From contig JBHLJY010000005.1 in the NCBI GenBank assembly GCA_048887225.1, positions 128,001 to 192,000 on the forward strand: a stretch of DNA of 64,000 nucleotides, in the 5' to 3' direction. How positions within the stretch are numbered: the first letter of the stretch is position 1; the number at the start of each line of letters is the position of its first letter. This document shows positions 1 through 64,000 of the stretch, piece after piece. Origin of the DNA: Candidatus Hodarchaeota archaeon (GTDB lineage Archaea; Asgardarchaeota; Lokiarchaeia; Sigyniarchaeales; SOKP01). A program made the translations under genes and the position numbers. Under the pieces are notes generated by a model, which had not been told where the DNA came from, ran no database searches, and saw only the letters and a program-made list of their open reading frames with translations.

Positions 1-8
1 TTGATGTA

Positions 9-1169
9 TTGACTTGCTTCGCTGAGGTTGCTGAAAAATATAATTATTGTAGGCCCATTATCAATAATGATGATAAAATAATAATAAAAGATGGAAGACA
101 TCCTGTTGTAGAACAAATGAACATAGCAGAGCCGTTTATACCTAACGATTGTTATCTGGATAACGAAAAAGAACAATTATTAATAATCACAGGGCCGAAT
201 ATGGCAGGCAAAAGTACTTATCTCCGTCAAGTAGCACTGATATGTATAATTGCGCAAATGGGATGTTATGTCCCTGCAAAATCTGCAACTATTGGAATAA
301 TCGATCAAATTTTTACGCGAATAGGAGCTTCTGATGATTTAGCGAGAAAATTAAGCACCTTCATGATAGAAATGACCGAAACTGCCAAAATTTTAAATTA
401 TGCAACTCAAAAAAGTCTCGTCATTATAGATGAGCTTGGAAGAGGTACTAGCACTAGTGATGGTCAGAGTATAGCTATGGCAACTTTGGAAAAGCTACAT
501 GAAGTTGAGGTAAAAACTTTATTTAGTACTCATTATCATCAATTAACTGAAATAAATTTACCAAGAGTGAAAAACTATCATCTCGACATCATAGAAAATG
601 ACGATGGGTCTATTAATTTTGTTAGAAAATTGCGTCCTGGAAGTACTGATAAATCTTATGGTATTCACGTGGCAAAACTTGCCGGTATCCCAGACGATGT
701 TATTATAAGAGCTTTCGAAGTCTTACAGCAAATAGAAGAAAAAGATCCTTTCAAAACAACAGTGCGGGAAAATGGTAATAATACCTCAACTTGGAAAATT
801 CATGACAAAATTATTAATGGAAAAAAAAGAGAAATTGATAGGTTAAACTTAGAATTAAAATCTAAAAAAAATGAATTAGAAAAATGCGACGAAGAATTAA
901 TTCAGAAAGAGAAAGAATTGGAAAGGAAGAATATTGATATTAAACTTTTGAAGGGTACAATTAAAAAAAAAAAAAGCGAAGTTCCGAAAAAGAAAAAATT
1001 AGTTCAGACAAGTTTCTTTAAGCCTATTATAAAGAAAGAAGCAGGAGATGCTGAAATGAACGAATTGATAAAGATCATTAAGGAAGTTGATATAAATTCC
1101 ATTACTCCTTTTGATGCAATGAAAAAATTAATGAAGATTAAGGAAAAATTGAAAGATTTCGAGTTATAG
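9..1169 (+). CDS. mutS: DNA mismatch repair protein MutS, C-terminal part (gene begins upstream of the window)
   Basis: GRHPVVE, Walker A ITGPNMAGKSTYLRQ, STFMIEM, IIDELGRGTST, STHY, SYGIHVAKLAG, C-terminal DINSITPFDAM. Confidence 0.96.
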   Translation: MTCFAEVAEKYNYCRPIINNDDKIIIKDGRHPVVEQMNIAEPFIPNDCYLDNEKEQLLIITGPNMAGKSTYLRQVALICIIAQMGCYVPAKSATIGIIDQIFTRIGASDDLARKLSTFMIEMTETAKILNYATQKSLVIIDELGRGTSTSDGQSIAMATLEKLHEVEVKTLFSTHYHQLTEINLPRVKNYHLDIIENDDGSINFVRKLRPGSTDKSYGIHVAKLAGIPDDVIIRAFEVLQQIEEKDPFKTTVRENGNNTSTWKIHDKIINGKKREIDRLNLELKSKKNELEKCDEELIQKEKELERKNIDIKLLKGTIKKKKSEVPKKKKLVQTSFFKPIIKKEAGDAEMNELIKIIKEVDINSITPFDAMKKLMKIKEKLKDFEL

Positions 1170-1173
1170 AAAT

Positions 1174-2322
1174 ATGAACCAATACGATGTTTTCATTGTT
1201 GGTGGAGCGATTGCGGGTTCTGTGGCTGCACGTTTCATTGCTGAAAAAGGATTAAAAACTTTATTGGTTGAAAGTGCGAAAACTCCTCGTGAAAAACCAT
1301 GTAGTGCCATTCAATTTAAATATTTTAAGAAACTTATTGGGAAAAAAATTCCAAAAGAAAAACTGTGTACCAATCCTCTAAAAAGAGTCTACATGGAATG
1401 GCCTAATGGCAAGGTAATGAAAGTTCCATTTAAAATGCTTAACTTTACTCGAGATATTTTCGATTCTTGGCTAAACTATATCGCAGTAGAAGCAGGAGTT
1501 GAATTTCGGGATGGTGTAAGATGTAATGGTTTTGAAAAAATTGATGATGGTTTTGTAGTTAAGCTTTATCCAAAACATAGAGAAATTGAAAAAGTAAAAG
1601 CAAAATACTTAATAGCAGCAGATGGATTATCATCCACAATTCGTAAAATTATAAGACCACAGGACTTTTACGGAAGGGGGGAAAGAGCGCGTGGAGTGAC
1701 CCTCAATTATTATATTAAGTCAGATAATGAGGGAGATCTGAATCCAAATACGTTATATCAGTTTTGGAATTTAGATTTTAACGACATGATGTTTGCGTGG
1801 ACTTACAAGAAAAATGATTTGTGGGTTGTAGGAACAGGTTATACTGAAAATATTTCCGAACATTGTAATCTTTTATTAGATTATGTTAAAAAAAAGTTTA
1901 ACTTTGATGGAGAAATTGTCAAAAGAGAAGGATTTGCGTCTAAATTTCGTCTTGATGATCAAAACCACGTTTTTCTAGGGGAAGGTAATTTATTGCTTAT
2001 TGGAGATGCAGCAGGTTTAGTCGATGTTTATCGAGGTTTAGGAATGGACGCTGCGGCTCTTAGTGCTCGTCGATGTGCGAAAGCAATTCTAATGGCCGAA
2101 AAAAAAGGGGTTACGGCTATTGAATTTTATGAAAAATCTATGCGAAAACTTGTAAAAAGAATTGAAAAGAATATGGAACGACAGCTACTCAACCTTAAAA
2201 ATAACGAGGAATTACTTCGACACCTTAAGAAAAGTTATATTAAAACAGGTATGACGACCTTTTTTGGAAATATAATTAATAAAATTTTACCCGCAAATAA
2301 AATAATACTTCTACCACTTTAA
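1174..2322 (+). CDS. Geranylgeranyl reductase-family FAD-dependent oxidoreductase
   Basis: N-terminal VGGAIAGS dinucleotide fold, PREKPC, IAADG, IGDAAG..G.GM. Confidence 0.8.
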   Translation: MNQYDVFIVGGAIAGSVAARFIAEKGLKTLLVESAKTPREKPCSAIQFKYFKKLIGKKIPKEKLCTNPLKRVYMEWPNGKVMKVPFKMLNFTRDIFDSWLNYIAVEAGVEFRDGVRCNGFEKIDDGFVVKLYPKHREIEKVKAKYLIAADGLSSTIRKIIRPQDFYGRGERARGVTLNYYIKSDNEGDLNPNTLYQFWNLDFNDMMFAWTYKKNDLWVVGTGYTENISEHCNLLLDYVKKKFNFDGEIVKREGFASKFRLDDQNHVFLGEGNLLLIGDAAGLVDVYRGLGMDAAALSARRCAKAILMAEKKGVTAIEFYEKSMRKLVKRIEKNMERQLLNLKNNEELLRHLKKSYIKTGMTTFFGNIINKILPANKIILLPL

Positions 2323-2348
2323 AATATGATAACTTAAATAATAAATCT

Positions 2349-3269
2349 TCAACCAGTTACTAAGACAACTGGAATAAGAAATACAATTATCGTCAAGTAG
2401 ATATAATATAATATAATTATTATTGGGAATAGAATCCTAAACAGTTTTTTTCTTTTGTCCATTGAAATATTTTCTAAATTTGCCAAAAATATTATGATTA
2501 ACAAGCTAATAAACATCAGATGGGAAGGTTGTAAAGCTTTCCAAGTAATTGAATCAACAATTAAAAAACCTTGAATTTCTTCATCGCTATGTAGCCAATT
2601 ATTAATCATTTGCATAAAATATTCGGGAAATATAATATATGGTATACAAACAAGAAGGAACGGAACTACAAAATAAATCAAGTCTCTGGCTTTTAATTTT
2701 CTAATTATAAGTATTACTGGGATAAATAATATTGAATTTATTTTAAAAGTCGCAAGAGTAAAAAAGATTCCCGCAATCCATTTTTTATCATCTTCAATGT
2801 ATTTATACGATAAAAATAAAAAGAATATAATTAAAAAATTTACATTATTAAAATATGCGTCATAGCTATAACCAATAGAGCTTAATATATAGAAAATTAT
2901 TAAATCTATTTTATTTGCAAATATCTCTTTAGCTTTAAAAAATACATACCCAACGCATAATAATCTTAAACCATCCCATATATATAGACCTATTTCAAGT
3001 GGAATTAAATACATTGGAAAAAATAGAAAGTACCAAAAATATAGATAATAAGGAGGCCAATCTGAGATTTCTATAGGATCGTAAAAATTTATTAATCCGT
3101 TTTTCATTCCCTCTATTAATATCTTATAATCAACATCCCTTGTTTCTTTAATCCAAGGACTGATATATAAAAAGCCCAAAAGAATTCTTAATATAATGAG
3201 GATAATTGTGATTATTACTAAACCACAGATGAAATATAAATGAATAGGATACTCTTTCTCGTTGTTCAT
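2349..3269 (-). CDS. GT-C membrane glycosyltransferase (GT87/DUF2029-like)
   Basis: Polytopic; N-terminal DVDY, YYLYFWYFLFFP, NNVN, GIFFTLATFK. Confidence 0.65.
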   Translation of the reverse strand: MNNEKEYPIHLYFICGLVIITIILIILRILLGFLYISPWIKETRDVDYKILIEGMKNGLINFYDPIEISDWPPYYLYFWYFLFFPMYLIPLEIGLYIWDGLRLLCVGYVFFKAKEIFANKIDLIIFYILSSIGYSYDAYFNNVNFLIIFFLFLSYKYIEDDKKWIAGIFFTLATFKINSILFIPVILIIRKLKARDLIYFVVPFLLVCIPYIIFPEYFMQMINNWLHSDEEIQGFLIVDSITWKALQPSHLMFISLLIIIFLANLENISMDKRKKLFRILFPIIIILYYIYLTIIVFLIPVVLVTG

Positions 3270-3554
3270 AACTCTTTACATTAGCTGAAATTTAATAAAA
3301 TCAACAAGTTTAAACTATAAAGGAATCTTTTAATTTTAAACTAAATTAATTTGCTAAATTTAATTACCGAAAAACATTATTATTAAGAAAAGTGATATTG
3401 GATTAAAGATTCAATAATCCAGAGCACGGATAATAATTAAATTTTTAAATTTATTTAATCTTTAATAGAGAGTTCATTTAAATTTGGCTTGATAATATTA
3501 TTTATACCTAAAAAATTTATTAATTGGTTATAAAACACATCTAATTGAAGAAGT

Positions 3555-5450
3555 GTGAAAAGAAGAAAAATACAAAAAATCCGAGACGCTGAAAAAATAG
3601 CTGCAGGAGAAGTTGTGGAGAGACCGGCTAATGTGGTTAAAGAATTAATTGAAAATAGTATCGATGCGGGAGCACATGAAATAAGAATTATTGTAAAAAA
3701 AGCAGGTAAAAGTTTCATTCAAGTCATAGATGATGGTATAGGCATACCTCCAGAAGATATAGAATTCGCTTTTGAGAGGCATACTAGTAGTAAGATCAGA
3801 AGCATTGAAGATTTAGATAATCTACACTCTTTAGGATTTAGAGGAGAGGCTTTAGCAAGTGTTGCTGCGGTAAGTCAAGTTGAAATTACTTCAAGAACAG
3901 AAGAGAATAATTTAGGTATTCAATTATTTTTAAAAGGAGGCAAACTGGTTGAAAAAAAAGAAATTTCTTGTCCTATTGGAACGAACGTTAAAGTCAAGAA
4001 CATTTTTTATAATATTCCAGCAAGACAGAAATTTCTCAAGTCAGATTCTACCGAATTAGGACATATTACGGATATTACGCAGAGGTACGCACTAGCTTAT
4101 CATGACATTCATTTTATATATAGGCATAATAAATTGGACATACTAAATTGCCCTTCTAACGATTTAAAAACCACCATGTTTCATGTATATGGAAAATTAA
4201 CCGCAAAATTTATGGAACCGATTGATTACTCAGAAAAAGACACTTATTTTAAGGTATACGGATTATTAGGGCATCCACAAATATCAAAAAAAAATAGAAC
4301 TTATTCGAGTTTATTTATTAATCGTCGTTATGTTATAAGCGACCTTTTATTTAGAGCAATACAAGAAGCGTACAAAGGAACTTTAATGGTTGGAAAACAT
4401 CCGTTTTTTGTATTATATATTGAATTAGATCCCTCTGTAATAGATTTTAATGTCCATCCGAAGAAGCTATACATTAGATTTGAACGAGAGGAGTATATTT
4501 ACAATAAAGTTTATAATGTTATTCGAGATTTTATTGAAGATAAGTTTATCACAAAAGAAGCGAAATATATCTCAACTGAATTAGAACACTTCATTACTGA
4601 GAAGGAAAGCGATTCCATAAGGGAAAATGTCTTAGACTCAAAAAAAATTAGTAGACCAATTAAAGAAATTCGGGATTATAAAAAAAAGGAGGTAAGATCT
4701 AAAGAAGTATTCAACGAAGAAGGTGAGTTAATAGACGAAACAGTACAACTACACTTAACAGATCTTGTTGCAGGTGAGGAACTCGATAAGATGAAAAGAC
4801 CTGAAACATACATTCGAGAAAAATACATCGTAGCAAAAAATTTTCCTAAGGTGCGCTTGATCTCCAATACAGGACAATTGAGCAACAAGACCTATGTTGT
4901 TTTGGAGGGATATAACGAAGAAACTAACGAGCATGGATTATACATTTTAGATCAACATGCGGCATCTGAAAGAATAAATAAAGAAAAATTACTGAAAGCT
5001 TATGAAACATCAAAAATAAGCAAACAAATGTTAGTATCGCCTCTAAAAATTGATGTAACTCCAAGCGAAAAGTTCTTCTTGAAAGTAAATTTGAATGATA
5101 TAAAAAAATTAGGATTTAATTTAGAACATTTTGGTGGAAATACTTTCATTTTGAGAGAAATTCCAGTTATTATGGAAAAAGTTCCAAAGACAGAAATAGC
5201 AAAAGAAATTATTAGCGATATTACGGAAATAGGTAAAGATAAAAGTTTCTCAGAAGTTAAAGATGAAATCATCAATTATTTAGCGTGCCATAGAAGTATA
5301 AGGGGAGGAGATGATTTGACTTTACAAGGTATTAGAAATCTGATTATTGACTTATCAAATTGTAAAAATTCGTTTCATTGTGCCCACGGCAGACCTACAT
5401 TAAAATTTATATCTTTTAAAGAATTAGGTAAAATATTTAAAAGAACGTAA
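3555..5450 (+). CDS. mutL: DNA mismatch repair endonuclease MutL
   Basis: IAAGEVVERP, KELIENSIDAGA, GFRGEALAS, DFNVHPKK, endonuclease motifs DQHAASERI, ACH, CAHGRP. Confidence 0.97.
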   Translation: MKRRKIQKIRDAEKIAAGEVVERPANVVKELIENSIDAGAHEIRIIVKKAGKSFIQVIDDGIGIPPEDIEFAFERHTSSKIRSIEDLDNLHSLGFRGEALASVAAVSQVEITSRTEENNLGIQLFLKGGKLVEKKEISCPIGTNVKVKNIFYNIPARQKFLKSDSTELGHITDITQRYALAYHDIHFIYRHNKLDILNCPSNDLKTTMFHVYGKLTAKFMEPIDYSEKDTYFKVYGLLGHPQISKKNRTYSSLFINRRYVISDLLFRAIQEAYKGTLMVGKHPFFVLYIELDPSVIDFNVHPKKLYIRFEREEYIYNKVYNVIRDFIEDKFITKEAKYISTELEHFITEKESDSIRENVLDSKKISRPIKEIRDYKKKEVRSKEVFNEEGELIDETVQLHLTDLVAGEELDKMKRPETYIREKYIVAKNFPKVRLISNTGQLSNKTYVVLEGYNEETNEHGLYILDQHAASERINKEKLLKAYETSKISKQMLVSPLKIDVTPSEKFFLKVNLNDIKKLGFNLEHFGGNTFILREIPVIMEKVPKTEIAKEIISDITEIGKDKSFSEVKDEIINYLACHRSIRGGDDLTLQGIRNLIIDLSNCKNSFHCAHGRPTLKFISFKELGKIFKRT

Positions 5451-5542
5451 TAGATTTTTGTCTTATAACCAATTAAATTATCAAGGTTATACTTGTTTAA
5501 CTTAAGCGAGAAACCTTTCAAACTAATATATAAATTTTTCTA

Positions 5543-5812
5543 TTACGCTTTGGAAAAAGCAATACCTTCAATTCCCTGTATTCCATCAACTTGCCCGAAT
5601 AGCTCTTCAATCTTATCTGTACCTCCCCATTCTTCTGGATATCTTACTCGAACTCGAGCTTTTTTCAAGCCAAATGCAATAGGTAAAATTTCATAATGTT
5701 CAATGAGACAGGTATCAGGAAGTAGTTTTTTTATTTTTTCTATAAATTCTTCAAAGTCGATATCCGTATCTTCAGGAACAACATCAATTAAAGCAATATA
5801 TTGTCCTCCCAT
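5543..5812 (-). CDS. ef1b: Archaeal translation elongation factor EF-1 beta
   Basis: 89 aa, PIAFGLK motif; GAGG SD upstream; follows the HVO_2753-like gene as in many archaea. Confidence 0.9.
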   Translation of the reverse strand: MGGQYIALIDVVPEDTDIDFEEFIEKIKKLLPDTCLIEHYEILPIAFGLKKARVRVRYPEEWGGTDKIEELFGQVDGIQGIEGIAFSKA

Positions 5813-5833
5813 AGAAAACCTCTTAAAAATTGT

Positions 5834-6007
5834 TTAAGGACCCTCAAATTCGCATTTAAGGCATCTATAAGTCTTTCCCATGGCTCGACATCTTTCACAT
5901 CGCCAAATAGTTACATCTCCACAATTAGGACATGGGAAATGCACCGCAGCCTCGAAAGGTGCAATCGGCCGGCCACAACAAAAACACATGTTTTTTTTAA
6001 ATGACAT
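5834..6007 (-). CDS. Small Zn-finger protein, HVO_2753/DUF1610 family (57 aa, absent from the ORF track)
   Basis: Manual translation MSFKKNMCFCCGRPIAPFEAAVHFPCPNCGDVTIWRCERCRAMGKTYRCLKCEFEGP: four CxxC motifs, FxCPNCG, terminal FEGP; upstream of EF-1beta. Confidence 0.92.
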   Translation of the reverse strand: MSFKKNMCFCCGRPIAPFEAAVHFPCPNCGDVTIWRCERCRAMGKTYRCLKCEFEGP

Positions 6008-6234
6008 GCAAATTTGCTTTTTATAATTTATTAATAGGTGAGATTGAAAATTAAAATAAAAGATAACTTTAATTATTTTTTATTTTTAAAACTCAAGCTT
6101 TCATTGAAATATACATCCTAGGATTAGGCAAATTAAACTTTAAATTGTAAAACATCATAATTAATATATATAAGTTACATTTTGAGTTTCTAATTTATTT
6201 TAAATTTATCAAGAAATTAAAGGTGAACTAACCA

Positions 6235-6759
6235 ATTCCAGAAAATAAAGTTAAAAAATATTTTAGACTCGTCGAAATATGGGCGTGGTGTGATATTTGC
6301 AGTGACATGATTGCGCTAAACGTCGATAAAAAAGAGATTCATGAAGGACTTGAAATGGGCATATATACGAGAGAACATAAACATTCAAATCCATATCCAG
6401 ATTCCGAAGATCCAGACGACAACTCAGGAAAAGAGCACACTATTTATGTCTATATTGATGATAATTATGATGTCACAGGAGTCAAAGCTTTTTTTGGAGA
6501 TAGCCCAGGTATGAAAGAATTAGAAGCAGCATCAACTACGGGAGATGTAAGAATTCCTATTGTTGTAAAAGAGATTCCTCCAATGAGTGTTCATTTAGGC
6601 ATGCTAACTCCAGAAGAATTTAAAGTTCTTAAGATTTGTGATGGAATGAACACTTTAGAACAGGTCGCTGATATTGCTGGTAAAGATGTGGAAGAAATTG
6701 AAAAAATGATGGAAAAACTTAGAAAGAAAGGGCTGGTTGATGTAATTAAAAGAGCTTAG
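6235..6759 (+). CDS. Hypothetical protein with N-terminal CxxC/His metal site and C-terminal winged HTH; probable ATT start (first ATG at 6307)
   Basis: Frame open from 6232; AGGTGA at 6221-6226; extension adds WAWCDIC; C-terminal LKICDGMNTLEQVAD..LRKKGLV HTH. Confidence 0.65.
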   Translation: MPENKVKKYFRLVEIWAWCDICSDMIALNVDKKEIHEGLEMGIYTREHKHSNPYPDSEDPDDNSGKEHTIYVYIDDNYDVTGVKAFFGDSPGMKELEAASTTGDVRIPIVVKEIPPMSVHLGMLTPEEFKVLKICDGMNTLEQVADIAGKDVEEIEKMMEKLRKKGLVDVIKRA

Positions 6760-6807
6760 ATTTTTTCTATTCTTTGGAGTATAAACGATATTTATCAAGG
6801 TCAATGT

Positions 6808-7458
6808 TTAATTTGAATTTATTATTTTAGTACCTTTTTCTAATCCAATGTGCAAAGCCCGTATGTTATCTTCAGGATCTCTTAGCCACTCTTTAATCAC
6901 TTCCTCGTAATGTTCGATTTCTATAAAAGGTATCTTTCCAGTAGCAACTGCAAATCCTAACATAATTAAATTTACCTGTTGATTTCGATTAAATTCTTTC
7001 AAGGATAATTCTGTTGCATTCATGAAATAGATATCGTTTGAATAGCCATATAGAATTTCCTTAATTTTTTCTAAAGAAGGATATTGCTCAAGATCAGCCG
7101 CGATCATTACTCCTGGAATAGTCCTTGAATTAAGAACGAAAGAAGTCTTATTTGAAGCATAAATACCACGCCTTAAAGCTTCTACTGGTTCGAAACAGAT
7201 GTATAAATCAGCATCACCGTAACAAATCAATGGTGAATATAAATTTTTTCGCTCTTCCTCAAAAATCTTTTTTTGATAACGTGTATGGCTGGTAATAGCG
7301 CCCTCACGCTGGGCAAGGCCATGCATTTCGCTTCCGAAGCATCTTTCAACGCCAGCTTTTTGAGCGGCAAATTCAATCAATCTTTTTAAAGTAATGACTC
7401 CTTGCCCAGCGGTTCCAGCAATAACAACATTTATAATATCTGTTTCTTTAAAGCTCAC
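6808..7458 (-). CDS. iorB: Indolepyruvate:ferredoxin oxidoreductase beta subunit
   Basis: GTAGQGVI, SEMHGLAQREG, SPLI, FEPVEALR, NLIMLG; overlaps the end of iorA. Confidence 0.88.
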   Translation of the reverse strand: MSFKETDIINVVIAGTAGQGVITLKRLIEFAAQKAGVERCFGSEMHGLAQREGAITSHTRYQKKIFEEERKNLYSPLICYGDADLYICFEPVEALRRGIYASNKTSFVLNSRTIPGVMIAADLEQYPSLEKIKEILYGYSNDIYFMNATELSLKEFNRNQQVNLIMLGFAVATGKIPFIEIEHYEEVIKEWLRDPEDNIRALHIGLEKGTKIINSN

Positions 7459-9394
7459 GAAATGGCACCTCCGTTCCTAAAGCATTTATAATAGACTTAT
7501 GGATTGCTTTATTTGGACAGATGTGATAGCACACTCCACACCTTACGCATCGATCATCGTCAATTTGCATAGATTCAAAACCATCTATTTCTGTTTTTCT
7601 AATTGCTGGACAACTTAATATGCGAGTACAGTCGTGACATAACTGACATCCATAAATATAATATGAAATTTCTTGTACTTTTTCACCTTGCTCTGAAAGA
7701 GCCCTTATTTGAGACATTCTCCATCTATGAGCTTGTAATGCACATTCACGCTTGATAATAATTACTTTTAAACCATCTAATTTTAGACTTTCTTCAATAG
7801 TTCGAGTAAGTCTTTTAGGGTTATATGAATCCTCAACTCGGAGCCACGGTACTCCTATTGCTTTACAAATTTTCTCAATAGAAAATCCTTGTTTAATTAA
7901 ATATCGTAGAACATCGTCTTGATGACCAGTCATAGCTGTCCATGAATTTTCAAAAATAATAAGTAGTATATTTGAATTATATCCGACTGCTTCTGCTAAC
8001 GGTGCCATACCTGTATGAAAAAACGTAGAATCACCAATCATAGCTATTATTTTTTGTTCAGATTTAGTTGACATTCCAATAGCCGCGCTTAATCCTCCTG
8101 ACATACAGATTATTAAATCGCTACATTTTTGGGGAGGGAAAAAAGACATAACATAACAACCAATATCTCCACAAATTACAGTATTTTCTAAATTATTTGT
8201 TGCTTTTAAAATAGTATAGAGTGTAGCACGTTCTGGACAACCAGCACAAAATGTTGGAAATCTGCTTGGAACAATATCTTTATAAGAGTTGAAATAATCG
8301 ATTGCTTTAGTCATTTGCTCGTTTGGTTTTTTATGAAATATTTGAGCTAAACATGAAGCAACTAATCCGGTTGAAAATTCGTTATATTTAGGGAAAACCT
8401 TTTGTCCTACTATTTCTACGTTAATTTTGTGATTGTGAGCAATTTCAGCAATTTTTACTTCTAAAAAAGGTTCCAATTCTTCAATTATAATTACTTTGTC
8501 AAGATTTTTGATAAAATTCGTTATTTCATTATAGTTTAATGGATGAATCATACCGAGTTTTAATACTGACACATCGTTTAATCCTAACTGATCCAGAGCT
8601 TCCATTGTATAGCCAAAAGGTATACCACTGGTTATTATTCCAACTTTATTATCTCCTGGGATAACACGATTTAATCCGAGCTCTGGAATTACCTCACGTA
8701 GTTTTTCAATCCTTTTATACAATCTTATATGGTTATTAATAGTATGCGGAGGTAGTGAATTGAATTTTGGAATATTTCTGATAAATTCACCTTTATTCTT
8801 ACCCTTTCTTAATGGACCCAATTCAACAAATCCTCTAGAGTGAGCACTTCTCGTTGACATTCGAAAATTAAGAACTAAATCATATTTTTCTGAAATGTCA
8901 AAAGCGATCTTAATCAAATCTTTACATTCTTGAGGGGTATGGGGCTCAATAGTAGGAAGGTGAAACATCCATGCATAAAAACGCTCATTTTGTTCTTGAT
9001 GTGATCCTAACGATCCTGGATCGGAGCCAATTGACACGATCATTGCTCCAGGATTGGGACCATTTAACGCAATTACACTTAAAGCATCACTAGCAACATT
9101 TAATCCTACATGTTTCATGGGATTTAAACTTCTACAACCCGTCCAAGCTGCTCCCGCGCAAGCAGATGTCGCAACAGCTTCGTTTACTGCCCAATGATGC
9201 ACTAAATATTCTCTTACTTCAGGATTTTCTTTAAGCATTTGATGAAAATATTCTCCAATATCACTAGTTGGAGTGCCTGGATATTGCGAAACATAAGATA
9301 CACCCGCCTCAAGACAACCTCTTACAAGTGCCTCGTTTCCAAGCATTAATACATTTCCTTGTTCATCAGTAAAACGTATATCTTTTATTGGCAA
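7448..9394 (-). CDS. iorA: Indolepyruvate:ferredoxin oxidoreductase alpha subunit
   Basis: LGNEA, YPGTP, MKHVGLNVA, FCAGCP, GDIGCY, GDSTFFHTG, TAMTGHQ, C-terminal ferredoxin Cys motifs. Confidence 0.93.
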   Translation of the reverse strand: MPIKDIRFTDEQGNVLMLGNEALVRGCLEAGVSYVSQYPGTPTSDIGEYFHQMLKENPEVREYLVHHWAVNEAVATSACAGAAWTGCRSLNPMKHVGLNVASDALSVIALNGPNPGAMIVSIGSDPGSLGSHQEQNERFYAWMFHLPTIEPHTPQECKDLIKIAFDISEKYDLVLNFRMSTRSAHSRGFVELGPLRKGKNKGEFIRNIPKFNSLPPHTINNHIRLYKRIEKLREVIPELGLNRVIPGDNKVGIITSGIPFGYTMEALDQLGLNDVSVLKLGMIHPLNYNEITNFIKNLDKVIIIEELEPFLEVKIAEIAHNHKINVEIVGQKVFPKYNEFSTGLVASCLAQIFHKKPNEQMTKAIDYFNSYKDIVPSRFPTFCAGCPERATLYTILKATNNLENTVICGDIGCYVMSFFPPQKCSDLIICMSGGLSAAIGMSTKSEQKIIAMIGDSTFFHTGMAPLAEAVGYNSNILLIIFENSWTAMTGHQDDVLRYLIKQGFSIEKICKAIGVPWLRVEDSYNPKRLTRTIEESLKLDGLKVIIIKRECALQAHRWRMSQIRALSEQGEKVQEISYYIYGCQLCHDCTRILSCPAIRKTEIDGFESMQIDDDRCVRCGVCYHICPNKAIHKSIINALGTEVPFREL

Positions 9395-9562
9395 TTTAAT
9401 CCTCTTGAAAAAATTTTAGGTTAATTTATAATTTTAACGCTAAATTACAAAAAAAATTTGTGATTATCTTTAAAAACTTTTAGATTCAATAGTAGTAAAT
9501 TACTTGCTTTTAGCGATTTAGTAAGTGAGATTAATTAGATTCTAATCTTTACCTATTTTTTT

Positions 9563-9626
9563 AAAAAACAAACAATAAAAAAAGAAAAAGAAAAAAAATA
9601 CAAAAAAATTATATGCCCGTAAGGGC
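9563..9626 (-). terminator. Probable actin terminator: GCCC-TTAC-GGGC hairpin followed by long oligo-T tracts
   Basis: Hairpin at 9615-9626 just after the actin stop; T-runs downstream on the minus strand. Confidence 0.55.
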
Positions 9627-9631
9627 TTAAT

Positions 9632-10777
9632 TTAAAAGCATCGGTGAATTACTTGTGGTCCCATCTCTTTATATTCGCGTCTTGTGACCCACATTCTATG
9701 GAAAGTCTTAAGGGAGCTCAAGATGGATCCACCAATCCATACGGAATACATACGCTCTGGCGGAGCAATGATCTTCACATCTACAGATTCAGGAATTTGC
9801 TCCTTAATTTCCTTAGTTAAGCGCTCCTTAATACCTGGGAACATAGTAGACCCTCCAGAAAGTACAATGTTGCTATATAAATCTCTTCTGAGGTCAACGT
9901 CACATTCAGAAATTGCACCAACAATAACATCATCTAAAGGCTCCAATTCTTTCCCAATTACTGATGGATTAAAGAAGCATTCTGGGGCTAAGAATCTTTC
10001 TACACCTACATTGATCGTTTCTCCGTCAGGAAGCATATAGCTCTTTTCCATTCCAGCTACTTTCTTACTAAGCATCATTTCCTTTTCAGGATCGATTGCT
10101 ACATAGCAGAGTTTCTCTTTTATGTCTCGCACGATTTCCTTTTCCGCTGATGTGGTAAAAGAATAACCCTTTTGTCTCAAAAGTCGTTGTAGATATGTAG
10201 TAATATCTCTACCTGCAAGGTCAATCCTTGCGATTGCATGGCTTAAGGCGAATCCCTCGAAGATTGGTACAACGTGGGATACACCATCACCTATATCTAT
10301 AACGCAACCCGTTGTACGACCAGAAGCATATAAAGATAATACTGCTTGCATTGCAACATAAAGTGCTGGTGTATTAAACGTTTCAAACATTATTTCAGCC
10401 ATTTTTTCTCTATTTGGCCTTGGATTTAATGGAGCTTCAGTCAAAAGTACTGGATGTTCACTTGGATCGATTCTTAAATCAGTATAAAAAGTATAATGCC
10501 AGATTTTCTCCATAGCAGTCCAATCTTCGATAATACCATGCTCTACAGGGAACATTAATTTTAAAACACCCTTTAATTGCATTGCTTCTTCACCAATATA
10601 ATATTCTCTGGTATAGTGCTCAACATCGGTCATTATTGACTCATATTTAGGATACCCAATCAAAGTAGGGAATACTGATCTTGGTTGGTCCTCTCCAGCG
10701 AATCCATTCTTCGAAATCCCCGTTCCATTATCCACGACAAGGGCTTTTGCGCTTAAAAAACTTTCATCTTCTGTCAT
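9632..10777 (-). CDS. Actin (lokiactin-type Asgard actin)
   Basis: [98 protein letters not shown]-terminal HRCF. Confidence 0.97.
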
Positions 10778-11083
10778 ATTTTTTATCAGCCTATTTTTTA
10801 ATTTTTATTAGATTTTTTTTTTGTATACATTAATGCATTGTTATAATTTGTTTTTTTATCTTTATAATTGTTTTTTTAATCAAAAAACAACAAATATCGA
10901 TATTTTGTTGTAAATAAAAAATTAAGTAATTAATAAACTGGATCTTTATAAATTTATTTAATCCAATATATGAATTATTTAAAGTGAGTGAGATTTTTTA
11001 ATTAAATCAAAAAATAGTTAAGTAAAAGCTATAATTCATTTACCATCAAATCGATTGTTTTTGTTAGATTTTTATTTTTTGAC

Positions 11084-11130
11084 AATTTCCCAAAAATGAG
11101 AGATCATAATATTCTCATTTATGGGAAATT
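11084..11130. promoter_or_regulatory. 18-bp inverted repeat (1 mismatch, 11-nt spacer) between divergent actin and wHTH genes; possible operator
   Basis: AATTTCCCAAAAATGAGA ... TCTCATTTATGGGAAATT. Confidence 0.5.
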
Positions 11131-11223
11131 ACAAAATTTTTATTGCGTTTAATTGAAATATTATGATTAATACACTATAACTTGAATTAGATTATAAAAT
11201 ATACAAGAAATGTGAGATTTGTT

Positions 11224-11763
11224 ATGAAGTTCGAAAATTTTATTATTACAACCCGTGTATTAAAATATATATTAGATCATCCTAGTTGCACCATCCCCGA
11301 TATAAAAAATTTCTTTGGTATAGAAAGCTCTAATCCGCCTAATTATGAAGAAAAGAACCTCTATAAAATAATAACAAATTTAGATAATTCTGGATTTATA
11401 GATAAAATTGATAGTATTACAGTTATGCCTAGAGGTGCGCATTATAATCTTAAAGCTACTAATAAAGGAACCCAGATTGTTTTAGCCTTTAAAAAGATTT
11501 TCTCTGATATGGAGTTAGATATTTCTCCAACACGAACTCAAAATAAAAATAATAGAAACGTGAGACCTAGAGAATTATCCACAGAATTCTCTAAACTTTC
11601 ATACTCCGTTCTTAACGGTTTGTTACAGGGATTTCTTAATGAATTACCACAAGATGCAAGATGGATTCTCCGTTCAAAAAGACCTAAATTAAACATTCTT
11701 CTTGAAAAATCTCACATGAAACTTCAAAATCAGGTATCAAAAACAATTGATTTTTTAACTTAA
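11224..11763 (+). CDS. Winged-helix DNA-binding protein
   Basis: VLKYI..P..TIPDI, LYKIITNLDNSGFI, ATNKG wing; ATG at 11224 preferred over GTG at 11212. Confidence 0.55.
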   Translation: MKFENFIITTRVLKYILDHPSCTIPDIKNFFGIESSNPPNYEEKNLYKIITNLDNSGFIDKIDSITVMPRGAHYNLKATNKGTQIVLAFKKIFSDMELDISPTRTQNKNNRNVRPRELSTEFSKLSYSVLNGLLQGFLNELPQDARWILRSKRPKLNILLEKSHMKLQNQVSKTIDFLT

Positions 11764-11772
11764 AGCAATAAT

Positions 11773-13218
11773 ATGAATTTAACTCCGAATTATATTAAAA
11801 ATAATTTAAATAAAATAGGGATTGAAGAGGCGTATTCTCTTTTAAAAGAGTGGATTACCAATTCAAACGATTTGAATTTAAGATTAGAATCGTTGAGGCT
11901 TTTTGGTAGAATTGAAAGTGGTAAAAATTTTAAATTTTTTGAACAATTATTTCTTTCAGACGAAAATAACGAGATTAGGATTAGTTGCGGAAAAATTTTA
12001 AAAGATAAATATTTAAAACATAAAAAAATTATTCCGCTCTTGGAATTTACTCTTTCCAATGTTAATAATTTTGAACAAAAATTTCTTGCTGTAGAGATAT
12101 TAAACATAATAAATACTACAAAAACAAGAAAGATAATTAAAAGTTTTCTTAAGAAATATATTAAGACAAAATTAAGGGACAAAAAAGAAGAATTTCCAAG
12201 AGAAATCTTTTCGCGCGATTTTGATATTCCAATTCCTAAATCTATATTAGAAATTTGTTTTAATGTAATACTTTATGATCATTACGTGAATGAGTGCGGA
12301 TGTAACGTTACTTTACGTGATGGTTTTATTATTTTATTAAATTTTGAAGGTTCTAATTTAAATATGATTAAAAATATAGATGCTTTGAATAAACTTACAC
12401 ACTTAGAACATTTACTAGTTCAAAGGAATAATATAAAAAAAATAGATGGTCTTGAAAAACTAGAAAACCTAAAAAAATTAGATTTATCAAAAAATAACAT
12501 AAAACGCATTGAAAATTTACAGAGTTTAAATAATTTAGAAGAACTAAATTTATCTTATAATAATATAAATGATATTGAAAATCTTAATTCTCTTAAAAAT
12601 TTGAAGAAATTAAATTTAGAATCGAATTCAATAAATATTATTGATGGACTACAGGATTTGAACAATTTAGAAGAGTTGAATTTAAGTCATAATAGAATAT
12701 TAGAAATTAAAAATTTAGAATCATTGGGAAAATTAAAAAAATTAAATCTTTCATTTAATCAAATTGAAAGAATATCAGAGTTAAAAAAAATGGAAAATTT
12801 AATATGGTTGTATCTTAATAATAATATAATTTCCCAAATTGAAGGTTTAGACTCTTTACACAGTCTTAGAGGACTTTACCTTTCTAATAATGTGATTAAA
12901 CGAATTGAAAATATAGAAAATTTAATTAATTTAAGTCAATTAGCGTTATCCAATAATAAAATTCATAAAATTGAAGGATTAACAAATCAATTAAAACTAA
13001 ATACGCTATATCTTGATGATAACAATATAAAGAAATTGGAGGGTATAAAGAATTTAAAGAATTTAAATCAACTTTATCTCGTGAATAATCAAATTTCGAA
13101 ATATAGCAATAAAGATGTTGAAAATTTAGAAAAATTATATTATATCTTTTTAAATGGTAATCCTCTCACTCCTGAAAGTTGGCTTTGTTATAAAAAAAAA
13201 ATGACGAGATTTCCATAA
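11773..13218 (+). CDS. Leucine-rich repeat protein (SDS22-like LRRs) with N-terminal HEAT-like helical region
   Basis: About 12 repeats of 22 aa, LxxLxLxxNxIxxIExL; NP capping motif. Confidence 0.9.
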   Translation: MNLTPNYIKNNLNKIGIEEAYSLLKEWITNSNDLNLRLESLRLFGRIESGKNFKFFEQLFLSDENNEIRISCGKILKDKYLKHKKIIPLLEFTLSNVNNFEQKFLAVEILNIINTTKTRKIIKSFLKKYIKTKLRDKKEEFPREIFSRDFDIPIPKSILEICFNVILYDHYVNECGCNVTLRDGFIILLNFEGSNLNMIKNIDALNKLTHLEHLLVQRNNIKKIDGLEKLENLKKLDLSKNNIKRIENLQSLNNLEELNLSYNNINDIENLNSLKNLKKLNLESNSINIIDGLQDLNNLEELNLSHNRILEIKNLESLGKLKKLNLSFNQIERISELKKMENLIWLYLNNNIISQIEGLDSLHSLRGLYLSNNVIKRIENIENLINLSQLALSNNKIHKIEGLTNQLKLNTLYLDDNNIKKLEGIKNLKNLNQLYLVNNQISKYSNKDVENLEKLYYIFLNGNPLTPESWLCYKKKMTRFP

Positions 13219-13315
13219 TTATTTCTTTTAATTCTTAAATTGATTGATTTTATTTTTATAATTTAAATTACTTATATATCTAAAGAACTTCTAAGTCACT
13301 CTATAGGGAATAAGT

Positions 13316-14146
13316 ATGACTCAACCAAACAACATACCCTCGTTTCAACCTCGTATAATAAAAAAAGACGATTTATATGGAGATAACGGTTATACATTGA
13401 GATTAATTAAGCCAAATATATATCAGTTTTATTGTATAGGTGCTGGCTGTCATGTTTATCTCGTAATTGGTGAAAATTTGAATGTATTAATAGACACCGG
13501 TATCGTCTCAAAATTTAATAGTTTTAATTATTTGCTCACTACAGAAATCGGGCTTAAAGTGGAGGATATTGATCTTGTAATTAATACACATGAACACTTC
13601 GACCACATAAGTTCGAACGCCTATTTTCATTGTCTTATTGCTGCTGGACGCTGGAGTGCAGTAAAAATCCAACACACAGATGAATTAATAACAAAAGGAA
13701 AGAAATGGGGAGTAGACTTATCAGACTTAAAAGTAAACATATGGCTTGAAAATAGAAACATATTTGATTTAGGAAATGTATTTTTGAAAGTAGTGGAAAC
13801 GCCTGGTCATACTTCTGGATGTATATGTCTTTACGAGCCTTTTAAACATTATATTTTTACTGGAGACACATTATTCCAGGGTGCAACAACAAACATATAT
13901 GAATCTGGCTCAATTTCAGAATACATTAATTCTCTAGAAATATTGAGCACTCTAAATATTAGCAGTTTTTATCCTGGACATGGAAAATATGTTTCTGGAG
14001 AGGACAATGTGAAAAAAGAAATCGCATCATCTATAGAAAACGCTAAAATGGAGCTTCAAACTTTTATTTATCGAATAAAATCCAAGCCGTTAGAGGAATC
14101 ACGACCACCCCCCTCTCTATATAATAGAGATGAAGAGGATTTATAG
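13316..14146 (+). CDS. MBL-fold metallo-hydrolase
   Basis: LIDTG, THEHFDH, TPGHT, FTGD, PGHG. Confidence 0.9.
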   Translation: MTQPNNIPSFQPRIIKKDDLYGDNGYTLRLIKPNIYQFYCIGAGCHVYLVIGENLNVLIDTGIVSKFNSFNYLLTTEIGLKVEDIDLVINTHEHFDHISSNAYFHCLIAAGRWSAVKIQHTDELITKGKKWGVDLSDLKVNIWLENRNIFDLGNVFLKVVETPGHTSGCICLYEPFKHYIFTGDTLFQGATTNIYESGSISEYINSLEILSTLNISSFYPGHGKYVSGEDNVKKEIASSIENAKMELQTFIYRIKSKPLEESRPPPSLYNRDEEDL

Positions 14147-14152
14147 ATATTA

Positions 14153-14761
14153 TTAATGTATTGCTTCAAGCTCAATTGGTTGACCACAATAATTACATAT
14201 TTTCAATTTTTTGGAAAATATTTTTCCACAATTTTTACAAGTTTGAAGGAATGTCAAAATAATAAGTTGGGCGACGTTTAAAAATGCTTTTTCGACGTTT
14301 TCTCCGGTTTTTGAAGAGGTTTCTATAGGATCTCCAATACAATTGAATTTTTGACTTGTTTTTTTCGCCTCTGCCATTGAAATTACTCTGTTATCTTTTA
14401 AATCAATTTTACTTCCAATCAATACTTTAATTACATTTTCGAGCGCATTTCCGTCTATGATTTTTACCCAATTTTTAATGTCGTCTAAAGAATCTTCATT
14501 TGTAGTATCATAAAGAATTAGGGCAGCGGAAGCTCCATTACAATAAGATGGGAAAAGAACTCTAAATCTTTCTTCTCCACCAAAGTCCCAAATATTCATC
14601 TCAATATCAATCTCATTTTCTAGTGCGACGACTTTTTTTCTAAACTCAACACCTATTGTAGACCTTGTCCTTTCATAAAAAACGTTATCGCAAAAGCGTG
14701 TTATCAAAGAGCTTTTCCCAACACCCAAAGATCCCGCAAGTATTATTTTATACTTAAGCAT
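14153..14761 (-). CDS. Rab-like small GTPase with C-terminal Zn-ribbon
   Basis: G1 GSLGVGKSS, G2 STIGVEF, G3 WDFGG, G4 SKID, G5 ETSSK; CKNC..CNYCG. Confidence 0.92.
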   Translation of the reverse strand: MLKYKIILAGSLGVGKSSLITRFCDNVFYERTRSTIGVEFRKKVVALENEIDIEMNIWDFGGEERFRVLFPSYCNGASAALILYDTTNEDSLDDIKNWVKIIDGNALENVIKVLIGSKIDLKDNRVISMAEAKKTSQKFNCIGDPIETSSKTGENVEKAFLNVAQLIILTFLQTCKNCGKIFSKKLKICNYCGQPIELEAIH

Positions 14762-14797
14762 TAAAAGATTATTTATTGAATTAACTTAAGTTAATTG

Positions 14798-14825
14798 TAG
14801 AATATGATCACTTAAAAGTTTTTCA
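14798..14825 (-). promoter_or_regulatory. BRE/TATA promoter of the GTPase at 14153-14761
   Basis: Minus strand GAAAAAC-TTTTAAGT; 26/28 identical to 15584-15611. Confidence 0.6.
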
Positions 14826-14915
14826 CGTTAAGAAAACGATAAAATTTCTAACTAATTTTTCCAATTTCGATAAAAATGTATTAAATTTTTTTTAGAGATT
14901 AGATATTTTTATATT

Positions 14916-15527
14916 TTATTGAGATATTGCTTCAATCTCAATTTTTTGGCCGCAATAATTACATATATTCAATTTTTTAGAAAAAATTTTTCCACAATTT
15001 TTACATAGTTGAAGATACCTTGAAAGAATTTCTCTACAAACGTTTAAGAACGCTATTTCTACGTTTTCTCCGGTTTTTGACGAGGTTTCTATAGGCTCTC
15101 CAAAACAATTGAATTTTTCTCTTGCTTCTTTCGCTTCTTCCATGGATATTACTCTTTTATCCTTTAAATCGATTTTACTCCCAATTAATACCTTAATTAC
15201 ATTTTCAAAGGCGTTAGCGTCAATTATTTTTACCCAATTTTCCACATCTTTCAGTGATTCTTTGTTTGTCGTATCATAAAGAATTAAAGCAGCAGAAGCA
15301 CCATTACAATATGAAGGAAAAAGAGTTCTATATCTTTCTTCTCCTCCAAAATCCCATATATTTAATTCAATATCTAGCTTTCCATCAACATTAACTTTTT
15401 TCTTTTTAAAGGCAACACCTATAGTTGACATCATCCTTTCGTGAAATACATCATCACAGAATCGGGTTATCAAAGAGCTTTTTCCTACGTCCTTAGACCC
15501 TGCTAAAACTATCTTATATTTAAGCAT
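14916..15527 (-). CDS. Rab-like small GTPase with C-terminal Zn-ribbon (tandem paralog)
   Basis: Same G1-G5 motifs; long stretches identical to 14153-14761. Confidence 0.92.
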   Translation of the reverse strand: MLKYKIVLAGSKDVGKSSLITRFCDDVFHERMMSTIGVAFKKKKVNVDGKLDIELNIWDFGGEERYRTLFPSYCNGASAALILYDTTNKESLKDVENWVKIIDANAFENVIKVLIGSKIDLKDKRVISMEEAKEAREKFNCFGEPIETSSKTGENVEIAFLNVCREILSRYLQLCKNCGKIFSKKLNICNYCGQKIEIEAISQ

Positions 15528-15583
15528 TATATAATAGTTCTTCTATATTTATGAAGTTAATTTCAAAATAATTAATAAAATTT

Positions 15584-15611
15584 TAGAATATAATCATTTA
15601 AAAGTTTTTCA
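15584..15611 (-). promoter_or_regulatory. BRE/TATA promoter of the GTPase at 14916-15527
   Basis: Minus strand GAAAAAC-TTTTAAAT; near-duplicate of 14798-14825. Confidence 0.6.
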
Positions 15612-15690
15612 TAATAGGAATTGGATAAAAATTTTCACAAATTTTAACGCAAATTAATGATTTTTTTTAAAATTAAACATCATTATTAAT

Positions 15691-16251
15691 TTATTTTTTT
15701 ATATAATCGTTTATCCATAATTCTTGCATTACTTCGTCATAATAAGTTGAATTCATGTAGAATTGTTTTTTTCTAACACCAATTACTTTAAAACCTAGTT
15801 TTTTGTAAAGGTGTAAGGCACGTTCATTGGTAGAGAAACAGCTTAGTATTATTTTTTCTTTGTTATTTAATATTTTAGACTCACGAATAGCCGCATCTAT
15901 AAGGTTGAATCCAATTCCCATATCTCGATATTTGCTTGAGACAATAATTCCGAGCCGAGCGACGTGAGATGCAGCTTCCCATTCCAAATTTGAAATTTCA
16001 CATTGCCCTATGATGTGAAAAGGAGATTTCAGAGTTGAGATTTCTGCTACAATGCATATTTCTTTTTCTCTTTTAATATTCCCGTACCAAGTATCTTTTT
16101 CTATTTGTGATAATACAGGTGTTAAAACAGGTAGATAAATTCCTTCTTCTAACACATCGTTAAAATTTTTCCAAACTCCATCTATATCCGTCTTTTTTAT
16201 ATGACGAATAATGACTTTTTCGCCGGTTTTTAACTCTAAGACTTTTTTCAT
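15691..16251 (-). CDS. GNAT family N-acetyltransferase
   Basis: VSSKYRDMGIG, NERALHLYKKLGF, G.RKKQ. Confidence 0.9.
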   Translation of the reverse strand: MKKVLELKTGEKVIIRHIKKTDIDGVWKNFNDVLEEGIYLPVLTPVLSQIEKDTWYGNIKREKEICIVAEISTLKSPFHIIGQCEISNLEWEAASHVARLGIIVSSKYRDMGIGFNLIDAAIRESKILNNKEKIILSCFSTNERALHLYKKLGFKVIGVRKKQFYMNSTYYDEVMQELWINDYIKK

Positions 16252-16328
16252 AATTTAAAGATGTTTATTTCTAATATTTGGATAATAAATATAATTATTT
16301 TTATAATTTTATTGTTTATTTTAATATT

Positions 16329-16778
16329 ATGGAAAGTGAAAAAGATGAAGAAGTAGAAAAAAAAGAGGAAGAAACTGCTAATTTGTCAAAGCAACTTGAT
16401 CAAGATAAAAAGAAACTAGTTGCTAAAGATTTAGTTGAATTAGAACACGTTGATGTCAAAAAGCAGGAAGTAAGTCAAGAAACAAAGGAATTAGCAAACG
16501 CTTTAAAACAGAGAGAACTGGAGGAAGGAATTTCTGAAGAACTTACAAACGATGAGATAACGATCCTTGAATCTTTTATAGGGAAAAGGTTGTTCCTTAG
16601 GCGAATAGCAATTGTAGCCAATCAAAGTAGGATACCATTAGGAATTGAACCGTTTAAAAAAGATGATTTAGAACTCTTACTCGATCGCTTAATTCATAAA
16701 GGTTTTATAGATTTTGATATAGTTAACGACGAAAGAGTCTATTTTCTTACTGAGAAAGGGAAAGAAAAAATTCAATGA
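16329..16778 (+). CDS. Hypothetical protein, acidic N-terminus and C-terminal winged helix
   Basis: LDRLIHKGFI...YFLTEKG wing; ATG at 16329 preferred over TTG at 16278. Confidence 0.6.
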   Translation: MESEKDEEVEKKEEETANLSKQLDQDKKKLVAKDLVELEHVDVKKQEVSQETKELANALKQRELEEGISEELTNDEITILESFIGKRLFLRRIAIVANQSRIPLGIEPFKKDDLELLLDRLIHKGFIDFDIVNDERVYFLTEKGKEKIQ

Positions 16779-16790
16779 AAATAAAAAAAA

Positions 16791-17099
16791 TTAATCTTTT
16801 TTTAAAATAAGTTTATTTATTGGAATATCTTGCCACTCTCCTGAAGGAAGCTCGCGGCGTATTGTAAGTGGCAGGATGCCTTCTCTCAATTCTAACTGAG
16901 CAATTTTAATAGGATCAATCACATTTATTGGCTTTTCAATTAATATCGGGGCACCAAAACTTATTTGAAGAGCTCTTGCACCAACTATTCGAGCTTTTTC
17001 GTATCGAGTTAAAAAAATTGCTCCTATCTTTACGTATTTTCTTACTTCTTTGTAAACTTTGCGCAAGTTCCGAGACTCTAAGAAACTTGATTCAGGCAC
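16791..17099 (-). CDS. rpoK: DNA-directed RNA polymerase subunit Rpo6 (K)
   Basis: LTRYEKARIVGARALQIS.GAP, PLTIRR.LP; the longer track ORF runs into the tRNA, so GTG at 17099 was chosen. Confidence 0.93.
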   Translation of the reverse strand: MPESSFLESRNLRKVYKEVRKYVKIGAIFLTRYEKARIVGARALQISFGAPILIEKPINVIDPIKIAQLELREGILPLTIRRELPSGEWQDIPINKLILKKD

Positions 17100-17190
17100 G
17101 GTTAAACTAACCAAAAATGAGTAATTATCAAGTAAAATACTTGATATCATATAACTTTTTTGGTCAAAAAAATTAGTGCGCGGAGGGGGA

Positions 17191-17220
17191 ATTCCGCATA
17201 GATCCAAAGTAGATCGGTGA
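17191..17220 (-). other. tRNA intron, 30 nt, position 59/60
   Basis: Outer stem GGGGG/CCCCC, central helix TTCG/CGGA, bulges AAT and ATT, inner CA/TG; splicing gives T-loop TTCGAAT. Confidence 0.88.
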
Positions 17221-17235
17221 TTCGAACCCCCGACC

Positions 17236-17266
17236 ATCGTGACCTATACATATGTTTAAATAGGTA
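17236..17266 (-). other. tRNA intron, 31 nt, position 44/45
   Basis: Central helix CGTG/CACG, bulges TAT and ATG, inner stem ACCTAT/ATAGGT; splicing gives variable loop AGGTC. Confidence 0.88.
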
Positions 17267-17489
17267 TACACGGTGTGAGCGTGTCGTTATCGCCAAGCTA
17301 AACCATCCGCGCATTCTACTATTATGAAGAAAAGAGTAGAATGAATTAAAATTTTCTTTTTCAATACCAATTTAAATGCTAATTATTATGACTTAAATAA
17401 TATTTTTTAAGAGATCTTTAAGACTCTATTACTTTATATAATTTCTTTAATCCACAGTATTATAAACAACTAAGGAATTATGTTTACTG

Positions 17490-19838
17490 GTGATTTCATT
17501 TTCGAAAACTAAAGAATTTATTACTCATCCGTTAATTAAGAGAGATTTAATTTTAAGACGGGCATATCAAGAGAATATATTTGTTAATTGCTTAAATCAA
17601 AATTGTTTAGTCGTAATTCCTACGGGTTTGGGCAAAACTGTTATAGGTCTAATGCTTGCTGTACATAGATTGACAGAAAAACCAAATTCTAAGGTTATTT
17701 TTTTAGCGCCAACAAAACCGTTAGTAGAACAACACTATAAATCATTTTTAGATTTTACACTTCTCCAGCCAGAATCGTTAAAATCCATAACGGGGGCAAT
17801 AGCGCCGGACAAAAGAAAGAAGATATGGGAAACTACAATCATTGCTTTTATGACGCCCCAAGTACTTCAAAACGACATTATATCAAACCTTTATTCAATT
17901 AAGGATGTTTCGCTAATTATATTTGATGAATGTCATAGAGCCGTGGGTGATTATGCGTATTGTTTTATTGCCAAAAAATATTTAGAAGATTCAAATTTTC
18001 CTCAAATATTAGGTCTTACAGCTAGTCCTGGTTCTACTGAAGAAAAAATCAGCGAAATTAAGACCAATCTATATATAGATCACGTAGAAGTTAGAACAGA
18101 AAAAGATTTGGATGTAATACCATATATTCATAATGTTGATAACGAATGGATTAAAATTAAACTTCCAAAAGAGTTTTTGGAAATAAAAAAAATATTAACC
18201 GAAAAATTAAAAGAAATTTATAAATGGTTAAAAGAAAACGATTTATTAGATTCCTATGATATTAATAAAATCAACAGAAAAGATCTATTAAAGTTAAATA
18301 GAGTAATCAATGGTAGAATTTCTGCTACTCGTAACAATCACGAAAGGTTCCAATTGTTCTACGCTAAAAAATTAGCAGCTAATGCAATACGGTTATCACA
18401 TATGACGGAATTAATAGAGACACAAGGTATAAATGCCCTAAAAGAATACATTGAAAAAAATGAATTAAAAATTAAGAAAAACACTGCAAATAAATCCTTG
18501 AAAGAATTATTTAATGATAATGATTTTAAACGAGTTCAAAAATTAACAAACCAAATACAAGCTAAAGGCATTTATCATCCTAAATTGGAAAAATTAAAAG
18601 AAATCTTAAATTCTCAAATAGTCGAAAATAAAACCTCGAGGATTTTAGTATTTTGTCATTTTAGGGACTCTGTTAATAACATAGTGAATTTTTTTGAAAA
18701 TTCTCCAATAGTAAGAGCTCATAAATTTATAGGACAAGCTACAAAAGGTTCTGATAGAGGTTTAACGCAAAAAGAACAAATTGCATTACTTAAAGAATTT
18801 AAAACAGGGACTTATAACACATTAGTTGGAACGAGCGTCGCTGAAGAAGGATTGGATATCGCAGAATGCGATTTAGTCGTTTTTTACGATGTTGTGCCAA
18901 GTGCGATACGATCTATTCAACGTAGAGGACGTACAGGCAGGAAAAAAGAAGGTAAGGTTTTTGTTTTGATGGCTGAAGACACACGGGATGAAGGATACTA
19001 TTGGGCTGAAAAAATAAAAGAAAAAACCATGAAGGATAGTCTAAAGAAAATTAAAGAAGCTGAGAATCAATCGAAATCAGGACAATCTAACCTTTTAAAT
19101 TTTATTTCTCAAGAAAAAGAAAAGAAGAGTGAATTAAGAAAAGTAGATGATATAGACTCTAATACAATTAAAAGAATTGAAGAGGCTAACAGTTATGAGA
19201 TCGTATGCGATAATCGAGAAACCGCATCACCAGTCGTTAGAAAGTTGTCGTTAATAGGAATAAATTTAAAATTGGAACAATTAGATGTGGCCGATTATAT
19301 CATTTCAAATCGAGTTGGAATCGAAAGAAAAACAGCCCTAGATTTTAACGATTCTATAAAAGATGGAAGGTTATTTAACGAATTAATAGAATTAGGAAAT
19401 AATTTTGAGAGACCAATTTTGATTTTAGAGGGAGATCCATTTTTAAATTCAAAAATTAACGATAATGCTCTTTATGGAGCTATAACCTCAATTATTTTAA
19501 ATTTAGGGATATCTGTTTACAAGACAAAAGATTCCATGGAAACTGCAATATTCTTATACCAGTTAGCTAAAAAAGAACAACAATCTTATTCTAAAGGCAA
19601 AATAAAATTAAGATTTGATAAAGCACCTATTGAAAAGTCTTATTTATTAGAATATATAGTTGCTGGAATTCCTGGTGTAAATTCTTTGAGAGCTAAGAAT
19701 TTATTGAGTGAGTTAAAAACTCTAAAAAATATTATTAATTCGGACATTGGGGAATTAATGAAAGTTGAGAACATTGGCAAAAAAATTGCGCAAAATATCT
19801 ATAAATTGGCTAGGTGGAAGTATCAAAATAAATCTTAA
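17490..19838 (+). CDS. hef: Hef (FANCM-like DEAH helicase fused to ERCC4/XPF nuclease)
   Basis: PTGLGKT, DECH, LTASPG, EEGLD, QRRGRTGR, ERKTALD, C-terminal HhH. Confidence 0.95.
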   Translation: MISFSKTKEFITHPLIKRDLILRRAYQENIFVNCLNQNCLVVIPTGLGKTVIGLMLAVHRLTEKPNSKVIFLAPTKPLVEQHYKSFLDFTLLQPESLKSITGAIAPDKRKKIWETTIIAFMTPQVLQNDIISNLYSIKDVSLIIFDECHRAVGDYAYCFIAKKYLEDSNFPQILGLTASPGSTEEKISEIKTNLYIDHVEVRTEKDLDVIPYIHNVDNEWIKIKLPKEFLEIKKILTEKLKEIYKWLKENDLLDSYDINKINRKDLLKLNRVINGRISATRNNHERFQLFYAKKLAANAIRLSHMTELIETQGINALKEYIEKNELKIKKNTANKSLKELFNDNDFKRVQKLTNQIQAKGIYHPKLEKLKEILNSQIVENKTSRILVFCHFRDSVNNIVNFFENSPIVRAHKFIGQATKGSDRGLTQKEQIALLKEFKTGTYNTLVGTSVAEEGLDIAECDLVVFYDVVPSAIRSIQRRGRTGRKKEGKVFVLMAEDTRDEGYYWAEKIKEKTMKDSLKKIKEAENQSKSGQSNLLNFISQEKEKKSELRKVDDIDSNTIKRIEEANSYEIVCDNRETASPVVRKLSLIGINLKLEQLDVADYIISNRVGIERKTALDFNDSIKDGRLFNELIELGNNFERPILILEGDPFLNSKINDNALYGAITSIILNLGISVYKTKDSMETAIFLYQLAKKEQQSYSKGKIKLRFDKAPIEKSYLLEYIVAGIPGVNSLRAKNLLSELKTLKNIINSDIGELMKVENIGKKIAQNIYKLARWKYQNKS

Positions 19839-19908
19839 ATCAGTAAATATTATTAAACATCTTAATTAATAATAATATAATTGAATTATTTTTAGGAAGA
19901 TCTTTCAA

Positions 19909-20502
19909 ATGATTAAATTCAAGGTTGTTATAGCTGGAGATAAAAATGTGGGAAAGACATCACTTTTGAGGCGCTATGCAACTGGTAAATTTGATAAAAG
20001 TACTTTGTCGACAATTGGAGTTGATTTCGAGACAAAAAAAGTAAATGTTGGGGCAGAAGTTGATATACTTCTCAATCTATGGGACTTCGGGGGAGAAAAG
20101 AAGTTTCGCATTCTTTTTCCTTCCTATGCTTCTGGCGCGTCTGGAGCTTTATTGCTCTATGATATTACAAATAAAGAGAGTTTAACAGATCTTCATGATT
20201 GGATAAAAATCATAAGTAATGTTCAAAATCCTCCAAGGACCAAAATATTAATAGAAAACAAAATAGATTTAGAAGGCCAGAGGGAAGTTTCGAGAGAAAA
20301 AGCCATGGAAATTTTTAAGCAATATAATTTTCAAGGAGAAATCATAGGAACTTCCGCAAAGACGGGTCAAAATGTAGAGGAGGCTTTTCAGATGTTAGGA
20401 GAACAGATACTTAAAAATTCTTTAATAAAATGCTCTAATTGTGGGAAGCATTATCCAATTGAATTAAAATTCTGCCAATATTGTGGCACGAAGCGTTATT
20501 AA
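19909..20502 (+). CDS. Rab-like small GTPase with C-terminal Zn-ribbon
   Basis: GDKNVGKTS, STIGVDF, WDFGG, NKID, TSAK; CSNC..CQYCG. Confidence 0.92.
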   Translation: MIKFKVVIAGDKNVGKTSLLRRYATGKFDKSTLSTIGVDFETKKVNVGAEVDILLNLWDFGGEKKFRILFPSYASGASGALLLYDITNKESLTDLHDWIKIISNVQNPPRTKILIENKIDLEGQREVSREKAMEIFKQYNFQGEIIGTSAKTGQNVEEAFQMLGEQILKNSLIKCSNCGKHYPIELKFCQYCGTKRY

Positions 20503-20677
20503 TTTTTTTAATCGATTTTTTAAATATTCAGGAATATATATTTTTCCTAATAGAAGCTTATTACTTCATTGAATTTAGTATAATTTCTTATTTTTAAAAA
20601 AAAATATATCTTAAAGAAAATTTTACATATAAAAATCATTAAAAAAATATCCTTAACATATCCCAGTCGTTATTAAA

Positions 20678-21748
20678 ATGAGGTATAATATTAACGATGA
20701 TATACAAGAGATCTTAAAGCGTCTTGAAGAAGAGAATATCTCTTTTGAAAACAAAACAATATTAGTTACAGGGGGAGCCGGCTTTCTAGGCTCATGGGTA
20801 TGTGATGTGTTAGTAAAACAAGGGGCTTATTGTATTTGTCTAGATAATTTCTCGTCTGGGCGCTACGAAAATATAGCTCATTTAATGGAAAGGGAAAATT
20901 TTAGGTTTATTAAACACGACATTTCCCAACCTATCTTTTTTGGTTTAACCCATAATTCAAATATTGTTTGTGTAGGAGATATTAAAAAAATTGACATTGT
21001 TATGCATATGGCAAGTAGAGCATCTCCTTTCGAATTCCAACAATATCCAATATCAATTCTAAAAAGTAATACGCTTGGAACAATGATCGCGTTAGGTATA
21101 GCTAAGGAACATGATTCTACGTTCTTTTATACGAGCACATCAGAAGTATACGGAAATCCTCCGAAAGAAGCTGTACCCACATCTGAAAATTACTTCGGAC
21201 ATGTAAATCCTGTTGGACCACGTAGCTGTTATGATGAATCAAAAAGAGCTGGTGAAGCATTCATAAAAGCTTATGAACTTGAACATAACTTAAGAATAAA
21301 AATCAGTAGAATTTTCAACACATCTGGCCCTAGAATACGACATGGTCCGGAATTCGGTCGAGTTATTCCAAATTTTATACATCAGGCTTTAAATGATAAC
21401 GATATAACAGTTTTTGGCGATGGATCACAGACTCGATCTTTTACTTATGTTGTGGATGAAGTCGAAGGAATTTTAAAGATTGTTTATAATGACGAAGCTA
21501 TTGGAGAGGTTATAAATTTAGGAAATGATAAAGAATTTACGATTCTCGAATTAGCAAATTTGATAATTGATTTAACAAATTCAAACTCAAAAATAACATT
21601 TCATCCACTTCCTATTGATGATCCAGTGAGAAGATGTCCAGTCTTAAAAAAAGCTAAAGAAATTATAAATTGGCAACCTACAACTTCAACAGAAGAGGGA
21701 TTAAAAAAAACTATTGCGTGGTTTAAAGATATTGAGCAAGCCGAATAA
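20678..21748 (+). CDS. UDP-glucuronate decarboxylase-like NAD-dependent epimerase/dehydratase
   Basis: TGGAGFLG, ASRASP, STSEVYG, GPRSCYDESKR, RIFNT.GPR, FGDGSQTRSF, DDP.RR.P. Confidence 0.9.
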   Translation: MRYNINDDIQEILKRLEEENISFENKTILVTGGAGFLGSWVCDVLVKQGAYCICLDNFSSGRYENIAHLMERENFRFIKHDISQPIFFGLTHNSNIVCVGDIKKIDIVMHMASRASPFEFQQYPISILKSNTLGTMIALGIAKEHDSTFFYTSTSEVYGNPPKEAVPTSENYFGHVNPVGPRSCYDESKRAGEAFIKAYELEHNLRIKISRIFNTSGPRIRHGPEFGRVIPNFIHQALNDNDITVFGDGSQTRSFTYVVDEVEGILKIVYNDEAIGEVINLGNDKEFTILELANLIIDLTNSNSKITFHPLPIDDPVRRCPVLKKAKEIINWQPTTSTEEGLKKTIAWFKDIEQAE

Positions 21749-22280
21749 ACAAAAAGAACAAGAGAAAGTGGAACTAAACCTTGAAAATAGACAATTTCAA
21801 AAACTACTTAAAGTTAGTTTACTAATGGGAATAATTATTGTCTCTGGCTTTATTGTTTATTATATTTGGTATTTTAATTTCTCGCAAGAAGAGGATTATG
21901 TTGGTTTTGGAATTCTAAACCATCGTAAAGAAGCAGAAGATTACCCTACGATTGCATATGTTAATCAAACTGTTATTTTCTATGTTACAGTTGAATGGAA
22001 GGCAAAGATATTTAGCAATGATTTTACGTTTAAAGTAAGAGTCTATAGAGGAGGTAATCAGACTGAATTAAGCTCAGATGGGGCTCAAAACGCAGAGTTT
22101 CTTTATTCAACTGATAAAGTAACTCTAAAACCAAATGAAGAATGGGAGTCAGACGAATTAAGTGTGTCTTTTCCTCAATCTGGATCAAATCAAATTATTA
22201 TTGTAGAATTATGGGAATATACTGATGATAAAAGAGAATTCTACGATATTTTATGGTTACGGTTAAATATAATTTCTTAA
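21732..22280 (+). CDS. DUF1616-like single-TM membrane protein
   Basis: One TM followed by FGILN...AEDYP; C-terminal LWLRLNI; start uncertain (TTG 21732 or 21714). Confidence 0.55.
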   Translation: MSKPNKQKEQEKVELNLENRQFQKLLKVSLLMGIIIVSGFIVYYIWYFNFSQEEDYVGFGILNHRKEAEDYPTIAYVNQTVIFYVTVEWKAKIFSNDFTFKVRVYRGGNQTELSSDGAQNAEFLYSTDKVTLKPNEEWESDELSVSFPQSGSNQIIIVELWEYTDDKREFYDILWLRLNIIS

Positions 22281-22296
22281 AATATTGAATCACAGC

Positions 22297-23667
22297 TTAA
22301 CTCACTGCCCCAATAATTCTTACATCCTTGATTCTTACAAAAGGAGCATGATATGCACCATAAATGCTAAATTCTTTAGAAACAGCATCAATATTTTTGA
22401 ATAGATCTAAAAGATTTATTCCAAACATAGTTTCGTTCAACGGTTCTTTTATCTCTCCATTTTCAATTAAATTGCCGTGAAGAATTAAGCCAGAAAAATC
22501 ACCAGTAGTTATATTAGGCGAATCACCTGTATAATCTAAGATGATTCCCTCATTTACATCCTTGATGATTTCTTCTTTAGTATAATCTCCATTTTTCATA
22601 ATAAAATTGGAAATGCCAATTGACGGTACAGAACTATACGAACTTCGAGAAGCATTCCCCGTACTTTCAACTCCTTCTTTTCCTGCTGTATAGCTATTAT
22701 GGATTAATTGAAGAAATTTGCCGTTTTCAATTATTCTTTTATTTTTGCACGGAACACCCTCACCATCAAATTGAGTTGAACCTGATAGTCCATTTATTAA
22801 CGCATTGTCCTCAATGTTTAAATATTCTGTACCTATTATTTTATCTTTTTTGCCAACAAGAAAGCTTCTCTTATATTGAAAAGTTTCTCCATTAACTGCG
22901 GAAGCAATTGGGTTCAAAATAAAACTAATTGTACCTTTAGGTGTTAATATCAACGGAACTCTCATATTTTTTATTTTAATGCGATTTAAATTCCGTTTTG
23001 CATCTTCTAATGCCCTTTTGGCAATTTTTATAGCATTAATATTTTTTAGACTTCTTTCAGATTGCCAATCGTACCCGAATGAAGTCTCATTTCGGATTTT
23101 ATCCTTAACAATGATGTTTGAAGAAATTGAACAATTTGTTTCCATACCATTAATTTCTACACCATTAGTGTTAAAGATATACCTCTTAGAATAGTTTGAT
23201 AGAAAATTTGCCGATTGAGATATCGCCATCTCATCATTGTTGCATATTTTAATTAAATCCTCAGCATATTCTACAGAATCTTCAATTTGCAAATTTTTTA
23301 ATTTAGAATCAAATAAACCTTTTACTCGGGGATAACTATTACATTTTTTTGGTAAATCCTTAAAATCTACATCTTCAGTGCCAGCTTTCATCATTTTACT
23401 TGCTACTTTAACAGTCCTTTCAATTGACTTTTTCTCTAAGGCGTTAGTAAATGCAAAACCAAGTGAACCCCGTTTGTCTATAACTCTTATTGAGACGCCA
23501 AAGTCGCTTCCGATTTCACTATTTTTAACAGAATTTTCTTCAATTTCAATGCTTATATAATTATTTTTGCCAAAAAAAATTTCTGCACAACTGAGATTAG
23601 AATTACTCTTTTCTGCTAAATTTAAACCATATTTAGCTAAACTATAAACATCGATCTTATTATCCAT
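22297..23667 (-). CDS. pmbA: TldE/PmbA family protein
   Basis: GVSIRV, FDGEGVP, STGNASR, N.TTGDFS; lacks HExxH; downstream of tldD. Confidence 0.88.
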   Translation of the reverse strand: MDNKIDVYSLAKYGLNLAEKSNSNLSCAEIFFGKNNYISIEIEENSVKNSEIGSDFGVSIRVIDKRGSLGFAFTNALEKKSIERTVKVASKMMKAGTEDVDFKDLPKKCNSYPRVKGLFDSKLKNLQIEDSVEYAEDLIKICNNDEMAISQSANFLSNYSKRYIFNTNGVEINGMETNCSISSNIIVKDKIRNETSFGYDWQSERSLKNINAIKIAKRALEDAKRNLNRIKIKNMRVPLILTPKGTISFILNPIASAVNGETFQYKRSFLVGKKDKIIGTEYLNIEDNALINGLSGSTQFDGEGVPCKNKRIIENGKFLQLIHNSYTAGKEGVESTGNASRSSYSSVPSIGISNFIMKNGDYTKEEIIKDVNEGIILDYTGDSPNITTGDFSGLILHGNLIENGEIKEPLNETMFGINLLDLFKNIDAVSKEFSIYGAYHAPFVRIKDVRIIGAVS

Positions 23668-25116
23668 TTAATTTAAACCTCCCACTACTACATTTTCTAC
23701 TCTAATATATGGTCCACCATCACAAACGCGAACGCTTTGTCCACCTTTACCACACATTCCGTCACTATAGCTAATCTCTTTTCCAATTGCAGAAATTTTA
23801 TTTAGAACTTCTAGCGTCATACCAGATAATGCGACATCTCTCATCATTTCCTTTTTTTCTCCATTCTCAATTTTATAGGACATTTTGCATTTAAATTGGA
23901 AGTTTCCTGTCGTTGTATCCGTGTATCCATATTGAAAATCTTCGCAAAGAATTCCATTTTGAGTGTCCTCAATCATTTCCTCCAAGCTCCAATCTTTTGG
24001 CTCAAGTATTGTTATCCCCATACGAACTTGGGGTTTTGAACTATTTGAAGCTGCTCTACCGTGACCATTTGCGGGAAAATTCATTCTTGAAGAGGTTTCA
24101 AGACTATGTAAAAAACTTTTTAAAATACCATTTTTGATTATCACAGTTTTCTGTGAGAGAATCCCCTCATCATCAACAAAATAACTTCCAAATAATTCAT
24201 AGGGCAAATTATATTTTTTTCCTTGTCCCATCGTTGGATCATCAATAATACTAACATCCTTAATTGCTACTTTCTCTCCAATTTTTCCTTCTAAAATACT
24301 TTCTTTATTTAGAACTATATCAGCCTCACAAGCATGACCAAAAGCTTCGTGTACAAAAGTGCCTGTTAATTTAGGGTCCATAATAACTTTAAATTTACCC
24401 CCAATCGGAGATTTTGCGTCCAGCAACTGAATTGCTTCTCTTGCCGTTTTATTACTTAAATTGTTGGCTTCCTCAGTATCAACAATTTCAAAACCTCCAA
24501 GCCCGCCAATGGAATTAACAGCCCTTTGAAGAATTCCATTTTTTTTAGCATAGACTAAACTATATAATCGTATTAAAGTTATATCTTGAGATATTATGCT
24601 TCCAAAGGAATTTAAAAACAAATTATAGGAGTGTCCATCAATGTAATAAGTATGTGTATTTTTTACACGTGAAGAATAGTTGGAGGCTATTTTTTCGTGA
24701 TACTTAACTTTCTCTATTTTCTCTTCAATACTAATGCTTTCTAGTTTCTTCTTATTACTAATTTTGAAGTTTTTAATTAACGGATCTCTTTCTTCTATCT
24801 TAAATTTATTCTTACATAAAGATTCTGATAATTTTGCAAGTTTGATTGCTTTCATAAATCCATTTTTTATAGACTCTTTAGAAATATCTTTAAGAACTGT
24901 GAATCCCCACCCACCATTAATAAAAGTTCTGATTCCACATTCACTAACTTTGAAAGAAGATATTTCCTTGCTCTTCTGATCTGTAAAATCTAGATTAGTT
25001 CCTACTCCTATTCCAGCTTTAATATCCCAGTATTCTATTTTATTTAATGCTATTTGATTAAGTTCATTAATCAAATTATTGTCAATTTGTATTAGGTTAT
25101 CAATATTAATTGTCAT
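23668..25116 (-). CDS. tldD: TldD family metalloprotease
   Basis: HEAFGHACEAD, DDEG, NGHGRA, VRM, CGKGGQ. Confidence 0.92.
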   Translation of the reverse strand: MTINIDNLIQIDNNLINELNQIALNKIEYWDIKAGIGVGTNLDFTDQKSKEISSFKVSECGIRTFINGGWGFTVLKDISKESIKNGFMKAIKLAKLSESLCKNKFKIEERDPLIKNFKISNKKKLESISIEEKIEKVKYHEKIASNYSSRVKNTHTYYIDGHSYNLFLNSFGSIISQDITLIRLYSLVYAKKNGILQRAVNSIGGLGGFEIVDTEEANNLSNKTAREAIQLLDAKSPIGGKFKVIMDPKLTGTFVHEAFGHACEADIVLNKESILEGKIGEKVAIKDVSIIDDPTMGQGKKYNLPYELFGSYFVDDEGILSQKTVIIKNGILKSFLHSLETSSRMNFPANGHGRAASNSSKPQVRMGITILEPKDWSLEEMIEDTQNGILCEDFQYGYTDTTTGNFQFKCKMSYKIENGEKKEMMRDVALSGMTLEVLNKISAIGKEISYSDGMCGKGGQSVRVCDGGPYIRVENVVVGGLN

Positions 25117-25215
25117 AAAATAGATTAAATTATTAATTAAGTATGAAAATGAATCTATAAAAGAAAAAATTATGTAATTAAATTATTTAAACTCATTCTA
25201 TTGGAGAAATTCATC

Positions 25216-25482
25216 TTAAATATTTTTTTCTTTTAAGGGGAATAGTGTAATGAGATCGGTTTTTCGATTAATATATTTTGTAAGATTCTCACCATTACGT
25301 CTTTTTTTCAATTCTTTAATAATTGCTATAGCACTACTTACTGAACATTTTTTAGTGAATTTAGTTGATTTGTGATATAGAAATGTGTGAAAGCATTTCA
25401 AGCATTTCTTCCTTTTAATTATTTTATTACAGTAATACCATGCTCCGCAATAATAACATCTAAAAAAATAAAATTTTTGCAT
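25216..25482 (-). CDS. Small Zn-ribbon protein (DUF1922-like)
   Basis: FRCYYCG...KKCLKC. Confidence 0.55.
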   Translation of the reverse strand: MQKFYFFRCYYCGAWYYCNKIIKRKKCLKCFHTFLYHKSTKFTKKCSVSSAIAIIKELKKRRNGENLTKYINRKTDLITLFPLKEKNI

Positions 25483-25642
25483 TCTTGATCTATGAAGAAA
25501 AGAATATAATATAGTTTCAATAAGTTCGAGGATTTTCTAAATTTTCAATCATATTAATTTTTTAATAAAATTCTAATAAGTAATATAATATTAGGGACGA
25601 TACATTACATCAATTAGGAAAAAAAGAAAAAGGGAAGAAATT

Positions 25643-26995
25643 ATGGATCATAAATTTATTCACCCAGTTGAAACACGATATCGTACGAAAATTTCAGAGT
25701 TATTTACAGAAGAAAAAAAACTTAATGATTGGATGTTAATTGAGGCGGTTTTAGCGAAATCTCATGCAAGGTTAAGAACTATTCCAAAAGAAGCTGCAGA
25801 AGAAATAGATAAGGCAAGAAAGAAAGTTAAATTAGCGAGAGTTAAAGAAATAGACAGAGAAATTCACCATGATTTAATGGCCATGGTAAAAGCTTTAGCA
25901 GAACAATGCGAAGGAGATGCTGGTAAGTACATACACTTAGGCGCAACGAGTTATGATATTGAAGATACTGCTATAGCGTTACAATTAAGGGAGGCACTGC
26001 AGTATATACAAAATTCTCTAAAAGATTTACTCAAAGAACTTATAAGGCTTATGGAAGAGAAAAAAGAACTTGTCTGCATTGGTAGAACTCATGGACAGCA
26101 CGCACTTCCGACTACTTATGGGATGAGATTCGCGGTTTGGGCATATGAAATTGATAGACATCTCGAACGTATATCTGAAACTATGGGGCGTATTTCATAC
26201 GGGAAAATGTCTGGTGCTGTTGGAACTATGGCTAGTTTTGGTGAGAAGGGCATAGAATTACAAAAAATGGTCATGAAAGAATTAGATTTAAATCCTGTAA
26301 TGATTGCAAATCAAGTTGTTCAAAGGGATCGTCAAGCGGAAGTAATCTTATTGACGGCTTTAATTGGACAAACATTAGCTAAAATAGCAAGAGAGAATCG
26401 CATATTACAAAGAAACGAAATTGCAGAAATGTTTGAACCATTTAAGAAAGAACAAGTAGGAAGCTCAACAATGCCTCATAAAAGAAATCCTCACAAATCA
26501 GAACGAATTTGTAGTTTAGCAAGAGTGGTAAAATCTAACATAATTCCCGCGTTAGATAACATAATTTTAGAGGATGAACGTGATTTAACAAATTCAGCTT
26601 CAGAGAGAGTAATATTTGCCGAAAATTTCATATTTTTAGATTTTATGATAAAAGAATTAATAAAAAATCTTCAAGGGCTCGAATTTGACGAGGTTAAAAT
26701 AGAGGAAAACCTCAATCTTACAAAAGGCGCTTGCTTAGCTGAAAAACTTATGATGGAATTAGTTAATAAGGGAATTGGAAGACAAGAAGGGTATGAGATC
26801 TTAAGACAGGCAGCAATAAAAGCGAGAAAAAGGAGTGAATATCTTAAAGATGTCTTAATAGAGAACGAAAAAATTAAAAATAATTTCTCAAAAGAAGATA
26901 TAGACGAGATTTTAAATCCTCATAAATATATTGGGAAAGCAATTGAACAAGTAGATAATTTATTAAAAGTTCTTAAAGTTAAATATAAGTTGTAA
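25643..26995 (+). CDS. purB: Adenylosuccinate lyase
   Basis: HD, HLGATSYD, GRTHGQHA.PTT.G, SGAVGT, GSSTMPHKRNP, ERDLTNS. Confidence 0.97.
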   Translation: MDHKFIHPVETRYRTKISELFTEEKKLNDWMLIEAVLAKSHARLRTIPKEAAEEIDKARKKVKLARVKEIDREIHHDLMAMVKALAEQCEGDAGKYIHLGATSYDIEDTAIALQLREALQYIQNSLKDLLKELIRLMEEKKELVCIGRTHGQHALPTTYGMRFAVWAYEIDRHLERISETMGRISYGKMSGAVGTMASFGEKGIELQKMVMKELDLNPVMIANQVVQRDRQAEVILLTALIGQTLAKIARENRILQRNEIAEMFEPFKKEQVGSSTMPHKRNPHKSERICSLARVVKSNIIPALDNIILEDERDLTNSASERVIFAENFIFLDFMIKELIKNLQGLEFDEVKIEENLNLTKGACLAEKLMMELVNKGIGRQEGYEILRQAAIKARKRSEYLKDVLIENEKIKNNFSKEDIDEILNPHKYIGKAIEQVDNLLKVLKVKYKL

Positions 26996-27004
26996 AGTTA
27001 TAAT

Positions 27005-28186
27005 ATGGCAGATAATAATAACTTATATTCAAAATTAGGCGTATCGTCAAGAAAAGAAGATGTCTATGAGGCCATTAAATCAATCGATAAAGGTCTGTTC
27101 CCAGGAGCTTTTTGTAAAATAATAGAGGATATAGCAGGTAGAGACGATTATTGTTCTGTTTTTCACGCCGATGGAGCAGGCACAAAAGCAAGTTTGGCGT
27201 ATATGTATTACAAAGAAACAGGCGACATTTCAGTTTTTAAGGGTATTGTTAAAGACGCAATGATAATGAATATTGATGATTTTTTATGCGTAGGTGCTAC
27301 TGGTAATGTATTTTTTTCAAATAATCTCGGAAGGAACAGTAAATTCATTAAAGGAGATGTGGTTGGCACAATCATAAAAGAATATCACGATTACAGCAAA
27401 AAATTAACTTCACTCGGCTTGAATGTTACTATATGTGGGGGAGAAACTGCTGATGTAGCAGATTTAGTTAAAACTCTTATTGTTGACGCCTCAGCATTCA
27501 CTATTATGAAAAGAGAGGATATAATTGATGCAAGTAATATAAAACCTGCCGATGTTATTGTAGGTTTAGCGAGTTACGGAAAAGCCTCTTATGAGGAGGA
27601 ATTTAATAGTGGGATTGGAAGTAATGGATTAACATTAGCCAAGCATGGTACACTCAGCCATGAATATTATAAGAAATATCCAGAATGTTACGATCAAAAT
27701 CTTGACGAGAAATATATTTTTTTTGGTAAACATCGGTTAACAGATACGATTGACGACCTTAAATTAAATATTGGAAAAGCATTATTATCACCGACGCGAA
27801 CATATTCACCAGTCATTCTAGATGTTTTAAAAAATTATAGAAATGATATTCATGGGATAATCCATAATACTGGTGGTGGGCAAACAAAAATTCTAAATTT
27901 TGGTAATGGTATTAAATATATTAAAAATAACTTATTTCAAATTCCTAAAATATTTGAAATAATTCAGCAATCGTCCGGAACTCATTGGAAAGAAATGTAT
28001 AGCGTATTTAATATGGGACATAGAATGGAGTTATTATGTAATGAATTAATAGCACCAGAAATTATTAAAATCACGAAAAAATATAATATTGATTCCAAAA
28101 TTATTGGACATTGCGAAAAATCCCCAATGAAAGGTAAAAATGTTTTAGAGATAAAGTCAGAATTTGGTTCTTTTAAATATGATTAG
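27005..28186 (+). CDS. purM: Phosphoribosylformylglycinamidine cyclo-ligase (AIR synthase)
   Basis: DGAGTK, MNIDD, GGETA, GSNG, PTRTY, HNTGGG, VFNMGH. Confidence 0.88.
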   Translation: MADNNNLYSKLGVSSRKEDVYEAIKSIDKGLFPGAFCKIIEDIAGRDDYCSVFHADGAGTKASLAYMYYKETGDISVFKGIVKDAMIMNIDDFLCVGATGNVFFSNNLGRNSKFIKGDVVGTIIKEYHDYSKKLTSLGLNVTICGGETADVADLVKTLIVDASAFTIMKREDIIDASNIKPADVIVGLASYGKASYEEEFNSGIGSNGLTLAKHGTLSHEYYKKYPECYDQNLDEKYIFFGKHRLTDTIDDLKLNIGKALLSPTRTYSPVILDVLKNYRNDIHGIIHNTGGGQTKILNFGNGIKYIKNNLFQIPKIFEIIQQSSGTHWKEMYSVFNMGHRMELLCNELIAPEIIKITKKYNIDSKIIGHCEKSPMKGKNVLEIKSEFGSFKYD

Positions 28187-28197
28187 GGGATTAAAAA

Positions 28198-29154
28198 ATG
28201 ATTAAAAATTTGGATGTAATTTGTATAGGTGCAGCTCTTGTTGACATGGTTGCTAATGTAGAGAGGCATCCCCTAGAAGATGATGAAGTTTTTGTATCAG
28301 ATTTAAAGTTATTATCAGGAGGAGCGGCTGCCAATACTGCTTATGCGTGCGCTAAATTAGGATTGAAGACTGCGTTTATTGGAAAGTTAGGCCATAATGA
28401 TGAATTTGGAAATAAAATTATTAGCGATTTTAAAGAAGTTTCCGTGGATACATCGCTAATAAAATATTCTAATAATTATGGTACGGGATCGGCTTATGTT
28501 GCTTTAAATTCTGAGGGAAATAGGAGGATTTATGCACATAGTGGAGCTGCAAATTATCTTTCAAAAGATGATATAATAACTGAAGAGTTATTAAGAGGCA
28601 AGCTAATCTACTTAAGTAGTTTAAAAAATATAGAACCTTTTATTGAAGCCGCTGAAATTGGGAGAGAAAACTATATTCCCGTAATATTAAATCCTGGTAT
28701 GTTGATAATTGACCAAGGACTCGATAATATTATACAATTGTTTGAAAAAATTGATATACTTATATTATCTCAACGAGAATATATGACGCTTCTTAACATT
28801 CAAGGGCCAGAATTGAGGGAAGAAGTCATTTTAGATACATCAAATAATATTCTAAAATTAGGTATCAAAGTAATTATTATTACTATGGGTAGTAATGGTG
28901 CGTATTTACTAACTAAAAAAGATTCAGCAATAATTTCGGCAAAGAAAGTTAAAAATGTAATAGACACGACAGGGGCGGGTGATGCTTTTTCAGCAGGCTT
29001 TATTTTCAGATTTGTTCAACATTTAGGTTATGATTTTACGGAACTTAAATTTAACGTAGAATTTGGAAATCTTATTGCTGGAAGATGTATTCAAAAGTTA
29101 GGTGCCAGAAAGGGGATTCCTTCTCGTAAGGAATTTATGAATTTTATTGATTAA
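28198..29154 (+). CDS. PfkB family carbohydrate kinase
   Basis: GGAAAN.A...AKLG, DTTGAGDAF. Confidence 0.92.
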   Translation: MIKNLDVICIGAALVDMVANVERHPLEDDEVFVSDLKLLSGGAAANTAYACAKLGLKTAFIGKLGHNDEFGNKIISDFKEVSVDTSLIKYSNNYGTGSAYVALNSEGNRRIYAHSGAANYLSKDDIITEELLRGKLIYLSSLKNIEPFIEAAEIGRENYIPVILNPGMLIIDQGLDNIIQLFEKIDILILSQREYMTLLNIQGPELREEVILDTSNNILKLGIKVIIITMGSNGAYLLTKKDSAIISAKKVKNVIDTTGAGDAFSAGFIFRFVQHLGYDFTELKFNVEFGNLIAGRCIQKLGARKGIPSRKEFMNFID

Positions 29155-29230
29155 AGTTAAACAAAAAAGTTTATAACTTTTTAATTAAATAATTTTTCAA
29201 TTAGAAACTTATGTTTTAATTACCACTCCA

Positions 29231-30292
29231 ATGGAGACTAGTAATAATACAAAGAATAAAATTGTAAATAATAGACTTAAGTTTTTTGCTGAAGTGGTAA
29301 TTGTATTTATAGGAATATTCTTATTTTTGCTTATTCCAATTATTTTACTTCAATTGTTTATAGAAAGGAATTCTACTTTTTATGGTCCTTTATATTATTT
29401 GCTAAGAGCCATATGTATTCTTATAGCGATTCCTCTCTTCCTATTTGTATCTAATATTATATTAAATTCCCAAGAAAAACAAATTATAGTCGAAAATGAA
29501 TCGAGCCCTGCTACTGCGCATTTTAAACTTTATTCTGTTACGGAAGGAGATTTTAAGGAACAATTATTATTTGCAGTTTTGATTTTATTCATAGTTTTCA
29601 TACCTTTAGATTTTCTTATTTATTTTTTAGTTCCTGAAATGCTTGAGTACACTGGTAATGTATTATCAACACAGACCACTGATACTTATTTATTACAAAG
29701 TTATTATATTTTTCTTATTTCAGTTATATTAATTCAAATTAGTGTTGCGATATACGAAGAATCACTCTCGAGAGGATTTTTAACAAAGAGAGGAAGCGAA
29801 TATTTCCATAAAATGTCTGCTGTAATTATATCCTCTTTATATTTTGGACTCATGCATTTTGCTTATTTCTTTAATCCTATAAGTAAAAATTATCCTATTT
29901 GGTTCCCTTTTATATGGTTTCTACAAACTTTTACTGTAGGGATAATGCTATCTATCTATATCTTAAAAAAAAAGAGATTATTTCCCGTAATTTTTGCCCA
30001 TGCTTTAAATAATATTATTTCTGCTCATGCTGTTTGGAATTATTTACAAGGAAACGATTTTAGTATAGTAGTAATTTACCTTTATCTTCCTTTATTAGTT
30101 ATCAGTGTGGCTTTGTTTATTTTGTATTTTCCAAGGATTAAACACGGAATTTCGACGGGATTTGATGAATTTAAGACATATTTTAAAAAAGATGAATCCA
30201 TAGGAGAATCTAAAGTAGATCTGTATTTTCGTATTTTCTTTGATTTTATCATGGGAGTTTTTATTTTAATTTTAGGCTTTTTATTAGTATGA
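29231..30292 (+). CDS. CPBP (Abi/CAAX-II) intramembrane metalloprotease
   Basis: EESLSRG, FGLMH, HALNN; polytopic. Confidence 0.88.
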   Translation: METSNNTKNKIVNNRLKFFAEVVIVFIGIFLFLLIPIILLQLFIERNSTFYGPLYYLLRAICILIAIPLFLFVSNIILNSQEKQIIVENESSPATAHFKLYSVTEGDFKEQLLFAVLILFIVFIPLDFLIYFLVPEMLEYTGNVLSTQTTDTYLLQSYYIFLISVILIQISVAIYEESLSRGFLTKRGSEYFHKMSAVIISSLYFGLMHFAYFFNPISKNYPIWFPFIWFLQTFTVGIMLSIYILKKKRLFPVIFAHALNNIISAHAVWNYLQGNDFSIVVIYLYLPLLVISVALFILYFPRIKHGISTGFDEFKTYFKKDESIGESKVDLYFRIFFDFIMGVFILILGFLLV

Positions 30293-30307
30293 GGGAGGAA
30301 TACTTAA

Positions 30308-30829
30308 ATGGTTAAATTCGGGATAATTTCTGATACTCACATTAAAAAAAATGATGATGCCATGAAAATTAATGATTTATTAAAGCAGATACAAAAAGTA
30401 TTTAATGATGTTGACGAAATTATTCACGCGGGTGATGTATGTGACGAGTTCTTTTTAGAAGACTTAAAGAAAATAGCCCCTACTAAATGTGTCAGAGGAA
30501 ATCTAGATAAAATTACCAATATAGAAGATTTTATTAGATTTTCTGCTGGTAAATATAATATCGGAGTAATTCATAATTTACCTGATGATGTTGAAGGTTT
30601 CTTTAAAGATAATAATTTACATATATTAATCTATGGACACACACATAAACCTATTATAAAAGGAACTCCATATAACACCTTAATTTTAAATCCAGGTTCC
30701 CCTACTAAACCTAAAGCGCCTCCAGCAAAAAGAGGTTTTGATAAGCCAATCGCAAGACCCAGTGTAATGATATTGGAAATTGATGAACAAGATTTTTTAA
30801 AATCTTTCATAATTAATATAAAAATTTAA
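30308..30829 (+). CDS. YfcE/MJ0936-family metallophosphoesterase
   Basis: ISDTH, HAGD, VRGN.D, GHTH, NPGS. Confidence 0.9.
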   Translation: MVKFGIISDTHIKKNDDAMKINDLLKQIQKVFNDVDEIIHAGDVCDEFFLEDLKKIAPTKCVRGNLDKITNIEDFIRFSAGKYNIGVIHNLPDDVEGFFKDNNLHILIYGHTHKPIIKGTPYNTLILNPGSPTKPKAPPAKRGFDKPIARPSVMILEIDEQDFLKSFIINIKI

Positions 30830-30927
30830 TTCATATGTTTAAAACTATATATAGGATTTTAAACTTATATAGATCTTAGGAAAGTTAGGTAAAATATTCT
30901 TTCTAAATGAGATAAACTGTGCTAAAT

Positions 30928-33645
30928 ATGGTCGCTTCAAAACCTCTAACAATGAATTTACATAAAATTGGTCGAAAAGATTTTAGTAAGACTGGGAATA
31001 AGGCAGCTAATCTTGGAGAATTAATTCAAAATGGTTTTCTGGTTCCTGAAGGTTTTGTTGTCACAACTGAGGCCTATTCGATTTTTCTTAAACATAATAA
31101 TCTCAATGAATTGATTAAAAGTAATTTAGATAAGATTGATTATACTAATTATGAATCAATTCATTATAACGCCAAAGAAATTCAGGACGCAATCAAAAAA
31201 GGTAATTTCACTGCGGAATTACTTGAAGAAATCAAAAAGAAACATGATAAGTTATATCTTAATAATATAGCAGTGAGATCATCAGCAACTGCAGAAGATT
31301 TATTGACAGCTTCTTTTGCTGGGCAATATGATACTTTTCTCAATTTAAAAACTCTTAGTCAAGTAATTCAAAACATTAAAAATTGTTATGCATCTATCTG
31401 GACAAGTAGAGCGATCATATACCGGCATAAAAACAACATACCCCATATGGATGTTAAATTAGCTGTTATAGTACAAAAAATGATTCCGGCAAAATGCTCA
31501 GGTGTAATATTTACAATAAATCCAGTTTCAATAAAAAAAAACGAATTAGTAATCGAGTCTAATTATGGATTGGGTGAATCTATAGTATCTGGACAATGTT
31601 GTCCTGATCAATTCATGGTTAAGAAAAAGAGTCATCATGGAAAACAAGTATTTAAAATTCTTGATAAGCAAATAGGGAATAAAAAAATTGCTGTTTATCC
31701 AAAATCTTTAGAAAAAGAGAGTGGAACTACCCTTATTGAACTCTCTGAGCAAGAAAGCATGCAACCTTCGCTTGCTAATCAACAAATAATCAAGCTTTCG
31801 CAAATTGGTACTCAAGTAGAAAAATACTTTAAATATCCTCAAGATATTGAATGGGCTATTGATCAAGATAATAAAATCTATATCCTCCAAGCTAGACCAA
31901 TTACCTCGTTAGAAGCTATTATTCCTGAAGAAGGTATTTATTGGACTAGGGGGTATTCTGATGATTATTGGAATGATCCAGTTACACCTTTATTTTTCGA
32001 TATCCTAGGAGACCCATTAACGAAAGTTGTAAACATTGAACTTAATAGCATCATGGGATATAAACACATGCATAAAAAATTGTTGAAACTATATAATGGG
32101 CATGTTTACTTTAACTTAGATGTTTTAAAAAGAAAAGTAGAAAACGAAATTCCCAAATTCATGCGTAGCGAGGATCTTTTAAATTATTTTCCAAACGGTT
32201 TTGGACCATATGGGAAAGAAACTATGAAGAATCTACCTTTCCATCTTATTAAACGAATTGTCGCAGAATTGCGAGTAAAACTCTTTGATCCAGATGGTTC
32301 AATAAATAAGACTGCAGAGAGATATTATGATTGGTCTTTAAAAGAGCTTTCACCATATTGGTATAACTTTGATTCTCAATTAGAAAACCTCTCTGGGACT
32401 GAAAATTTAGAAGCTCTTATTAATTTGGCAGAAGATTTAGATTATATAATGATTCAACATTTTCGTCTTATTCGCTACGGTATACCCGTCCATAATATAG
32501 GTATGAATTTAATGGTTCAATATTTACTTACACGATTTATAGGGAAAAAATTATCTTCGCGACTTTATCCTGTTTTAATCTCGGGGTTAGATCACAAATT
32601 AACCGAAACAAATGATGAAATTCATTATTTAGCATCAATTATTCAAGAATATCCCGATGTTAAGTCATTAATTCTAGAATACGATTCAGAAAGGCTATAT
32701 GAATATATATCTTCTGAAAGGAGTCCAAATATTCAGGTCTTTTTTAAAGAATTTGAAAAATTCTTAAAAAAATATGGAGATCGTGGATTCACACGAGAAA
32801 TTTATTATCCAAGGTGGAGTGAGTCCCCAAATTATGTTTTTGATATTCTCAAAACGCTTGTTGTTGGTATTGAAGAAAAAATTAATTTTAAAAAATTAAA
32901 ATCCAAAAACATAAGATACAGAGATAATATTGAAAGATATATAGAATCTAAAATCAGATCACAGCGATTTGGATTAATAAAATGGAAATTATTTTCAAAA
33001 ATTTTAGAATATAGCCGTAAATATATTATTTTTCGAGAAGATCAAAGATATAATCTTGATCGCTGGATTGTTAGAAATAGAAGAGTTTTTTTAGAAATTG
33101 GCAGATTTTTAATGTCTAAAGGAATATTAAAAGATTCAATGGACATTTTCTTTTTACACAAAAAAGAAATTAATAAAATAGCACTTGAAAAGTTGGATCT
33201 TGATATTTCTTCTTTAATTAAAAAACGAAAAGATGAATTTTTTAAATATGAATATACAGTTCCACCAAAATTCATATATGGATCGCGCGAATTCGATGAT
33301 ATTTTTGAATTTACTCAAGAGAGTACTTCATTTCAAGGGATTCCTGCTAGTCACGGAATCTTTACCGCAAAAGTTCGCGTACTTCATAAAATTGATGAAA
33401 TCACAACTGTACAAGCAGGAGAAATCCTGGTTGTTCCTAAAACGGACCCTGGATGGACACCTGTTTTTTCAAAAATAAAGGGCTTAATCACAGAAACGGG
33501 GGGAATTCTTTCACATGGTGCAGTCGTCTCACGCGAATACGGTATACCTTCGGTTACAAATATTCCTAATGCTTGTAAAATCTTTAAAACGGGTCAAAAT
33601 ATAACAATTAATGGTTATACAGGTTCTATTATAATAAAAAATTAA
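30928..33645 (+). CDS. PEP-utilizing phosphotransferase with rifampin phosphotransferase-like architecture
   Basis: GNKAANL, VRSSATAED..ASFAGQ, QDIEWA, LQARPIT; central helical domain; TDPGWT, GGILSHGAVVSREYGIP swivel His domain. Confidence 0.85.
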   Translation: MVASKPLTMNLHKIGRKDFSKTGNKAANLGELIQNGFLVPEGFVVTTEAYSIFLKHNNLNELIKSNLDKIDYTNYESIHYNAKEIQDAIKKGNFTAELLEEIKKKHDKLYLNNIAVRSSATAEDLLTASFAGQYDTFLNLKTLSQVIQNIKNCYASIWTSRAIIYRHKNNIPHMDVKLAVIVQKMIPAKCSGVIFTINPVSIKKNELVIESNYGLGESIVSGQCCPDQFMVKKKSHHGKQVFKILDKQIGNKKIAVYPKSLEKESGTTLIELSEQESMQPSLANQQIIKLSQIGTQVEKYFKYPQDIEWAIDQDNKIYILQARPITSLEAIIPEEGIYWTRGYSDDYWNDPVTPLFFDILGDPLTKVVNIELNSIMGYKHMHKKLLKLYNGHVYFNLDVLKRKVENEIPKFMRSEDLLNYFPNGFGPYGKETMKNLPFHLIKRIVAELRVKLFDPDGSINKTAERYYDWSLKELSPYWYNFDSQLENLSGTENLEALINLAEDLDYIMIQHFRLIRYGIPVHNIGMNLMVQYLLTRFIGKKLSSRLYPVLISGLDHKLTETNDEIHYLASIIQEYPDVKSLILEYDSERLYEYISSERSPNIQVFFKEFEKFLKKYGDRGFTREIYYPRWSESPNYVFDILKTLVVGIEEKINFKKLKSKNIRYRDNIERYIESKIRSQRFGLIKWKLFSKILEYSRKYIIFREDQRYNLDRWIVRNRRVFLEIGRFLMSKGILKDSMDIFFLHKKEINKIALEKLDLDISSLIKKRKDEFFKYEYTVPPKFIYGSREFDDIFEFTQESTSFQGIPASHGIFTAKVRVLHKIDEITTVQAGEILVVPKTDPGWTPVFSKIKGLITETGGILSHGAVVSREYGIPSVTNIPNACKIFKTGQNITINGYTGSIIIKN

Positions 33646-33684
33646 AAATGAATTGGAAAATTCAAAAAAATTTTGTAAAAAGAT

Positions 33685-34680
33685 ATGGAGCCAATTACAC
33701 ATCCAGTTATCTCAGATAATCCCGAATGGAATGAATCTTATTATTTTGCTTTTTTTAATAAGAAGCATAATTTAGGGGGCGTGTCGCGAATAGGATTCAA
33801 GCCTAACAAGCAAGAAGGAATGACTTTTTTTTTTTTATTCTTACCTGATAGTTCAGCTGCTATATACCATCAAGTTGAAGAAATTAAAGAATATTTGGAT
33901 TTACCTCCTGTAGGTGGTATGGCTCATAATTGGCAATCGGATGGAAAATGGTATTATAAATTTAGAGGTAAGATGATTTTCTTGAAAAATCCAGAAGATT
34001 TACCCAAAATTCGTGAACAGCCAAAATTAGCTTTATTGTTTAAAATAATTCGCAAGAAATTATCCAAAAAACTAGTTAAAATGAATCTTGCCTTTAATCC
34101 AGTCAATGATGTTTATGAATATAGCGAGTTCATGACACCTGAATCCTTAAAACTTGGAAAAAAAGCAGGTGATAAGCATTGGGAGCAGATTGCTATTATA
34201 TCGGGTGAAATTCAAGTGGGTAAAAAAAAATATTTAATTAGTAATACAATTGGCCAAAGAGACCACACCTATGGAATCCGAGATTGGACAGGCGTAGGTA
34301 ATTGGTTATATTATGTAATCTGGTTTAATAAGAATTTAGCAATAAATCCAGCTGCCATTGTTGGAGATGATGGAAGTCTATCCACTGGTGGATTTCTATT
34401 CAAAAATGGAAAAAATATACCCTTAAAAACCATCCGTATTATTGATCAACAATTTCGCGAAAATGGCGTTCTTCCTGTTAGCTCAAAACTAGAAATAATA
34501 GATTTCCAAGAAGAAAAACATATTCTTAAAGCAAAGGTTGGACCAATAATTCCAGTTAAATTCGTCGATGACGATGGAAATATATCAATACTAGTTCAAT
34601 CATTTGGTAATTTCGAATTAAATGGAAAAACCGGCGGGTATGGAACTTTTGAAACGCTACGCAAAGTTAGAAATAGATAA
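33685..34680 (+). CDS. Conserved hypothetical protein (hydroxyneurosporene synthase/lipocalin-like pattern)
   Basis: WNESYYF, H.EQ, GQRDHTYGIRDW. Confidence 0.5.
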   Translation: MEPITHPVISDNPEWNESYYFAFFNKKHNLGGVSRIGFKPNKQEGMTFFFLFLPDSSAAIYHQVEEIKEYLDLPPVGGMAHNWQSDGKWYYKFRGKMIFLKNPEDLPKIREQPKLALLFKIIRKKLSKKLVKMNLAFNPVNDVYEYSEFMTPESLKLGKKAGDKHWEQIAIISGEIQVGKKKYLISNTIGQRDHTYGIRDWTGVGNWLYYVIWFNKNLAINPAAIVGDDGSLSTGGFLFKNGKNIPLKTIRIIDQQFRENGVLPVSSKLEIIDFQEEKHILKAKVGPIIPVKFVDDDGNISILVQSFGNFELNGKTGGYGTFETLRKVRNR

Positions 34681-34864
34681 TTTATAGAAATAAGAGAAAT
34701 TTTTTTTTTGGATTTGAATAATTAAAATTATAGAATGTATTTTTGATTAAGAAACTTAAAATTAAATATACCTAATTGTTTATTATTAAATTAAGTTAAA
34801 ATTAAATATGTTTAATTTTATATTATAATACGAACAGAAATTAAAGAGAGAGGAAAATCGAAAG

Positions 34865-35263
34865 ATGGTTTCACGACTCGAGATGGTCTTAAAAGAACTG
34901 AATGAGAATGGTAGCTTTAGAGCTTCAATTTTCTCAACTTCAGCTGGTCTTGTACTAGCATCTCAAAAGGCTGAAGATGTTGATGAAAGAGTGGTTGCAG
35001 CAATGGGTTCGCTTCTAAGTGACGCAGCATTAAAGGCCGGGGAGGAGATGAACCTAAGCGAAGCAGAAGTTATGAAAATTTTCTATAAGAGTGATTATAT
35101 CATTTGTAGAAATATACTCATGACTGATAATAAAACACAATTTTTATTAGCAGTACTTACAAAGCGACCTGAAAGTGACAATGTTGAGAAATACATAGAC
35201 CAATTATTGGATTGGGCTGAAGAGAACTCCAAAGCTGATTTGGAGAAACTCTCTAGTATTTAA
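34865..35263 (+). CDS. Roadblock/LC7 domain protein
   Basis: STSAGLVLAS, VAAMGS; 132 aa; GAGG SD. Confidence 0.8.
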   Translation: MVSRLEMVLKELNENGSFRASIFSTSAGLVLASQKAEDVDERVVAAMGSLLSDAALKAGEEMNLSEAEVMKIFYKSDYIICRNILMTDNKTQFLLAVLTKRPESDNVEKYIDQLLDWAEENSKADLEKLSSI

Positions 35264-35374
35264 TCTTTTGACTTTTTTATTCTAAGTTTTTGCTTTTTGG
35301 AATTTATAAATTAAATAAACTGAAAGGTATAAAAGCAAAACAAATCAGATTGGAAAATTTTTATTAAAAATTGA

Positions 35375-36010
35375 TTAAAATCTTGAACTGTAAAAATGAA
35401 CTACTTCAGCTGCAACCTGGTCTTCATATCCCCCATAAAAATGATCAGCTCCCTTAACTATTTTATATTCTTTAGGATCCTGATAGGTCTTATAGTGGGC
35501 TTCGAATCTATCGTAACGAGCAATATCATCTCTATCTCCTTGTAAAAACAGCTTAGGTTTGTCAGTTTGAGAAAGTTTTTGATATTTCGAACCCACGAAA
35601 TCCCATGGAAATGAAATTGCTGCAAATCCAATGATTTTTTCAGAATAATTTATGGCAGAACATCCTATTGCTGCCCCATATGAATATCCGCAAATAAAAA
35701 TTTTCTTATTATCTTTTTTATTAATTAAAAAATCAATGCAAGCTTTCACATCGCTTAGTTCTCCCCTTCCACTTGTGTGTTCTCCGCTTGATCTTCCAAC
35801 AGCTCGAAAGTTGAATCTTAAACATGAGATATCTTTTTTAATTAATTCGCAAAAAACTCCAGAAACGACATTGTTCAACATATTGCCACCGAATTGAGGG
35901 TGAGGGTGACAAATTAAAACTGCTGAGGTTTTATCAGAATTAGATTGAAAATATTCGGCTTCAAGTTTGATGCCATTATTTTCAATAAAAAATTTCTCAG
36001 TTTCTACCAT
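35375..36010 (-). CDS. Alpha/beta hydrolase
   Basis: HPHPQFGGNM.N, RFNFRAVG.S, GYSYG, GADHF. Confidence 0.9.
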   Translation of the reverse strand: MVETEKFFIENNGIKLEAEYFQSNSDKTSAVLICHPHPQFGGNMLNNVVSGVFCELIKKDISCLRFNFRAVGRSSGEHTSGRGELSDVKACIDFLINKKDNKKIFICGYSYGAAIGCSAINYSEKIIGFAAISFPWDFVGSKYQKLSQTDKPKLFLQGDRDDIARYDRFEAHYKTYQDPKEYKIVKGADHFYGGYEDQVAAEVVHFYSSRF

Positions 36011-36208
36011 AATTCATTAAAAACTACCTAATTAAAAATTTTAATGCTTTAATTCAATATCACAAATGAAAGATTATTTACATTTTTTAAGAGCAACCAA
36101 AAAAAGAATAAAGTAATAAAATTTAAATGGTAATATGTTATATTTTAGAAATTAGGTGAAGTAATTAAAATACAATTTTGTAAAATTATTGAGGAGCGAT
36201 AGAAAATT

Positions 36209-36670
36209 ATGTATTCAAGAGTGGAAGATATGCCTTCTGAGAACGGAAAAAAGGTTAATCAGTTATCGAAACAAATTCTTGCATTACAAACACAAATTCA
36301 AACTCTTAAAATTCTACTTAATGATAAAGATTATATAATAAGCCAATTAAAAGAGGAGAACTCACAATTAAAAGATCAAATTCATACAATCCAACAACAA
36401 GCAAATATAGTACAACCCCCTAATCAGTATATAAACCCACTAAAACCCACTAATCAATATATAAATCCATTAAAACCCCCTAATCAATATATAAACCCAA
36501 CAATAACTGCCAATACAGGAACAAATACTATTAAAAGAAAGTGTCCTATTTGTGGGGCTATGGGATTTGCTATTAAAGAATTCGATGATAAAAGCCGGAT
36601 TATTAGTTACATTCCAAGAATTATTTATGCACGAAAGAGAGTCTGTACTAAATGTAAGCATGAATTTTAA
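36209..36670 (+). CDS. Hypothetical protein: coiled coil, 10-aa repeats, C-terminal Zn-ribbon
   Basis: Heptad region, three PxNQYINP repeats, CPICG..CTKC. Confidence 0.7.
   Translation: MYSRVEDMPSENGKKVNQLSKQILALQTQIQTLKILLNDKDYIISQLKEENSQLKDQIHTIQQQANIVQPPNQYINPLKPTNQYINPLKPPNQYINPTITANTGTNTIKRKCPICGAMGFAIKEFDDKSRIISYIPRIIYARKRVCTKCKHEF
36414..36499 (+). repeat. 30-bp coding tandem repeat, about 2.9 copies
   Basis: AACCCCCTAATCAGTATATAAACCCACTAA and variants. Confidence 0.9.
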
Positions 36671-36901
36671 ATTATAGCACTTACATATACGCTTTTAAGC
36701 AATTTTTCTTTTTAGAAGATAAAAAGTATACTTTACTATGAGCAAGGGAACTTTCGACCTCTCTACTAAAATATTTTTAATACGTTTCAGAAATGATTAA
36801 GTTTCGTATTATAATTTAATTAAAATTTATATACGAAAGTAAAAAAATCATGATTCTTTCAAACTTATTAAACCTTAATACTATAAAGAATTCAATAAAA
36901 T

Positions 36902-37756
36902 ATGAGTTATAATAATATCATAATTGAGCGGAAATTAAGGGAATTTTTAGAAGAGGATTGCGCATTTCAGGACGTGACTTCTAATTTTATAGCTGAAGAA
37001 AACCAGAAATCTGCTAAAATTATTGCAAAAAGTAAAGGTTTCATTTCTGGGCTTGCAGAATTGAAAATTTTATATGATATATTGAAAGTTAAGACTAATT
37101 TTTTAAAAAAAGATGGTGAAGAAGTCAAAAAAGGAGATATTATTGTTGAATTAAAAGGTAATACAAGATATATTTTACTTGGAGAGAGAGTTGGCCTTAA
37201 TCTTATAACTCATATGAGTGCAATAACTTCAACAACCCGAAAATACATCAATATTATTAAAGATACCGGAAAAAATGTTAAAATAGCATGTACTCGAAAG
37301 ACTTTACCGGGGCTACGAATTTTCCAAAAGAAAGCCGTTTCTTTAGGGGGAGGGGACCCTCATAGATTCTCATTGGATGATATGATCTTACTCAAAGACA
37401 CGCATTTAAGATCTTACAAGGGAGATATCGTAAATCTTTTAAAGGATGTAAAAAATCATGCAAGTTTTTCAAAAAAAATTGAGATTGAAATCGAAAAGGT
37501 TGAAGATGTCATAATGGCTGCTCAAAATGGTGCGGACATTATAATGTTGGATAATATGAGTCCTGATGAGGTAGAGGACGCCATAAATTTACTTAAGAAA
37601 AAGAACTTAAGGGAGAAGGTAGTTATTGAAGTTTCAGGGAGCGTTATTTTAGATAATATCGTAGATTATCTACTTTCGGAGCCAGACGTTATAAGTACCA
37701 GCGAATTAACACTACAACCCTCAGAACAAGTAGATTTATCTCTAAGGTTTGATTAG
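36902..37756 (+). CDS. nadC: Nicotinate-nucleotide diphosphorylase (quinolinate phosphoribosyltransferase)
   Basis: ED...DVT, ER..LN, TRKTLPGLR, HRFSLDDMILLKDTH, IMLDN, EVSG. Confidence 0.95.
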   Translation: MSYNNIIIERKLREFLEEDCAFQDVTSNFIAEENQKSAKIIAKSKGFISGLAELKILYDILKVKTNFLKKDGEEVKKGDIIVELKGNTRYILLGERVGLNLITHMSAITSTTRKYINIIKDTGKNVKIACTRKTLPGLRIFQKKAVSLGGGDPHRFSLDDMILLKDTHLRSYKGDIVNLLKDVKNHASFSKKIEIEIEKVEDVIMAAQNGADIIMLDNMSPDEVEDAINLLKKKNLREKVVIEVSGSVILDNIVDYLLSEPDVISTSELTLQPSEQVDLSLRFD

Positions 37757-37758
37757 AA

Positions 37759-38151
37759 TTACTCAATGACTACTTCATGGATTGAACAGAGAAGATCTTT
37801 TATTTTAGCTATCGAATTTTTTAAATCCTTTATAAGACCAAATTCTCCTACAGCTAATATAATTTCAATTTTCTTATCTAAGATGCGCCAATCTGTCACA
37901 GTTTTTATTATTTGATTAAACTGATTGTAAATTTCAGATATTTCATCGATAATCACTTCTTTGAAAGGATAGACCAAGCTAATGGTCATTATTTTGTATC
38001 CTTCCATATTTTCGAATTTTTCTTGATTTTCAATGAAGCCCACTATAGCATCTCTTAAAGCTTCGCTTTTAGAGTTAAAACCGCTTAAAATCCGGATTTT
38101 TTCAAATCTTTCTAATAAATTATCATTAATTTGTAATGATATTATCGGCAT
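37759..38151 (-). CDS. CopG/NikR-like ribbon-helix-helix regulator
   Basis: MPIISLQI..LL..F, GF.SKSEALRDAI, ACT-like C-terminus. Confidence 0.8.
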   Translation of the reverse strand: MPIISLQINDNLLERFEKIRILSGFNSKSEALRDAIVGFIENQEKFENMEGYKIMTISLVYPFKEVIIDEISEIYNQFNQIIKTVTDWRILDKKIEIILAVGEFGLIKDLKNSIAKIKDLLCSIHEVVIE

Positions 38152-38206
38152 TATAAACTCATTAAAGAAAGGTATATAAATAAGTTTTATTTGAATAAAA
38201 TCTTGG

Positions 38207-39244
38207 TTAATCTCTAGGTAATCTATCGTTTACAGCTAGAAGTGGTTTGAATTTTTTATGAGGTTCATTCTGATACCAGTAGGCAGTTGAGGACCAATCA
38301 TCAGATCGTTGATTAGCATGACCATGTTCTATTTTAACTTTAAGGTTTTTGTGAAAAAAGATAGGATCTTCAATATGATATCTATAATAGGATATTTTAC
38401 CACTCCAATTTTTACGTCCTGGTAATGTTATACCAAAATAAGGAGAACAATAATATTTTGCAGGAGCCCACGCAGTACAAAAATAATCTTCCGTACCTGT
38501 TCCGTATAAAATAATTTCTCCATCATCTATTTCAATATAATCATCTCCCTCACCTGGCCAATTCTGCTTTTTTGTCTCGTATAAGTTATGAATATCTAAA
38601 TGACAGCCAACATAATGACCTTCTCCTTCTGCCTCTAAAATTAAATAATCATTTTCGTGATTTAGATTCTTTTTAAACCATTTAGAGACTTTTTTAATTT
38701 TTTGATAATCACTACCTTTACATGGATTTTCTCGATTCCAGGTAGCGTGAAATCTCCCATAGCTTGAATCTAATTTTAGATATTCTTCATAATCTACATA
38801 ATAATAACATATTAAATTAACATCTGTTTCATTTTCTACCTCAATTCTTGCTCTTTCTGAAAATGGCATTGGAAAAAAGCAATTAAAGCCTTTACCGTCG
38901 CGAGGACTCATGGATAGGGGTAAACTCCAAAAATTTACTGTTTTTGCATGCCCTATACCAAAAAAATCGCCAATTGGGCACTCAACAGATGGATCTTTTT
39001 CTTTATCCCACCATATACGAATGATTATTTTTCTCAAATAATTTGGATCTTGAGATAATAGAGTCATCCAAATATGTTTTATACATCCAGCAACACTAAT
39101 ATTGCATATTGCATATTTCTCTTTTGGACCTATTTGGCTAAAATCATTATTAGCTCCTGTTTTATCATAACTTGAAATTCGTTTTCTTTTAATGTCCTTT
39201 CTTATTCTTGCCAAATTTGTTAAAGAATGGTGTCCAATATTCAT
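38207..39244 (-). CDS. DUF2961 / GH172 family glycoside hydrolase
   Basis: SSYD.TGANND, PSVECPIGDFFG, FPMPF, GEGD, GTGTEDYF, EHGHAN, SSTAYWYQ. Confidence 0.88.
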   Translation of the reverse strand: MNIGHHSLTNLARIRKDIKRKRISSYDKTGANNDFSQIGPKEKYAICNISVAGCIKHIWMTLLSQDPNYLRKIIIRIWWDKEKDPSVECPIGDFFGIGHAKTVNFWSLPLSMSPRDGKGFNCFFPMPFSERARIEVENETDVNLICYYYVDYEEYLKLDSSYGRFHATWNRENPCKGSDYQKIKKVSKWFKKNLNHENDYLILEAEGEGHYVGCHLDIHNLYETKKQNWPGEGDDYIEIDDGEIILYGTGTEDYFCTAWAPAKYYCSPYFGITLPGRKNWSGKISYYRYHIEDPIFFHKNLKVKIEHGHANQRSDDWSSTAYWYQNEPHKKFKPLLAVNDRLPRD

Positions 39245-39393
39245 TTAAAATTACCTATTAATTATTTCTAAAATTTTATCTAAGCTAATTATAATAGTTG
39301 CTTATTAAAAAAATTGAAAACATTTAATTATTTTCATAAAGAGATATTATTAATTTATATTGTAATAGCATTCACAAATCAAACTGAATTTTT

Positions 39394-40758
39394 ATGGAAA
39401 AATCATCATCTATAAAACTTAGTAATAAGAAAAAAATTGGATACGCTTTAGGTGCGATTCCTAACGGATTATTAATCTATATTTTTGACCTTAAGTACAT
39501 TGAATTCTTCTTTAATGATTTAAAACTACTTCCACTTTACTTTATTGTTGGACAAATCATATATCTAGTCATAAATGCTTTCAACGACCCACTCTTAGGT
39601 CACCTTTCGGACAAAACGAATAGAGAAAAATGGGGTAATAGGAGAATTATTTACATAAAATACGGAGGACCTATTTGGGCCTTAGCATTTCTATTGGTAT
39701 GGTTTCCGTGGAGTCTTGATAATCAAATTATAATATTTATTCATTATGTAATAACAATATGTTTATTTGACATATTTTTTACTCTCGTCGTAACAGTATG
39801 GTTGGCATTATTACCAGAAATGACTTCAGATACAGATGAGCGAGGGAAAGTTCAATTTTTAGTATTGTTAATAGGAGCTTTTGCTGTATTGCCCGTGTTT
39901 CTAATAGTAGGAGATTTGAAACCGATTTCTACAACTTTTAAAATAATCGCTATTTTTATTGCAATTCTATCAACAATAGTGCAATTTATCGTAGTAAAGA
40001 CCTGTGAGGAGAGACCAGAATTTCAAAAAGATGAAGTTTTTTCATTAGGGAAATCAATAAAAGAATGCTTTAGATTAAAATCATTTAGACTCTATATTGG
40101 TTTCATATTTTTTGCTACTTTAATTGAAAGTGTCTTTTTTAGCTATTTATTTGCTTATCTATTCGTTTTCGGGGATAATGGTTTAATAATATTTTTTTTA
40201 TTATACATTATTGGAGTTTACAGTTCATATGTTGTTTGTTTGAAATTAAGACCAAAATGGGGAATTAGGACCATAATTCTAAGATTTGGGCTGCTGAAAA
40301 TAATAGGAACAACAGTAATTTTTATATTATGGCTAATAACATCATTAGAATCTTTAATCGTGCTTGGTTATGCTTGGTTAATGTTTTTTGGGGGATATAC
40401 TATATTTAATTTCCCTATGTTGCATTTATCCATAGACGAGGACGAGGTTATTCATAAGACGCGAAGAGATGGCATGTTTTTCGGCATTCAAGCTCTTTTT
40501 AACAAACCGGCGGTTAGTATTGGTCCCATTATTGCGACTATAATCTTAGTGTCGTTTGGTTATATACAGGGATCTGAGGTACAACCCGAGTCAGCTCTGT
40601 TTGGAATAATTTTATTGCTTCTTATATATCCCATAATAATGAGTGCTTCAAGTTTGATTTTTGTTTATTTTTATCCATTACACGGCGAGAAACTTAAAGA
40701 TATGAAAGAGAAATTAGAAGCATTACATAAAACGAAATTGGAAAAATCTCAACAGTAA
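39394..40758 (+). CDS. MFS transporter (glycoside-pentoside-hexuronide type)
   Basis: NAFNDPLLGHLSD, ALLPEMT, DEDE....RRDG.FFG; about 12 TM. Confidence 0.88.
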   Translation: MEKSSSIKLSNKKKIGYALGAIPNGLLIYIFDLKYIEFFFNDLKLLPLYFIVGQIIYLVINAFNDPLLGHLSDKTNREKWGNRRIIYIKYGGPIWALAFLLVWFPWSLDNQIIIFIHYVITICLFDIFFTLVVTVWLALLPEMTSDTDERGKVQFLVLLIGAFAVLPVFLIVGDLKPISTTFKIIAIFIAILSTIVQFIVVKTCEERPEFQKDEVFSLGKSIKECFRLKSFRLYIGFIFFATLIESVFFSYLFAYLFVFGDNGLIIFFLLYIIGVYSSYVVCLKLRPKWGIRTIILRFGLLKIIGTTVIFILWLITSLESLIVLGYAWLMFFGGYTIFNFPMLHLSIDEDEVIHKTRRDGMFFGIQALFNKPAVSIGPIIATIILVSFGYIQGSEVQPESALFGIILLLLIYPIIMSASSLIFVYFYPLHGEKLKDMKEKLEALHKTKLEKSQQ

Positions 40759-40801
40759 ATTATGAAAAAGTGAGAGAAAAATTTTTTTATTATCTTTCCT
40801 C

Positions 40802-41647
40802 TTATAGGAATTTTTTAACAAATTCTATGCTTTTTGGTAAATCTTTTGCCGAAGACAACTCAATTATTAGGCCACCATTATAGTCGTATTCATCTATTAT
40901 CTTAAATATTTCGTTAAAATTAACTTTTCCTGTTCCTAATCCAGGATGATTATCCTTATCCTTATCAGAATTATCAACCAAATGAATATTTTTGATGAGT
41001 TTATTGAATTTTTTCCAAAAAATTTTAACATCTACGTCACAAGTCCATGAATGGCTTGTATCCCAAGTTAAAAAAATGTCGTGCCGATTCAAGTTTGTGA
41101 AAAATCCTTCAATTTCAGGAATTCCTAAAAAGATATTAACATTTTTCGGCATATTCTCCAGACATACTTTTAAGGTCTTACTCTTAATGGAATCTAAAAA
41201 AAAGTTGATTGCTTCTAGTAATATTTGTTTATTATATATATAAAATGATTTGACGAGAAAATTTGCTGAGCCGGGATGAATTGTCAAAATTTTTGAATCA
41301 ATCTCTTTGCAGATTTTAGCCGATTCTATATATGATTCAACAGTTGCTTTAGATATGAATTTATTATGAGAACAAAGGCATAAATCGAGAAATGGTGCGT
41401 GAACTTGTTTTTTAATATGAGGGAACGAGTTACATAAATCGAAAAATTTTTGCTTTTTTTCAACCGTTGAAATTTCTGGAGGATCTAAAACAAGTTCACA
41501 TACATTAATATTGTTTTTCTCAGCGAATTTGAGACAGGATTCAGTAGCATCAAATAATAAGTTAAATAAACTTTTAAACTTCCCCGAAAGCCCTAAATCC
41601 ACGATATAACCGAGAGAACTTATCCCTAATTCCATTGATTTCAACAA
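40802..41647 (-). CDS. Sugar phosphate isomerase/epimerase (AP endonuclease 2 TIM barrel)
   Basis: VHAP, IHPG, LENM, DTSH, HLVDN, H..LG.G, IE. Confidence 0.85.
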   Translation of the reverse strand: MLKSMELGISSLGYIVDLGLSGKFKSLFNLLFDATESCLKFAEKNNINVCELVLDPPEISTVEKKQKFFDLCNSFPHIKKQVHAPFLDLCLCSHNKFISKATVESYIESAKICKEIDSKILTIHPGSANFLVKSFYIYNKQILLEAINFFLDSIKSKTLKVCLENMPKNVNIFLGIPEIEGFFTNLNRHDIFLTWDTSHSWTCDVDVKIFWKKFNKLIKNIHLVDNSDKDKDNHPGLGTGKVNFNEIFKIIDEYDYNGGLIIELSSAKDLPKSIEFVKKFL

Positions 41648-41655
41648 AGAGTAGT

Positions 41656-42330
41656 TTATTTAAGCATTTTCCGTGGATAATTGGCAAATAAGCTATTAAA
41701 GAGTCTATAAAACCTTTCACATTGTTCTTTCGGAATTATTTTTGGTTCCCCAATTTGCAAGGCACCCCAATATATTTTTGCAAGTTTCTCTGTTAATTCC
41801 GCGAATTTTACAGAATTTTCCACAGATTTTCCACATACAATTGCTCCATGATTCGCCAATAAAGCAGCATTTTTTATACCTAATGCTTTTAAAGCTGACT
41901 GACCTATTTCTTCTGTATGTGCTTCGCCAAATGGAGATATATCAACAGATCCTCCCAAAAATACGATTTGTTCCTCCATGATTATAGGGATGGTCATATG
42001 ATTTACTGAAAGCATTGTAGCATAGGGAGAATGAGTGTGTATTACACTTTGTACCTTAGGGCGAGATTTATAAATCATTGTATGCATTGTTGCCTCAGTC
42101 GATGGCAATTTTCCTTTGCTTAAAGCGGTTCCATCAAATTTAATATGTACAACTTGATCATCTGTTAATGTCTCGTAATTATTAAATGAGGGAGTAATAA
42201 ATAATTCATCTTTTCTTCCATTTCTCACACTAACATTTCCCTCTCCAAAATCAACTAAATTTCTCTTATAAATGGCTTTAGCCCCTTTAACAACTTCGCT
42301 TCTATATAACGCTACTTTATCTGATGCCAT
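41656..42330 (-). CDS. Class II aldolase/adducin family (fuculose-phosphate aldolase-like)
   Basis: GNVSVR, ITPS, PSTE..MH, HTHSPY, LLANHG. Confidence 0.9.
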   Translation of the reverse strand: MASDKVALYRSEVVKGAKAIYKRNLVDFGEGNVSVRNGRKDELFITPSFNNYETLTDDQVVHIKFDGTALSKGKLPSTEATMHTMIYKSRPKVQSVIHTHSPYATMLSVNHMTIPIIMEEQIVFLGGSVDISPFGEAHTEEIGQSALKALGIKNAALLANHGAIVCGKSVENSVKFAELTEKLAKIYWGALQIGEPKIIPKEQCERFYRLFNSLFANYPRKMLK

Positions 42331-42504
42331 ATATTATTTAATTAAGAATTCGTTAAAAAGATACTTAGCTTTTTAAAGTTAAATATCATCGTTTAATAGT
42401 AATTTCATGAGGTCTTATTTTATAAATTTAAATTATTCATATCCATTATGACTTTATTTATTTATTAATTATAGAGAAGTGGAATTATTAAGTAAAATAT
42501 TGAA

Positions 42505-43593
42505 ATGAACAGAATTATCTTACATTGTGATTTAGATTGTTTTTTTGCTGCTGTCGAGATAAGAGATAATCCTAAATTGAAAGGAAAATCCGTTATTATT
42601 GGCGCAGATCCGAAAGGTGGAAAAGGTAGAGGAGTAATATCAACTTGTTCTTACGAAGCAAGAAAATTTGGACTTCATTCAGGAATGTCAATATCCCAAG
42701 CGTACCAAAGATGCCCCCATGGTATTTATTTGAGACCTAATTTTAAGAGATATATCAGTGCATCAAAAAAAGTTATGCAGATAATCAGTAAATATTCTGA
42801 GAATTTCCAACAAGTTGGAAATGATGAAGCTTATCTTGATCTGACAGAGATTTGTTCGGATTTTAACGAGGTTAAACAAATTGCTGAACAAATCCAAAAA
42901 GAAATTTCTGAAAAAGTAGGAATAACGATTTCTATAGGATGCGCCCCGACAAAATCATTGGCGAAGATTGCCTCTGACTTTAATAAGCCGAATGGGATTA
43001 CGATATTTAAACCAGAAAACTTTAAAGAATATATAAGAAATTTAGATATAATTCATATTCCTGGAATAGGAAAGAAATTAAAAGTATATTACAATAAAAA
43101 AGGATTAAAGAACATAGGGGATATTATAAATACACCATTACCAAAAATGATTGAATTATTTGGTAAACATGGTAAATGGGTGTGGGATATAGCACAAGGC
43201 ATTGATGGAAGATCGGTTAAAAACTTTCACGAAACAAGGAAATCTGTTAGTTCAGAGAGAACTTTTTTCGAAGATACAGATGATTTTGATTTTCTTTTAT
43301 CAAAATTTAAGGTTATTAATGAAAGAATTCATAAGTCAATCGTTAAAGATAATATATCATATAAAACAATTACTTTAAAAATAAGATTTGAAGGATTCAA
43401 AACTTTCACACGTTCTAAAACGCTTCCTTTTCCAATCCAGAATAAAGATAAAGTAATGGGGATTATATTAGATTTATATAAAGAATTTTCAAAAAATAAT
43501 AAAAAAGTTCGTCTTGTAGGAATCAAGTTATCTAACTTAGAAAAAAATTTGAAAACTAAACAGAAAACACTAATAGATTACGCTAAAATTTAA
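42505..43593 (+). CDS. dinB: DNA polymerase IV (Y family)
   Basis: HCDLDCFFAAVE, SYEARKFG, DEAYLD, AKIASD..KPNG, IPGIG, VRLVGI; C-terminal PIP-like QKTLIDY. Confidence 0.95.
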   Translation: MNRIILHCDLDCFFAAVEIRDNPKLKGKSVIIGADPKGGKGRGVISTCSYEARKFGLHSGMSISQAYQRCPHGIYLRPNFKRYISASKKVMQIISKYSENFQQVGNDEAYLDLTEICSDFNEVKQIAEQIQKEISEKVGITISIGCAPTKSLAKIASDFNKPNGITIFKPENFKEYIRNLDIIHIPGIGKKLKVYYNKKGLKNIGDIINTPLPKMIELFGKHGKWVWDIAQGIDGRSVKNFHETRKSVSSERTFFEDTDDFDFLLSKFKVINERIHKSIVKDNISYKTITLKIRFEGFKTFTRSKTLPFPIQNKDKVMGIILDLYKEFSKNNKKVRLVGIKLSNLEKNLKTKQKTLIDYAKI

Positions 43594-43622
43594 AAAACAA
43601 ACCAATTAATTAAGATTCTTGG

Positions 43623-44558
43623 TTAATTTGTTTCTATGGAAAAGAATGTTTTTCTGATTATATCAGCGACTTCTCGATGGAGAATTCCATTTGTCGTAAG
43701 AATGCCAGGGGCTCTTAATATACATTTATTGTTTTCAAATATTAAACGTTCCTCGTCGAGATCTGTTACTATACCACCTGCTTCTCTCACTAGTAAATCC
43801 CCTGCGCAATAATCCCAAGAATACGCTTCAAAACCCATAATTGGTTTAATATATATATCATAGCTCCCATCTGCTATCATACAGAATTTAGCCATGCTAT
43901 CAAGTTGAATTCTTTCAGTAATACCAGTCTTGTCAGCAAATTGAACCACCCAAGGCATATCATAATGTAATGAATGACACATACGCGCCTTTTTGATATC
44001 GTTTTGAGTACTTACATGTATGGTGTTAAAATCAGATCCTCTATAAGAAGCTTTTGCTCCTTGATATAATTCGGCACTAAAAATAGCTGAACCGTTTCCG
44101 TTATAGTTTGGTACTCCGATCACACTAATTTTTTGATCAGATTTTTCTACTAAACAAATACCGATGGCGTACGATAAATCTTTCTGATATCCTAAAGTCC
44201 CGTCAATTGGATCTACGTTCCATTGTCGAGGAGAGGGCTTTCCCCTGTAATTTAACATTGCCTTAAAATCTATTATGTTATCGATATTTAAATCGCGAAA
44301 ACATTGTTCAATTGCCTCTTCAGCTTTATGATCAACTAAATTGAGTTCATCTTCTTCAGCAAAAATTTGATCCCTTGGAAATAATTCTTTTAATTTTGAG
44401 ATTATATAGATTTGAGAGGCAAAATCAGCCATCGTTACAGTACTCTTATCATATTTCTTATATATTTCAAAGCCTGACTTTCTAAACCACTCCGTAATTT
44501 CAGAGGCCTTTTTTACAATCTCTATAGCAATAGATAATTCTTTATCATAATCTGACAT
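43623..44558 (-). CDS. Inositol monophosphatase / 3'(2'),5'-bisphosphate nucleotidase family
   Basis: VTMAD, AEE, VDPIDGT, DSMAK, WD..AG..LVREAGG. Confidence 0.88.
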   Translation of the reverse strand: MSDYDKELSIAIEIVKKASEITEWFRKSGFEIYKKYDKSTVTMADFASQIYIISKLKELFPRDQIFAEEDELNLVDHKAEEAIEQCFRDLNIDNIIDFKAMLNYRGKPSPRQWNVDPIDGTLGYQKDLSYAIGICLVEKSDQKISVIGVPNYNGNGSAIFSAELYQGAKASYRGSDFNTIHVSTQNDIKKARMCHSLHYDMPWVVQFADKTGITERIQLDSMAKFCMIADGSYDIYIKPIMGFEAYSWDYCAGDLLVREAGGIVTDLDEERLIFENNKCILRAPGILTTNGILHREVADIIRKTFFSIETN

Positions 44559-44696
44559 TACTATATTTAATACTAAAGCGTTACATTCTTAAAATTTATA
44601 TTATTAAGATATGATTAAGTCAGTATTTTACTAAAATTTTTACAGAATTAAAAAATTTTTTTTATTTAATTTAGTTAGTTTTTCTATAAAATATAA

Positions 44697-45530
44697 TTAT
44701 TGAACAACTTGAAATCGTTCGAATTGCATTGTTTTTAAGTCAATTATAACATAAATCAAATAATCTTGATAATGGTGAGACTGTCCAGGCTGAATGCAAA
44801 TTGTTTTACCTAATTTTGAATACCATTTGCCTGATACATCTGGACTTTCGTGAATATGACCGTGCAACGTCAATAATGGCTGGGTTTTTTTAATAAAATT
44901 AAAAATTGCTTTTGAACCAACTTTTCGACCATCATGACATACGTCAAGACTAAGATCACTAGGTGGTGTGTGAATTATATATATGGCTTGTTCCATATTT
45001 TTTGGTTTTATTAATTGATTCATTTCCTCTTCAATAGTAGGTATTGAATCTGCATAGGAAACCCAATCATTTAATCTTTTCCAACCATTTGTGGTAGATA
45101 ATACCGGATTTCCAAATTGTTTGGGAAAAATAAAATCCTTCATATCTTTGCGTGCTCTATCTTTAAGAACAAACGGAAAATCTACCACCCAGTTCATACC
45201 TATGTATTCATAATTATCAACTGTGAAGTTTTTTTGAGCAATATTTATTATGTAAGAATATTTGTCGCAAATTTTTTGGAACATATTATCGAATATTCTT
45301 AGGTCATCATTTCCTAAATAGCAAAGGTAAAAAATCTTTCTTGAATTAAATTTTGAGAAATATTCATCAAGAAAATCAAGGATAAATTTATCTTGTTTCA
45401 TTAAATTACCCATTGGTAACATGTCGCCACCATTTATTACGGTTTTAATTTTTGAAGATCTTATGACCTCAAAAATTCGCTCGTATTTCCATTGAACTCC
45501 ATGCAAGTCAGTAACATATAAAAAATTCAT
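44697..45530 (-). CDS. Calcineurin-like metallophosphoesterase
   Basis: DLHG, GGD, GNDD, H.PP, HGHIHE. Confidence 0.88.
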   Translation of the reverse strand: MNFLYVTDLHGVQWKYERIFEVIRSSKIKTVINGGDMLPMGNLMKQDKFILDFLDEYFSKFNSRKIFYLCYLGNDDLRIFDNMFQKICDKYSYIINIAQKNFTVDNYEYIGMNWVVDFPFVLKDRARKDMKDFIFPKQFGNPVLSTTNGWKRLNDWVSYADSIPTIEEEMNQLIKPKNMEQAIYIIHTPPSDLSLDVCHDGRKVGSKAIFNFIKKTQPLLTLHGHIHESPDVSGKWYSKLGKTICIQPGQSHHYQDYLIYVIIDLKTMQFERFQVVQ

Positions 45531-45546
45531 AGAAATTAAATAAATT

Positions 45547-47613
45547 TTATAAGTTCAAGATTTTTTTTATCTCATTTAAGTATGTTTCCGCTGAAATTAA
45601 TTCTAATTCGCTTTCTTTTTCTTTTTCTATTTTTTTTATCTTTTCGAATTTCATATTGTACATTTTTAAAAACCAGAATAAAGAATAAATTTCGACTTTC
45701 TTATTGAATTCATTATCAATCTTATAGTTATTATAATTCATATAACCCTGCTTAAATGAATCGTTTAATTGAGGTTTTTTTAAATAATTTAACATCCAGT
45801 AATCCATTTTAACAAAATCTAAAGCTCGCACCCCTATGCGCCAATCATCAAAATCTATTAAACCATTTATTCGAATTGTTTTTGATTCATCCTTAACGAT
45901 AACATTATTTCCTTGATAATCGTTATGTAATAAAATAGGTTCGTTTTCTTCTTCAATTAACATTGCATTTTCACTTAAATAATCGGTAATAGCCTCCGTA
46001 AATTCCATGTTATATTTTTTAGCCTCTTGAATCTCAGCTTCTAATTCCGCGCTAAATATCTCAGGCCAATTTTTCTTTTTTTTAGTTCCTATATCAGTAA
46101 TTTTTTCATAAAAAGACTCAAATTTAATTTCGTGTAATTTAGCTAACATCTCTCCTATATCATTAAAAAGATTTATAAATTTTTTTGTAGTTATACTACG
46201 GTTTTCTTTAAGATATTGTTCTATTAAGCGATAAAGTGGTTTACCATGAATATAATCCATTATTGTGAATAGGTAAGGAACTCTTTTTTTAGTTTCATCG
46301 TAATAAATTAAGTTTGCCACTGGAACGATGGGTGGCTTTTGTTTATCAAAAAAGTGAATTCCAATCTGAGTTTTAATAATTTCTTCTATTTTTTTATAAA
46401 AACTTGGGCTATTTCCTGCTAAAAAGTGATATAATAATTTTTCTTTTAAGATATTTTCATATTTGAAAGATTTAGAGGTTCTAAATCTAAATATATATTG
46501 CGAATCTTCAAATTTTACTCTATATATCGTGTTTATTTTACTAACAAAAGGACCAATAATTTTCTTAATCTTACCTTGTTCGCTTAAAATTGGAATATCT
46601 GAAAATAAATTAATTATTTCATCTAACCGATAAACTTCTTCTTTATTTAGGGAATACAATTGATAAATATACTTTTGATTTATTAAATAATTGACAGTTG
46701 CTTCAATTATATCTATACTTGTTGAATCAAGATCTTTTTGAAAATTGTCTAAAGTAATGGATAATAGATCCTTATACAGATAAAGAAAAGCATATCTTAA
46801 TCCTTGAAATCGTTGTCCTTTTTCAAATTTAAAATAAATTTTATCTCTAATATCTTCTAATAATTCTTGCATTTGAATAATTTCTAAAACATTATCTTCG
46901 AGTGCGGCCTTAAATAGGTTCGCACAAATATTTACTAAATTCCCCATACTAGATACGATTCCAGAATTTATTCTAAATTCTTTTGGAATTAATTGGAGAA
47001 AAGTAGAAAATTTAGCAACATTACTGCAAAAAACCGAAAAATTATCATTTATTAAATTAATATAAGCTTTATAAAGGCTGATTTTGTCAGATGCGTCAAT
47101 AATGCCTTTAAGATTTGGAAATTCTATTAATTTACTTAAAATTTTGGGTTCAATTTCATTACCAGCAAATTGAATGGGATTATTATATAAAAAAACAGGA
47201 TTATCAAGAGTTAAAGAACTTAAAATATTTTCAAAATTAGTCCTTAATTCACTTGAACTCATTTTTTCTGATACTTGTGGTGATATGATAAAATTAAGCT
47301 TGTTGAATTTCTTTCCTAAATCTTCAATTTGATCAATAATATTATCCAGTTCATCTCCATCAACCCCAAATATAACTGGAAATTTTTTACCTGTAACATT
47401 ATAAGCGTTTTTAATGAATTTTATTTGTTGATCATAAACATCTGGAAAATTCTGCTCTTTATAGGAATTAAAAAGCAAAATTGCATTAGCACCATTCAAA
47501 ATAATATGTCTGAATAACACTAAATTCAATTGGGTATTAATTTCAAAGTTATTATTGTAAAATGTAATTGATGGAACAATTACACCATTTATCGATGACA
47601 TTTTATTTTGCAT
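45547..47613 (-). CDS. Fusion of a DHDPS-like TIM barrel (degenerate active site) and an aminoglycoside phosphotransferase-like kinase
   Basis: N-terminal GVIVPSITF, LYNNP, GIIDAS; C-terminal MDYIHG, LAKLH, LLHNDYQGNNV, LIDFD. Confidence 0.75.
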   Translation of the reverse strand: MQNKMSSINGVIVPSITFYNNNFEINTQLNLVLFRHIILNGANAILLFNSYKEQNFPDVYDQQIKFIKNAYNVTGKKFPVIFGVDGDELDNIIDQIEDLGKKFNKLNFIISPQVSEKMSSSELRTNFENILSSLTLDNPVFLYNNPIQFAGNEIEPKILSKLIEFPNLKGIIDASDKISLYKAYINLINDNFSVFCSNVAKFSTFLQLIPKEFRINSGIVSSMGNLVNICANLFKAALEDNVLEIIQMQELLEDIRDKIYFKFEKGQRFQGLRYAFLYLYKDLLSITLDNFQKDLDSTSIDIIEATVNYLINQKYIYQLYSLNKEEVYRLDEIINLFSDIPILSEQGKIKKIIGPFVSKINTIYRVKFEDSQYIFRFRTSKSFKYENILKEKLLYHFLAGNSPSFYKKIEEIIKTQIGIHFFDKQKPPIVPVANLIYYDETKKRVPYLFTIMDYIHGKPLYRLIEQYLKENRSITTKKFINLFNDIGEMLAKLHEIKFESFYEKITDIGTKKKKNWPEIFSAELEAEIQEAKKYNMEFTEAITDYLSENAMLIEEENEPILLHNDYQGNNVIVKDESKTIRINGLIDFDDWRIGVRALDFVKMDYWMLNYLKKPQLNDSFKQGYMNYNNYKIDNEFNKKVEIYSLFWFLKMYNMKFEKIKKIEKEKESELELISAETYLNEIKKILNL

Positions 47614-47806
47614 CTTTTTTAGATAAATAATATAAAGTTAAATTAGATTTCAAATAAAATTAGTGAGAATGAGGTTTAATTATCTTTAGTGTTTTAAAAT
47701 ATTTTTAAATTTAATTTTATTTCTAAGAATTAAATCTTTTAATCTAGTAAATGATAGTCTTATTAATAAACATATATCAATTATGAATTCTTGATTTATT
47801 CCAGAA

Positions 47807-48538
47807 GTGATAATAATTTATTGTAAGATCGATGGGAAAGATATTCCGTTAGTTACAACAGGCACAAGTCCATTTATCGGTGCAGGACAATTTGGGTTTA
47901 AAGCTTATGAATGGCATCGTAAATTTTTAAATAATCCAGATGCTATGGTGGAAATTTTAAAAGCAGGCTACCATGCTGGGGCGCGAGGAATCGAAGCAAT
48001 ACCTATTGGAAAAATAATGGAGGCCTCTCGTATAATGACAGAAACTCATGATGATTATATTGTATTAGGCTCGACATCTCCAAATCGAAGTAGGGGATCC
48101 ATAAAGGATCTAATTGAGGGCGGAGCTAAGTTAATATTTGTACATGGAATAGTTTCAGATTGTAAAGGGGAACATCTCTTACAGCTATTGAACGAGATTT
48201 CCTCGCAAGGTATCATACCAGGAATAGCAACACATGACCCAATTTCTACTTTAAAATATTGCTTTGAAAACTCTATAAATGTGAAAGCTTTTTTAATCCC
48301 TTTTAATGCTAAAGGTTATATGATGGGGAACGTAGAAGAATTAGAAAGTATTGTGGATAATAATAAAGACGGCTATTGGTTTATTGGAATGAAAACTTTA
48401 GCAGCTGGAAGATTGAGTCCTACAGAAGCTTTCGAATATATATCAAAGCATAATATTTGCTCAGTAACCATCGGAATGGTTACAACAGAAGAAGCAGAGA
48501 TAACAACAAAAATCGCTTTGAAAGCATTAAGTAAATAA
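47807..48538 (+). CDS. Hypothetical protein, aldo/keto-reductase-like TIM barrel
   Basis: GTSPFIGAGQF, PGIATH, PFN..GY.M, MKTLAAGRL.P. Confidence 0.6.
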   Translation: MIIIYCKIDGKDIPLVTTGTSPFIGAGQFGFKAYEWHRKFLNNPDAMVEILKAGYHAGARGIEAIPIGKIMEASRIMTETHDDYIVLGSTSPNRSRGSIKDLIEGGAKLIFVHGIVSDCKGEHLLQLLNEISSQGIIPGIATHDPISTLKYCFENSINVKAFLIPFNAKGYMMGNVEELESIVDNNKDGYWFIGMKTLAAGRLSPTEAFEYISKHNICSVTIGMVTTEEAEITTKIALKALSK

Positions 48539-48581
48539 TTAATAGTATCATAATAAAAATAAAAAGAAAAGGGTTGATTTT

Positions 48582-49151
48582 ATGGAAAAAAAGAAAATTA
48601 GGCCAAGTCCTTATTTATTTCCTATGCCTACCGTATTAGTAGGTGCGAATGTGAATGGTAAACCAAATTTTGTAACAATTGCCTTTTGTGGTAGTCTTCA
48701 ATATAAACCACCAATGTTAGTAATTTCTTCTGGCAAAAATCATTTTACAAATATAGGCATAAGAGAAAATAATACTTTTAGTGTAAATATACCTTCTATA
48801 GAGATGGTTGAAGTTACTGATTATATTGGTACTAAGTCTGGAAAACAAATAGACAAGTCAAATTTATTTGAAATCTTTTATGGAGATTTGGAAAACGCAC
48901 CTATGATAAGTGAAGCACCTGTCAATCATGAGTGTAAAGTAGTAAAAATTATTGATCTAAAGGGTACTAATGATATTATTATTGGAGAAATTGTTCAAAC
49001 TTATGTAAATGAAGAATGCATTACTAATGGAAAACCAGATATTCAAAAAATACAACCAATATTATTTTCTGGCTTTGATGCTAATTATATGAAAGTGGGA
49101 GATATTTTAGCTCGAGCTTATAAAGTCGGTCGAAATTATAAAAAAGAGTAA
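48582..49151 (+). CDS. Flavin reductase family protein (flavoredoxin-like)
   Basis: PMPTVLVG, PP, FSVNIP, AP.I.E.P...EC, GEIV. Confidence 0.88.
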   Translation: MEKKKIRPSPYLFPMPTVLVGANVNGKPNFVTIAFCGSLQYKPPMLVISSGKNHFTNIGIRENNTFSVNIPSIEMVEVTDYIGTKSGKQIDKSNLFEIFYGDLENAPMISEAPVNHECKVVKIIDLKGTNDIIIGEIVQTYVNEECITNGKPDIQKIQPILFSGFDANYMKVGDILARAYKVGRNYKKE

Positions 49152-49195
49152 TTTACTACACCTATAAAATTCGAAAGATAAAAAAGAAATTAGCT

Positions 49196-49828
49196 TTATT
49201 TAATATATTTTCTTACGACTTTCCCTCTTGGTGTTTTTTCTTCAAATAAGATAGCTTGAAATGAGTAAATTTTAGTATTTAAATCTTCCCACGCATCTTC
49301 GGGAAGCCATGCTTTTTGACATGTATTAGACAAGAAGGTAGGGACATCCCAGTTCCGATTTTGATCAACTGGGACTTGGGGAAGTAGTAGACCTCTTCTC
49401 ATTCCTCTTTCCGCTATAAGTCCATCCCTTCCAATAACGATTTTTTGAAGATACTCTTTAGGATCGTTTACTTCAATTTGTTTAGGTGGTGTCAAAATAG
49501 ATAACTCAATAACAATATCATCCATTTCTTTTAGCGTAACTGAGGGAAAACGAGGATCTTCTATAGCTGAGCTAATTGAAACTTTATGAATAACATCATA
49601 TAAGGGGTAAATTGGTTCTATATAGCCAATACATCCTCTCAAAGGATTACCACTAACATTAAATTTATTTAAGGTTACAAATGCGCCATACTTATCGGCA
49701 AATTTTTGCTTGATTTCATCAGGTACAGGAATTCTTCTATCGTTTCTTAGAAAAAATTCAATGTTTTCTCTGGTAAAATCGATAAGCATACTGCCCTCCT
49801 CTACATTAAATTTCTCCTCATCTGACAT
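49196..49828 (-). CDS. AMMECR1 domain protein (TIGR00296)
   Basis: GAFVTL, LRGCIG, DPRF, ELSILT, GRDGL, GLLLPQV. Confidence 0.93.
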   Translation of the reverse strand: MSDEEKFNVEEGSMLIDFTRENIEFFLRNDRRIPVPDEIKQKFADKYGAFVTLNKFNVSGNPLRGCIGYIEPIYPLYDVIHKVSISSAIEDPRFPSVTLKEMDDIVIELSILTPPKQIEVNDPKEYLQKIVIGRDGLIAERGMRRGLLLPQVPVDQNRNWDVPTFLSNTCQKAWLPEDAWEDLNTKIYSFQAILFEEKTPRGKVVRKYIK

Positions 49829-49888
49829 TATCTTAAACCAAAAAATTTCGTTTAATATATATAATTAAGTTGCTTGATTTTTTATATT

Positions 49889-51280
49889 TTATATGAATTT
49901 AATTATCATTCCTATTGGTTTAGAATTTTCAATATTAATTTCTATTCCTCTCAAAAATACTTTCCAAATTTGGATCTGAGACGTATAATTCTCGTAAGGG
50001 GTATATTTTGCTTTAGTTATAAAATTTTGTGGATTAATCTTTTGATTTAAAACTCGATCAACGATAATTAAATCTGCATCGTATCCTTTTCGGATAAATC
50101 CTTTATTTTTTAAATTGAATTGTTTTGCCGGATTCTCTGATGCTACCTTTACGAATCTTTCTAAAGAAAGTTCGTATCTACTAACTTTGTCTAACATTAT
50201 TAGAGGATATGTTTCAAAACCCGGAAATCCTGATGGAGCATTAAAATATTTTTTTGATTTCTCTATTAACGTATGAGGCGCATGATCCGTTCCAATAAAG
50301 TCTATATTTCCTTCTATGAGTTCATTATATAAAAATTTATGATGATCCTCATTGCGTAAAGGAGGTAAAACTTTACCATAATTATCATTACTTAGCTTAA
50401 TTTTATTGGATAAAAGTAAGTGATGAGGTGTAATTTCAAATGTGATTTTTAAGGTTTTATATTGTTTTATTGCTTTTTTTATTAAGGAATAACTTTCTAT
50501 ACAACTTATATGACAGAAATGAATGATTGGATAGTTTTTAGAATTTAAATCATTATCAGCAACAATTTTATAATAATTTTCAAGAATAAAATTCACGTAT
50601 TCCGCTTCCATCTGACATGGATAAAGCATGTTATGTAATTCTAGTGCTGTAGAATTTTCCAAGGTGTTTTCTTGAAGGATATTATCTTTTTTATCCTCAG
50701 ATATCGGCCAATCAGGGTGAATAAAAATAGGAATTTGGAATTTTGATGATATATGAAGAATCTTTTGAACATTTAACGAGTCAGTCCAATCAACTTCATT
50801 CAAAGAATTGAGTGGATATATCTTAAACCCAATTACTCCTAAATCTATAATTTTGATGATTTCATCGTAATTAATTTCTTTAGGAACTCCTGCTATAAAA
50901 CAAACGTCTACATAAATGTTATTTTGAGCCCTATTCATCCAATTTTTAACTTGATGGGCGGTAATTGCGGGAGGCTTTGTATTAGGCATATTAAAAACAG
51001 TTGTTATTCCAGAAAAAGCAGCGGCCTTTGTTCCCGTTAAAAATGTTTCTTTTTCGGACTGGTCCATATCACGTAAATGTGAATGGATATCGATAATTCC
51101 TGGTATAATTAATTTATTTTCGCAATCAATTTCTATTTCATCATCGTTTTGTTTAGTAATGTAATTGTAATCTTCTATGGAGGGATTAAAATTAATTGAT
51201 TGAATAATTCCATTATTAATCAGGATTGCTCCTTTATGTATTATCCCCTCAGCATATATTTTGGCGTTTTTTAAAATCAT
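49889..51280 (-). CDS. pyrC: Dihydroorotase family amidohydrolase
   Basis: PGIIDIHSHLR, MPNT.P, EITPHHL, PPLR, TDHAPH, G.PG.E, NPA. Confidence 0.8.
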   Translation of the reverse strand: MILKNAKIYAEGIIHKGAILINNGIIQSINFNPSIEDYNYITKQNDDEIEIDCENKLIIPGIIDIHSHLRDMDQSEKETFLTGTKAAAFSGITTVFNMPNTKPPAITAHQVKNWMNRAQNNIYVDVCFIAGVPKEINYDEIIKIIDLGVIGFKIYPLNSLNEVDWTDSLNVQKILHISSKFQIPIFIHPDWPISEDKKDNILQENTLENSTALELHNMLYPCQMEAEYVNFILENYYKIVADNDLNSKNYPIIHFCHISCIESYSLIKKAIKQYKTLKITFEITPHHLLLSNKIKLSNDNYGKVLPPLRNEDHHKFLYNELIEGNIDFIGTDHAPHTLIEKSKKYFNAPSGFPGFETYPLIMLDKVSRYELSLERFVKVASENPAKQFNLKNKGFIRKGYDADLIIVDRVLNQKINPQNFITKAKYTPYENYTSQIQIWKVFLRGIEINIENSKPIGMIIKFI

Positions 51281-51286
51281 ATTAAT

Positions 51287-51940
51287 TTATTTTTTCAATA
51301 GATCTAATCGAAAATTAATATACAAAAACTTATTTTCTATTCTATTAATTTTTGAAAGAGTTAAAAATTTTATATCTTTCAAATCTTTGAATGTTTGAAA
51401 AAAATTGGAATCTTCAATTATTATATTGTATGCGGGAATAATGTAGAAAAATTCAGATAGAGTATTTAAAGTTTCAAATTCATTAACCGTAAGAAAAGAA
51501 TTTACTTTTCCAACATCGTTATCATTAATTAGAAAAATAGGATTGAAAAATACAAAAGATTTAAAATATTTAATGAATGATTCGTTATTGGAGAATTTCC
51601 TTACATAAATTCCTGGTGTTGATTTTTTCCAATTTTCAATATCCGAAGAATTAAATAAGTTTACGTTGTCTATAGCTTTTCTTAATAACAATGCTTGAGA
51701 GCGCTCATCCGGACCTAAGTATTTTAATTTCTTCCCTTCAAATTTTATTAATATACCATCATTTTGAATATATATAAACAAGTTATTCTCTTTTCTTATC
51801 GCATAGGATAGACAGAAAATTTCCCGAATACAAGAGCAAATTTCGTAAATTTCAAGAGGAATTTTTCCTATATCAATATCATTTTTATTATAATTAATGA
51901 GATTTTTAACTAATAGTAAAAAATTAACCAAATTAATCAA
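51287..51940 (-). CDS. TrmY-like (DUF358) SPOUT protein, degenerate
   Basis: F.LSYAIR, GPDERS, STPGIYV motifs; adjacent to SRP54; C-terminal LGDH-type motif not seen. Confidence 0.55.
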   Translation of the reverse strand: MINLVNFLLLVKNLINYNKNDIDIGKIPLEIYEICSCIREIFCLSYAIRKENNLFIYIQNDGILIKFEGKKLKYLGPDERSQALLLRKAIDNVNLFNSSDIENWKKSTPGIYVRKFSNNESFIKYFKSFVFFNPIFLINDNDVGKVNSFLTVNEFETLNTLSEFFYIIPAYNIIIEDSNFFQTFKDLKDIKFLTLSKINRIENKFLYINFRLDLLKK

Positions 51941-51955
51941 GAAAAGTAAGAATAG

Positions 51956-53329
51956 TTAAAATTTAAAATTTTTACTTAACTTATCCATAAACGCTGCGGC
52001 ACCTTTTCCCATTCCAGGAATTTGTAATCCTTTTCCTTTTTTACGTGCTTGCATAAATCTTCGCATTAGTTTTTTCATTTGGGAGTATTGGTCGAGCATT
52101 TTATTAATTACAGCATATTCCGTGCCCGACCCTATAGCAATCCTCTTTTTCCTTGTTTTTCTAATGATTTTTGGGGATTCTTTCTCCTCCTGCGTCATTG
52201 AATCTAATACCACGCGCCATTTTTCAATGTTTCTTTCCGCGTCTTCTTTCAGTACATCTGGAATATTCCCTCCGCCCATCATTGCGAGTATTTCTTTGAA
52301 TTTTCCTATTTTTTTAATGTTTTTCAATTGAAGGTAGAGATCTTCTAAATTAAATTTTCCGCGCATCATTCTTTTAACCGTTTCTGGATCTGGCATAGCT
52401 TCCGCTTCTTGAACCCTTTGAACTAGCGCATCTAAATTTGGTACACCCAATAGGGTACCTACAAAACTGGTAGGTTCGAACTCTTCTATAGCTTCTATTT
52501 TTTCACCAACACCGATAAATCTGATACCGATATTTGCAGCAACACAAGCTGATAAGGCACCACCTCCTTTAGCAGTTCCATCTAATTTTGTTACAATAAT
52601 CGAACCGAGATTCGTTGTTTTGGCAAATTCTTCGGCTTGATTAAAAGCTTGTTGTCCAAGTGTTCCGTCTATTACAAGAATTACTTCGTTTGGCTTTAAT
52701 TTTTGTTCTAAAACCGCCATTTCTTTCATTAATTCTTTTTCTTCTTTGTGTCTCCCCGCAGTATCCACTATAATTATTTCATTTCCATCATTCATTGCTT
52801 TTTTTGTTTCTTGAATGCCAATTTTAATAGCATTTTTCTCTTTAGGATTTCCATAACATTTAACTCCGATTTGTTTCGTCAATTGAACAAGTTGTTCATA
52901 AGCTCCAGGACGATAAGTATCAGTCGTTAATGCAGCGACATTATAGCCCTTACTTTTATAAAATTTTGCCAGTTTTCCAACCGTTGTCGTCTTACCTGAC
53001 CCTTGGATACCCACAAGTAAAATTATATTTTTTTTCCCTGATTTTAACCGCATGGGAGCTTGTTTTCCACCTAAAACGCGAATGAGTTCGTCGTGAATTA
53101 ACGAAATAATGAAATCTTTTCTCTTAGCTTTCTGAAGTTTCGTATTCATTGCTTCTCTCTTTATATTCTCTGTCATTTCATAGACAAGCTCAACTTTAAC
53201 ATCACCACTAAGTAAACTGCGCTGCAAATCTTGAATGAGGGCATTTATTGCGTCTTTATCAACTTTAGGTAAGCGCCTTATTTTTCGAATAGCATTGTCT
53301 AAAGATCTTCCAAGCTTTTCTAAAACCAT
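51956..53329 (-). CDS. srp54: Signal recognition particle protein SRP54
   Basis: GIQGSGKTT, DTYRPGA, DTAGRH, TKLDGTAKGGGA, M-domain SMT..E, RIAIGSG. Confidence 0.97.
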   Translation of the reverse strand: MVLEKLGRSLDNAIRKIRRLPKVDKDAINALIQDLQRSLLSGDVKVELVYEMTENIKREAMNTKLQKAKRKDFIISLIHDELIRVLGGKQAPMRLKSGKKNIILLVGIQGSGKTTTVGKLAKFYKSKGYNVAALTTDTYRPGAYEQLVQLTKQIGVKCYGNPKEKNAIKIGIQETKKAMNDGNEIIIVDTAGRHKEEKELMKEMAVLEQKLKPNEVILVIDGTLGQQAFNQAEEFAKTTNLGSIIVTKLDGTAKGGGALSACVAANIGIRFIGVGEKIEAIEEFEPTSFVGTLLGVPNLDALVQRVQEAEAMPDPETVKRMMRGKFNLEDLYLQLKNIKKIGKFKEILAMMGGGNIPDVLKEDAERNIEKWRVVLDSMTQEEKESPKIIRKTRKKRIAIGSGTEYAVINKMLDQYSQMKKLMRRFMQARKKGKGLQIPGMGKGAAAFMDKLSKNFKF

Positions 53330-53475
53330 AAGTCAAATAAACTCTACTTTTTTTCCCTATTCTAAAAAATACTTAAAAACTAATATTTTTTTTTGACTAA
53401 AAATAAATATTATATAAAAAAAAAGAAATATCAAAATTAAAAATATTTGTAAATTAACTAGGATTGGTGTTTACA

Positions 53476-53904
53476 ATTAGCATCCGTAGAACTGAGATTC
53501 AGAAGCTTAAAACTGGAAATTTTATTATGGTTGATGACGAGCCTTGTGTTATAAAAAGTACCGAACGCTCAAAAAGTGGCAAACATGGGCATGCGAAAGT
53601 CCGGGTGGTGTGTGTAGGAACGTTTGACAATAATAAGAGATCATTAACTTTTCCAAGCGGTCAGATGGTTGAAGTTCCTGAGATTATAAAAGGCAGTGCA
53701 CAGATTAATTATATTGAGGACACACTCATTAATATCATGGATTTAGAAAGTTACGAATCAATGGATATAAACTGGCCCAAAGATGAAAATTTAGTAAAAA
53801 AATTAAAAGATCTCCAAGCAGTTCCTAGCAAAATGTCATCTGCACAAGTAGAATATTGGCAATTGGCTGGAAAAACACTGATTAATAGAGTATTTACTAC
53901 ATAA
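53476..53904 (+). CDS. eif5a: Translation initiation factor aIF5A (probable ATT start; track start is TTG at 53464)
   Basis: Hypusine motif SKSGKHGHAK; IMDLESYE. Confidence 0.93.
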   Translation: MSIRRTEIQKLKTGNFIMVDDEPCVIKSTERSKSGKHGHAKVRVVCVGTFDNNKRSLTFPSGQMVEVPEIIKGSAQINYIEDTLINIMDLESYESMDINWPKDENLVKKLKDLQAVPSKMSSAQVEYWQLAGKTLINRVFTT

Positions 53905-54002
53905 CTCCTTTCATAGAATCTTATTTAATAGTTCTTATTTAATTATTTTTTTAAAAAATATTAAAAACTATTTAATTCCAATTAAGAGAGTTTGGTTTTC
54001 TT

Positions 54003-54911
54003 ATGGAGAAAAAAGCGATTGCAATAGCTTGCCGAATGGATTCGGAAAGAGCAATTAAATTAGCTAAGAGAGTTTTTGAGTTTCTCATAAAAAAAGGCGA
54101 AGTAGTTTATTTAGAAACTAGGATAGCGCCAAAAATCTTAATCCATAGTGGGAAAGACCTAAATGATATGACCTCAAAGAGTATAAAATTTTTAATATCG
54201 ATTGGCGGTGATGGAACCATTCTCAGAGTATCAAATGGTTTGTCTCAACACGATCCGCCCCCTATATTTGGAGTAAATATTGGCTCTGTAGGATTTTTGG
54301 ACGAATCAAACGAAAGAATAGTATTTAAAGATTTAACGCCCTTATTAAATGGAGATTATCTAATTGAAAAATGTTCTAAAATCACCCCTTATATAGTTAA
54401 AGAGAACGATGAAATAAAACTCAGCAACGCGCTAAACGAGATATTAATTGTTTCTTCCAAGAGTTCAAAAGTTTTACAAGTTTCTATTTCTATTAATGGG
54501 GTTTTCCTCAATCGAAGCTATTTAGATGGAGTAATTATTTCGACGTCTACAGGTTCCACTGCATATAATTTAAGTGCTGGTGGTTCAATACTTACACCAA
54601 ACACGGAAATCATGCAATTGACTCCTCTAAATTCGTTTGCTCGTTCTGGATTAAGACCTATAGTTCTTCCTATTGAATCAGAAGTAGAAATTAGACTTCT
54701 GAGACCCCGATTGAACGCTAAAATTGTAATAGATGGTCAACAAACCATAAAAGATATTCAGCCAAATACGATAATAAGAGTTAGGAAAGCAAATTCTGAG
54801 ACACACCTCATCCGCTTATCTAAAAACCTATATGAGAATTATTTTAAAAGATTAAGAAAGAAAATTATTGGAACAGTAAGGGTTCCTTTAGATGACTCTC
54901 CAGAGGAATAA
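54003..54911 (+). CDS. nadK: NAD kinase
   Basis: GGDGT, G.VGFL, ALNE, DG..ISTSTGSTAYNLSAGG. Confidence 0.93.
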   Translation: MEKKAIAIACRMDSERAIKLAKRVFEFLIKKGEVVYLETRIAPKILIHSGKDLNDMTSKSIKFLISIGGDGTILRVSNGLSQHDPPPIFGVNIGSVGFLDESNERIVFKDLTPLLNGDYLIEKCSKITPYIVKENDEIKLSNALNEILIVSSKSSKVLQVSISINGVFLNRSYLDGVIISTSTGSTAYNLSAGGSILTPNTEIMQLTPLNSFARSGLRPIVLPIESEVEIRLLRPRLNAKIVIDGQQTIKDIQPNTIIRVRKANSETHLIRLSKNLYENYFKRLRKKIIGTVRVPLDDSPEE

Positions 54912-55446
54912 TAATAAAAATAAAGAAATTTTAATTTTTGATACAAACATTTTTCTAACTGGTATAGACTTCAATTTAATTAACGGTATAATATATAGTA
55001 CGCCAAATATCATTAATGAAATTAAAATAGATAAATATGTTAATAAAAATAGAAATATTTTGAATAAAATCCAAGCTGCAATTGACACTAAAAAGCTAAT
55101 TTTAAAAGTACCATCAAATGAATACATAGATGAGGTAGAAAAAAAATCAAGATTAACCGGAGATTATAGCGCTTTATCAAATGCAGATAAAGAATTAATC
55201 GGGTTAACTTTAGAGTTGATGGAAACACTAACCAAAAACGTAATAATTTATACGAACGATTATTCAATAGAAAATGTATGTTCGCAATTGAACATCCCTT
55301 TCTCTCCTTTATTAAAAAATGGAATTAAATCAAAAATTATCTGGGAAATTTTTTGCCCTTTCTGTAAAGAAAGTCATAAAGCTGAAGATTTAAATAAAAA
55401 CTGTGTAAGATGTGGATCAAAACTAAAGAGAAGACCAAAAAAATAA
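54892..55446 (+). CDS. nob1: Nob1 rRNA-maturation PIN endonuclease
   Basis: FDTN, TGD...LS.AD, TNDY.IEN, C-terminal CPFC..CVRCG Zn-ribbon. Confidence 0.88.
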   Translation: MTLQRNNNKNKEILIFDTNIFLTGIDFNLINGIIYSTPNIINEIKIDKYVNKNRNILNKIQAAIDTKKLILKVPSNEYIDEVEKKSRLTGDYSALSNADKELIGLTLELMETLTKNVIIYTNDYSIENVCSQLNIPFSPLLKNGIKSKIIWEIFCPFCKESHKAEDLNKNCVRCGSKLKRRPKK

Positions 55447-55516
55447 AAGATCTTAGTGGTTATTATCTAAGTAAGCATCTAAATAATAATTAAAGAACTC
55501 TCAACCAAGATAAAAA

Positions 55517-56551
55517 ATGGGCGTCAAAATAAACGATTTGGTGAAAACAGTAAAAAGATCTATAACCTTCGAGAATTTATTTTCAAAAGTAGTAGCCATC
55601 GATGCATTTAATACCATATACCAATTCTTAGCTATTATACGTCAAAGAGATGGAACGCCTTTAAAAGATTACGAGGGTAATGTTACATCACATCTTTCAG
55701 GTTTATTTTATAGAACAATCAATTTTTTAGAGAATAATATTAAGCCTATATATGTATTTGATGGAACGCCTTCGGATTTAAAATTAGAAACAATAATAGA
55801 AAGAAAAAAAGTAAAAAACGAAGCTAAAGAGAAAATGATAAAAGCACAAGAGAGAGAGGACTTTAGAGAAGCAAAAAAATTTGCTCAAATGACTTCCAAG
55901 CTCGATTCTAATATGATTCAAGAGAGTAAAAAATTAATACAAAATCTTGGGATTCCAATTGTACAAGCAACTTCGGAAGGAGAGGCTCAATCTGCATATT
56001 TAGTTGAGAAAGGTGATGCATGGGCGTGTGCATCTCAAGATTACGATACATTATTATTTGGATCTGAGAGATTAGTGCGAAATTTCGCAGTAAGTCGAAG
56101 TAAAAAGGTTAAGGATACTACAGTTACTTTAGATATCGAATATATTTCTTTATCAAAATTTTTAAACAATTTAGGGATAACCAGAGAACAATTAATTGAT
56201 ATGGGGATTTTAATAGGAACAGATTTTTTTCCAGGTATTAAAGGAATCGGACAACATAAAGCTTTAGAGTTAATAAGAGAACATAAATCAATAGAAAGTA
56301 TTATAAAAAATAAGGTTAAAGGGATTGAAATAGAATTAGAAGTAGTTAATCGAATAAAAGAAATTTTTTTAAGTCCTGATATCAAAAAAGAATATCCGAA
56401 ATTAGTCTGGAGTAAAATTAACTACGATAATATTGAAGAGTTATTAATTGAGCAACATAATTTTTCGAAATCGAGAGTTCAAAATGCATTAGAACGTTTA
56501 AGGAAAAAAGATACTTCTAAAACTCAAATTTCACTGGATAAATATTTTTAA
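55517..56551 (+). CDS. fen: Flap endonuclease 1
   Basis: MGV, IDAFN..YQFL, TSHLSGLFYRT, VFDG, EGEAQ, SQDYD, GTDF; PIP box QISLDKYF. Confidence 0.97.
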   Translation: MGVKINDLVKTVKRSITFENLFSKVVAIDAFNTIYQFLAIIRQRDGTPLKDYEGNVTSHLSGLFYRTINFLENNIKPIYVFDGTPSDLKLETIIERKKVKNEAKEKMIKAQEREDFREAKKFAQMTSKLDSNMIQESKKLIQNLGIPIVQATSEGEAQSAYLVEKGDAWACASQDYDTLLFGSERLVRNFAVSRSKKVKDTTVTLDIEYISLSKFLNNLGITREQLIDMGILIGTDFFPGIKGIGQHKALELIREHKSIESIIKNKVKGIEIELEVVNRIKEIFLSPDIKKEYPKLVWSKINYDNIEELLIEQHNFSKSRVQNALERLRKKDTSKTQISLDKYF

Positions 56552-56651
56552 CAAATAAAAATTTCTTTTATATTTGCAAAAGCAAAAACTTTTACAGAAT
56601 TTAATTATTTAATATATATAACATATTAATTCTAATAATAATTGAATATTT

Positions 56652-58880
56652 ATGACTGAAGGAGAAAAAACCGATAAAATCGACGATTCATACCCTAGAC
56701 ATACTCTCAGAGTCCAGAAGGCCAAGAAACGTGATATCGGAAGAAATATTATTCGAATTGACCCTGAAACAATGGAAAAACTAAATATTCAAACAGGTGA
56801 TGTTATTGCTTTACAGGGTAAGAAAGAGAGTGCCGGTATTGCGTGGCCTAGTTATCCTCAAGATAATGGTTTAGGAATTGTTCGAATTGATTCTAGATTA
56901 AGGAAAAATACAGGAACTAGTATTGATGATTCTATTGAAATTAGGAAAATAGATGCGAAGATAGCACAAAATATTGTATTAGCTCCAGCCAGCGTTAAAA
57001 TTAGAACAAATCCAAGATTTGAATCTTTTGTAAAAAGAAAATTAAACAATTATCCAGTTACTATAGATGATATCATTCTCATTTCAATAGGGATAAGTAG
57101 AGAAATAACCTTTAAAGTAATTAGCTTAAGACCAAAGGGAATATGTATTATAAAACAAGATTCATCTTTGCATATCAGTGAACGTGTTACAGAAGAAGAA
57201 GAGAGGGGTGCTAATTACATAACATATGAAGATGTTGGTGGTTTAGACAGAGAGATACAGAGAGTGCGAGAAATGGTTGAATTACCCTTACGCCATCCTT
57301 CATTATTTAAACGTTTAGGGATAGACCCTCCAAAAGGAGTGCTATTAAGGGGACCACCAGGGTGTGGGAAGACTTTATTGGCTAGAGCGGTTGCCAATGA
57401 AAGTGAAGCACACTTCATATCAATAAATGGTCCAGAAATTATGAGCAAATTTTATGGTGAATCTGAAAAAAAATTGAGGAAGCTTTTTATTGAAGCAGAA
57501 GAAAAAAGTCCTTCAATAATTTTTATAGATGAACTTGACGCTATTGCTCCAAAAAGAGAAACTGTGACAGGAGAAGTAGAGCGTAGAGTTGTAGCACAAT
57601 TACTCGCTTTAATGGATGGATTACATAGTAGAGGGAGAACAATTGTTATAGGTGCTACAAATAGACCTAACAGCTTAGATTCCGCTTTACGCCGTCCAGG
57701 CCGATTTGATCGTGAAATTGAAATAAAAGTTCCTAATGAAAAGGGACGTCGAGAAATTTTTCAAATACACACCAGAAATATGCCACTTGATAAGAAGATC
57801 TCATTAAAAGAATTTTCTCAAATAACTCATGGATTTGTAGGAGCTGATATATCAGCAGTTTGCCGAGAAGCAGCTATGTCCGCTCTAAGAAGATATTTAC
57901 CTAAAATAGATTTAGAATCTGAATATATTGATCCTGAACTGTTAGAACAAATTCAAGTAACACCAAACGATTTTGAACAAGCATTAAAAGAAGTAATGCC
58001 TTCTGGAATAAGAGAAGTATTTGTGGAAGTACCAAATGTAACATGGGACCAAATAGGTGGATTAGATGATTTGAAGCAAAAATTAATAGAAGCGGTAGAT
58101 TGGCCTCTATCGCATCCGAAAATATTTAGCAGGATGGGTATCACTCCACCAAAAGGAATTTTGCTTTATGGACCACCTGGTTGTGGTAAAACTTTATTAG
58201 CTAGAGCAATAGCAACAGAAAGCAAAGCAAATTTTATATCTATCAAAGGTCCGGAGCTATTATCAAAATGGGTTGGAGAAAGTGAAAAAGCTATAAGAGA
58301 AGTGTTTAGAAAAGCTAAGATGGCGGCTCCATGCATTATTTTTTTTGACGAATTTGATTCAATTGCTCCTACTCGAGGTCGACACACATCAGATTCTGGT
58401 GTGTCAGAAAAGGTTTTATCTCAATTTTTAACTGAACTAGATGGATTAGAGGTTAAAAAAGATATCGTAGTAATAGCAGCAACAAATCGACCCGATATCT
58501 TAGATCCCGCATTGATTAGACCAGGTAGAATTGACCGTATTTTATTAGTTCCCCCCCCAGATGAGAATGGTACATTGGAAATTTTAAAAATCTATACTAG
58601 AGATATGCCCTTAACAAGTAATTTAAAGCTTACTACTTTAAATCAAATAGTTAAAGGTTTTTCTGGTGCGGATATAGAAACATATTGTCGTGAAGCCGCT
58701 ATGATCGCGCTAAGGGAAAATATTCGTGCTCGGAAAATATCGGAAGAGCATTTTAGGGAAGCAAGAGAATTAGTTAATCCAAGCATTACTCAAGAAATTA
58801 TTGATTGGTATAGAAAATTCGGAGAACGTTTAAAACTACGAAGAATAGAAGAATCAAAAGAAGATAGATTATTCGTATAA
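56652..58880 (+). CDS. cdc48: CDC48/VCP AAA ATPase
   Basis: N-domain plus two AAA modules (GPPGCGKT twice, IDELD/FDEFD, RPGRFD/RPGRID). Confidence 0.96.
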   Translation: MTEGEKTDKIDDSYPRHTLRVQKAKKRDIGRNIIRIDPETMEKLNIQTGDVIALQGKKESAGIAWPSYPQDNGLGIVRIDSRLRKNTGTSIDDSIEIRKIDAKIAQNIVLAPASVKIRTNPRFESFVKRKLNNYPVTIDDIILISIGISREITFKVISLRPKGICIIKQDSSLHISERVTEEEERGANYITYEDVGGLDREIQRVREMVELPLRHPSLFKRLGIDPPKGVLLRGPPGCGKTLLARAVANESEAHFISINGPEIMSKFYGESEKKLRKLFIEAEEKSPSIIFIDELDAIAPKRETVTGEVERRVVAQLLALMDGLHSRGRTIVIGATNRPNSLDSALRRPGRFDREIEIKVPNEKGRREIFQIHTRNMPLDKKISLKEFSQITHGFVGADISAVCREAAMSALRRYLPKIDLESEYIDPELLEQIQVTPNDFEQALKEVMPSGIREVFVEVPNVTWDQIGGLDDLKQKLIEAVDWPLSHPKIFSRMGITPPKGILLYGPPGCGKTLLARAIATESKANFISIKGPELLSKWVGESEKAIREVFRKAKMAAPCIIFFDEFDSIAPTRGRHTSDSGVSEKVLSQFLTELDGLEVKKDIVVIAATNRPDILDPALIRPGRIDRILLVPPPDENGTLEILKIYTRDMPLTSNLKLTTLNQIVKGFSGADIETYCREAAMIALRENIRARKISEEHFREARELVNPSITQEIIDWYRKFGERLKLRRIEESKEDRLFV

Positions 58881-58995
58881 AATTAAGAAAATTAATTAAA
58901 GAGATATTATTTTTAAAAACATCAATTAGTATCTATTTTTCAGTTGTATATATTGGTTAAAAAGATAAGAATTTAAATTTTAATGGTGAAATTTT

Positions 58996-59268
58996 ATCGA
59001 ATCGTATCGATGGAACCAAAAACCGATATTAAACTCAATTATCGAATTGATTATTAAAAATAAGGGAGAGATTCTAGATAAAAGAATAGAAGAATTACTG
59101 AAAAAAGAGTTTCCGTTTATTAACGCATTAATTTTAGAAGAAATTTTTATGAAACTGGAGATAATGAACATTATAAAGGTTTTCAGAGTTTCAAAGAATA
59201 AAAAGATGATTGTTTTAAATAAGGATAGTGAAATTATAAATGATCAATTGATGCGTGAATTGCATTAA
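58996..59268 (+). CDS. Small hypothetical protein (winged-helix-like); probable ATC start (track start is TTG at 59047)
   Basis: Frame open from 58990; GGTGA at 58985-58989; LMKLE-like FMKLEIMNIIKV. Confidence 0.5.
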   Translation: MESYRWNQKPILNSIIELIIKNKGEILDKRIEELLKKEFPFINALILEEIFMKLEIMNIIKVFRVSKNKKMIVLNKDSEIINDQLMRELH

Positions 59269-60791
59269 TTAATTTGTTTATCATGCCAATTTAAACAAAC
59301 TTGAGATAATGAAATATCTTCAACATTCGATTTATATTTCCTTTTTCTAATATCAATAAAAATCGGGTAATTTACGGCATTTCCAATTAATAACATTTCT
59401 CCCACACCTAAACTTGATATCATATTAGCGTATCCTTTAGAAATTGCCTCCGAACTGTCCATTAAATGCTTTAAATCATAAGGATTTTTTATGTTTAATA
59501 TCAATTTTGAATTTAGTTGAGAGAGCGCTGTTGCACTCAATCTTTTTGGTCTCTGGCTAATAAGACATAAGCATGCCATAAATTTCCTTCCTTCCCTTGC
59601 AATAGTCTCTATGATTGATTTTGATATTGCTCTTGAATGTGCTGCTTCCGGACAAAATTGGTGAGCTTCTTCAAGTATTAATAGAAAGGGAGGTATTTTT
59701 CTGAGTCTTCTTAAATAAAATAACCGGTTGCATAGATAATCAATAATAATTTGTTTTTTTCTGATACTAATTTCATTTGCGAGGTTAAAAATAGTTAATT
59801 CTCCTTGTTTGACAATATTATTTATAATTGGATTTTCTTGAGGTCCAAATAAATTTAGGCGATCTAATTCTGATAACCAACCAATCAAAGCTTGTTTAGT
59901 ACTTTTACTCAATTTTGTATCTCCATCAATAATATCAATTATATCTCTTAGAGAAAAGTTGTTTTTTTTATCGGGATCCCTATTAAGTTTCTGAATATAT
60001 GTTGTTAATTCGCGTATTTGCACATTAGAAATTTGTTCTTGATATTTCTTGAAAGACCATGCATTTAACTTAGGAACAGCAATATTCATATACGAAATAT
60101 CTTGTATTTTTATTTCATCCCTTAATTCATTCACTTCATTTAAATATACATATTCTCCATGTACATCAATTAAAATAATTGCTGGTGTGCCTAATTTATC
60201 TTCTCGGGTTAATAATTCTTCAATAATAATTGAGGCCAAATAACTTTTTCCGCCTCCGGAAATAGAGAGGATTGCAAAATGTTTATTGAATAAACGGTTC
60301 ATGCTGATTTTAGCATCAAAATTTGAGATATTAACTTTCCCTAAATTTAAACCCTGTTTAGGATCAAATCCAATAAAAATATTTAAAATATTCTCTTCCA
60401 CTAAATATACTTCTCCTCCTGGACTTGCGGGATAAGTCATTCTTTGAATCTTTTTTATCTTTTTTTGTTCTTCGTTTTCGAATTCAATTATTCCCAAACA
60501 TTTAACGATAGCAATAGCAAACTCAAAATCTTCGCTAGGAAAAAGTCCTTTCAAAATATTAGGATTATTATTGCTATTATAGGCTTTTATAGTTAATGCA
60601 TCAGAAAAATATTCGTTTAACAGTATTATTTTTTCAATTATACCAATCAAAAAACCTTCAATGGATTTAGTGTAAACAAATAAACCCTTCTTTACTAAAA
60701 TTCTATCTCTTCTTTTGTTTATTACAAAAGGAAATTTAGATACATCAGGTAGTTGGAGATAATTGAAAACAATTCCTACTTTAATAGACAT
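59265..60791 (-). CDS. HerA-like ATPase
   Basis: N-terminal HAS-barrel-like region, KHFAILSISGGGKS, IDVHGEY, LEEAH, IAREGRKF, SQRP. Confidence 0.85.
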   Translation of the reverse strand: MSIKVGIVFNYLQLPDVSKFPFVINKRRDRILVKKGLFVYTKSIEGFLIGIIEKIILLNEYFSDALTIKAYNSNNNPNILKGLFPSEDFEFAIAIVKCLGIIEFENEEQKKIKKIQRMTYPASPGGEVYLVEENILNIFIGFDPKQGLNLGKVNISNFDAKISMNRLFNKHFAILSISGGGKSYLASIIIEELLTREDKLGTPAIILIDVHGEYVYLNEVNELRDEIKIQDISYMNIAVPKLNAWSFKKYQEQISNVQIRELTTYIQKLNRDPDKKNNFSLRDIIDIIDGDTKLSKSTKQALIGWLSELDRLNLFGPQENPIINNIVKQGELTIFNLANEISIRKKQIIIDYLCNRLFYLRRLRKIPPFLLILEEAHQFCPEAAHSRAISKSIIETIAREGRKFMACLCLISQRPKRLSATALSQLNSKLILNIKNPYDLKHLMDSSEAISKGYANMISSLGVGEMLLIGNAVNYPIFIDIRKRKYKSNVEDISLSQVCLNWHDKQIN

Positions 60792-60923
60792 GATATCTTT
60801 ATATTTAAAATTTGAGTTAATTAATCTGCTTGAATTTATTTAAAAATAAGAGTAAATTTAAAGAAAATAAGAGTATTGATTTTTTGACTTTTGATACTCT
60901 CTAAAAAAAAGAGAAAATGGAGA

Positions 60924-61511
60924 TTAAATTTCTTCTTCGGGTGGCGATTTCTCTAAAGTAAAAAACATTGAAACAATTAAATAATAACCATTATGCCAAA
61001 GATAAAAGAATCCAATAACTAAACCCACAATCATAAAAATTATAAGCCCGACAAACAAAACTAACTGTCCTTGAGAGAAATCTTGCAAGAAAGTAAAAGA
61101 AATGCCAATAAAGAGTTCATAAAAGAAGGCAACTATTATACCAAGAATTATTGCTAAAACGCTTACCAATAAGCATATAGTTATAATTTGTATTGATATC
61201 CTATTTTTGTATTTAGAAAGTAAAACACGCTCACGAAAAATTGTCCTTAAAAAAAAAATGCGACCTTTTTTACTCATACCAATGCCAATAACTATTAACA
61301 CAAATAACCCAGCAAAAAGAGCCCCAATTATCGCAATCTGTAGACCAAGATTTAGACCTTGGAATAATTCTAACTTTCCTTCAGCCATAATTAGATCGGC
61401 AATCGTGTATACAACTCCTCCTATGGTTATAATACACGAAATAACAATTGCTATATAGAATATATTCGCTATGATTTTCTGGTAATTTGAATATATATTC
61501 ATTTCATTCAT
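60924..61511 (-). CDS. Hypothetical 4-TM membrane protein (paralog of 61557-62147)
   Basis: Shared DLIMAEGKLELF / LGLQIAIIG / LWHNGY motifs. Confidence 0.7.
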   Translation of the reverse strand: MNEMNIYSNYQKIIANIFYIAIVISCIITIGGVVYTIADLIMAEGKLELFQGLNLGLQIAIIGALFAGLFVLIVIGIGMSKKGRIFFLRTIFRERVLLSKYKNRISIQIITICLLVSVLAIILGIIVAFFYELFIGISFTFLQDFSQGQLVLFVGLIIFMIVGLVIGFFYLWHNGYYLIVSMFFTLEKSPPEEEI

Positions 61512-61556
61512 ATTTATTATATATTCTGAAATATTCCAATTCTTTTTTTAATTCTT

Positions 61557-62147
61557 TTAATCTTCTTCTTCAAGCGAATATAATAATTTAATTATAAGTC
61601 CGTAGCCATTGAACCACATATAAACACAGCCAAAAGCCAATAAAGTTACAATAAAATATAAAATACTGATGGTTAATGCTATTTGCCCCCCCGATAAATT
61701 TTCAGTAATGCCACCAAGCGTAAATTCAGTACCACCAATGATAGAACGAAGAATTTCGTAAATAAGCGCAATTACGATACCTATTATTATGGCAAATAAA
61801 CTCAGCATTAAAGCTCCCGCAGCAAATTTTACAGTTTTTCTATTTTTATATTTATCAACAAGTTCTCTTGGTCTATAGATGATGTTTAATAGGGCTGAGA
61901 CACCTCTCCTAAATAATCCATAAAATAGAATCAATAGAAAAAAGAGTCCTGCTAAAATACCGCCGATTATTGCGATTTGAATTCCCAAACTGAGCCTTAG
62001 AAATAGTTCAGTTTTCCCTACAGCCATTATTATATCCAATATGGTCCAGATTAAGGATCCAATTATCATTATAAATGAAATAACAAAGGAAATATAAAGT
62101 ACAGTACCAGTTATTTTTTGTCTATTTGTGTATTTTATATCGTTCAT
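61557..62147 (-). CDS. Hypothetical 4-TM membrane protein
   Basis: DIIMAVGKTELF / LGIQIAIIG / MWFNGY. Confidence 0.7.
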   Translation of the reverse strand: MNDIKYTNRQKITGTVLYISFVISFIMIIGSLIWTILDIIMAVGKTELFLRLSLGIQIAIIGGILAGLFFLLILFYGLFRRGVSALLNIIYRPRELVDKYKNRKTVKFAAGALMLSLFAIIIGIVIALIYEILRSIIGGTEFTLGGITENLSGGQIALTISILYFIVTLLAFGCVYMWFNGYGLIIKLLYSLEEED

Positions 62148-62331
62148 AATAATTTCTAACCAAAAATTTTATTTTATTATTGAAAAAATACCATTTAAGA
62201 TATTTAAAATTGCTGATATTGTTGACTATAAATATGTTTTTTTTCTATAAAAAATAATATTATTAATCTTAGAATTTTAAAACCTTAAATTTATATCATT
62301 CTTTAAAATAATAATAAAAAAAAAGAAATGC

Positions 62332-63900
62332 TTATTCAGCATCCTTAATCTGGGTTAAATCATCAAAAATTTTGTATATATTTTGATCTTTTAATAAATC
62401 GTAGAGGTTTGCCGAAAAATTATAAATTTTATCGTATAATATATGACGATTTTGATTGGGTAGCCATTTTTTATCAACTTTACATAAATTCTCTGCCGCT
62501 TTTGCTATATCAGGGAATAGCCCTGCTCCTGAAGCTGCTAATATTGCAGCTCCTAAAGAGGTCGCTTCCTCAATTATATTACGTACACATGTAATACCTA
62601 ACACATCTGCGTAAATTTGATTCCAGAAATCTGAACGAGAACCTCCACCAGTAAGCAACAGTTCTTTCGGTTCAATATCAAGCTCTTTAAATATTTGGAT
62701 GTTTTTCTTCACTTCAAAGGCAACACCTTCAAGTACAGCCCGATATAGGTCTCTTCTTTGATGGCCTAGAGATAAACCAAAAATTAATCCTTTTGCATAT
62801 GGATTCCAGTGAGGAGCTCCAGCTCCAATTAAATGAGGGATTAAAATTAATCCATTTGCTCCTATGGGTGATTTTTCAGCTTCAGCAGTGATTATATTAT
62901 ATGGGTCTTGTCCCTCTTCAGCAGCCATACATTCTGGTTGACCTACTTGATCTCTAAACCATCGAAGTGTAGCTCCAGAAGTAAAGATACTCGCCTCTTG
63001 AACCCAAGAACCTGGAATCGCATGACAGCTACATAAAACTCTTTTTTTTGGGTCAAATTTTGGCTCATTTAAATATGCTAAAATAAAACTACCCGTTCCT
63101 GTTGTACACTTGATTTCTCCTGGAGAAACAACTCCTACTCCTAGCGCCGCAGATTGTTGATCTCCAGCACCAGTAATTACTAAAGTTTTATTATCAAAAT
63201 CAGTTTCATCATTAATTATTTCGCCAATATCGACTCCGCTTTCAAAAGGTTCAGGCATTTTATCTAAATCTATTCCCATTTCAGAGGCAATATCTTCTGA
63301 GTATCTTAAATTATTAATATCAAACAACATAGTTCTACTTAAATTACTATGATCACTAACAAATTTCCCAGTTAATTTATATATAATAAAATCTGAAACT
63401 AACAAAAATTTATGAGCTTTTTGATAAATATCAGGCTTCTTATCTTTAAACCATAATATTTTTGTAGAAGAAAAATAAGGATCTATTGTTAAACCCGTAA
63501 TTTTGTAAATTCTATCAAGACCTATTTTGTTTCTTATAAACTCAACTTGATCAGTCGTACGTCTATCTTGCCAAACTAAAGCATTATGGAGTGGATTACC
63601 TTCTTTATCTACTGGAACAACTGTTTCTCTTTAATCTTTCGGAAAGAAGTTTTAAACCGAAATTTGATTGGTGATAGAACAGCTAACTATTTCCGTCTTA
63701 TCAATCCCGCTTTTGCTTATAGCGTTTTTAATCGTATCTTTTATGGAAATCCACCATTCATTAGCGTCTTGCTCTACAAAAGAAGGTGAGGGATAATAGC
63801 TAGGATATTCTTTATAATCTGAACCAACAATAGCTCCAGCTAAATCAAAAATGTTTGTTCGACATCCTGTCGTACCAAGATCCAAAGATGCTACATACAT
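62332..63900 (-). CDS. FGGY-family carbohydrate kinase (glycerol kinase/xylulokinase-like), two exons 63900-63664 and 63630-62332, 511 aa after splicing
   Basis: LDLGTT, VEQD, ITNQ|RET, VWQDRRT, DPYFS.TK, GDQQSA, TGTGSF, GAPHW, LEGVAF, GGGS, EATSLGAA; only lesion is the 33-nt insert. Confidence 0.88.
63631..63663 (-). other. Candidate pre-mRNA intron, 33 nt, bulge-helix-bulge type
   Basis: ATTTCGGTTTAAAACTTCTTTCCGAAAGATTAA; central helix AATC/GATT, two AAA bulges, inner stem TTTCGG/CCGAAA; canonical cuts rejoin CAA|AGA. Confidence 0.85.
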
Positions 63901-64000
63901 TTTAATAACTCTATTAATTTAAAATTTAAAAAATATACTTCAACTTAATTGGAATATGAATAAAAAAGGTGTTCTTCTTAAAATAATTAACTCTCGTTCT

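What the first reader, a model, noticed from the sequence alone, without database searches (positions are those of the whole stretch)
63631..63663. Candidate BHB-spliced pre-mRNA intron in a protein-coding sugar kinase gene
Seen in sequence: the minus strand reads ...ATC ACC AAT CAA [ATTTCGGTTTAAAACTTCTTTCCGAAAGATTAA] AGA GAA ACA GTT.... The 33-nt insert has two in-frame TAA stops, so gene callers would report two fragments or a pseudogene. It folds as a bulge-helix-bulge: a 4-bp central helix AATC(63669-66)/GATT(63636-33), 3-nt bulges AAA(63665-63) and AAA(63632-30), and a 6-bp intron stem TTTCGG/CCGAAA with a 14-nt loop. There is one outer C-G pair and a more distal exon-exon stem TAGCTGTT/AACAGTTG. 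Established: archaeal tRNA splicing endonuclease (EndA) cuts after the second nucleotide of each bulge. Applying that rule removes exactly these 33 nt and restores ITNQ-RET, the glycerol-kinase motif whose Arg and Glu bind substrate, giving an otherwise intact 511-aa ORF. The well-characterised archaeal mRNA intron is the one in crenarchaeal cbf5. Inference: this organism splices a metabolic mRNA with its tRNA machinery (EndA plus RtcB-type ligase). That could be a post-transcriptional switch and a hidden class of mRNA introns misannotated as pseudogenes, comparable to non-spliceosomal HAC1/XBP1 splicing. I know of no description of this in Asgard metabolic genes but cannot check the literature.
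Basis: partly seen in the sequence, partly recalled or inferred. Interest (0 to 1): 0.96.

Follow-up and report, generated by a model that had tools for sequence, protein, structure and literature searches.

The report
tRNA-type mini-intron in Asgard kinase gene
A glycerol-kinase-like gene of an Asgard (Lokiarchaeia-type) archaeon is broken by a 33-base insert shaped like an archaeal tRNA intron. Relatives keep it at the same spot, in lengths that often do not fit the reading frame, so the mRNA is very probably cut and rejoined by the tRNA-splicing enzymes, which papers report for only one archaeal coding gene (cbf5).

Summary
A 33-nt insert (window 63631-63663, minus strand) with two in-frame TAA codons splits an otherwise intact 511-aa glycerol-kinase-like FGGY gene. 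It folds as a 4-bp helix flanked by two AAA bulges plus a 6-bp intron stem. Only 2 of 200,000 shuffles of the insert do as well.

Nineteen independent gene copies carry an insert at exactly this site (NQ|RE), in lengths of 29, 30, 32 or 33 nt: 7 of 143 genomes with the gene (four genera) and 12 metagenome contigs. The helices covary: 96% of cells pair and 6 of 11 pairs change on both sides. Within the 33/32-nt class only loop bases vary. Both exons are under strong purifying selection (dN/dS 0.04-0.16). Cutting after the second bulge base restores TNQ|RET in every length class.

The genome encodes an alpha/beta splicing endonuclease with the broad-specificity loop, archease and RtcB. The RtcB gene carries such an insert too.

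No RNA data could be obtained, so splicing itself is inferred. The proposed regulatory switch and the distal exon-exon stem are not supported. This scan has flagged the same kind of insert many times before, in other genes and genomes including this one. The papers I searched describe only cbf5.

The parts
62332..63900 (-). Whole interrupted gene: FGGY kinase, glycerol-kinase-like (ATG 63900-63898, stop TAA 62334-62332). 511 aa after removal of the insert.
   Evidence: Pfam FGGY_N 1.3e-64 and FGGY_C 1.9e-35. Best solved relative is T. kodakarensis glycerol kinase 6k78, E 3e-76.
63664..63900 (-). Exon 1 (237 nt, 79 codons, ends ...ITNQ).
   Evidence: dN/dS 0.06-0.16 between intron-bearing copies.
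63631..63663 (-). 33-nt BHB mini-intron with two in-frame TAA codons.
   Evidence: Same-site inserts of 29, 30, 32 and 33 nt in relatives.
62332..63630 (-). Exon 2 (432 codons plus stop, begins RETVVP...).
   Evidence: dN/dS 0.04-0.09 between intron-bearing copies. The first in-frame start codon listed is TTG at 63405, 75 codons into the exon.
63666..63669 (-). Central 4-bp helix, 5' strand AAUC (exon 1, Asn codon plus C of the Gln codon).
   Evidence: The pair at columns 35-67 switches U-A to C-G together with the intron partner (9 against 8 sequences).
63633..63636 (-). Central 4-bp helix, 3' strand GAUU (intron).
63663..63665 (-). 5' bulge AAA. Predicted cut between 63664 and 63663.
   Evidence: Cut rule from PMC2738675. 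Invariant in 17 of 17 sequences.
63630..63632 (-). 3' bulge AAA. Predicted cut between 63631 and 63630.
63657..63662 (-). Intron stem, 5' strand UUUCGG.
   Evidence: 5 of 6 pairs change on both sides across relatives and 98% of cells are paired.
63637..63642 (-). Intron stem, 3' strand CCGAAA.
63643..63656 (-). 14-nt intron loop, the only part that varies within the 33/32-nt class.
   Evidence: 6 of 14 loop columns vary against 0 of 19 structural intron columns.
63629..63629 (-). G of the single invariant outer pair C63670-G63629. The outer helix is otherwise weak, so the motif is a relaxed form.
   Evidence: C-G in 17 of 17, but fixed by the search pattern in 10 of the rows.

Best explanation
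The 33 nt at 63631-63663 are an archaeal bulge-helix-bulge (tRNA-type) intron inside the coding sequence of a glycerol-kinase-like gene.

In the transcript, exon bases AAUC pair with intron bases GAUU. This 4-bp helix is flanked by two AAA bulges and is stacked on a 6-bp intron hairpin. The cell's heterotetrameric (alpha-beta)2 splicing endonuclease cuts after the second base of each bulge. RtcB, with archease, joins the exons and probably circularises the 33-mer. The mature mRNA then reads ...ITNQ|RETVVP... and encodes a 511-aa kinase. Unspliced RNA yields only an 82-aa peptide.

Shown here: the structure, its conservation and covariation, selection on both exons, and the presence of the enzymes. 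Inferred: the cutting and joining themselves. The intron is old and polymorphic. It occurs in four clades of the gene tree beside intronless sisters, so it has been lost, or moved with flanking exon sequence, several times.
For: 1. The structure matches the canonical geometry and arises in 2 of 200,000 shuffles.

2. Of 143 genomes of the order with the orthologue, 7 from four genera carry an insert at the identical NQ|RE site. A metagenome pattern scan, which left the intron interior free, found 12 more kinase copies.

3. Insert lengths are 29, 30, 32 and 33 nt. The 29-nt and 32-nt forms shift the frame, yet exon 2 stays open: 432 aa to its stop in L085, and 389 aa to the contig end in L079. 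The BHB cut rule restores TNQ|RET in all four classes.

4. Covariation on 17 sequences: 96.2% of cells paired, against 25-57% when partners are slid. Six of 11 pairs change on both sides, including the exon-intron pair in the central helix. No shuffle of 500 reaches the observed score (7-genome set).

5. Within the 33/32-nt class, 0 of 19 structural intron positions vary. By contrast 6 of 14 loop positions and 14 of 19 flanking third-codon positions vary.

6. dN/dS is 0.04-0.16 for both exons in pairs that both carry the intron, including a pair with saturated dS (G017/G055).

7. The junction codons are ACC, CAA and AGR in 7 of 7 genome-derived intron alleles. Intronless alleles use them in 23%, 60% and 58% of cases. 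These are the bases needed for the C-G outer pair and the AAA bulges.

8. Machinery in the same genome: an EndA alpha subunit with Tyr/His/Lys and the K-P-R of the Crenarchaea-specific loop; a beta paralogue with the catalytic His replaced by Ser (loop function from PMC3241643; Asgard (alpha-beta)2 type from PMC5829648); RtcB; and archease.

9. The same genome has like inserts in rtcB, uL11 and a cold-shock gene.
Against: The outer (exon-exon) helix is a single C-G pair followed by an internal loop, so the motif is a relaxed form rather than a textbook hBHBh'. The g2 variant has an A.C mismatch in the central helix. Two of the 12 metagenomic intron-bearing copies (L078, L081) are truncated gene fragments, so some carriers are dead. 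The sequences are related, so the shuffle controls overstate significance. Ten rows of the 17-sequence alignment were selected with a pattern that fixed the exon junction bases.
Confidence: 0.85

Rival explanations
1. The BHB is recognised and cut by EndA but the exons are not efficiently rejoined. The insert would then act mainly as a knock-down or decay signal, or a conditional switch, rather than as a constitutively spliced intron.
For: The structure and enzymes are the same as for the main reading. Nothing here measures ligation.
Against: Exon 2 is under selection as strong as in intronless genes. The cut rule restores the frame in all four length classes. Both facts only matter if the joined mRNA is translated. 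No ligand- or condition-sensing element is visible in a 13-14-nt loop that varies freely.
Confidence: 0.06
2. The gene is a pseudogene, inactivated by a small insertion with stop codons.
For: There are two in-frame TAA codons. Two metagenomic carriers are truncated fragments. Only 7 of 143 genomes carry the insert.
Against: dN/dS is 0.04-0.16 in both exons between carriers, even at saturated dS. The full-length genes have no other lesion. It is the only close orthologue in the genome, the next paralogue being 33% identical. The intron helices are conserved while the loop and synonymous sites drift.
Confidence: 0.03
3. Ribosomes bypass the insert (programmed translational hopping, as in phage T4 gene 60 or yeast mitochondrial 'byps'), with the hairpin as a stimulator.
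For: It is a short insert with a stable hairpin and stops, and variable lengths would be tolerated. In the g2 variant the codon before exon 2 is CAA, like the take-off codon.
Against: In three of the four classes the codon at the landing site is UAA, not CAA, so take-off and landing codons do not match. No stop codon directly follows the take-off codon. Covariation involves an exon-intron 4-bp helix with two symmetric 3-nt bulges, which bypassing does not need.
Confidence: 0.03
4. The gene is a true split gene, with an 82-aa N-terminal piece and a separately initiated C-terminal piece that assemble.
For: Both parts are conserved.
Against: Exon 2 has no start codon for 75 codons. The break lies between Gln and the Arg-Glu pair that aligns to the QRET motif of glycerol kinase. 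The read-through tail of exon 1 differs in every length class. 136 orthologues are contiguous.
Confidence: 0.02
5. The insert is an assembly or binning artefact, or an element removed at the DNA level.
For: The genomes are metagenome-assembled. The G074 copy is a mosaic that could be a chimeric join.
Against: Identical or near-identical inserts appear in assemblies from different projects and sites. The insert has no other copy in the genome.
Confidence: 0.01

Closest known systems
BHB intron in the cbf5 (pseudouridine synthase) pre-mRNA of Crenarchaeota (Watanabe 2002; Yoshinari 2006; Yokobori 2009, PMC2738675)
   Same: It is a short intron inside an archaeal coding sequence. It has a relaxed BHB at the exon-intron borders, cuts between the 2nd and 3rd bulge bases, dependence on a hetero-oligomeric EndA, and a patchy gain/loss distribution among relatives.
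   Different: The gene is different (a metabolic FGGY kinase) and so is the phylum (Promethearchaeota/Asgard). The two introns share no sequence relationship. cbf5 splicing is shown by cDNA and in vitro cleavage, whereas splicing here is inferred. Here four length classes sit at one site, and there is evidence that the intron travels with flanking exon sequence.
Archaeal tRNA and rRNA BHB introns (EndA + RtcB pathway)
   Same: The motif geometry is the same (3-nt bulge, 4-bp helix, 3-nt bulge, inner hairpin), and presumably so are the enzymes. Asgard tRNA genes are heavily interrupted (bioRxiv 10.64898/2026.10.13.758758). ARAGORN calls introns in 15 of 32 tRNAs here.
   Different: The host RNA is an mRNA. 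The exon strand of the helix is made of codons, so the motif constrains synonymous codon choice.
BHB intron in the 5' UTR of Haloferax volcanii HVO_1309 (Schwarz 2020, PMC7714728)
   Same: An mRNA is processed by the tRNA splicing endonuclease, with a circular intron detected.
   Different: That intron lies in the untranslated leader and does not interrupt a reading frame.
HAC1/XBP1 unconventional splicing (IRE1 + Trl1/RtcB)
   Same: Protein-only, structure-guided excision of a small intron from an mRNA. RtcB is the ligase in metazoa. Removal changes the reading frame.
   Different: The nuclease (IRE1) and its twin stem-loop substrate are different. That system is a stress-regulated switch, and no regulation is shown here.

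Membership tests
Archaeal BHB (EndA-dependent) intron | Two 3-nt bulges on opposite strands separated by a 4-bp helix. | tested here: met
   MFE fold. The central helix is paired in 92.6% of cells across 17 sequences, with one compensatory pair. Both bulges are AAA in 17 of 17. The g2 variant has one A.C mismatch.
Archaeal BHB (EndA-dependent) intron | Flanking helices: inner (intron) h' and outer (exon-exon) h. | tested here: inconclusive
   The inner stem of 6 bp or more is 98% paired, with 5 of 6 pairs covarying. The outer helix is one invariant C-G pair followed by an internal loop. The distal exon stem is not conserved in register (62.5% paired) and is not clearly stronger than in intronless alleles. 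This is therefore a relaxed form.
Archaeal BHB (EndA-dependent) intron | Cutting between bulge bases 2 and 3 yields a functional joined RNA. | tested here: met
   In silico only. The rule removes 29, 30, 32 or 33 nt and restores TNQ|RET and an open 432-aa exon 2. Rule from PMC2738675.
Archaeal BHB (EndA-dependent) intron | The host encodes an endonuclease able to cut relaxed motifs, plus a 3'-P RNA ligase. | tested here: met
   EndA alpha with the catalytic Y/H/K and K-P-R aligned to the K44 and R46 residues of the loop in A. pernix. A beta subunit lacking the catalytic His. RtcB and archease are present, but the only rtcB gene is itself interrupted.
Archaeal BHB (EndA-dependent) intron | The intron is absent from mature RNA, and a circular or linear excised intron is detectable. 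| not testable with these tools
   No RNA run was listed for this sequence.
Pseudogene | Relaxed selection and further disabling mutations downstream of the lesion. | tested here: not met
   dN/dS 0.04-0.16. Exons are intact in carriers from four clades.
Programmed translational bypass (T4 gene 60 type) | Matching take-off and landing codons, with a stop directly after the take-off codon. | tested here: not met
   Take-off CAA is followed by AUU. The landing-site codon is UAA in three of four length classes.
Glycerol kinase (GlpK, FGGY family) | Score above the equivalog cut-off, and the substrate-binding motifs. | tested here: inconclusive
   TIGR01311 scores 323 bits against a cut-off of 590, and XylB scores 347 against 380. 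The best solved relatives are all glycerol kinases, and the NQRET, VWQDRRT and GDQQ motifs align. The substrate was not tested and the neighbouring genes are uninformative.

The most novel reading that the evidence does not exclude
Lokiarchaeia-type Asgard archaea routinely interrupt protein-coding genes, including metabolic genes, ribosomal protein genes and the RNA ligase gene rtcB itself, with 26-45-nt BHB mini-introns that the tRNA-splicing enzymes remove. These introns would be polymorphic within genera and would spread or vanish by recombination of intron-bearing and intronless alleles. This kinase intron would then be one well-resolved example of a general, unpublished layer of mRNA splicing in the closest archaeal relatives of eukaryotes.
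Probability: 0.6. Interest if true: 0.88.

Novelty: new member of a known kind. Interest (0 to 1): 0.72.

Why it matters
Papers report protein-dependent (BHB) splicing of an archaeal coding sequence for one gene only, cbf5 in Crenarchaeota (PMC2738675). A 2020 study still counts that as the single case (PMC7714728). Here a conserved intron sits in a metabolic gene of an Asgard archaeon, with several length variants and clear covariation. This shows that the tRNA-splicing machinery is very likely used on mRNAs in the lineage closest to eukaryotes.

In practice, such genes are mis-annotated as pseudogenes or fragments. That distorts metabolic reconstructions of Asgard genomes, so gene callers need a BHB-aware step.

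In evolutionary terms, the presence/absence polymorphism and the mosaic allele give a tractable case for studying how such introns are gained, lost and moved. The interrupted rtcB gene raises the question of how a cell makes the ligase that its own ligase mRNA needs.

Tried and rejected
1. RNA evidence. A search for sequencing runs holding window 63350-63900 listed no RNA holder.

2. Genome-wide census. I scanned both strands of the 3.27-Mb genome for BHB geometry whose removal fuses two open frames. The exact cut sites gave no more hits (about 2,000) than cut sites shifted by 1 nt. Hairpins at ordinary gene-gene junctions dominate, and the true rtcB intron failed my ORF filter. Without homology information the scan cannot count introns, so I dropped it.

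3. It is not conserved in register. Duplex energies of intron-bearing and intronless alleles overlap (median -8.2 against -7.3 kcal/mol, uncorrected p 0.036).

4. BHB motifs of this genome's tRNA introns. ARAGORN boundaries were too unreliable for a comparison with my simple matcher.

5. A mobile repeated element. blastn-short finds no second copy of the insert in the genome.

6. Gene neighbourhood as a clue to substrate. The neighbours are SRP54, NAD kinase, FEN1, CDC48, a HerA-like ATPase, two unknown membrane proteins and an acyltransferase-like protein, which is uninformative.

7. Whether the G074 mosaic is recombination or a chimeric contig. There is a single switch point and the upstream flank is unlike both candidate parents, so I could not decide.

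Full report
**What is there**

On the minus strand of the window an ATG at 63900 opens a frame that reads MYVASLDLGTTG...SITNQ and then runs into ISV-stop. After 33 nt the same frame resumes with RETVVPVDKEGNPLHNALVWQDRRT and stays open for 432 codons, to a TAA at 62334-62332. Reading the two internal TAA codons through gives a 523-position translation. It matches FGGY_N (1.3e-64) and FGGY_C (1.9e-35) end to end.

The best solved relatives are all glycerol kinases. The top hit is Thermococcus kodakarensis 6k78 (E 3e-76). That alignment has an exact 11-residue gap between TN and QRET. The protein stays below NCBIfam's equivalog cut-offs for both GlpK and XylB, so I call it glycerol-kinase-like.

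**The structure**

An unconstrained fold of 86 nt reproduces the proposed motif. AAUC (63669-66) pairs with GAUU (63636-33). An AAA bulge (63665-63) follows, then the stem UUUCGG/CCGAAA with a 14-nt loop, then a second AAA (63632-30). On the outer side the program draws a 3x3 internal loop. The alternative is the single pair C63670-G63629. Either way the outer helix is weak, which makes this a relaxed form of the motif.

I shuffled the 33 nt in place 200,000 times. Only 2 shuffles gave the central helix plus a stem of 6 bp or more in the register that restores the frame.

**Who carries it**

Contig titles of the closest relatives name Promethearchaeota/Promethearchaeia MAGs, so the organism is a Lokiarchaeia-type Asgard archaeon. 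Of 154 genomes of the same order, 143 have the orthologue, and 7 of these have stops at this spot. I fetched and translated them.
- G000 and G002 (same genus): 33 nt.
- G074 (another genus): 33 nt.
- G111 and G125 (third genus): 30 nt.
- G017 and G055 (fourth genus): 30 nt.

All inserts lie exactly between NQ and RE. All other orthologues read TNQRET without a gap.

A pattern scan of metagenome contigs specified only exon bases and left 27-33 free positions. It returned 15 hits. Twelve were this kinase with an insert and 3 were unrelated chance matches. The new forms include a 29-nt intron (L074, L085) and a 32-nt one (L079), which is the 33-mer with one loop base missing. In these two classes the insert shifts the frame. 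Even so, exon 2 is open for 432 aa to its stop in L085, and for 389 aa to the contig end in L079. Applying the cut rule restores TNQ|RET in all four length classes.

**Covariation**

On an alignment of 17 distinct sequences, the BHB I wrote down has 96.2% of cells paired. Sliding the 3' partners by 1-3 columns drops this to 25-57%. Six of 11 pairs change on both sides, and none of 500 shuffles reaches the observed covariation score. The 7-genome set gives the same picture.

The most telling pair is in the central helix. The third base of the Asn codon (U or C, an exon base) changes together with its intron partner (A or G), in 9 against 8 sequences.

Within the 33/32-nt class:
- none of the 19 structural intron positions varies;
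- 6 of 14 loop positions vary;
- 14 of 19 flanking third-codon positions vary.

The sequences are related, so these controls overstate significance. The direction is still unambiguous.

**Selection on the gene**

Pairs in which both members carry the intron give dN/dS of 0.04-0.16 for exon 1 and exon 2 alike. This includes G017/G055, where synonymous sites are saturated. That excludes decay of exon 2.

The junction codons are ACC-AAY-CAA|AGR in all 7 genome-derived carriers. Intronless alleles use ACC in 23%, CAA in 60% and AGR in 58% of cases. The metagenome rows are not counted here, because the pattern fixed these bases. These are exactly the bases that make the outer C-G pair and the two AAA bulges. 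The RNA motif therefore constrains synonymous codon choice.

**History**

On a quick maximum-likelihood tree of 56 spliced proteins the carriers fall in four clades, each beside intronless sisters. At least 3 changes are forced by well-supported branches. Metagenomic 33-nt carriers sit next to several intronless lineages of the window's own genus in a tree of the 5' part of the gene. The intron is therefore polymorphic within a genus.

The G074 gene is a mosaic. Bases 1 to about 240 are 78-88% identical to G000 and only 68-72% identical to its sister L050. From base 600 to the end it is 97-100% identical to intronless L050. The 5' tree moves it next to G000. There is a single switch point, and the upstream flank matches neither parent. 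I cannot tell recombination, in which the intron travels with flanking exon, from a chimeric contig. In either case the 5' part is a further independent lineage with the intron: three loop changes and no helix change.

**Machinery**

The genome has two EndA paralogues of 201 aa.
- The first aligns best to the catalytic subunit of Aeropyrum pernix EndA (3p1z_B, 5e-35). It keeps Tyr, His and Lys. It also keeps K-P-R at the position of K44 and R46 in the Crenarchaea-specific loop, which confers broad substrate range (PMC3241643).
- The second has Ser in place of the catalytic His, as expected for a structural beta subunit.

This is the (alpha-beta)2 type reported for Asgard archaea (PMC5829648). 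Archease lies next to rtcB. The only rtcB gene is itself split between GGVGY and DINCG by 29 nt. These fold as UUGG/CCAA with bulges AUA and AAA and a 9-bp stem. I also saw the uL11 gene with its N-terminal part in three pieces, and a cold-shock gene with a 30-nt insert between TGHVK and WFDYRKGYGF.

**Rivals**

- A pseudogene is excluded by selection and by intactness in four clades. Two metagenomic carriers are truncated fragments, so dead copies do exist.
- Translational bypass would need matching take-off and landing codons. The landing codon is UAA in three of four classes, and the symmetric bulges have no role in bypassing.
- A two-piece enzyme has no start codon for exon 2 within 75 codons.
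- An assembly artefact is excluded by independent assemblies.
- What remains open is efficiency and regulation. Nothing here shows a switch.

**Known or new**

In the searchable literature, BHB splicing of an archaeal coding sequence is documented only for cbf5 (PMC2738675), and PMC7714728 says so explicitly in 2020. That paper adds a 5' UTR intron in Haloferax. A 2026 preprint on Asgard tRNA introns (10.64898/2026.10.13.758758) and a 2026 review of non-canonical splicing (PMC13149111) do not mention mRNA introns in Asgard archaea.

The notes of this scan show that the same kind of insert has been flagged many times in Asgard genomes, including other genes of this genome. One note reports environmental RNA support for another gene, which I did not check. 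On its own merits this is a new member of a known kind. The mechanism is that of cbf5. The gene, the phylum, the four length classes at one site and the allele mosaic are new.

**Verdict**

Splicing itself awaits RNA evidence.

Noticed in passing
G000:C13:33313-34649 (L072:1440-1540): The only rtcB gene of the genome is split between GGVGY and DINCG by a frameshifting 29-nt insert. The insert folds as a BHB (UUGG/CCAA, bulges AUA and AAA, 9-bp stem). The ligase mRNA would therefore need the ligase to mature. Archease lies directly downstream on the opposite strand (C13:34661-35080).
   Followed up: partly
G000:C4:65449-65720 (minus strand): The uL11 gene matches the Pfam N-domain only from profile position 21. 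Upstream, the pieces MSKKGKVVVKALVTGG, ..SGGPPIGPA and LGPTGINIKDV lie in different frames or are separated by stops, which fits two short inserts.
   Followed up: partly
G000:C2:11381-11660 (minus strand): One of five cold-shock genes has 30 nt with two stops between TGHVK and WFDYRKGYGF. The borders GUGA.AA|A and UCAC.UC|U form a perfect 4-bp central helix.
   Followed up: partly
L043 (G074, JAZGEW010000008.1) gene positions 1-600: The kinase gene is a mosaic. The 5' part with the intron resembles the window's genus, while the 3' 950 nt are 97-100% identical to an intronless allele (L050). This is either recombination that carried the intron or a chimeric contig.
   Followed up: partly
L078:1889-2452 and 5508-5690; L081:108-377: Truncated fragments of the kinase gene that still carry the 33-nt intron (residues 1-188 and 70-159), plus a second partial copy without the intron site (residues 1-61). 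L078 is from the LAZR marine-sediment assembly.
   Followed up: partly
window 60924-61511 and 61557-62147 (minus strand): Two tandem paralogous genes for ~195-aa multi-pass membrane proteins lie directly downstream of the kinase. Neither matches a Pfam family.
   Followed up: no
whole genome G000: ARAGORN finds only 32 tRNA genes in a 98%-complete genome and calls introns in 15 of them, several at non-canonical positions. This suggests heavily interrupted tRNA genes that standard tools miss.
   Followed up: no
window 29149-29191 (plus strand): A 43-nt stretch has BHB-like borders (UUUA/UAAA, 7-bp stem) and its removal would fuse open frames of 318 and 366 codons. It may just be a hairpin at a gene junction.
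   Followed up: no
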